This document shows, piece after piece, positions 1 to 4,925 of a DNA stretch of 4,925 nucleotides. Within the stretch, counting starts at the first letter, position 1. Every line of letters starts with the position of its first letter. Origin of the DNA: a virus (taxonomy: Duplodnaviria > Heunggongvirae > Uroviricota > Caudoviricetes); the IMG/VR virus record IMGVR_UViG_3300029471_000068; one strand, written 5' to 3'. A model generated the notes under the pieces. The model saw only the letters and a list, made by a program, of their open reading frames with translations, ran no database searches and had not been told where the DNA came from. The translations under genes and the position numbers were made by a program.

Positions 1-296
1 GGCTGTTGCTTCACACACCTTTCCAGCGCCCGCTCCACACGCAGCACGTTGGAGATCAGCCCTTCCGCTGCCTGTCGTTCCGTAATGGTTTTGCCGGGAA
101 TGACGCCCGATGTATTACCAATGCCGTCGGTCCAGACACCCGCGCTGCACTGATACGGCTGCAGACGACAGCCTTCGTAATCGGCAATCAGTTTCAGCCC
201 CTCCACGGAGGTGTGAAGCTGCTGAAAACCCGGCAGCATGGCAGCAATAGCCAGCACGGTCCCGACAAGGCAGCGTTTAACGATTGATGGATTCAT
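1..296 (-). CDS. Phage endolysin, GH24 lysozyme with N-terminal signal-anchor-release (SAR) domain; 3' end lies beyond the window start (partial)
   Basis: Hand translation of the minus strand from ATG 296..294 gives MNPSIVKRCLVGTVLAIAAMLPGFQQLHTSVEGLKLIADYEGCRLQPYQCSAGVWTDGIGNTSGVIPGKTITERQAAEGLISNVLRVERALERCVKQQP. The Gly/Ala-rich weakly hydrophobic N-terminus and the E-G-C ... C ... D-G-I-G-N-T block closely resemble P1 Lyz-type SAR lysozymes as I recall them. GGAGG lies just upstream of the ATG. The start overlaps the 3' end of the upstream holin gene. Not in the supplied ORF track because it is open at the window edge. Confidence 0.8.
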   Translation of the reverse strand, partial: MNPSIVKRCLVGTVLAIAAMLPGFQQLHTSVEGLKLIADYEGCRLQPYQCSAGVWTDGIGNTSGVIPGKTITERQAAEGLISNVLRVERALERCVKQQ

Positions 297-492
297 AGTC
301 CTCCCGCGAGATCTGCCCGTCGCGCAGAAGCTGGTAGGCTTTGTGTTTGTAGTACCAGTTGATAGCCAGCATCAGCACACCAATCATCAGGCCGCCCAGC
401 GTTGAGGCATCCTTGATGGACAAATCGCCCAGCCAGGCCAGCACGACGGCGATGCAATACGTGATAAAGGCGCTGATTCGCTCAAGCGTCAT
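277..492 (-). CDS. Putative class II holin or pinholin (71 aa, two predicted transmembrane helices, charged C-terminus)
   Basis: ORF 277..492 (-). Two hydrophobic segments (ISAFITYCIAVVLAWLG and LGGLMIGVLMLAINWYY) are followed by a K/R/D/E-rich tail. It sits between tail gene X and the endolysin, which is the holin slot of the P2 lysis cassette. Size and topology resemble the phage 21 S21 pinholin. The call rests on position and topology, not on sequence identity. Confidence 0.6.
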   Translation of the reverse strand: MTLERISAFITYCIAVVLAWLGDLSIKDASTLGGLMIGVLMLAINWYYKHKAYQLLRDGQISREDYESINR

Positions 493-495
493 AAT

Positions 496-699
496 TCAGT
501 CCCATAGCTGGACGGTCTGCACGGTGGTGGTGGTCGGAATGTCCGGCAGCTCCACCTGCAGCCCGTGAGGTAAAAAGGGGCCGTGTTCGGCAAGCCCCGG
601 ATTTGCCTTCAGTACCTGCTCCGTGACACCCTGCGTGCGCCCGTAATGACGCCAGCAAAGCGCGTCCACCGTGTCATACTGATGCGCACGCACTTTCAT
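496..699 (-). CDS. X: P2-type tail protein X (small LysM-like tail/baseplate protein)
   Basis: ORF 496..699 (-), 67 aa: MKVRAHQYDTVDALCWRHYGRTQGVTEQVLKANPGLAEHGPFLPHGLQVELPDIPTT. It matches the recalled P2 gpX pattern (GDTLDAIC-RYYGRT-G-VE-VL-ANPGLAE-G--LPHG--VELPD). Its ATG overlaps the gpL stop as ATGA (699-701). Confidence 0.85.
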   Translation of the reverse strand: MKVRAHQYDTVDALCWRHYGRTQGVTEQVLKANPGLAEHGPFLPHGLQVELPDIPTTTTVQTVQLWD

Positions 700-1163
700 C
701 AGATAAGCTCCACTGTGCAGTGCGGCGCATCCTGCACCCGGCTGATGGCCCAGCGGGCGTCACGCCACAAATCACCGCTTGCTTCCGCCAGTTCCTCGCC
801 CCGCTTCACACCGGACGCCGTGGCGTCATAGTCCTGGTAACGTTCGTTGAGCATGGCGCGTGCCCAGCAGTAAACCGCGTTGAAATAGTGCTGAATGCGC
901 TCACTTTTGCCGTCCAGCTGTTCCGCCGGAACCTCTGCCAGCGAGGCATACCCCAGCATCTGCTGGCGTCTGCGAAACTCATACAGCTCTGCGTTGACCT
1001 CCGAAATTGCCGACAGCGCAACCTGCTTTAAACGCGGCTGCGTCACCGTGCCGTCAGTGCGCATCACGCTGCGAAACTCCGACAGGTCCACATCAGGCCA
1101 GAACGGCGTATTCCTGATGATTTCCGCCTGTTCCGGTGCCTGTTCTGGCGCAACAAACTTCAT
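699..1163 (-). CDS. L: P2-type head completion/stabilisation protein gpL
   Basis: Minus-strand ORF ending NAELYEFRRRQQ...LAEVPAEQLDG...ELWRDARWAISRVQDAPHCTVELI, which matches recalled P2 gpL (NAELYEYREQK...LADVPADDIDG...ELWRDMRWAVARIQGKPRCIVSQI). Start placed at ATG 1163..1161, preceded by AGGAGA with a 7-nt spacer. The ORF track extends to a GTG at 1226 with no obvious SD, so the start is ambiguous by 63 nt. Confidence 0.85.
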   Translation of the reverse strand: MKFVAPEQAPEQAEIIRNTPFWPDVDLSEFRSVMRTDGTVTQPRLKQVALSAISEVNAELYEFRRRQQMLGYASLAEVPAEQLDGKSERIQHYFNAVYCWARAMLNERYQDYDATASGVKRGEELAEASGDLWRDARWAISRVQDAPHCTVELI

Positions 1164-1258
1164 GCTGCTTTCTCCTGAAATAGAGGGCGGTGGACGGGGT
1201 TTTGATGTGGCAGTGCCTTTCGCCACCCCGTGCCGCCCGTGCGCGGGGGCACGTTCTG

Positions 1259-1900
1259 TCAGCGGCTGTCATTGCGCAGTCTGCGCTCCAGCTGCTGTTT
1301 GTCTTTTTTCACGCCACAGCGGGGATCGAGCTGTAACGCATGGTTGAGATGATTAAGGGCGGAAGCCGGGTTGCTTTCACTCAGGACAGCGCCAATCGCT
1401 TTATGCAGACGCGCCCGTGACTGGTCCGGCATATCCAGACCGTCTGNNNNNNNNNNAGCTCCAGCGTCTGCAGCAACAGATCGGCATCAAAGCCGGTGGC
1501 GGCAAGCATTGCGCTCTGCGCCGCGTCTGCCATTTCCTCTGCCAGCACGGTCTGCACGTTGCGGTTACCCAGCGGCATCACCCAGCCATGACGCAGGGCA
1601 TGACGCCCGATCTCCAGCGCCCCGGCATAATCTCCGGCATCAATGCGCCACAGCATCACGTACATCAGCACGTCATCCTGCTGAGCGCCTCCGGCAGCCA
1701 GGACGCCCTCCGCCCAGGCGGCATATTTCGGCAACAGCTCCACCTTGATTTCCGCTTTTTTCACCGTGGACTGAACGCCCTTGAGACGGCGGCGGTCTTC
1801 CGCCAGTTGCAGCAGCATCAGGTCATAGCCCGACGCGTGGCGAACGCTGCCGCCCTCGCGGGCGGCCTGTTCAGCCTGAACGTGCGGGACTCAGGCTCAT
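1259..1900 (-). CDS. M: P2-type terminase small (endonuclease) subunit gpM; reading frame disrupted as given (apparent 1-nt frameshift near 1883-1886 and a 10-nt N-gap at 1447-1456)
   Basis: Three collinear pieces. (a) ATG 1900..1898 with GGAG upstream, 4 nt from the gpN stop, gives MSLSPA (compare P2 M start MTSPAQ as recalled). (b) Frame ending at 1818 and extending upstream without any start codon gives HVQAEQAAREGGSVRHASGYDLMLLQLAEDRRRLKG...GGAQQDDVLMYVMLWRIDAGDYAGALEIGRHALRHG...LLLQTLE. (c) After the gap, DGLDMPDQSRARLHKAIGAVLSESNPASALNHLNHALQLDPRCGVKKDKQQLERRLRNDSR with stop TGA at 1261..1259. Together these align along the recalled P2 gpM sequence. Confidence 0.8.
1447..1456. other. 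Assembly gap (10 N) inside gpM
   Basis: Run of n. gpM continues in a different frame on the far side, so the N count is not the true length. Confidence 0.95.
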
Positions 1901-1903
1901 GGG

Positions 1904-2962
1904 TTACGCTCCGGCTTCTGCTGCAGCGGCGCTGAAATCGCCAATCTGGATGTTTTCCACCAGTGCGGCGCAGCGGTAGTCCTCAACCACATAGGCTTCG
2001 TTAACGGATTCAAAATTTTCAATCCGGTCACGTTTCGGGTTGTCGATAACTGAACGGCGGCGGGTGTCTTCCTGCCAGTAGATGGACAGGTTATCCAGAC
2101 GGGTGATCAGCAGCGCATTCGGCGGGAAGAACGGCGCACGCACGGCCTGCAGGCCACCCATGCGTTTCTGACTGATGATCATATCGGCAGCCAGTTTTTC
2201 ACTGTTTTCCTGCTCTTTGTTGACCAGCGGGAAATACTTGTCAGACAGCAGTTCACGACCGCAAATCACCACCAGATCGTCATCGTCCTGGTAGACCACA
2301 TCGATAAGCTCATTGACGGCATCCATCACTACGGCGTCCAGGTTGGCATATTCGCCACCTTTCCCGACTTTCACCGCGCCCGGAGTGGTTTCACCGCCCG
2401 TGGTGGTGCTGCCCATGACGTGATCCGGTGCATCCTCACGGATTTTCTGCAGCCAGCCTTTGTTAACATCCTGCAGCAGCGGGTTTTCACTACGGTTGGA
2501 GGTTTTCGCACGCTTCACGCCGTTAAAGCCGATCATGATGCGGTCCAGTGCCTGACGTTTCACGATGGCGTCACGGATGCGCACCTGGAAATCCTGAAAC
2601 TTCGCCCACAGGTCCAGCTTCGCGTAGGTCAGCACCGTGTCAAAGTTGGTCTGCTCGCATTTATATTCCACATCGACCATCAGCGTCGGATCGACAGGTT
2701 CACGCTCTTTCGCGGTGGTGTCAGTGGTTCCGGCAATGGTGCTGCCAACACCCAGCCCCAGCAGCTGACCGGACTGCTCAGTCACTGGCGTGACGTTAAT
2801 CAGCGTCAGGAAAGCGGCGGACTGCTGGATCTGGTCTTCCAGCGTCTGCTGCACAGACGGCTCCACGGTGAACTTGCTGGACAGTTCTTCAACTGCCACA
2901 CCGTTCAGACGCGCCAGCTGCTGCAGGTAAGCGTTAAAAGCAAAGCGGGTATTCTTCTTCAT
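1904..2962 (-). CDS. N: P2-type major capsid protein gpN
   Basis: ORF 1904..2962 (-), 352 aa: MKKNTRFAFNAYLQQLARLNGV...KFTVEPSVQQTL...RIRDAIVKRQALDRIMIGFNGVKRAKTS...NPLLQDVNKGWLQK...GKGGEYANLDAVVMDA...VVICGRELLSDKYFPLVNKEQENSEKLAADMIISQKRMG...NLSIYWQ...YVVEDY...GDFS. Near-collinear with recalled P2 gpN (MRQETRFKFNAYL...FTVEPSVTQTL...). ATG 2962 is preceded by GGAG. Confidence 0.95.
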   Translation of the reverse strand: MKKNTRFAFNAYLQQLARLNGVAVEELSSKFTVEPSVQQTLEDQIQQSAAFLTLINVTPVTEQSGQLLGLGVGSTIAGTTDTTAKEREPVDPTLMVDVEYKCEQTNFDTVLTYAKLDLWAKFQDFQVRIRDAIVKRQALDRIMIGFNGVKRAKTSNRSENPLLQDVNKGWLQKIREDAPDHVMGSTTTGGETTPGAVKVGKGGEYANLDAVVMDAVNELIDVVYQDDDDLVVICGRELLSDKYFPLVNKEQENSEKLAADMIISQKRMGGLQAVRAPFFPPNALLITRLDNLSIYWQEDTRRRSVIDNPKRDRIENFESVNEAYVVEDYRCAALVENIQIGDFSAAAAEAGA

Positions 2963-2989
2963 CGGGTTTTGTGCTCCATCAGCAATTGG

Positions 2990-3828
2990 TCAGAGTGTCA
3001 ACGGGGNNNNNNNNNNNNNNNNNNNNNNNNNNNNNNNNNNNNNNNNNNNNNNNNNNNNNNNNNNNNNNNNNNNCACCAGTTCGTTAAAGGCGGTCAGCTG
3101 TGCCTGCAGGGCAGTCTCCAGCTCAGACAGGCGTTCTTCCTGCTCAGACAGGGATTTTTCGGTGCGTGCGCTCAGGTTCTGCTGCTCAGTGGCGACCAGC
3201 TCCACGGCCTTATGCACATCAGAGAACCGGGCGTCATCGGACCGCTCTTTTTTGGTAAACAGCGCCGTGACGCGGGCAAACAGGGACGGTTTGTCGTCCT
3301 GGATTTCTTCCAGTTCGATCACCGTTTCCTCTGCAGCGGTAAAGAGATTGGCAGGATTCTGTTTGCGGTTTGCCAGCGGGTTATGGGCTGCACTGGCGCT
3401 GAATGTCAGCATTTCAGTGCCCAGACTGGCGGGATCATCAGTGGCGGCCAGGCCAACCAGGTAGGCTTTGCCCGTATCAGCAAACTTCGGGCTGACTTCC
3501 ATAGAGGTGAATAATTTCTGGCCTTTTTTCACCAGTTCCACCAGGGACTCCGTTGGCTCAACGTCGGCATACAGCGCCATCTTGCCTGCNNNNNNNNNNN
3601 NNNNNNNNNNNNNNNNNNNNNNNNNNNNNNNNNNNNNNNNNNNNNNNNNNNNNNNNNNNNNNNNNNNNNNNNNAGATAAGACTTGATGTGCTCAAGGTTA
3701 ATCAGCGCGGTGTACACCGTCGGGTTGTAGCTGGCTGCCATCTGTTCCAGCCATTCACGCTGGATTTCGCGTCCGTCGGTGGTGGCACCTTCCACCCCGA
3801 TGCGAAAACGCTTTGCTTTCACTGTCAT
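2990..3828 (-). CDS. O: P2-type capsid scaffolding protein gpO; interrupted by two N-gaps (3007-3073, 3590-3673), exact 3' end uncertain
   Basis: N-terminal piece from ATG 3828: MTVKAKRFRIGVEGATTDGREIQREWLEQMAASYNPTVYTALINLEHIKSY. Central piece: ...[39 protein letters not shown]...HNPL...SDDARFSDVHKAVELVATEQQNLSARTEKSL. Both match recalled P2 gpO (FRIGVEGDT-DGR...[57 protein letters not shown]). The two pieces are in different frames across the 84-N gap. The stop at 2990-2992 lies after the 67-N gap, so its frame is unverified. Confidence 0.85.
3007..3073. other. Assembly gap (67 N) inside the 3' part of gpO
   Basis: Run of n within the gpO coding region. Confidence 0.95.
3590..3673. other. 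Assembly gap (84 N) inside the 5' part of gpO
   Basis: Run of n. The flanking gpO segments are in different frames although 84 is a multiple of 3, so the gap length is an estimate. Confidence 0.95.
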
Positions 3829-3970
3829 GAGCCGTGCTCCGTTAGAAAAAACTTACTGGAGCCTTATGGTTGCGGTGATGGGGGCAGTGAAACAATGCGC
3901 GGTATTTGTACCGGCAACCACACAAACCGCAGGCGGGGAAAGCCTTCATTCAAGGTTGTAGGTTTGTGCC
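3829..3970. promoter_or_regulatory. Divergent late-promoter control region between gpO (minus) and gpP (plus)
   Basis: 142-bp non-coding spacer between two divergently oriented morphogenetic genes, which is where P2 places its O and P late promoters. It contains the TGT-N12-ACA dyad listed separately. A CATAAG -10-like hexamer lies on the minus strand about 3863-3868, and GGAG lies 8 nt upstream of the gpO ATG. Confidence 0.55.
3907..3924. promoter_or_regulatory. TGT-N12-ACA dyad: candidate binding site for an Ogr/Delta-family zinc-finger late activator
   Basis: Sequence TGTACCGGCAACCACACA at 3907-3924 fits exactly the TGT-N12-ACA element described for P2/P4 late promoters, normally centred near -55. 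Its centre (about 3915) is roughly 55-60 bp upstream of a plausible minus-strand start site near 3856-3860 for the O-N-M-L operon. Confidence 0.45.
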
Positions 3971-4399
3971 ATGAACACCACACTGACACCCGCAGATCTC
4001 GATCCCCGTCGGCAGGCCATGCTGCTGTACTTTCAGGGATACCGCGTAGCCCGCATTGCTGAAATGCTGGGCGAGAAAGTTGCAACCGTTCACAGCTGGA
4101 AAAAACGCGACAAGTGGGGTGACTATGGGCCGCTGGATCAGATGCAGCTCACCACCGCCGCACGCTACTGCCAGCTCATCATGAAGGAGCACAAAGAAGG
4201 GAAAGATTTCAAAGAGATTGACCTGCTGGCGCGCCAGTCGGAGCGCCACGCGCGGATCGGCAAGTTTAACAATGGCGGCAACGAAGCCGACTTAAACCCT
4301 AACGTCGCCAACCGCAATAAAGGCCCACGCCGTCAGCCGGAAAAGAATGTTTTCACCGATGAGCAGATTGAGAAGCTGGAAGAAATGGAGGAGATTTAG
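3971..4399 (+). CDS. P: P2-type terminase large (ATPase) subunit gpP, N-terminal 142 codons only; truncated by the junction with foreign sequence
   Basis: ORF 3971..4399 (+): MNTTLTPADLDPRRQAMLLYFQGYRVARIAEMLGEKVATVHSWKKRDKWG...DFKEIDLLARQSERHARIGKFNNGGNEADLNPNVANRNKGPRRQPEKNVFTDEQIEKL. This matches the conserved N-terminus of P2-family terminase ATPase subunits (DPRR-A-LLYW-G; KEIDLL-RQ-ERLARV; GGNEADLNP-ANRNKGPRR-PEKN). Full-length homologues are roughly 590 aa; here a stop follows at 4397-4399 and the downstream DNA is unrelated. Confidence 0.85.
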   Translation: MNTTLTPADLDPRRQAMLLYFQGYRVARIAEMLGEKVATVHSWKKRDKWGDYGPLDQMQLTTAARYCQLIMKEHKEGKDFKEIDLLARQSERHARIGKFNNGGNEADLNPNVANRNKGPRRQPEKNVFTDEQIEKLEEMEEI

Positions 4400-4744
4400 A
4401 TGGGAAGAGAATTGTTGAAGATGGCGGATGGGTTTGCTTTGGTTGCGGAGAGCCTGCGGGAGTTGGCGGGACAGGCTGTGGAAGAAGCAAAGGCGGAGAT
4501 GAAGCAGGAGAGCAAAACAGAGAAAGGCACAGCAGATAAGAACACAGCCAGAGTAAAAGTGGATAAGAAAAAAGAGGAACAGAAGGTGGCTGTGGAGGAT
4601 ATCCGTGTGGTTCTGGCGGAGAAGTCACAGGAGGGAAAAACTAAGGAAATTAAGGAACTGCTGGGAAAATACGGGGTGGCAAAGCTGTCTGCCGTGGAGG
4701 AGAAAGATTATCCGGCGCTGCTTGCGGAAGCGAAGGTGCTGTGA
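4400..4744 (+). CDS. Hypothetical K/E-rich 114-aa protein of foreign (Firmicutes-like) origin; function unknown
   Basis: ORF 4400..4744 (+), preceded by GGAGGAG with a 6-nt spacer. Coding strand is strongly purine-rich and uses AGA (Arg), GGA/GGG (Gly) and TTG (Leu), unlike the rest of the window. I do not recognise the protein. Its stop overlaps the next ATG (TGATG at 4742-4746). Confidence 0.5.
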   Translation: MGRELLKMADGFALVAESLRELAGQAVEEAKAEMKQESKTEKGTADKNTARVKVDKKKEEQKVAVEDIRVVLAEKSQEGKTKEIKELLGKYGVAKLSAVEEKDYPALLAEAKVL

Positions 4745-4925
4745 TGGGGAGACATGCGCTGTTATCTGCTTCTTCCTCCAAGCGGTGGCTGAACTGTACA
4801 CCGTCTGCAAGGCTGGAGGAGCAGTTCACGGGAGAAACCGGGAGCGTATATGCGGAGGAAGGCACTGCCGCCCATGCCCTGGCGGAGCATAAGCTGAAAC
4901 GGCTGTTGAAGCGGCGTTCCAAGCG
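4744..4925 (+). CDS. N-terminus of a putative DUF2800-family PD-(D/E)XK nuclease (phage replication/recombination module); continues beyond the window end (partial)
   Basis: Hand translation from ATG 4744: MGRHALLSASSSKRWLNCTPSARLEEQFTGETGSVYAEEGTAAHALAEHKLKRLLKRRSK. The HALLSASS--RWLNC-PSARL ... AEEGT-AH pattern matches, from memory, the conserved N-terminus of DUF2800 proteins found in Firmicutes phages and ICEs. Open at the window edge, so absent from the ORF track. Confidence 0.5.
   Translation, partial: MGRHALLSASSSKRWLNCTPSARLEEQFTGETGSVYAEEGTAAHALAEHKLKRLLKRRSK

What the first reader, a model, noticed from the sequence alone, without database searches (positions are those of the whole stretch)
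1..492. Lysis cassette appears to be a pinholin plus disulfide-caged SAR endolysin pair
The endolysin has a Gly/Ala-rich N-terminal segment with Cys9, plus Cys43 and Cys50 flanking the catalytic region (YEGC ... YQC ... WTDGIGNT). That arrangement mirrors the P1 Lyz mechanism, where a SAR-domain cysteine releases an inhibitory disulfide on membrane exit. The upstream 71-aa two-TMD protein has the size and topology of the phage 21 pinholin. As I recall, canonical P2 uses a larger holin Y and a soluble lysozyme K, so this would be a module swap at the conserved position after gene X. The 20-nt overlap between the endolysin start and the holin 3' end is also notable.
Basis: partly seen in the sequence, partly recalled or inferred. 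Interest (0 to 1): 0.4.

Follow-up and report, generated by a model that had tools for sequence, protein, structure and literature searches.

The report
P2-like prophage holin plus SAR endolysin
This is the ordinary lysis cassette of a very common P2-like prophage of E. coli and Klebsiella: a small two-helix holin followed by a membrane-tethered, cysteine-regulated lysozyme of the phage P1 type. The same cassette is already annotated, and partly studied, in close relatives.

Summary
A 71-aa two-TMD protein is encoded at 492..277. A lysozyme gene starts at ATG 296 and runs off the left end of the window (98 of 170 codons present). The two genes overlap by 20 nt. Cys9, Cys43 and Cys50 are present.

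[quoted passage not shown] The E41-x8-C50-x5-T56 triad aligns without gaps to P1 E42/C51/T57, and all seven cysteines match those of P1 Lyz. The N-terminal cysteine, Cys43 and the hydrophobic N-terminus co-occur across distant homologs. Cys50 is itself the catalytic-triad residue, so "caged" (the Lyz103 term) is imprecise.

The holin belongs to the HP1 holin family (PF16080), whose prototype was reported experimentally as a pinholin. It is a collinear remote homolog of S21, and the small-xxx-small motif of TMD2 is conserved. It has no dual start, and its TMD1 is more hydrophobic than that of S21. The pinholin reading is therefore likely but unproven.

Relative to P2, Y and K are replaced by unrelated proteins, while LysA, LysB and LysC are retained as divergent homologs.

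The cassette is present at 95% identity or more in 983 of 5426 complete E. coli genomes, and in Fels-2, SopEPhi, KP12 and Midge. This is already known, and interest is low.

The parts
277..492 (-). Holin gene, 71 aa, HP1-family class II (two-TMD) holin and putative pinholin. It has a single start codon; an in-frame TGA lies two codons upstream (498-496, also the stop of gene X).
   Evidence: ORF and sequence. PF16080 36.7 bits, above the gathering cut-off of 28.8; PF04971 23.2 bits, below its cut-off of 26; phrog_20; hhalign against S21, E = 5.9e-5. RefSeq name 'HP1 family phage holin'.
427..477 (-). Holin TMD1 (residues 6-22, ISAFITYCIAVVLAWLG).
   Evidence: mean Kyte-Doolittle hydropathy 2.12 and 41% G/A/S/T/C, against 0.49 and 65% for S21 TMD1; it aligns to S21 TMD1 with a 6-residue deletion.
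349..408 (-). Holin TMD2 (residues 29-48) with the small-xxx-small motif S30/G34/G38 and N45, followed by the basic C-terminal tail (K49 H50 K51 ...).
   Evidence: S30/G34/G38 align with S21 G40/S44/G48, and N45 aligns with N55. S30 95/98, G34 94/98, G38 95/98 and N45 91/98 conserved.
277..296 (-). 20-nt overlap between the 3' end of the holin gene and the 5' end of the endolysin gene. An SD-like GGGAGGA lies at 305-299, inside the holin gene.
   Evidence: sequence; the same overlap in the E. coli relative.
1..296 (-). 5' part (codons 1-98 of 170) of the endolysin gene, cut by the window edge. It encodes a GH24/T4-lysozyme-family muramidase with an N-terminal SAR-like domain.
   Evidence: PF00959. 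P1 Lyz 1XJT is the best PDB match, E = 2e-26 for the full length; best fold match 1XJT, TMq 0.75.
204..272 (-). SAR-like N-terminal domain: the uncharged stretch C9-V31 with hydrophobic core C9-F24, preceded by K7 R8. It contains Cys9 (272-270).
   Evidence: Cys9 is invariant in 97/97 close homologs. Cys9 is conserved in the Yersinia, Erwinia and Midge endolysins (about 63% identity) and sits in the same column as P1 C13 and HP1 C11.
129..176 (-). Catalytic motif E41-G-C43-x6-C50-x5-T56 (EGCRLQPYQCSAGVWT). C50 sits at the catalytic Asp/Cys position. C43 is the presumed disulfide partner.
   Evidence: gap-free alignment to P1 E42/C44/C51/T57. PMC8228626 Table 3 for the P1 triad; covariation across homologs.
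496..699 (-). Context: tail gene X (67 aa), 61% identical to P2 X, immediately upstream of the holin gene.
   Evidence: PF05489, E = 6e-34..

Best explanation
The region encodes the first two genes of the lysis cassette of a P2-like (Peduoviridae) prophage. The genes lie in the late operon after tail gene X. In full-length relatives the order is X, holin, endolysin, LysA-like 4-TMD protein, LysB (i-spanin), LysC (o-spanin), R, S.

Shown here by sequence:
- The endolysin is a T4-lysozyme-fold muramidase whose closest characterised relative is P1 Lyz.
- It has the E-x8-C-x5-T triad, with Cys50 in the catalytic position and Cys43 two residues after the catalytic Glu.
- It has an N-terminal uncharged, hydrophobic segment carrying an invariant Cys9.

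Inferred by analogy with P1 Lyz (Xu et al. 2004, 2005):
1. The protein is exported by Sec.
2. It stays tethered to the inner membrane by its uncleaved SAR domain.
3. It is kept inactive by a Cys43-Cys50 disulfide that blocks the catalytic cysteine.
4. When the membrane is depolarised, the SAR domain leaves the bilayer.
5. Cys9 then attacks the disulfide, giving Cys9-Cys43 and freeing Cys50.

The 71-aa protein is a class II holin with two TMDs, predicted N-in/C-in, and belongs to the HP1 family. It is remotely but collinearly homologous to S21. It most likely acts as a pinholin: it accumulates in the membrane, then suddenly forms small holes that collapse the proton-motive force and so trigger the tethered endolysin. 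It has no dual-start antiholin. Timing control is probably supplied by the downstream LysA-like membrane protein (outside the window), as in P2.
For: Endolysin:
- PF00959.
- P1 Lyz is the best PDB hit by sequence (E = 3e-18 for the fragment, 2e-26 for the full length), with a gap-free alignment of EGC...C...WTDGIGNT.
- P1 Lyz is also the best fold hit, TMq 0.75.
- The triad spacing equals P1 E42/C51/T57 (PMC8228626).
- Seven cysteines (9/43/50/94/120/137/165) match P1 (13/44/51/91/118/150/178) and HP1 Lys.
- C9 is present in 97/97, C43 in 96/97 and C50 in 97/97 close homologs, while neighbouring positions vary.
- Among 45 non-redundant representatives with Cys at position 50, a hydrophobic N-segment occurs in 24/33 with Cys43 and in 0/12 without (Fisher p = 1e-5).
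- 22/24 of those carry a Cys in or next to the hydrophobic segment. R21-type (Asp) proteins with a hydrophobic N-segment carry none, 0/4.
- Start codon at M1: SD GGGAGGA upstream; residue 20 is Thr in 92/97 homologs; SIVKRC is identical in relatives at about 63% identity.

Holin:
- PF16080 above its gathering cut-off.
- hhalign against S21: E = 5.9e-5, 50 columns, 32% identity, with S30/G34/G38 aligned to G40/S44/G48.
- Two hydrophobic segments and a basic C-terminus.

Precedents:
- HP1 Hol and Lys were shown experimentally to behave as a pinholin plus a Sec-dependent SAR endolysin (PMC7312051).
- A 98.5%-identical cassette in KP12 was already read as carrying a P1-like SAR endolysin (PMC9902359).
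- Phage Midge is annotated 'holin class II | SAR endolysin | putative antiholin | i-spanin | o-spanin' at the same position.
Against: - Nothing here is experimental for this protein pair.
- The endolysin N-terminal segment is less Gly/Ala/Ser/Thr-rich (39-43%) than the proven SAR domains (54-62%). Its hydrophobic core is only 13-16 residues, the length of a signal-peptide h-region, although the P1 core is equally short.
- Holin TMD1 is as hydrophobic as a stable TMD (mean KD 2.12, against 0.49 for S21 TMD1) and lacks the G/S/A-rich insert of S21. Spontaneous exit of TMD1, which defines the S21 mechanism, is therefore not evident.
- PF04971 (P21 holin S) scores below its cut-off (23.2 against 26).
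- Pairwise similarity to HP1 Hol is weak (E = 0.02).
- The glycine-zipper positions are not kept in the more distant Yersinia, Erwinia and Midge holins.
- The HP1 paper itself reports an unusual, unresolved topology (PMC7312051).
- SAR endolysins can work with canonical holins (PMC6116005, PMC9025707).
Confidence: 0.62

Rival explanations
1. The endolysin is a P1-type SAR endolysin, but the 71-aa class II holin is a canonical large-hole holin, or some other depolarising holin that does not use the S21 mechanism. It merely depolarises the membrane. It is not a pinholin in the S21 sense, in which TMD1 exits the membrane and heptameric 2-nm holes form.
For: - TMD1 is strongly hydrophobic (mean KD 2.12, 41% small residues), more so than TMD2. 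It lacks the Gly/Ser/Ala-rich stretch of S21 TMD1.
- There is no dual start.
- PF04971 scores below its cut-off.
- SAR endolysins are known to be paired with canonical holins in P1 (LydA) and fOg44 (PMC6116005, PMC9025707).
- The S30/G34/G38 motif is not conserved in distant family members.
Against: - Collinear homology to S21 over 50 columns, including the TMD2 small-residue face.
- The HP1-family prototype did not release beta-galactosidase and killed cells without lysing them (PMC7312051).
- In every relative inspected, this holin type sits next to a SAR-type endolysin and never next to a soluble one.
- At 71 aa with two TMDs, it is the smallest known holin class.
Confidence: 0.25
2. The N-terminal segment of the lysozyme is a cleavable Sec signal peptide, not a SAR anchor. 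The enzyme is then released as a soluble periplasmic protein. It would be controlled only by its disulfide state, or by the proton-motive force through some other route.
For: - The hydrophobic core is only 13-16 residues (C9-L21, or to F24), preceded by K7 R8 and followed by Pro-Gly. This is the classic n-h-c layout.
- AIA|A and IAA|M satisfy the -3/-1 rule.
- In the Erwinia and Midge relatives the uncharged stretch is only 14 residues.
- There is a precedent for a wrongly assigned SAR domain: T4 RI turned out to be cleaved (PMC8385771, title and abstract).
Against: - The candidate AXA sites lie inside the hydrophobic core, not in a polar c-region. The proven uncleaved SAR domains of P1 Lyz and R21 contain the same kind of AIA sites.
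- Cys9 would be discarded by cleavage, yet it is invariant in 97/97 close homologs and in relatives at about 63% identity.
- Across distant homologs an N-terminal Cys co-occurs with Cys43 and Cys50.
- The P1 hydrophobic core is equally short.
Confidence: 0.1
3. The true start of the endolysin is internal. The RefSeq record of Klebsiella phage 4LV2017 starts at GTG codon 14, giving 157 aa. The enzyme would then be cytoplasmic and soluble, and would need a large-hole holin.
For: One public annotation uses the internal start (CDS 2784-3257 of L001).
Against: - PGAP and other records use M1.
- GGGAGGA lies 3 nt upstream of ATG 296.
- Residues 1-13 are conserved at the protein level, including SIVKRC, in relatives at about 63% identity, and they are homologous to the N-termini of P1 and HP1.
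- Met20 is Thr in 92/97 homologs.
Confidence: 0.02

Closest known systems
Same cassette in other Peduoviridae: Klebsiella phages KP12 and 4LV2017, Escherichia phages Cartapus, 500465-1 and Midge, Fels-2, SopEPhi, and P2-like prophages of E. coli
   Same: - 98-100% identical DNA over 1-720 in KP12, 4LV2017 and E. coli prophages.
- The holin is 100% identical in Cartapus and 80% identical in Fels-2 and SopEPhi.
- The gene order is the same: X, holin, endolysin, LysA-like, LysB, LysC.
- Midge is annotated 'holin class II / SAR endolysin / putative antiholin'.
- The KP12 paper noted the P1-like SAR domain (PMC9902359).
   Different: Nothing of substance. In the window the endolysin has T13 and M20 where most relatives have A13 and T20. 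None of these versions appears to have been tested experimentally.
Haemophilus phage HP1 Hol and Lys (experimentally a pinholin plus a SAR endolysin, PMC7312051)
   Same: - HP1 is also a P2-like phage.
- Both holins pass the PF16080 gathering cut-off (36.7 and 84.6 bits).
- Neither holin has a dual start.
- Both endolysins have a Cys in the N-terminal hydrophobic domain plus EGC...C, and seven aligned cysteines.
- In both, the holin and endolysin genes overlap.
   Different: - Pairwise holin similarity is marginal (21% over 52 aa, E = 0.02).
- The endolysins are 33-34% identical.
- The HP1 cassette sits after the tail tube genes, not after X, and lacks a LysA-like gene.
- HP1 Hol TMD1 is less hydrophobic (KD 1.44 against 2.12).
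Phage 21 S21 pinholin and R21 SAR endolysin
   Same: - Both holins are 71 aa with two TMDs and a basic C-terminus.
- They are collinear remote homologs (hhalign E = 5.9e-5, 32% identity). S21 G40/S44/G48 and N55 align with S30/G34/G38 and N45.
- In both, the holin gene sits directly upstream of a SAR endolysin gene of the PF00959 family.
   Different: - Not a Pfam member of the S21 family (23.2 bits against a cut-off of 26).
- No M1/M4 dual start.
- TMD1 is 6 residues shorter and much more hydrophobic.
- R21 is a class II SAR endolysin (E-D-T triad, no SAR cysteine, purely conformational activation). This enzyme is the Cys type.
Phage P1 Lyz (class I SAR endolysin, PDB 1XJT and 1XJU)
   Same: - Best sequence and fold match.
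- E-x8-C-x5-T triad, a Cys two residues after the Glu, a Cys in the N-terminal hydrophobic domain, and all seven cysteines conserved.
- The hydrophobic core has the same length, about 13 residues.
   Different: - Only 37% identity over the full length.
- The SAR segment is less Gly-rich: P1 has GGG and GNGN flanks, whereas here the core is followed by PGFQQ.
- The genetic context differs. P1 lyz is followed by the pinholin gene lydD, and P1 also uses the unlinked canonical holins LydA and LydC (PMC9025707).
Phage P2 Y, K and LysA (canonical holin plus soluble endolysin at the same genome position)
   Same: - Same position after X in the late operon.
- X is 61%, R 53%, L 41% and S 40% identical.
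- LysA-like, LysB and LysC are recognisable but divergent, 26-38% identity.
   Different: - Y is a 93-aa, 3-TMD PF04550 holin.
- K is a 165-aa enzyme with no N-terminal hydrophobic segment and no significant similarity to this endolysin (E = 0.014 over 24 aa).
Lyz103 of Erwinia phage ERA103 ('disulfide caging', Kuty et al. 2010; cited from PMC7912344 and from my own knowledge, since the paper could not be read here)
   Same: It is a SAR endolysin activated by a thiol in the SAR domain.
   Different: In Lyz103 the inhibitory disulfide flanks the catalytic Glu, and the enzyme has no catalytic Cys. Here Cys50 occupies the catalytic Asp/Cys position, as in P1. The P1-type mechanism, not caging, is therefore the appropriate model.

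Membership tests
Class I (P1 Lyz-type) SAR endolysin | T4-lysozyme/GH24 fold (Pfam PF00959) | tested here: met
   E = 4.5e-14 for the fragment and 4.4e-40 for the full-length relative; best PDB fold match 1XJT, TMq 0.75.
Class I (P1 Lyz-type) SAR endolysin | Catalytic triad Glu-x8-Cys-x5-Thr, with Cys in place of Asp | tested here: met
   E41, C50 and T56 align without gaps to P1 E42/C51/T57. The P1 triad is taken from PMC8228626 Table 3.
Class I (P1 Lyz-type) SAR endolysin | Second Cys near the catalytic Glu that can form the inhibitory disulfide with the catalytic Cys (P1 Cys44) | tested here: met
   C43 aligns with P1 C44. It is present in 96/97 close homologs. The role of this residue in P1 is from Xu et al. 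2005 (my knowledge).
Class I (P1 Lyz-type) SAR endolysin | N-terminal uncharged, weakly hydrophobic signal-anchor domain preceded by basic residues | tested here: met
   K7 and R8, then a 23-residue uncharged stretch C9-V31 with a core of 13-16 residues. The lengths are comparable to P1, HP1 and R21 (20-24 residues). The small-residue content is lower, 39-43% against 54-62%.
Class I (P1 Lyz-type) SAR endolysin | Cysteine within the SAR domain (P1 Cys13) | tested here: met
   Cys9 is present in 97/97 close homologs. It falls in the same alignment column as P1 C13 and HP1 C11. It co-occurs with Cys43 and a hydrophobic N-terminus in 22/24 diverse representatives.
Class I (P1 Lyz-type) SAR endolysin | Sec-dependent export without signal-peptidase cleavage, with membrane release on depolarisation | not testable with these tools
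   Only a crude -3/-1 rule scan was possible. No SignalP or TMHMM was available. This needs immunoblots, fractionation, and azide or CCCP treatment.
Class I (P1 Lyz-type) SAR endolysin | Thiol-disulfide isomerisation (Cys43-Cys50 to Cys9-Cys43) on activation | not testable with these tools
   Needs Cys-to-Ser mutants and non-reducing gels or structures. The AF2 model has pLDDT below 50 in exactly this region (residues 41-65).
Class II (R21-type) SAR endolysin | Canonical Glu-Asp-Thr triad and no Cys in the SAR domain | tested here: not met
   Position 50 is Cys, and the SAR domain has Cys9. The class definition is as quoted in bioRxiv 10.64898/2026.09.09.750462.
Lyz103-type 'disulfide-caged' SAR endolysin | Inhibitory disulfide between cysteines flanking the catalytic Glu, with no catalytic Cys | tested here: not met
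   There is no Cys N-terminal of E41 within the catalytic motif, and Cys50 sits at the catalytic position. The definition is from Kuty et al. 2010 (my knowledge; the paper was not held).
HP1 holin family (Pfam PF16080; TCDB 1.E.7 as cited in PMC7312051) | Score above the Pfam gathering cut-off | tested here: met
   36.7 bits against 28.8. HP1 Hol itself scores 84.6 bits. RefSeq names the identical protein 'HP1 family phage holin'.
P21 holin S family (Pfam PF04971) | Score above the Pfam gathering cut-off | tested here: not met
   23.2 bits against a cut-off of 26, E = 7e-5. Remote homology is supported by hhalign, E = 5.9e-5. It is a relative but not a member.
Pinholin (functional class) | Two TMDs, N-in/C-in, small size, basic cytoplasmic C-terminus | tested here: met
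   Hydropathy shows TMD1 at 6-22 and TMD2 at 29-48, followed by the KHK...R tail. Orientation is inferred from the positive-inside rule only.
Pinholin (functional class) | TMD1 is a SAR domain (weakly hydrophobic, rich in Gly/Ala/Ser/Thr) that exits the bilayer | tested here: inconclusive
   Mean KD is 2.12 with 41% small residues, against 0.49 and 65% in S21 and 1.44 and 47% in HP1 Hol. However, proven endolysin SAR domains also reach KD 2.2-2.3, so hydropathy alone does not discriminate.
Pinholin (functional class) | Small-xxx-small helix-packing face in TMD2 (S21 G40/S44/G48) | tested here: met
   S30/G34/G38 align to it and are at least 95% conserved in close homologs. They are not conserved in the distant Yersinia, Erwinia and Midge holins.
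Pinholin (functional class) | Gene adjacent to a SAR endolysin gene | tested here: met
   PMC9025707 states that this is the typical arrangement.
Pinholin (functional class) | Holes too small for a folded endolysin: cannot support lysis with a cytoplasmic endolysin | not testable with these tools
   This is the operational test used for S21, LydD and HP1 Hol (PMC9025707, PMC7312051). It needs genetics.
P2 Y-type holin (Pfam PF04550) | Match to PF04550; three TMDs | tested here: not met
   The window holin has no PF04550 hit. P2 Y scores 143.6 bits.

The most novel reading that the evidence does not exclude
This widespread enterobacterial branch of the HP1 holin family may be a pinholin that works differently from S21. 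Its TMD1 is strongly hydrophobic and would stay in the membrane, and it has no dual-start antiholin. Timing, or even release of the SAR endolysin, would instead be controlled by the conserved downstream 4-TMD LysA-like protein (DNZ54_00345 family), acting as a dedicated antiholin or as a Mu-gp25-like 'releasin'.
Probability: 0.12. Interest if true: 0.4.

Novelty: already known. Interest (0 to 1): 0.1.

Why it matters
It matters little as a discovery. The exact DNA is present in about 18% of complete E. coli genomes and is already annotated as 'HP1 family phage holin' plus 'lysozyme'. Curated phage records call the homologous pair 'holin class II' plus 'SAR endolysin'. A 98.5%-identical Klebsiella phage cassette has been discussed in print, and the family prototype (HP1) has been tested experimentally.

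Its modest value is threefold:
- It is a clean, abundant example of a class I (P1-type, cysteine-switched) SAR endolysin outside P1.
- It corrects misannotations, namely truncated starts that remove the SAR cysteine and LysA homologs labelled 'endolysin'.
- This enterobacterial holin, with its hydrophobic TMD1 and no dual start, would be a convenient E. coli-native system for testing whether all class II holins are pinholins.

Tried and rejected
- Direct BLASTP of the holin against S21 found nothing (E > 100), and against HP1 Hol only E = 0.02. Profile methods were needed.
- NCBIfam has no model hit for the holin.
- A summed Hessa-scale dG and the Kyte-Doolittle mean were tried as ways to separate SAR domains from stable TMDs. 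They do not separate them: proven SAR domains of P1, R21 and HP1 score as hydrophobic as P2 Y TMD1. They are therefore used only descriptively.
- A full MAFFT L-INS-i alignment of the 150 representatives timed out. It was replaced by a motif-anchored analysis.
- The first version of that analysis missed cysteines lying just outside the best 15-mer. This was corrected.
- Kuty et al. 2010 and Sun et al. 2009 could not be read. Statements about Lyz103, and details of the P1 disulfide exchange, rest on my own knowledge plus secondary citations.
- The AF2 model is only of medium quality (mean pLDDT 73.7, from a shallow alignment of close homologs). Its low confidence in residues 41-65 is not interpreted as evidence of bistability.
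- A start at Met20 was considered and rejected, because that residue is Thr in 92/97 homologs.
- A lipoprotein signal was considered and rejected, because there is no lipobox before Cys9 (the preceding residues are V-K-R).
Full report
**1. What is in the window.**

All genes relevant to the finding are on the minus strand. Reading that strand, the order is:

- Scaffold O and capsid N (2962..1904).
- Terminase small subunit M and head completion L (1226..699).
- Tail gene X (699..496; PF05489, E = 6e-34).
- A 71-aa ORF (492..277).
- An ORF starting at ATG 296, which runs off the left edge after 98 codons.

The terminase ATPase gene P starts divergently at 3971 on the plus strand.

The 71-aa ORF and the lysozyme ORF overlap by 20 nt (296..277). 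An SD-like GGGAGGA sits at 305-299. The strand is minus, and the endolysin is truncated by the window. The full-length protein in relatives is 170 aa.

**2. Origin and abundance.**

Bases 1-4386 match P2-like prophages at 95-99% identity in 1199 of 5426 complete E. coli genomes. Bases 1-492 alone match in 983 genomes, two of them at 100%, where the genes are annotated 'lysozyme | HP1 family phage holin'.

Among isolated phages, the best matches (98-98.5% over 1-720) are Klebsiella phages KP12 and 4LV2017 and Escherichia phage 500465-1. Fels-2, SopEPhi and other Salmonella and Yersinia P2-like phages fall in the 80-90% band. The holin protein is 100% identical in Escherichia phage Cartapus and 80% identical in Fels-2 and SopEPhi.

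In full-length relatives the cassette reads X, holin, lysozyme, a 125-aa protein (NCBIfam DNZ54_00345 family), LysB, LysC, R, S.

**3. The endolysin.**

*Homology.* The fragment hits PF00959. Its best match among solved structures is P1 Lyz, PDB 1XJT and 1XJU. E is 3e-18 for the fragment and 2e-26 for the full-length relative. EGCRLQPYQCSAGVWTDGIGNT aligns without gaps to P1 EGCRRDPYMCPAGVWTDGIGNT. An AF2 model of a full-length homolog (mean pLDDT 73.7) also finds 1XJT as the best fold match, with TMq 0.75.

*Catalytic triad.* The family triad is Glu-x8-(Asp/Cys)-x5-Thr. P1 uses Glu42/Cys51/Thr57 (PMC8228626, Table 3). Here the triad is E41/C50/T56. Cys50 is therefore itself a catalytic-triad residue, and Cys43 corresponds to P1 Cys44.

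*Cysteines.* All seven cysteines of the full-length protein (9, 43, 50, 94, 120, 137, 165) correspond to the seven of P1 Lyz (13, 44, 51, 91, 118, 150, 178) and of HP1 Lys.

*N-terminus.* It reads MNPSIVKR, followed by a 23-residue uncharged stretch CLVGTVLAIAAMLPGFQQLHTSV. The length is comparable to the SAR domains of P1 (24), R21 (24) and HP1 Lys (20). P2 K has nothing of the kind.

*Close homologs.* In 97 close homologs, C9 (97/97), C43 (96/97) and C50 (97/97) are fixed, while neighbouring residues vary roughly 50:50.

*Distant homologs.* I searched the 1.84-billion-protein representative library and anchored on the catalytic motif.

| Set | Result |
|---|---|
| Non-redundant representatives with Cys at position 50 | 45 |
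| Of these, with Cys43 | 33 |
| Hydrophobic N-terminal segment, with Cys43 | 24 of 33 |
| Hydrophobic N-terminal segment, without Cys43 | 0 of 12 (Fisher p = 1e-5) |
| Of those 24, with a cysteine in or next to the segment | 22 of 24 |
| Asp-type (R21-like) proteins with a hydrophobic N-terminus that have such a cysteine | 0 of 4 |

The three elements of the P1 switch thus travel together. This is what selection for a thiol-disulfide switch predicts. It also argues that the N-terminus is retained rather than cleaved.

*Mechanism.* By analogy with P1 Lyz, I infer the following: Sec export, an uncleaved membrane tether, an inhibitory Cys43-Cys50 disulfide, and, after depolarisation, attack by Cys9 to free Cys50. 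This mechanism comes from Xu et al. 2004 and 2005 (my knowledge, as summarised in PMC6116005, PMC9025707 and bioRxiv 10.64898/2026.09.09.750462). It is inferred here, not shown. 'Disulfide caging' is the Lyz103 variant, in which the cysteines flank the Glu and there is no catalytic Cys. It does not fit.

**4. The start codon and the signal-peptide rival.**

One RefSeq phage record (4LV2017) starts the gene at GTG codon 14. Three observations argue against this:

- GGGAGGA precedes ATG 296.
- Residues 1-13, including SIVKRC, are identical in the Yersinia, Erwinia and Midge endolysins, which are only about 63% identical overall.
- Met20 is Thr in 92/97 homologs.

A cleavable signal peptide cannot be excluded with the tools available. 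The hydrophobic core is only 13-16 residues, and AIA|A fits the -3/-1 rule. However, these sites lie inside the core, and the proven uncleaved SAR domains of P1 and R21 contain the same kind of sites. The P1 core is equally short. The case of T4 RI is a reminder that SAR assignments can be wrong (PMC8385771).

**5. The holin.**

*Family.* The 71-aa protein passes the gathering cut-off of PF16080, 'Bacteriophage holin family HP1' (36.7 against 28.8 bits). It falls just short for PF04971, 'P21 holin S' (23.2 against 26 bits, E = 7e-5). It hits phrog_20 (holin) at E = 1.9e-26.

*Topology.* Hydropathy gives two TMDs (6-22 and 29-48) and a basic C-terminal tail.

*Relationship to S21.* A profile of 98 family members aligns to S21 over 50 columns (32% identity, E = 5.9e-5) in a collinear way. 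ERIS..ITY aligns with DKIS..IAY, LAWLGDLS with LQWLDQVS, and LGGLMIGVLMLAINWYYK with LGSLVLGFLTYLTNLYFK. S30/G34/G38 fall on the S21 G40/S44/G48 face, and N45 falls on N55. These positions are at least 91% conserved in close homologs.

*Precedent.* The family prototype, HP1 Hol, was reported to kill E. coli without lysis or beta-galactosidase leakage. It was also required for phage release alongside a Sec-dependent SAR endolysin, and was therefore called a pinholin (PMC7312051).

*Evidence against a simple S21-like mechanism:*

- TMD1 (ISAFITYCIAVVLAWLG) lacks the six-residue Gly/Ser/Ala-rich insert of S21.
- TMD1 is much more hydrophobic, with mean KD 2.12 against 0.49 and small residues at 41% against 65%.
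- There is no dual start. An in-frame TGA lies two codons upstream, and 96/97 homologs have a single N-terminal Met.
- The small-residue face is not kept in distant family members.
- The HP1 study left the topology unresolved.
- SAR endolysins can also be triggered by canonical holins (P1 LydA, fOg44; PMC6116005, PMC9025707).

I therefore rate 'pinholin' as likely, about 0.6-0.65, and not established.

**6. Comparison with P2.**

P2 carries X, Y, K, lysA, lysB, lysC, R, S at this position.

| Protein | Comparison with P2 |
|---|---|
| X | 61% identical |
| R | 53% identical |
| L | 41% identical |
| S | 40% identical |
| LysC | 38% identical |
| LysB | 27-38% identical |
| 125-aa protein | Recognisable LysA homolog (about 26%; conserved MKK..YPQ..GW..T..YL) |
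| Y | 93 aa, PF04550, three hydrophobic segments; not significantly similar to the holin here |
| K | 165 aa, no N-terminal TMD; not significantly similar to the endolysin here |

It is a long-standing alternative shared by a whole clade, not a local novelty. Phage Midge, annotated by a phage-lysis group, reads 'baseplate protein X | holin class II | SAR endolysin (similar to P1 lysozyme) | putative antiholin (P2 LysA) | i-spanin | o-spanin'. The KP12 paper had already pointed out the conserved P1-like SAR domain in the P2-like cassette of a phage that is 98.5% identical here (PMC9902359).

The 20-nt overlap is one point on a range. It is 17 nt in the Yersinia, Erwinia and Midge relatives, 8 nt in HP1, and 1 nt in P2 and phage 21. 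This is ordinary translational coupling.

**7. Verdict.**

The 'caged' wording needs correcting.
- The pinholin reading is plausible but unproven.
- The module swap is correct but not new.
- The feature is already known and annotated. Interest is low (0.1).
- The only mildly open point is mechanistic. It is unclear whether this enterobacterial HP1-family holin, with a hydrophobic TMD1 and no dual start, works like S21, and what the conserved LysA-like protein does.

**8. Unrelated observations.**

The last 540 bases of the window (from about 4387) are not part of the prophage. The terminase gene is cut after about 139 codons. It is followed by an ORF (4400-4744, phrog_408) whose DNA resembles human-gut and Ruminococcus phages at 69-71% identity and has no E. 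coli match. This looks like a chimeric join. Three runs of N interrupt M and O.

Noticed in passing
window 4387-4925: The right end of the window is unrelated to the P2-like prophage. Matches to E. coli prophages stop at 4386. The terminase ATPase ORF (3971-4399) ends after 142 aa instead of about 590. The next ORF (4400-4744, 114 aa, phrog_408, unknown function) resembles human-gut and Ruminococcus phage DNA at 69-71% identity and has no E. coli match. This looks like a chimeric or mis-joined sequence.
   Followed up: partly
window 1447-1456, 3007-3073, 3590-3673: Three runs of N (10, 67 and 84 bases) interrupt the terminase small subunit (M) gene and the scaffold (O) gene. They appear to be masked or unresolved stretches.
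   Followed up: no
L001 (NC_047818.1) 2784-3257 and 2405-2782; L003 (P2) 1710-2135: Public annotations are inconsistent. Phage 4LV2017 starts the endolysin at GTG codon 14, which removes Cys9 and half of the SAR domain. The 4-TMD LysA and LysA-like proteins are labelled 'endolysin' in RefSeq phage records, including P2 itself.
   Followed up: partly
L002 2405-2782 (just outside the window's left end in the prophage): A conserved 125-aa protein with about four hydrophobic segments (NCBIfam NF038378, DNZ54_00345 family, 121.8 bits) follows the endolysin. It aligns with P2 LysA and with the Midge 'putative antiholin'. It is the likely timing regulator for a holin that has no dual start.
   Followed up: partly
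AF2 model m3437c46a780b of P0008 (residues 1-13 and 41-65, corresponding to window 102-176 and 258-296): AlphaFold confidence is below 50 exactly over the catalytic E41-T56 loop and the extreme N-terminus, while the C-terminal lobe is above 85. This is the region that differs between the active and inactive P1 Lyz crystal forms. However, the alignment was shallow, so the result may be technical.
   Followed up: no
Representative homologs P0305, P0308, P0333, P0338 and others: 12 of 45 non-redundant homologs have the catalytic Cys at the Asp position but lack both Cys43 and a hydrophobic N-terminus. These would be apparently soluble, or differently fused, catalytic-Cys lysozymes. Several carry long N-terminal extensions.
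   Followed up: no
window 699-1226 (-): The mechanical ORF for head-completion gene L begins at GTG 1226 (175 aa). Relatives annotate a 154-aa product, and the Pfam GPL domain starts at residue 37. The real start is probably downstream of 1226.
   Followed up: no

What the first reader, a model, noticed from the sequence alone, without database searches (positions are those of the whole stretch)
1876..1906. Apparent 1-nt frameshift at the 5' end of terminase small subunit gene gpM
Directly seen: ATG 1900..1898 has a GGAG ribosome-binding site and sits 4 nt after the gpN stop, giving MSLSPA, but that frame drifts into non-homologous sequence. The homologous gpM frame extends upstream of its first ATG (1818) to a stop at 1891-1893 with no ATG/GTG/TTG, reading VPHVQAEQAAREGGSVRHASGYDL. 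The two frames meet around 1883-1886 within a CCCGC run. A sequencing error in draft data is the simplest explanation; a genuinely inactivated gpM or a programmed shift are alternatives.
Basis: partly seen in the sequence, partly recalled or inferred. Interest (0 to 1): 0.45.

Follow-up and report, generated by a model that had tools for sequence, protein, structure and literature searches.

The report
17-base gap breaks phage gpM gene
The small-terminase gene of a P2-like E. coli prophage is out of frame because this draft scaffold lacks 17 bases that every related phage has, which is an ordinary assembly defect or very recent knock-out mutation and not a programmed frameshift.

Summary
The frame break is real in the sequence. 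ATG 1900..1898 has a GGAG RBS and lies 3 nt after the gpN stop. It opens a 9-codon ORF (MSLSPARSG*). The gpM-homologous frame runs from stop 1893..1891 with no start until ATG 1818. The lesion is not a 1-nt indel in a CCCGC run. The window lacks 17 nt (CGGCAGCATCGCCTGCG, junction 1883/1880) that all relatives have.

- **Relatives:** all 260 fetched loci carry a 17-nt segment, and so do the best-ranked of 669 full-coverage complete E. coli genomes and the 40 listed of 54 full-coverage phage records.
- **Junction:** the junction 24-mer has no match in three large collections.
- **Closest relative:** it differs in the flanking ~840 nt by only two synonymous changes, and its gpM starts at the same ATG.
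- **Scaffold quality:** three N runs are mis-sized gaps, one of them also breaking gpM. A chimeric join sits at a shared 21-mer to a Firmicutes-type element.

My estimate is an assembly or library artefact at about 0.55 and a genuine, very recent hairpin-associated deletion inactivating gpM at about 0.38. Only reads can separate these two. Programmed frameshifting is effectively excluded. Interest is low.

The parts
1904..2962 (-). gpN, P2-family major capsid protein, intact (352 aa), stop TAA 1906..1904
   Evidence: The exact protein is indexed in 20,761 blocks of public assemblies. In all 10 loci shown a 216-aa gpM follows it.
1909..1912 (-). GGAG Shine-Dalgarno of gpM, 8 nt upstream of the ATG
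   Evidence: It is identical in relatives.
1898..1900 (-). Conserved gpM start codon ATG
   Evidence: Relatives annotate gpM from the homologous ATG (MSLSPARQHRLRVQAEQ...).
1871..1900 (-). Residual 9-codon ORF MSLSPARSG plus TGA, left after the frame break
1880..1883 (-). Deletion junction. 17 nt (CGGCAGCATCGCCTGCG, covering codons 7-11 and two thirds of codon 12 of gpM) are absent here. CG at 1882..1881 is microhomology, and the flanking imperfect repeat is GCACG/GCGCG.
1457..1890 (-). gpM body in the +1 frame (residues 13-155 of the intact protein). It is identical in protein to E. coli 88-3493 gpM and contains the Phage_term_smal domain.
1816..1818 (-). First in-frame ATG of the displaced gpM frame (Met34 of intact gpM). 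No Shine-Dalgarno sequence is visible upstream. It is the only possible re-start.
   Evidence: The Pfam domain starts at residue 35.
1447..1456 (.). 10-N scaffold gap inside gpM that stands for 2 real bases (GA). It breaks the gpM frame a second time.
1259..1446 (-). gpM C-terminal part (residues about 156-216), in the frame of the original ATG, stop at 1261..1259
3007..3073 (.). 67-N scaffold gap in gpO. The true length in relatives is 62 nt.
3590..3673 (.). 84-N scaffold gap in gpO. The true length in relatives is 73 nt.
4366..4386 (+). Exact 21-mer shared by P2-like gpP and an unrelated Firmicutes-type element. The window switches source inside it, so this is a chimeric assembly join.

Best explanation
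The break at the 5' end of gpM is a non-programmed 17-nt deletion that is private to this scaffold. I judge it most likely an artefact of how the sequence was produced. The window looks like a low-coverage short-read metagenome scaffold. The artefact would be either a coverage break over a GC-rich hairpin that was closed wrongly, or a polymerase jump across the hairpin during library amplification. On this reading the underlying prophage has a normal 216-aa gpM starting at ATG 1900.

**Shown:**
- The deletion exists and is 17 nt long.
- It is absent from all relatives examined.
- The other four discontinuities in the window are assembly-derived.

**Inferred:** that this fifth discontinuity has the same origin.
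For: 1. The window lacks 17 nt relative to close relatives, whose gpM starts at the same ATG.
2. The allele is unique.
   - In 5,426 complete E. coli genomes, 669 records cover at least 80% of the query. The ranking puts the best match first, and the top match is 88.1% with a 143-nt span against the 126-nt query, so none carries the deletion.
   - Of 54 full-coverage phage records, all 40 listed have the 143-nt span.
   - The junction 24-mer has 0 hits in GTDB representative genomes, IMG/VR and JGI metagenomes.
   - A gapped pattern found the site in 260 loci, every one with exactly 17 nt. These include metagenome contigs of coverage 1.2-2.
3. Around the deletion the window differs from the E. 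coli 88-3493 prophage at 0 of 418 nt on one side and 2 of 424 nt on the other, both synonymous. gpM therefore shows no decay.
4. The scaffold is demonstrably faulty. The N runs of 10, 67 and 84 stand for 2, 62 and 73 nt. gpP is fused at a shared 21-mer to a Firmicutes-type element. That join recurs in an independent metagenome assembly with different SNPs. So four of the five ORF-breaking discontinuities in 4.9 kb are assembly products.
5. The missing block is the apical stem-loop of a GC-rich hairpin. From general knowledge, such a structure favours coverage dips and polymerase jumping.
Against: - The deletion lies inside a 1,550-nt contiguous stretch (1457-3006), about 425 nt from the nearest N run, not at a visible contig end.
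- A de Bruijn assembler cannot invent junction k-mers. The flanks share only 2 nt of exact homology (4 of 5 imperfect), so at least one read or a gap-closing step must have carried the junction.
- The scaffolder left a 2-nt gap open as 10 N rather than collapsing it.
- The site is not a recurrent artefact. None of the 120 fetched metagenome contigs shows a length variant.
- Deletion of a hairpin tip between short direct repeats is also what in-vivo replication slippage produces.
- No reads are available.
Confidence: 0.55

Rival explanations
1. A genuine, very recent 17-bp deletion in the prophage. It would arise by replication slippage between the short direct repeats GCACG/GCGCG, juxtaposed by the hairpin CGCA(C)GGC-AGCATC-GCCTGCG. 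It frameshifts gpM after codon 6 and leaves a 9-residue peptide. The prophage then lacks its small terminase subunit and cannot package DNA, making it a defective prophage or pseudogene.
For: - The junction sequence is contiguous and interior to a contig.
- The end points carry CG microhomology with a 4-of-5 imperfect repeat, and the deletion removes exactly the apical stem-loop of a hairpin while keeping the basal stem.
- No other indel is found in about 4.2 kb, so base-level accuracy is good.
- The lost residues include invariant H9 and R12 of a motif SPAxxHxxR conserved across five diverse Peduoviridae. The lesion would therefore be inactivating.
- Inactivating mutations in prophage genes are common (general knowledge).
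Against: - The allele is never seen in 260 fetched loci, in the best-ranked of 669 full-coverage complete E. coli genomes, in the 40 listed of 54 full-coverage phage records, or in three junction scans.
- The rest of gpM is protein-identical to intact relatives, so there is no sign of pseudogene decay.
- The scaffold carries four other proven assembly defects in 4.9 kb.
Confidence: 0.38
2. Programmed or leaky +1 ribosomal frameshifting. Ribosomes starting at ATG 1900 would slip +1 on CCC-G (1888..1885), inside the permitted window between TGA 1893..1891 and TGA 1873..1871. The product would be MSLSP-HVQAEQ..., a gpM six residues shorter.
For: - A CCC-G sequence lies in the only window where a +1 shift would restore gpM.
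- CC[C/U]-N sites are known to be shift-prone. CCC-C at codon 2 gives up to about 1% +1 frameshifting in E. coli, and the UGG tRNAPro can shift on CCC-G in vitro (PMC4519876).
Against: - No homologue uses a frameshift. All relatives encode gpM as one ORF, and the shift exists only because 17 nt are missing.
- I saw no stimulatory Shine-Dalgarno-like element, rare codon or stop at the A site next to CCC.
- Typical unprogrammed +1 rates are below 0.003% and reach about 1% at best (PMC4519876).
- The product would lack invariant H9 and R12.
- A second frame break at the 10-N gap shows that the text of this scaffold cannot be read literally.
Confidence: 0.02
3. An alternative start. gpM would be made from Met34 (ATG 1818) as an N-terminally truncated but functional small terminase.
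For: - ATG 1818 is the first start codon in the displaced frame.
- The Pfam Phage_term_smal domain begins at residue 35 of the intact protein, so the truncated product would keep the whole annotated domain.
Against: - No Shine-Dalgarno sequence is visible upstream of ATG 1818, and it lies 52 nt beyond the stop of the 9-codon ORF, which is far for re-initiation.
- Every relative examined starts gpM at the upstream ATG with the same N-terminal length.
- The N-terminal motif is conserved from Escherichia to Pseudomonas, Burkholderia and Mannheimia phages, which implies that it is needed.
Confidence: 0.04

Closest known systems
Intact gpM (terminase small or 'endonuclease' subunit, PF05944) of Wadgaonvirus-like P2-family prophages, for example E. 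coli 88-3493 WP_000059191.1 and Escherichia phage 500465-1 gp17
   Same: - Same synteny: gpP / gpO-gpN-gpM-gpL-gpX-holin-lysozyme.
- Same RBS and ATG, 3 nt after the gpN stop.
- 100% protein identity over all readable residues.
- Only 2 synonymous nt differences from the 88-3493 copy.
   Different: The window lacks 17 nt (codons 7-12) and has a 10-N gap standing for 2 nt, so the gene as written is in three frame pieces.
Deletions between short direct repeats that flank palindromic or hairpin DNA (slipped-misalignment deletion mutagenesis in vivo, polymerase hairpin-jumping in vitro). This comparison rests on general knowledge and is not cited.
   Same: The deleted block is bounded by CG, with the imperfect repeat GCACG/GCGCG, and corresponds to the apical stem-loop of a predicted hairpin.
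   Different: The repeats are very short. The hairpin is only marginally more stable than shuffled controls (z -1.6 for DNA over 46 nt, -2.4 for RNA over 75 nt). Whether the event happened in a cell, in a PCR tube or in an assembler cannot be told from the sequence.
Short-read metagenome scaffold artefacts: k-mer-mediated chimeras, estimated-size N gaps and mis-closed gaps
   Same: The same scaffold has three mis-sized N gaps and a chimeric join inside an exact shared 21-mer. That join is reproduced in an independent assembly.
   Different: The 17-nt loss has no N run and no shared k-mer at the junction, so the precise artefact mechanism is not demonstrated.
Programmed +1 frameshift sites (prfB-type, CCC-N slippage)
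   Same: A CCC-G lies where a +1 slip would restore the frame.
   Different: The shift is not conserved in any homologue, no stimulators are present, and the shift is created by a deletion.

Membership tests
P2-family terminase small subunit gene gpM (Pfam PF05944 Phage_term_smal) | Protein matches the Phage_term_smal profile above the gathering score | tested here: met
   window 1457-1890 (-) scores 125.8 bits against a cut-off of 29.4.: the intact relative scores 138.1 bits.
P2-family terminase small subunit gene gpM (Pfam PF05944 Phage_term_smal) | Position in the late operon between gpN (major capsid) and gpL (head completion) | tested here: met
P2-family terminase small subunit gene gpM (Pfam PF05944 Phage_term_smal) | Single uninterrupted ORF of about 216 aa from the conserved ATG just after the gpN stop | tested here: not met
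   The ORF stops after 9 codons. The frame changes at 1880-1883 and again at the 10-N gap. As written it is a broken gene.
Programmed +1 ribosomal frameshift | The two-frame arrangement is conserved in homologues | tested here: not met
   All 260 fetched loci carry a 17-nt segment. The 12 annotated or gene-called relatives have gpM as a single 216-aa ORF.
Programmed +1 ribosomal frameshift | Slippery site with a stimulator (upstream SD-like element, or a slow or stop codon in the A site) | tested here: inconclusive
   CCC-G is present. The next codon, GCA, is not a rare or stop codon, and I saw no SD-like element a few nt upstream.
Single-base (homopolymer) sequencing error | Length difference of 1 nt, within a base run, relative to close relatives | tested here: not met
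   The difference is a 17-nt block, and there are no other indels in about 4.2 kb.
Assembly or scaffolding artefact | Other independent signs of misassembly in the same scaffold | tested here: met
   the N runs of 10, 67 and 84 stand for 2, 62 and 73 nt.: a chimeric join at a shared 21-mer.
Assembly or scaffolding artefact | Reads do not support the assembled junction | not testable with these tools
   No reads are available, and the source assembly was not found in the indexed collections.
Slipped-misalignment deletion at a hairpin (genuine mutation) | Direct repeats at both end points and a hairpin between them | tested here: inconclusive
   CG is exact and GCACG/GCGCG matches 4 of 5.: a hairpin is predicted but is only weakly better than shuffles (z -1.6 and -2.4).

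The most novel reading that the evidence does not exclude
The deletion is genuine, and the prophage still makes a trickle of small terminase. This would happen either by unprogrammed +1 slippage of tRNAPro at CCC-G (codon 5) or by re-initiation at Met34. The result would be a hypomorphic, nearly packaging-dead P2-like prophage, a natural example of a frameshift mutation being partly rescued by a shift-prone proline codon.
Probability: 0.03. Interest if true: 0.3.

Novelty: not a real feature. Interest (0 to 1): 0.07.

Why it matters
It matters little biologically. It matters for annotation. The gpM gene of this scaffold should be flagged as disrupted or low quality, not as a recoding candidate. 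The scaffold itself should not be used for gene-content or host-range inference, because it is gapped, its gaps are mis-sized, and it is chimeric between an enterobacterial P2-like prophage and a Firmicutes-type element. If the deletion were genuine, it would only mark one more defective prophage.

Tried and rejected
1. **1-nt indel in the CCCGC run.** Rejected by nucleotide alignment.
2. **Another genome or contig with the same junction.** Looked for in complete E. coli genomes, INPHARED phages, GTDB representative genomes, IMG/VR and JGI metagenomes. None was found. Positive controls with a gapped pattern found 260 intact sites.
3. **Finding the source assembly.**
   - An exact look-up of the chimeric 142-aa gpP' product found only a different scaffold (L019) with the same chimeric join but other SNPs.
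4. **A join between two strain backgrounds at the deletion.** Rejected. The same relative (E. coli 88-3493) is the closest on both sides, with 0 and 2 differences.
5. **Site-specific recurrent artefact.** Not supported. Even metagenome contigs with coverage 1.2-2 carry the 17-nt allele.
6. **Hairpin significance.** Only marginal.
7. **Literature.** Two searches failed on term syntax and were repeated.

Full report
**Context**

The window carries the late (head and lysis) operon of a P2-like prophage of Peduoviridae, Wadgaonvirus-like.
- On the - strand lie gpO (from 3828), gpN (2962..1904), gpM (from 1900), gpL, gpX, a holin and the start of the lysozyme gene.
- On the + strand lies the 5' part of gpP (from 3971).
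- The closest relatives are prophages of E. coli and Klebsiella, at 96-98% nucleotide identity.

**Checking the observation**

- TAA of gpN is at 1906..1904, GGAG at 1912..1909 and ATG at 1900..1898.
- The ATG frame gives MSLSPARSG and stops at TGA 1873..1871.
- The gpM-homologous frame opens after TGA 1893..1891. It reads VPHVQAEQAAREGGSVRHASGYDL without any start codon before ATG 1818.

Aligned with E. coli 88-3493 and phage 500465-1, the window lacks a 17-nt block, CGGCAGCATCGCCTGCG, between ...GTCCCGCA and CGTTCAGG....
- The junction is at 1883/1880, ambiguous by the CG at 1882..1881.
- In the relatives gpM is annotated from the same ATG and reads MSLSPARQHRLRVQAEQAAREGG... (216 aa).
- The deletion removes codons 7-11 and two bases of codon 12. 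Since -17 is equivalent to +1 modulo 3, it mimicked a one-base shift.

**How unusual the allele is**

- Of 5,426 complete E. coli genomes, 669 records cover the query region. The best-ranked match is 88.1% identical with a 143-nt span for the 126-nt query, so all carry the extra 17 nt.
- The same holds for all 40 listed of the 54 full-coverage phage records.
- An exact 24-mer across the junction has no match in 185,579 representative genomes, IMG/VR or the JGI metagenome collection.
- As a positive control and length survey, a pattern allowing 0-30 nt between the flanks found the site in 260 fetched loci. Every one has exactly 17 nt, in five synonymous sequence variants.
- Several of these metagenome contigs have coverage of only 1.2-2, so the site is not a recurrent assembly trap.

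**State of the rest of gpM**

- Apart from the deletion, the window's gpM differs from the 88-3493 copy by two synonymous substitutions.
- The 418 nt on the gpN side of the junction are identical to that prophage.
- The same relative is closest on both sides, so the junction does not join two strain backgrounds.
- There is no sign of pseudogene decay. If the lesion is genuine, it is very young.

**Quality of the scaffold**

- The three N runs are scaffold gaps of wrong size. 10 N stand for 2 nt (GA) inside gpM, 67 N for 62 nt and 84 N for 73 nt inside gpO.
- Taken literally, each of these breaks a reading frame. The 10-N gap moves the gpM C-terminus back into the frame of the original ATG.
- At 4366-4386 the window switches from gpP to an unrelated element inside an exact 21-mer shared by the two.
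- That element has the gene order DUF7768 / 114-aa ORF / DUF2800 / Enc34 ssDNA-binding protein / DNA polymerase A / VapE. It is found in gut metagenome contigs with no P2 genes.
- The same join occurs in an independent ENA metagenome scaffold (L019) that differs by SNPs in both halves. The 21-mer is common in P2-like gpP genes.
- This is the signature of a k-mer-mediated in-silico chimera in a small-k de Bruijn assembly.
- Four of the five ORF-breaking discontinuities in 4.9 kb are therefore demonstrably assembly products.
- No other indel exists in about 4.2 kb of alignment.

**Anatomy of the deleted block**

- In intact relatives gpM codons 2-15 can form a two-tier hairpin. The basal stem is AGCCUGA/UCAGGCU and the apical stem-loop is CGCA(C)GGC-AGCAUC-GCCUGCG.
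- Its stability is RNA -33.3 kcal/mol over 75 nt (z -2.4) and DNA -10.4 kcal/mol over 46 nt (z -1.6).
- The 17 nt missing from the window are the apical part. The basal stem remains.
- The end points carry CG microhomology inside an imperfect repeat, GCACG/GCGCG.
- From general knowledge, this geometry fits three processes: replication slippage in vivo, polymerase jumping during amplification, and a coverage hole over a GC-rich structure that is then closed wrongly. It does not discriminate between them.

**Consequence if the text is taken at face value**

- Translation from the conserved start ends after 9 codons.
- The only re-start is Met34 (ATG 1818). No Shine-Dalgarno sequence is visible upstream of it, and it lies 52 nt beyond the stop.
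- The Pfam domain begins at residue 35, so a Met34 product would keep the annotated domain.
- However, the N-terminal motif SPAxxHxxR is conserved in P2, phiCTX, a Burkholderia phage and a Mannheimia phage. The deletion removes the invariant H9 and R12.
- gpM is one of the seven core hallmark proteins of P2-like viruses (PMC13100340). A genuine lesion would most likely make the prophage packaging-defective.

**Programmed frameshifting**

- A +1 slip at CCC-G (1888..1885) would restore the frame, and CCC-N sites are shift-prone. CCC-C next to the start codon reaches about 1%, while ordinary sites stay below 0.003% (PMC4519876).
- No homologue needs or has a shift, and no stimulator is visible.
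- The product would lack conserved residues.
- The two-frame arrangement exists only because 17 nt are missing. I rate this at about 2%.

**Verdict**

- The finding is a private 17-nt deletion in a faulty, low-coverage, chimeric scaffold.
- I put about 0.55 on an artefact of assembly or library preparation.
- I put about 0.38 on a genuine, very recent inactivating deletion.
- A few per cent remain for leaky rescue scenarios.
- The main evidence against the artefact reading is that the junction lies inside a contiguous contig and could not be invented by a de Bruijn graph alone.
- The main evidence against the genuine reading is its complete absence elsewhere, together with the four proven assembly defects alongside it.
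- Only the reads, or a PCR across the site, can decide.
- Either way it is ordinary, so interest is low.

Noticed in passing
window 4366-4925 (junction 4366-4386): The scaffold is chimeric. gpP (terminase large subunit) is cut after 132 codons and continues, inside an exact shared 21-mer GATTGAGAAGCTGGAAGAAAT, into a Firmicutes-type mobile element or phage. That element carries the end of a DUF7768 gene, a 114-aa ORF at 4400-4744 and the start of DUF2800 at 4744. GC content falls and GC skew jumps at this point. The same join is present in an independent ENA metagenome scaffold (L019, ERZ28578495) with different SNPs, so it is a recurrent k-mer-mediated misassembly and not a recombinant.
   Followed up: yes
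window 1447-1456, 3007-3073, 3590-3673: The N runs are scaffold gaps whose lengths do not match the real sequence (10 against 2 nt, 67 against 62 nt, 84 against 73 nt). Each would shift the frame of gpM or gpO if read literally.
   Followed up: yes
L001:2886-2960 (equivalent to window about 1858-1915, - strand); L272:159-182: Intact relatives can fold a two-tier hairpin over gpM codons 2-15 (z -2.4). P2 has a hairpin at a similar place. The Mannheimia phage 587AP1 record annotates a 'rho-independent terminator' a few codons into gpM, and that region folds very strongly (z -5.3). There may be a conserved structure at the gpN/gpM boundary that tunes gpM expression. Covariation was not tested.
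   Followed up: partly
L140 (JAEWTL010000006.1, 'MAG: Bacillota bacterium isolate OH_SDB_141'): A 3.2-kb contig of a Bacillota MAG is 97.6% identical over its whole length to the E. coli P2-like prophage (gpN-gpM-gpL region). It is an enterobacterial phage contig mis-binned into a Firmicutes MAG.
   Followed up: partly
window 1-4365 against loci L001-L268: Different segments of the P2-like part have different closest relatives: 1-1446 matches L004/L217, 1457-2300 matches L001, 3074-3589 matches L110/L027, and 3674-4365 matches L095. This could be ordinary P2-family mosaicism or a consensus of more than one strain in the sample.
   Followed up: no
gpM residues 1-15 (alignment A3): The gpM N-terminus outside the Pfam domain carries a motif SPA-x-x-H-x-x-R. 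It is invariant at P5, A6, H9 and R12 in phages of Escherichia, Pseudomonas, Burkholderia and Mannheimia. I am not aware of a described function for it.
   Followed up: partly

Follow-up and report, generated by a model that had tools for sequence, protein, structure and literature searches.

A shared late-activator site probably serving both divergent head-gene promoters of a common P2-family prophage

Genes and dyads of the O/P region

The window, the whole 4,925-bp stretch of viral DNA analysed here, carries the block of head genes of a prophage from the P2 family, Wadgaonvirus/Felsduovirus type. Prophages of this type occur commonly in E. coli, Klebsiella and Salmonella (the SopE-phi/Fels-2 group), and 1191 of 5426 complete E. 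coli genomes contain a matching region. Position 4386 marks the end of homology to E. coli prophages, and the window beyond that point is an assembly chimera. On the minus strand, open reading frames at 2990–3828, interrupted by N-masked runs, represent gpO, the capsid scaffold gene and the first of the O operon, whose relatives are annotated as GPO family capsid scaffolding proteins. On the plus strand lie the N-terminal 138 codons of gpP, the terminase ATPase subunit (3971–4386; Pfam Terminase_5, E = 4.6e-28), cut by the chimeric junction. The complete phage NC_049342 is 98.6% identical to the window over a 717-bp query and 99.3% identical over the intergenic 272 bp.

The N-terminus of gpP aligns with those of P2, 186 and vB_EcoM-813R9, end-to-end in the case of P2 gpP and 186 Orf12, and this alignment, together with an in-frame TAG at 3959–3961 that excludes any start further upstream, places the start at 3971. 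The ATG at 4020 was rejected as a start: conservation with P2 and 186 already covers residues 11–16 (DPRRQA), and synonymous changes at codon 3 (ACC, ACG, ACA) indicate that the first codons are translated.

Exact matches to TGT-N12-ACA occur only twice in the window, as TGTACCGGCAACCACACA at 3907–3924 (dyad 1) and TGTGCCATGAACACCACA at 3965–3982 (dyad 2), just where the earlier note had placed them, and the second does overlap the gpP ATG. That the motif resembles the element bound by Ogr/Delta activators agrees with the literature (PMC3931495, PMC3152322): the Ogr/Delta consensus is TGT-N12-ACA (PMC3931495), and the inverted repeats to which Ogr binds have their centre near -55, its action requiring the RNA polymerase alpha subunit (PMC3152322). 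A pair of matches per 4925 bp is not unusual: 200 shuffled windows held a mean of 0.95 matches, with two or more in 53 of them, and a 39-kb relative holds 10 exact matches, 6 of them outside late-promoter regions, which fits chance density. Around one real site, the probability of a second exact match within 214 bp is 0.038–0.045, so the argument that a pair of matches some 75 bp apart is more than chance would give is only marginal (P about 0.04) and is weaker than first claimed. Conservation separates the two dyads more clearly, being far beyond chance for dyad 1 and not for dyad 2.

A conserved, probable activator site between the divergent operons

Dyad 1 is centred at 3915.5 and reads, in its extended form, TTGT-ACCGGCAACCAC-ACAA (3906–3925). 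We found an exact TGT-N12-ACA dyad in all 50 distinct O/P intergenic sequences of relatives (a set defined by gpP N-termini at least 65% identical) and in all 23 distinct sequences recovered from 80 viral contigs. Among the 48 intergenic sequences used for column counts in the clade alignment, the spacer takes 31 different N12 forms and the flanking T3906 is invariant. The half-sites are thus kept while the spacer drifts, a pattern that points to selection on the half-sites. Spacing is fixed on the terminase side, with 55.5 bp separating the dyad centre and the gpP ATG in 49 of the 50 clade sequences, while the distance to the gpO ATG ranges from 81.5 to 110.5 bp.

Position and register of dyad 1 match the annotated sites of two reference phages. 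In P2 (NC_001895) the Ogr site at 3057–3087, likewise between divergent O and P, is annotated for both promoters, with transcription starts mapped at 3016 (pP) and 3127 (pO). The dyads are of one type (TGGCTTATCACTGACACA in P2, TGTACCGGCAACCACACA in the window), both lie 34 bp from a TAGnnT on the P side, and both are centred 55.5 bp from each start, mapped in P2 and predicted in the window. They differ in that dyad 1 is a perfect palindrome whereas the P2 dyad has one degenerate half, the spacers are unrelated, and the intergenic region is 142 bp in the window compared with 173 bp in P2, a difference attributable to the missing 23-nt pP leader with its GAGG Shine-Dalgarno. In 186 (NC_001317), a single protein_bind feature for the B protein at 3798–3817 (TGGACAACCGCCCACACA), between p12 and pV, is stated to activate both promoters. 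The dyad centre is 87.5 bp from the scaffold ATG in both 186 and the window, though on its terminase side 186 has retained a GAGG Shine-Dalgarno and some 23 nt of leader, and its activator is B rather than Ogr. An inverted repeat of a kind that tolerates one degenerate half, at a position homologous to an experimentally defined site, dyad 1 is by its sequence an ordinary conserved late-activator site of the P2 family.

A candidate activator is encoded by NC_049342, in which a 72-aa Ogr_Delta protein (PF04606, E = 9e-21) follows gpD; the activator gene lies outside the window. The protein is 54% identical to P2 Ogr and keeps C4, C7, C30 and C35. The extended motif TTGT-N12-ACAA occurs at only three sites in the 39-kb NC_049342 genome, at O/P, V and FI, with 55.5 bp from the centre of the V site to the V ATG downstream and 85.5 bp from the FI site to the FI ATG. 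A more distant parallel, in host and lineage, is the Stenotrophomonas phage Smp131, which encodes an Ogr-like CX2CX22CX4C protein and in which a single TGT-N12-ACA-like sequence (4381–4398, both orientations) is assigned to PP'/PO' (PMC3931495); there too one dyad is allotted to two divergent promoters, and there too by prediction.

Conserved -10-like hexamers stand 34–35 bp from dyad 1 on both sides, as in P2, and predict starts at 3971 (plus strand) and about 3859–3860 (minus strand). On the minus strand, the candidate pO -10 is AACCAT at 3866–3871 (AAnCAT in the clade), one base off the register of GAAACT in P2 pO; at least 90% of clade sequences keep its A3870, A3871 and A3867. It is a weak hexamer and the assignment is tentative, with CATAAG or TAAGGC as alternatives. 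Eighteen bp upstream of it lies a -35-like TTGTTTC (3889–3895, minus strand; plus-strand GAAACAA), a block with some of the strongest conservation in the intergenic alignment. If the P2 pO start is a guide, transcription would begin within 3856–3863, at about 3859–3860, 55.5–56.5 bp from the dyad centre, in agreement with the view that dyad 1 is well placed for the O operon. The resulting leader would be about 32 nt long and carry GGAG, the Shine-Dalgarno of gpO (3837–3840, minus strand), conserved in most clade sequences.

The predicted terminase promoter and the gpP start codon

On the plus strand, the predicted pP -10 is TAGGTT at 3959–3964, a TAnnnT hexamer lying 34 bp past dyad 1 like TAGCCT of P2 pP and 186 p12. 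T3959, A3960 and T3964 are invariant in 48/48 clade sequences, with TATGTT, TAGTCT, TAATCT, TATTTT and TAGGCT as variants. In the -35 region, GGGAA at 3936–3940 ('Gaaa' columns conserved in the clade alignment) takes the same register as GCGAA in P2 and 186. No TTGACA-like hexamer was found for pP, as expected of an activator-dependent promoter, and a scan of 3780–4030 returned no sigma-70 consensus promoter. The same region contains a single terminator-like hairpin (3913–3900, 5 bp), which overlaps the left half of dyad 1 and which we judged meaningless.

Given that one site is annotated as serving both promoters in P2 and 186, and that dyad 1 stands in the same register to the plus-strand TAnnnT, dyad 1 probably serves pP as well, and so both divergent head-gene promoters. 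The earlier note had seen no clean site for the plus-strand promoter; the single central dyad of P2 and 186 is assigned to both, and dyad 1 sits in the same ungapped register. That note's reading of the region is supported in part, for the motif and for dyad 1 as the O-operon site, and is not supported for the supposed lack of a plus-strand site or for dyad 2 as a pO site.

The register also bears on translation. From dyad through 34 bp, TAGnnT and 6 bp to +1, it is identical and ungapped in P2 pP, 186 p12 and the window, and in the window it puts +1 on A3971, the first base of the gpP start codon (3971–3973). An invariant CATG would supply C-1 and A+1, with exactly 6 nt separating the predicted -10 from the A in 48/48 sequences. 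The 55.5 bp from dyad centre to ATG equal the mapped dyad-to-start distance of P2 pP, pO and pV. We found no conserved Shine-Dalgarno before gpP in the clade, the upstream 17 nt being taken up by the -10 and discriminator: AGG precedes the gpP ATG in only 7/48 sequences, whereas GAGG is retained in the P2/186 group and GGAG ahead of gpO. Duplex energies with the anti-Shine-Dalgarno were noisy, G-rich promoter sequence scoring spuriously, and were used qualitatively. Together, the P2 pP register and the lack of a conserved Shine-Dalgarno predict that the terminase mRNA is leaderless: this lineage lacks the 23 nt that lead the P2 pP transcript, and transcription would begin on the A of the gpP ATG.

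A precedent exists within P2 itself, in which the pV site is centred 55.5 bp upstream of the ATG and the mapped V transcription start at 10308 coincides with the start of the coding sequence at 10308 (NC_001895). Like the gpP of the window, the V ORF begins ATGAAC, and V of NC_049342 shares the pV geometry; unlike gpP, V belongs to a baseplate and tail operon, and the terminase gene of P2 is leadered where a leaderless start is predicted here. The gpP mRNA is thus probably leaderless in the manner of P2 gene V. Full-text literature searches returned nothing relevant on leaderless P2-type terminase mRNAs.

Two other accounts of pP deserve consideration. Dyad 1 might serve the O operon alone, with the P promoter using another, unrecognised element or needing no activator. 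The earlier note found no second dyad upstream of gpP, and a -10-like AAGCCT (3940–3945) followed by AGGT (3960–3963) could yield a leadered gpP mRNA with a Shine-Dalgarno; the AGGT lies within TAGGTT, 7 nt before the ATG, and could act as one if the transcript started further upstream. Against this, both promoters share one annotated site in the P2 and 186 records, the dyad stands as far from the plus-strand TAnnnT as in P2 pP, a distance that is fixed across the clade, AAGCCT and AGG are not conserved (TAGG in 7/48 sequences), and a sigma-70 consensus promoter is absent, so we regard an O-only site as highly improbable. We rejected AAGCCT as an alternative pP -10, with AGGT as its Shine-Dalgarno, for lying 15 bp from the dyad and for its lack of conservation; reading the sequence for a degenerate dyad centred at about 3896–3898, as that promoter would need, revealed none. 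Less remote, though still unlikely, is activation of pP from dyad 1 with a start a few bases off the ATG or elsewhere, giving gpP a short leader. Start-site choice can shift by 1–2 nt, and in other lineages the dyad centre and the ATG are 56.5–57.5 bp apart, with TAGCCT occupying -13 to -8; set against these are the invariant CATG and the -10 ending exactly 6 nt before the A throughout the 48 sequences, and a 1–2 nt leader would still behave as leaderless, with no space for a Shine-Dalgarno.

The second dyad

Dyad 2, TGT-GCCATGAACACC-ACA, is centred at 3973.5 and covers positions -6 to +12 relative to the start predicted for pP, its centre 2.5 bp downstream of +1; its TGT falls in the pP discriminator (-6 to -4) and its ACA is Thr codon 4. 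The earlier judgement that it could not act at -55 for pP is borne out by this position over the predicted +1. It is an inverted repeat, extended on the left half only (TTTGT...ACAC), and its centre lies about 113 bp from the predicted pO start rather than near -55. Aligning the O/P region with those of P2 and 186, as had been suggested, yielded a counterpart of dyad 1 in both phages and of dyad 2 in neither. Within the clade, dyad 2 is exact in 9/48 sequences and present as TGK..ACA in 20/48, and relatives sharing 96% identity or more differ in its left half, which reads TGT, TGG or TAT, so that its half-sites are not conserved.

Could both dyads nevertheless be real, with dyad 2 a lineage-specific element that throttles pP (terminase and portal relative to the O operon) or aids pO from about -113? 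The match is exact, with a perfect extended left half (TTTGT), and its chance occurrence in the region has a P of only about 0.04. TGT or TGG with ACA is kept in 20/48 clade sequences and in 22/23 distinct close relatives; functional P2 sites have one degenerate half (TGG or CCA), and the P2 site between O and P is itself TGG-N12-ACA. The late promoters of P4 have a second Delta site centred near -18, and its Psid and PLL promoters, reportedly described by Julien and Calendar in 1995 as having two Delta-binding sites, offer a precedent for a second site downstream of the one at -55. The P4 site, however, lies near -18 and not over +1, and dyad 2 is not conserved: P2 and 186 are without it, and it is lost (two or more mismatches) in over half of the clade, in which dyad 1 is never lost. 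The T/G/A polymorphism of its half-site among relatives at least 96% identical, its right half ACAC rather than ACAA, and the ACA being a Thr codon within a Thr-rich N-terminus tell the same way. The V promoter of NC_049342 has the same geometry and no second site, and a Pandoraea relative has a similar ATG-overlapping match by itself. As for pO, the two centres are 58 bp apart, or 5.5 helical turns, which puts them on opposite faces of the DNA; a second upstream pO site at about -113, unconserved and 5.5 turns from dyad 1, finds no support in the comparison with relatives. We consider two functional dyads quite improbable and dyad 2 most likely a fortuitous match, no conserved regulatory element, the option of chance having been one of those the earlier note offered (exact in 9/48, absent from P2 and 186).

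We therefore think it likely that dyad 1 is a site shared by pO and pP, that the pP mRNA is probably leaderless, and that dyad 2 probably arose by chance. Under this joint reading, a small zinc-finger activator of the Ogr/B type, encoded elsewhere in the prophage, would bind the dyad 1 palindrome and contact the RNA polymerase alpha subunit, activating two back-to-back sigma-70 promoters that both lack good -35 elements. For each promoter the start would be some 55.5 bp away from the centre of the dyad, which is the spacing of P2 and 186. While the sequence of the dyad, its homology, its register and its conservation are observed directly, we infer activator binding, start sites and leaderless translation from them.

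For a prophage family that is very common, these results indicate where late-promoter control should be annotated, with one palindrome, not two, probably controlling both head operons. They also urge caution in motif scans, as TGT-N12-ACA has only six fixed bases and some 4% of real sites can be expected to have a second match beside them. A very unlikely alternative for the E. coli/Klebsiella sublineage is that dyad 2, lying on the AUG and start point of the leaderless terminase mRNA, is a further target of the activator, which would turn pP on from -55 and limit it from +3; if true, the same protein would set the ratio of terminase and portal to capsid protein. On balance we lean towards the view that in a large P2-family clade the terminase mRNA is leaderless and that the activator site, the -10 and the start codon form a single inflexible unit of 55.5 bp. 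If confirmed, a leaderless terminase mRNA would extend the precedent of P2 gene V to a second late operon and would account for the frozen distance between dyad and ATG.

The window and its two dyads

Exact TGT-N12-ACA matches occur at just two places in the window, dyad 1 at 3907–3924 and dyad 2 at 3965–3982, as an earlier note made from the sequence had placed them. Both lie in a P2-family prophage, in its block of head and lysis genes, where the minus-strand ORFs L, M, N and O (scaffold; O ATG at 3828) diverge from the plus-strand terminase ATPase gene P, of which the window has the start; apparent K, Y and X genes, also on the minus strand, were assigned by gene order alone. N-masked runs (1447–1456, 3007–3073 and 3590–3673) hide parts of gpM and gpO, so the ORF calls for both genes are split. 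The 717 bp surrounding the dyads match an E. coli chromosome at 99.9% identity and have counterparts in 1191 of 5426 complete E. coli genomes, with annotations reading "GPO family capsid scaffolding protein" and "terminase ATPase subunit family protein". Identity is 98–99% in Escherichia phages vB_EcoM-813R9, 500465-1 (Wadgaonvirus) and Cartapus, ~98% in many Klebsiella prophages, and ~92% in Salmonella SopE-phi, RE2010 and SEN8. One GenBank record, ON470620 (L003 3154–3288, equivalent to ~3827–3961 of the window), annotates a 44-aa "hypothetical protein" across the entire O/P intergenic control region, probably a spurious call over promoter DNA.

Prophage homology ends at 4386, and 4387–4925 matches a phage contig from a gut metagenome (Logan SRR31188261) at 100% identity; that contig has a Clostridia-type phage replication module, ordered as two DUF7768 genes, a 114-aa ORF, a DUF2800/PD-(D/E)XK gene, and ssDNA-binding protein and PolA genes. 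The foreign segment holds the 114-aa ORF (4400–4744) and the DUF2800/PD-(D/E)XK gene (from 4744), and among phage records it comes closest to Ruminococcus and human-faecal phages (~70% identity). Both sources share a 21–22-mer, GATTGAGAAGCTGGAAGAAAT, at the join (4366–4386), the signature of a k-mer assembly chimera; the window is such a chimera, enterobacterial P2-like prophage up to 4386 and foreign DNA thereafter. The join cuts gpP off after residue 138 and is without effect on the dyad finding.

Three observations secure position 3971 as the gpP start: an end-to-end alignment of the N-terminal residues with P2 gpP and 186 Orf12 (MN-TTLTPADLDPRRQ versus MTITTDTTLLHDPRRQ), an in-frame TAG upstream at 3959–3961, and synonymous changes in codon 3 across relatives (ACC, ACG, ACA). 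The earlier note held that two exact matches within about 75 bp exceed chance expectation. For the window as a whole the count is unremarkable (at least two matches in 53 of 200 shuffles); within the surrounding 214 bp, a second exact match given one real site arose in 3.8–4.5% of shuffles, which is suggestive, not compelling.

Dyad 1 and the late promoters

Comparison with the P2 and 186 O/P regions, a check raised in the earlier note, identifies dyad 1 as the homologue of the activator site shared by their divergent late promoters, and binding in the window is predicted on that basis. The P2 RefSeq record annotates one "activator binding site; pO, pP promoters" at 3057–3087, and the centre of its dyad, TGGCTTATCACTGACACA, is 55.5 bp from the starts of both pP (3016) and pO (3127); the 186 record lists a single B-protein site at 3798–3817 (TGGACAACCGCCCACACA) "for activation of pV and p12". 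We aligned P2 pP and the window plus strand without gaps from −75 to +15 and found one shared register; the 186 p12 spacing, counted from sequence, is identical. Relative to the predicted pP start, dyad 1 falls at −64 to −47 and a G.GAA block at ~−35 (registers common to P2 pP, 186 p12 and the window), and the −10 hexamer (TAGGTT in the window, 3959–3964; TAGCCT in P2 and 186) at −12 to −7, exactly 34 bp past the dyad, with the predicted +1 six bases beyond the hexamer. On the minus strand, the predicted pO −10, AACCAT (3871 to 3866), is one base off the register of P2 pO GAAACT, and the −35 region holds a strongly conserved TTGTTTC (3895 to 3889). Its plus-strand form, GAAACAA (3889–3895), is among the most conserved intergenic blocks across the clade (relatives with gpP N-termini at least 65% identical to that of the window), and P2 pO lacks a comparable element there. 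A search of the O/P control region for a sigma-70 consensus promoter detected none, as would be expected of late promoters that depend on an activator.

Ogr binds inverted repeats centred at ~−55 and acts via the alpha subunit (PMC3152322); the consensus is TGT-N12-ACA, and in Smp131 a single dyad is assigned to PP' and PO' alike (PMC3931495). The earlier note was right to read the motif as Ogr/Delta-type and to regard dyad 1 as well placed for pO. Its statement that the plus-strand promoter has no clean site was mistaken: dyad 1 occupies the P2 pP register, the P2 and 186 records annotate one site for both promoters, and dyad 1 probably serves pP too. A 5-bp hairpin with a T-rich tail (3900–3913, minus strand), which overlaps the left half of dyad 1, scored as terminator-like and is probably meaningless.

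At 80 genomic loci that encode a relative of the gpP N-terminus, we placed both start codons by tblastn and then scanned for dyads. The exact motif was present in 50 of 50 distinct intergenic sequences from the clade, drawn from Citrobacter, Enterobacter, Klebsiella, Pantoea, Erwinia, Tatumella, Rosenbergiella, Plesiomonas, Xenorhabdus, Photorhabdus, Providencia and others. Its centre was exactly 55.5 bp from the gpP ATG in 49 of them, and its distance to the gpO ATG ranged from 81.5 to 110.5 bp; the exception, Proteus faecis (L048; distance to the gpP ATG 83.5 bp, in an intergenic region of 174 bp), possibly re-acquired a leader independently. Column counts used 48 sequences chosen by having the six dyad bases themselves; among these there were 31 different spacers (major-allele frequency 0.52–0.90 per position), T3906 was invariant and A3925 present in 44, extending the motif to TTGT-N12-ACAA, and pP −10 positions T3959, A3960 and T3964 were invariant. 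A further, independent sample, 80 viral contigs selected by position only, gave 23 distinct sequences, all with an exact dyad 1 despite point changes in the spacer.

NC_049342, a near-identical complete phage relative, encodes a 72-aa Ogr_Delta protein directly past gpD, as in P2 (PF04606 E = 9e-21; 54% identity to P2 Ogr; all four Cys retained). Ten exact TGT-N12-ACA matches occur in this phage, and only three extend to TTGT...ACAA: one at O/P, one whose centre precedes the V ATG by 55.5 bp and one 85.5 bp before the FI ATG, together the positions expected for four late promoters.

Dyad 2 over the gpP start codon

Dyad 2 is most likely fortuitous, and of the options in the earlier note chance is the best reading. 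It has no counterpart at the same position in P2 or 186. Among the 48 clade sequences it is exact in 9, reads TGG...ACA in 11 and is absent from the others (at least two mismatches or an altered right half), with T3965 and T3967 each below 55%; even in relatives at least 96% identical, the left half is polymorphic (TGT in 14 distinct sequences, TGG in 8, TAT in 1). Its TGT forms −6 to −4 of the predicted pP discriminator, and its ACA is Thr codon 4 of the Thr-rich gpP N-terminus. Pandoraea terrigena (L081) has an unrelated exact match, TGTCGGCATGACACAACA, over its own gpP ATG (centre −1.5) with no dyad near −55, illustrating that a TG-rich discriminator and Thr codons favour chance matches there. 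We consider it very improbable that dyad 2 is a functional second activator site in this sublineage, though TTTGT gives it a perfect left half and functional P2 sites tolerate one degenerate half. The two dyad centres are 58 bp (5.5 helical turns) apart, and no second dyad was found at the NC_049342 V promoter, which has the same leaderless geometry.

A predicted leaderless terminase mRNA

P2 pP initiates 55.5 bp from the centre of its dyad and 23 nt upstream of the ATG, and a GAGG SD is present. In the window and its clade, 55.5 bp is the distance from the dyad centre to the gpP ATG itself. In the clade CATG is invariant, TAnnnT ending 6 nt before it, and no conserved SD precedes gpP there (AGG occurs in only 7 of 48 sequences, inside the −10); the P2/186 group keeps GAGG before terminase, and GGAG is kept before gpO. 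Spacing is frozen on the P side and the leader variable on the O side, as expected if all bases from dyad to ATG are promoter. This arrangement, seen in 49 of 50 distinct clade sequences, leads us to predict, as on balance probable, a leaderless terminase mRNA in the window and clade.

P2 V is a precedent for a leaderless late mRNA inside P2: in the record, the V operon TSS (10308) coincides with base 1 of the V CDS, the centre of the activator site being 55.5 bp upstream, and V of NC_049342 has the same geometry. The shared geometry is found at window 3959–3973, L084 16160–16226 and L085 10239–10310, and ATGAAC opens all three ORFs (window gpP, P2 V and NC_049342 V). Dyads lie 56.5–57.5 bp from the ATG in Serratia, Yersinia proxima, Sodalis and Acerihabitans, and in several lineages with short intergenic regions, Brenneria and Pectobacterium among them (neither yielded a dyad with one mismatch or fewer), P2's GTAGCCTTGC directly adjoins the start codon. 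A leaderless or near-leaderless layout therefore seems widespread, the leadered P2/186 layout being the apparent minority in this sample.

A literature search found no report of a leaderless P2-type terminase mRNA. Dyad 1 is a previously uncharacterised example of a well-known kind of regulatory site, and the sole mildly new element is the predicted leaderless terminase mRNA.

What the first reader, a model, noticed from the sequence alone, without database searches (positions are those of the whole stretch)
4400..4925. Start of a Firmicutes-style phage replication/recombination module (K/E-rich small protein plus DUF2800-like nuclease)
The two ORFs are translationally coupled (TGATG overlap) and the second begins MGRHALLSASSSKRWLNCTPSARLEEQF...AEEGTAAHALAEH. 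From memory this resembles the N-terminus of DUF2800 PD-(D/E)XK nucleases, which in Firmicutes phages usually sit in a cluster with DUF2815, a family A DNA polymerase and a helicase. Such a module next to P2-type enterobacterial head genes would be a very unusual mosaic if real. The upstream 114-aa protein is not recognisable to me.
Basis: partly seen in the sequence, partly recalled or inferred. Interest (0 to 1): 0.55.

Follow-up and report, generated by a model that had tools for sequence, protein, structure and literature searches.

The report
Assembly chimera joining two unrelated phages
The two genes really are the start of a well-known phage DNA replication/recombination module from a gut Lachnospiraceae prophage, but their position next to E. 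coli P2-type head genes is almost certainly a metagenome-assembly misjoin through a chance 21-base identity, not a real mosaic phage.

Summary
ORF 4400-4744 (114 aa, 32% K+E) overlaps by TGATG an ORF starting at 4744. The 60 visible residues of that ORF match Pfam DUF2800 (E 5.5e-21).

The "unusual mosaic" is very probably not real. Identity of 98-99.9% to E. coli/Klebsiella P2-like prophages stops exactly at 4386, at codon 138 of the 588-aa terminase gpP. From 4387 the DNA is 98.3-99.3% identical to Lachnospiraceae prophage DNA. The two parents share exactly 21 identical bases at the switch (4366-4386) and no 22-mer; 21 is the smallest k of metaSPAdes and MEGAHIT. Both genes at the join are broken. 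The window is a scaffold with three N gaps.

The junction is absent from 5,426 complete E. coli genomes, IMG/VR, JGI metagenomes and GTDB genomes. It recurs only in one 802-bp ENA scaffold, joined there to a different variant of the Firmicutes phage, so it formed independently.

The module is already described and the exact 114-aa protein is common in public assemblies. Interest is low.

The parts
1..4386 (.). Segment of a P2-like (Peduoviridae) enterobacterial prophage. It carries holin 277-492(-), gpX 496-699(-), gpL 699-1226(-), gpM 1381-1818(-), gpN major capsid 1904-2962(-), gpO scaffold 2990-3828(-) and the gpP N-terminus 3971-4386(+).
   Evidence: 96-99% identical to Escherichia phage vB_EcoM-813R9. 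Window 3674-4386 is up to 99.9% identical to E. coli chromosomes.
1447..1456 (.). Run of 10 N, read as a scaffold gap inside gpM.
3007..3073 (.). Run of 67 N where the reference has 62 bases, read as a scaffold gap of estimated size.
3590..3673 (.). Run of 84 N where the reference has 73 bases, read as a scaffold gap. The last contig piece, which carries the chimeric join, begins at 3674.
   Evidence: The independent chimeric scaffold L013 begins at the position equivalent to window 3667.
3971..4399 (+). Chimeric 142-aa ORF. It joins gpP terminase residues 1-138 (HTH/Terminase_5 domain only) to the last four codons (MEEI) and the stop of a Lachnospiraceae-phage DUF7768 gene.
   Evidence: Full gpP is 588 aa, with Terminase_6N at residues 162-382 and Terminase_6C at 410-571. 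Both domains are missing here.
4366..4386 (.). GATTGAGAAGCTGGAAGAAAT, the 21-base stretch identical in both parents and the crossover point of the misjoin. It encodes IEKLEE in the same frame in both.
   Evidence: It is the only run of 16 or more bases shared between the parents, and no 22-mer is shared.
4387..4925 (+). Segment of a Lachnospiraceae (Firmicutes) prophage.
   Evidence: 98.3-99.3% identical to eight native contigs of up to 316 kb, and 94% to IMG/VR UViG 3300028971_000006. No match in 5,426 complete E. coli genomes.
4400..4744 (+). 114-aa protein of family phrog_408 (function unknown). It has an N-terminal helix (3-29), a disordered K/E-rich linker, and a conserved C-terminal three-helix bundle (about 62-114). 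It is the conserved gene directly upstream of DUF2800.
4744..4925 (+). First 60 codons of a DUF2800 PD-(D/E)XK (Cas4/RecB-like) exonuclease gene, cut by the window end. The full protein in relatives is 379 aa.
   Evidence: The 60 residues are identical to L005, L008 and L012.

Best explanation
The window is a metagenome scaffold that is chimeric in silico. Bases 1-4386 come from a P2-like prophage of E. coli/Klebsiella. Bases 4387-4925 come from a common human-gut Lachnospiraceae prophage. The two unrelated genomes happen to share one exact 21-mer, GATTGAGAAGCTGGAAGAAAT, which encodes IEKLEE in both the terminase gpP and a DUF7768 gene. In a de Bruijn graph built at k=21, the first k of metaSPAdes and MEGAHIT, this 21-mer is a shared node. 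If coverage is thin, the true continuation of gpP and the true upstream part of the Firmicutes gene are lost, and the only remaining path runs from one genome into the other. That k=21 contig is then carried into later k rounds. The shared 21-mer, the exact switch point and the thinness implied by the gaps are shown; this graph mechanism is inferred. The right-hand genes themselves are real and ordinary. They are the first two genes of the known duf2800 / gp2.5-like SSAP (DUF2815) / polA replication-recombination module. In that module the DUF2800 nuclease (PD-(D/E)XK, Cas4/RecB-like with Fe-S cysteines) presumably resects DNA ends for the annealing protein. This role is inferred from family knowledge. 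The 114-aa protein is a conserved, translationally coupled small partner of unknown role. My low-confidence guess is that it is an accessory or adaptor subunit whose C-terminal three-helix bundle binds the nuclease, the SSAP or DNA.
For: (1) Identity to P2-like phages stops at exactly window 4386 in all 58 phage records and all 1,191 E. coli genomes that match. The alignment shows the switch after ...GAAGAAAT.
(2) Native Firmicutes contigs read ...GAACTGATTGAGAAGCTGGAAGAAATGGAGGAGATTTAGATGGG. The parents are identical for exactly 21 bases (4366-4386), with no shared 22-mer.
(3) Both genes at the join are truncated. gpP loses its ATPase and nuclease domains. The DUF7768 gene keeps only its last codons.
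(4) The exact 114-aa protein is listed in 101 blocks of the collection. In all 8 places shown of the 23 contigs read it is flanked by DUF7768 genes upstream and by DUF2800, Enc34_ssDNA-bd, PolA and (where the locus reaches that far) VapE downstream. These contigs reach 316 kb and none carries P2 genes.
(5) The right part has no match in 5,426 complete E. coli genomes. The junction is absent from IMG/VR, JGI metagenomes and GTDB genomes.
(6) The only other copy of the junction is an 802-bp ENA scaffold. Its left side differs from the window at 7 of 713 bases, but its right side differs at 14 of the 69 bases past the start codon. It therefore joins a different phage variant and arose independently, as a k-mer artefact would.
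(7) The window has three N runs whose lengths differ from the reference, which marks a fragmented, scaffolded, low-coverage assembly. mOTUs-db uses SPAdes in metagenomic mode to make 'scaffolds' (PMC11701688). The scaffold name of the second copy resembles that resource's naming as I remember it; this attribution is inferred.
(8) A 33-kb phage is expected to share about 7 chance 21-mers with 5x10^8 bases of other metagenome DNA.
Against: I could not find the window's own source record or its reads, so no read-level test of the join was possible. Recurrence of the same junction in a second assembly could also be read as a real recombination hotspot. A 21-base microhomology could in principle support illegitimate recombination in vivo. 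Final contigs of multi-k assemblers come from larger k, so survival of a k=21 join needs low coverage. That is suggested by the gaps but not measured. The default k list of the assemblers is from my own knowledge, not from a tool result.
Confidence: 0.93

Rival explanations
1. A real DNA molecule. A P2-like prophage in an enterobacterium acquired Lachnospiraceae-phage DNA by illegitimate recombination at the 21-base microhomology. The result would be a defective mosaic prophage.
For: The join lies at a microhomology and keeps the reading frame. The same junction appears in a second public scaffold.
Against: The terminase is destroyed at residue 138 of 588, so the phage could not package DNA. 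None of the 1,191 complete E. coli genomes with this prophage type continues past 4386, and the right part matches no complete E. coli genome. The junction is absent from IMG/VR, JGI and GTDB. The two copies of the junction carry different Firmicutes-phage variants (20% against 1% divergence on the two sides). That would need two independent cross-phylum events at the same 21 bases. In both copies the foreign part is a short tail at a contig end (82 and 539 bases).
Confidence: 0.03
2. A physical chimera made during library preparation, for example template switching in PCR or MDA, or ligation. The molecule would be real in the tube but not in any cell.
For: Template switching favours short identities such as this 21-mer (established knowledge). 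This cannot be told apart from an in-silico join without reads.
Against: Such chimeras are rare single molecules and seldom dominate an assembly path. Recurrence in an independent assembly with different partner variants fits a deterministic graph artefact better.
Confidence: 0.03
3. The window was spliced together from two records after assembly, by a concatenation or database error rather than by the assembler.
For: The window's own source record could not be located.
Against: A splice at random would not fall exactly on the only 21-mer the two genomes share. A public ENA scaffold carries the same junction.
Confidence: 0.01

Closest known systems
duf2800 - gp2.5-like SSAP (DUF2815 / Pfam Enc34_ssDNA-bd) - polA module of tailed phages (Steczkiewicz 2012 as cited in PMC8093625), also core genes 1-3 of Candidatus Heliusviridae (PMC9226167)
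   Same: The window's second ORF is the DUF2800 gene. Native contigs with the identical upstream gene continue with Enc34_ssDNA-bd, DNA_pol_A and VapE, and with an SNF2 helicase in L004. The nearest named phage, Ruminococcus phage NatCom_38182, is filed under Ca. Heliusvirales and has the same order.
   Different: Only the first 60 codons of DUF2800 are inside the window, and the rest of the module is not. Membership of Heliusviridae was not tested for the remaining core genes.
phrog_408 (phage protein family of unknown function, often mislabelled 'rRNA biogenesis protein rrp5')
   Same: The 114-aa protein matches at E 4.5e-22 over nearly the full length. Relatives sit directly upstream of DUF2800 in Lachnospiraceae, Ruminococcus, Streptococcus, Erysipelothrix and Gardnerella phages.
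   Different: No function is known. Outside the Lachnospiraceae-type phages (32-40% identity over the full length) only the C-terminal 48 or so residues are conserved. Fold searches gave only generic three-helix-bundle matches.
Inter-genome chimeric contigs from de Bruijn graph metagenome assemblers
   Same: There is an abrupt switch of source organism at a shared exact k-mer whose length equals the smallest k. Genes are broken on both sides, the foreign tail sits at a contig end, and the scaffold is fragmented.
   Different: Read-level confirmation (coverage break, discordant pairs) could not be obtained here.
Phage P2 / Peduoviridae late-gene cluster (Q-P divergent from O-N-M-L-X-holin)
   Same: The gene order and 96-99.9% nucleotide identity of window 1-4386 match.
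   Different: gpP is cut at residue 138 and gpQ is absent, so this is not an intact P2-like packaging module.

Membership tests
DUF2800 (PF10926), PD-(D/E)XK nuclease superfamily | Significant match to the family HMM above the gathering score | tested here: met
   E 5.5e-21, 75.6 bits against a cut-off of 21. Residues 4-59 match profile positions 1-55 of 368. The full-length relative in L004 scores E 4e-160 and also matches PDDEXK_1 at 3.7e-10.
DUF2800 (PF10926), PD-(D/E)XK nuclease superfamily | Catalytic D...(D/E)xK motif and QxxxY motif | not testable with these tools
   These motifs lie beyond the window end. In L005, whose first 60 residues are identical to the window's, they are D118, D131-L-K133 and Q147xxxY151, conserved in five diverse relatives.
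DUF2800 (PF10926), PD-(D/E)XK nuclease superfamily | Cas4/AddB-like cysteine set (one N-terminal Cys plus CxxCx5C) | tested here: inconclusive
   The N-terminal Cys18 (WLNCTPS) is in the window. C218, C221 and C227 are seen only in full-length relatives.
duf2800-gp2.5-polA replication/recombination module | DUF2800 followed by DUF2815/Enc34_ssDNA-bd and a family A polymerase | tested here: inconclusive
   Not visible in the window, which ends at 4925. It is met in all 8 native contigs shown that carry the identical 114-aa gene, and in L004.
Candidatus Heliusviridae / Heliusvirales | Nine shared core genes: DUF2800, DUF2815, Pol I, VRR-NUC, SNF2 helicase, TerL, portal, Clp protease and MCP (PMC9226167) | tested here: inconclusive
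   DUF2800, DUF2815, PolA and SNF2 were found in the native relative L004. The other five were not examined. The nearest named phage is classified there.
Functional P2-like mosaic phage | Intact large terminase (ATPase and nuclease domains) next to the head genes | tested here: not met
   The ORF ends after gpP residue 138. Terminase_6N (162-382) and Terminase_6C (410-571) are absent.
Functional P2-like mosaic phage | The junction occurs in finished genomes or curated viral genomes | tested here: not met
   It is found in 0 of 5,426 complete E. coli genomes and in no IMG/VR, JGI or GTDB record.
De Bruijn graph assembly chimera | The parents share an exact word of the assembler's k at the switch point, and nothing longer | tested here: met
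   A 21-base identity at 4366-4386, with no shared 22-mer.
De Bruijn graph assembly chimera | Each side is near-identical to a different, unrelated genome that continues differently in its native context | tested here: met
   The left side is 99-99.9% identical to E. coli prophages. The right side is 98.3-99.3% identical to Lachnospiraceae prophage contigs.
De Bruijn graph assembly chimera | No spanning reads or pairs, and a change of read depth at the junction | not testable with these tools
   The raw reads and the window's source sample are not available.
phrog_408 | Significant match to the family HMM over most of its length | tested here: met
   E 4.5e-22. Residues 15-114 match profile positions 10-108 of 111.

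The most novel reading that the evidence does not exclude
The junction is a real DNA molecule: a defective P2-like enterobacterial prophage that captured the replication-module end of a Lachnospiraceae phage by microhomology-mediated recombination. That would be direct cross-phylum phage-to-phage DNA exchange in the gut, and it would have happened at least twice at the same 21-base site.
Probability: 0.03. Interest if true: 0.7.

Novelty: already known. Interest (0 to 1): 0.08.

Why it matters
The value here is cautionary. A scan that flags "unusual mosaics" will pick up inter-genome assembly chimeras, and this one has a clean signature: the switch falls at the only 21-mer the two genomes share, genes are broken on both sides, and the foreign sequence is a short tail at a scaffold end. 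The same false join occurs in at least one public ENA scaffold, where it has produced a chimeric 142-aa "terminase" protein now present in protein collections. A minor positive point is that a small phrog_408 protein is a consistently linked, unnamed fourth gene of the duf2800-gp2.5-polA module across several Gram-positive phage groups. It is often mislabelled 'rrp5'.

Tried and rejected
- **Exact-pattern scans for the window's junction.** A 56-base pattern was scanned against GTDB genomes, IMG/VR and JGI metagenomes, and a 38-base degenerate pattern against IMG/VR and JGI. All returned nothing. The reciprocal junction (Firmicutes left, P2 right) was also absent from IMG/VR. A scan of GTDB genomes for the native Firmicutes sequence found nothing, so no host genome title was obtained. 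The host was inferred from protein names instead.
- **Function of the 114-aa protein.**
  - Pfam gave only sub-threshold noise and NCBIfam gave nothing meaningful.
  - A PDB profile search gave only coiled-coil or low-complexity noise.
  - The AlphaFold model is confident only for the C-terminal three-helix bundle.
  - Foldseek against PDB gave nothing. Foldseek against BFVD gave only uncharacterised phage proteins. The afdb50 library was unavailable.
- **Solved structures for DUF2800.** None was detectable by sequence.
- **Readings considered and rejected.** I rejected the N runs being deliberate masks, because their lengths differ from the reference (67 against 62, 84 against 73). I rejected a single ancestral recombinant explaining both copies of the junction, because divergence is unequal on the two sides.

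Full report
**Observation.** The window holds an ATG-started ORF at 4400-4744 (+) of 114 aa. It has 19 Lys and 18 Glu, or 32%. Its TGA stop shares one base with the ATG at 4744 (...GTGCTGTGATGGGG...).

The second ORF reads MGRHALLSASSSKRWLNCTPSARLEEQFTGETGSVYAEEGTAAHALAEHKLKRLLKRRSK and runs off the end of the window. Pfam gives DUF2800 (PF10926) at E 5.5e-21 and 75.6 bits against a gathering score of 21, with residues 4-59 on profile positions 1-55 of 368. PHROGs gives phrog_69 'exonuclease' at E 1.9e-19.

**What lies to the left, and where it stops.** Window 1-4386 is a P2-like (Peduoviridae) late-gene cluster. On the minus strand it carries an HP1-family holin, gpX, gpL, gpM, the gpN major capsid protein and the gpO scaffold. 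On the plus strand it carries the N-terminus of the large terminase gpP.

This segment is 96-99% identical to Escherichia phage vB_EcoM-813R9 and to many Klebsiella and E. coli prophages. Window 3674-4386 is up to 99.9% identical to E. coli chromosomes. In every one of the 58 phage records and the 1,191 complete E. coli genomes that match, the match ends at exactly window 4386.

A pairwise alignment shows the window following the P2-like sequence through ...GAGAAGCTGGAAGAAAT and then departing completely. That point is codon 138 of a 588-codon gene. The ATPase domain (Terminase_6N, residues 162-382) and the nuclease domain (Terminase_6C, residues 410-571) are missing.

**What lies to the right.** Window 4387-4925 has no match in 5,426 complete E. 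coli genomes. Among deposited phages it has only 69-74% matches, to human-gut Firmicutes phages such as Ruminococcus phage NatCom_38182 (Ca. Heliusvirales).

A look-up of the exact 114-aa protein listed it in 101 blocks of public assemblies. In all 8 places shown of the 23 contigs read, on contigs of up to 316 kb, the gene order was the same: DUF7768, DUF7768, the 114-aa gene, DUF2800 (379 aa), Enc34_ssDNA-bd (formerly DUF2815), DNA_pol_A and, where the locus reaches that far, VapE-like. No P2 genes were present. These contigs are 98.3-99.3% identical to window 4352-4925.

An IMG/VR relative at 94% identity (L004) shows the same order and adds an SNF2-family helicase. Named homologues of the 114-aa protein come from Enterocloster, Lachnoclostridium, Eisenbergiella, Blautia, Robinsoniella and Lachnotalea, which makes the host a Lachnospiraceae.

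**The junction.** Native Firmicutes contigs read ...CTCCGAGGAACTGATTGAGAAGCTGGAAGAAATGGAGGAGATTTAGATGGG... The P2-like gpP reads ...CACCGATGAACAGATTGAGAAGCTGGAAGAAATTTTCCATTCC....

The two are identical for exactly 21 bases, GATTGAGAAGCTGGAAGAAAT (window 4366-4386). To the left of it the window carries the P2 bases, and to the right the Firmicutes bases. It is the only run of 16 or more bases shared between the parental loci, and no 22-mer is shared.

The 21-mer encodes IEKLEE in frame in both genes. The window's ORF 3971-4399 is therefore a chimeric protein: gpP residues 1-138 followed by MEEI and the stop of the DUF7768 gene.

Chance easily supplies such a word. A 33-kb phage is expected to share about 7 21-mers with 5x10^8 bases of other metagenome DNA.

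**Why I read it as an assembly artefact.**
- The length of the shared word equals the smallest k of the usual metagenome assemblers. To my own knowledge, metaSPAdes uses 21, 33, 55 and MEGAHIT starts at 21.
- Both genes at the join are broken, and an essential gene is destroyed.
- The window is a scaffold with three N runs: 10 N, 67 N against 62 bases in the reference, and 84 N against 73. These are scaffold gaps in a thinly covered genome. That is the situation in which a low-k path through a shared node survives.
- The junction is absent from all complete E. coli genomes, IMG/VR, JGI metagenomes and GTDB species genomes.
- The only other occurrence of the chimeric 142-aa ORF is an 802-bp ENA scaffold (ERZ28578495, DSOU22-1_SAMN20850333_METAG-scaffold_34237). 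Its P2 side differs from the window at 7 of 713 bases. Its Firmicutes side differs at 14 of the 69 bases past the start codon and belongs to another variant of the phage. The same join therefore formed independently with different partners. That is what a deterministic k-mer artefact does, and it would be very unlikely for two cross-phylum recombinations.
- In both cases the foreign part is a short tail at a scaffold end (82 and 539 bases).
- The scaffold's name resembles, from memory, the naming of a resource built with SPAdes in metagenomic mode that outputs scaffolds (mOTUs-db, PMC11701688). Assigning it to that resource is my inference.

**What the right-hand genes do.** The module duf2800 - gp2.5-like SSAP (DUF2815) - polA is already described for phages of Firmicutes and of Gram-negative bacteria (PMC8093625). 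Its three genes are core genes 1-3 of Candidatus Heliusviridae (PMC9226167).

Full-length relatives whose first 60 residues are identical to the window's carry D118, D131-x-K133, Q147xxxY151 and a Cas4/AddB-like cysteine set: C18 plus C218-x2-C221-x5-C227. Only C18 lies inside the window.

By inference from the family, the nuclease resects DNA ends to feed the Gp2.5-like annealing protein during recombination-dependent replication.

**The 114-aa protein.** It belongs to phrog_408, a family of unknown function (E 4.5e-22). An alignment of 29 homologues shows a conserved N-terminal helix, a variable K/E-rich linker and a conserved C-terminal domain of about 50 residues. AlphaFold2 models the C-terminal part as a three-helix bundle with pLDDT around 90 and leaves residues 25-59 disordered.

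Fold and sequence searches gave nothing specific.

The gene sits directly upstream of DUF2800, usually overlapping it. This holds in phages of Lachnospiraceae, Ruminococcus, Streptococcus (Javan102), Erysipelothrix (phi1605) and Gardnerella (vB_Gva_AB1), where it is sometimes mislabelled 'rRNA biogenesis protein rrp5'. I take it to be an accessory subunit of the nuclease/annealing machinery. That is a guess from linkage only.

**Verdict.** The remaining probability is split between a library-preparation chimera, a real defective recombinant and a post-assembly splice. Only read-level data from the source sample can close the question. The module and both proteins are already known and abundant in public data, so interest is low.

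Noticed in passing
window 4400-4744; L002 5717-6043; L014 3363-3656; L015 2360-2662; L016 3336-3653: The small phrog_408 protein is a consistently linked, unnamed fourth gene directly upstream of DUF2800-DUF2815-PolA. This holds in phages of Lachnospiraceae, Ruminococcus, Streptococcus, Erysipelothrix and Gardnerella. It is often mis-annotated as 'rRNA biogenesis protein rrp5', probably because of its K/E-rich linker. In the more distant of these phages only the C-terminal 48 or so residues are conserved.
   Followed up: partly
L013 (ENA ERZ28578495, DSOU22-1_SAMN20850333_METAG-scaffold_34237), 1-802: A second public scaffold carries the same P2/Lachnospiraceae-phage junction with different parental variants. 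The resulting chimeric 142-aa 'terminase' ORF is now in public protein collections.
   Followed up: yes
window 1447-1456, 3007-3073, 3590-3673: There are three runs of N inside P2-like genes (gpM, the gpN/gpO boundary and gpO). Two of them differ in length from the reference, so they are scaffold gaps rather than masks.
   Followed up: yes
L005 5294-6000; L004 9092-9849 (minus strand): The native Lachnospiraceae prophage has two tandem DUF7768 genes just upstream of the 114-aa gene. They match PHROG 355, 'nucleoside 2-deoxyribosyltransferase'-like. Only the last four codons of the second one survive in the window (4387-4399).
   Followed up: partly
model of window 4400-4741 against BFVD: [quoted passage not shown] From memory, these phages carry the same DUF2800/DUF2815/PolA module; this was not checked. 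That hints the small protein may be conserved structurally beyond Gram-positive phages.
   Followed up: no
L005 6345-7484 and relatives: Full-length DUF2800 proteins show a Cas4/AddB-like cysteine pattern (C18 plus CxxCx5C near residue 220), which suggests an iron-sulfur cluster. They also carry the D...DxK and QxxxY nuclease motifs.
   Followed up: partly
L016 244-2163 (Erysipelothrix phage phi1605): A tetM tetracycline-resistance gene lies about 1 kb upstream of the same replication module in this 90-kb element.
   Followed up: no
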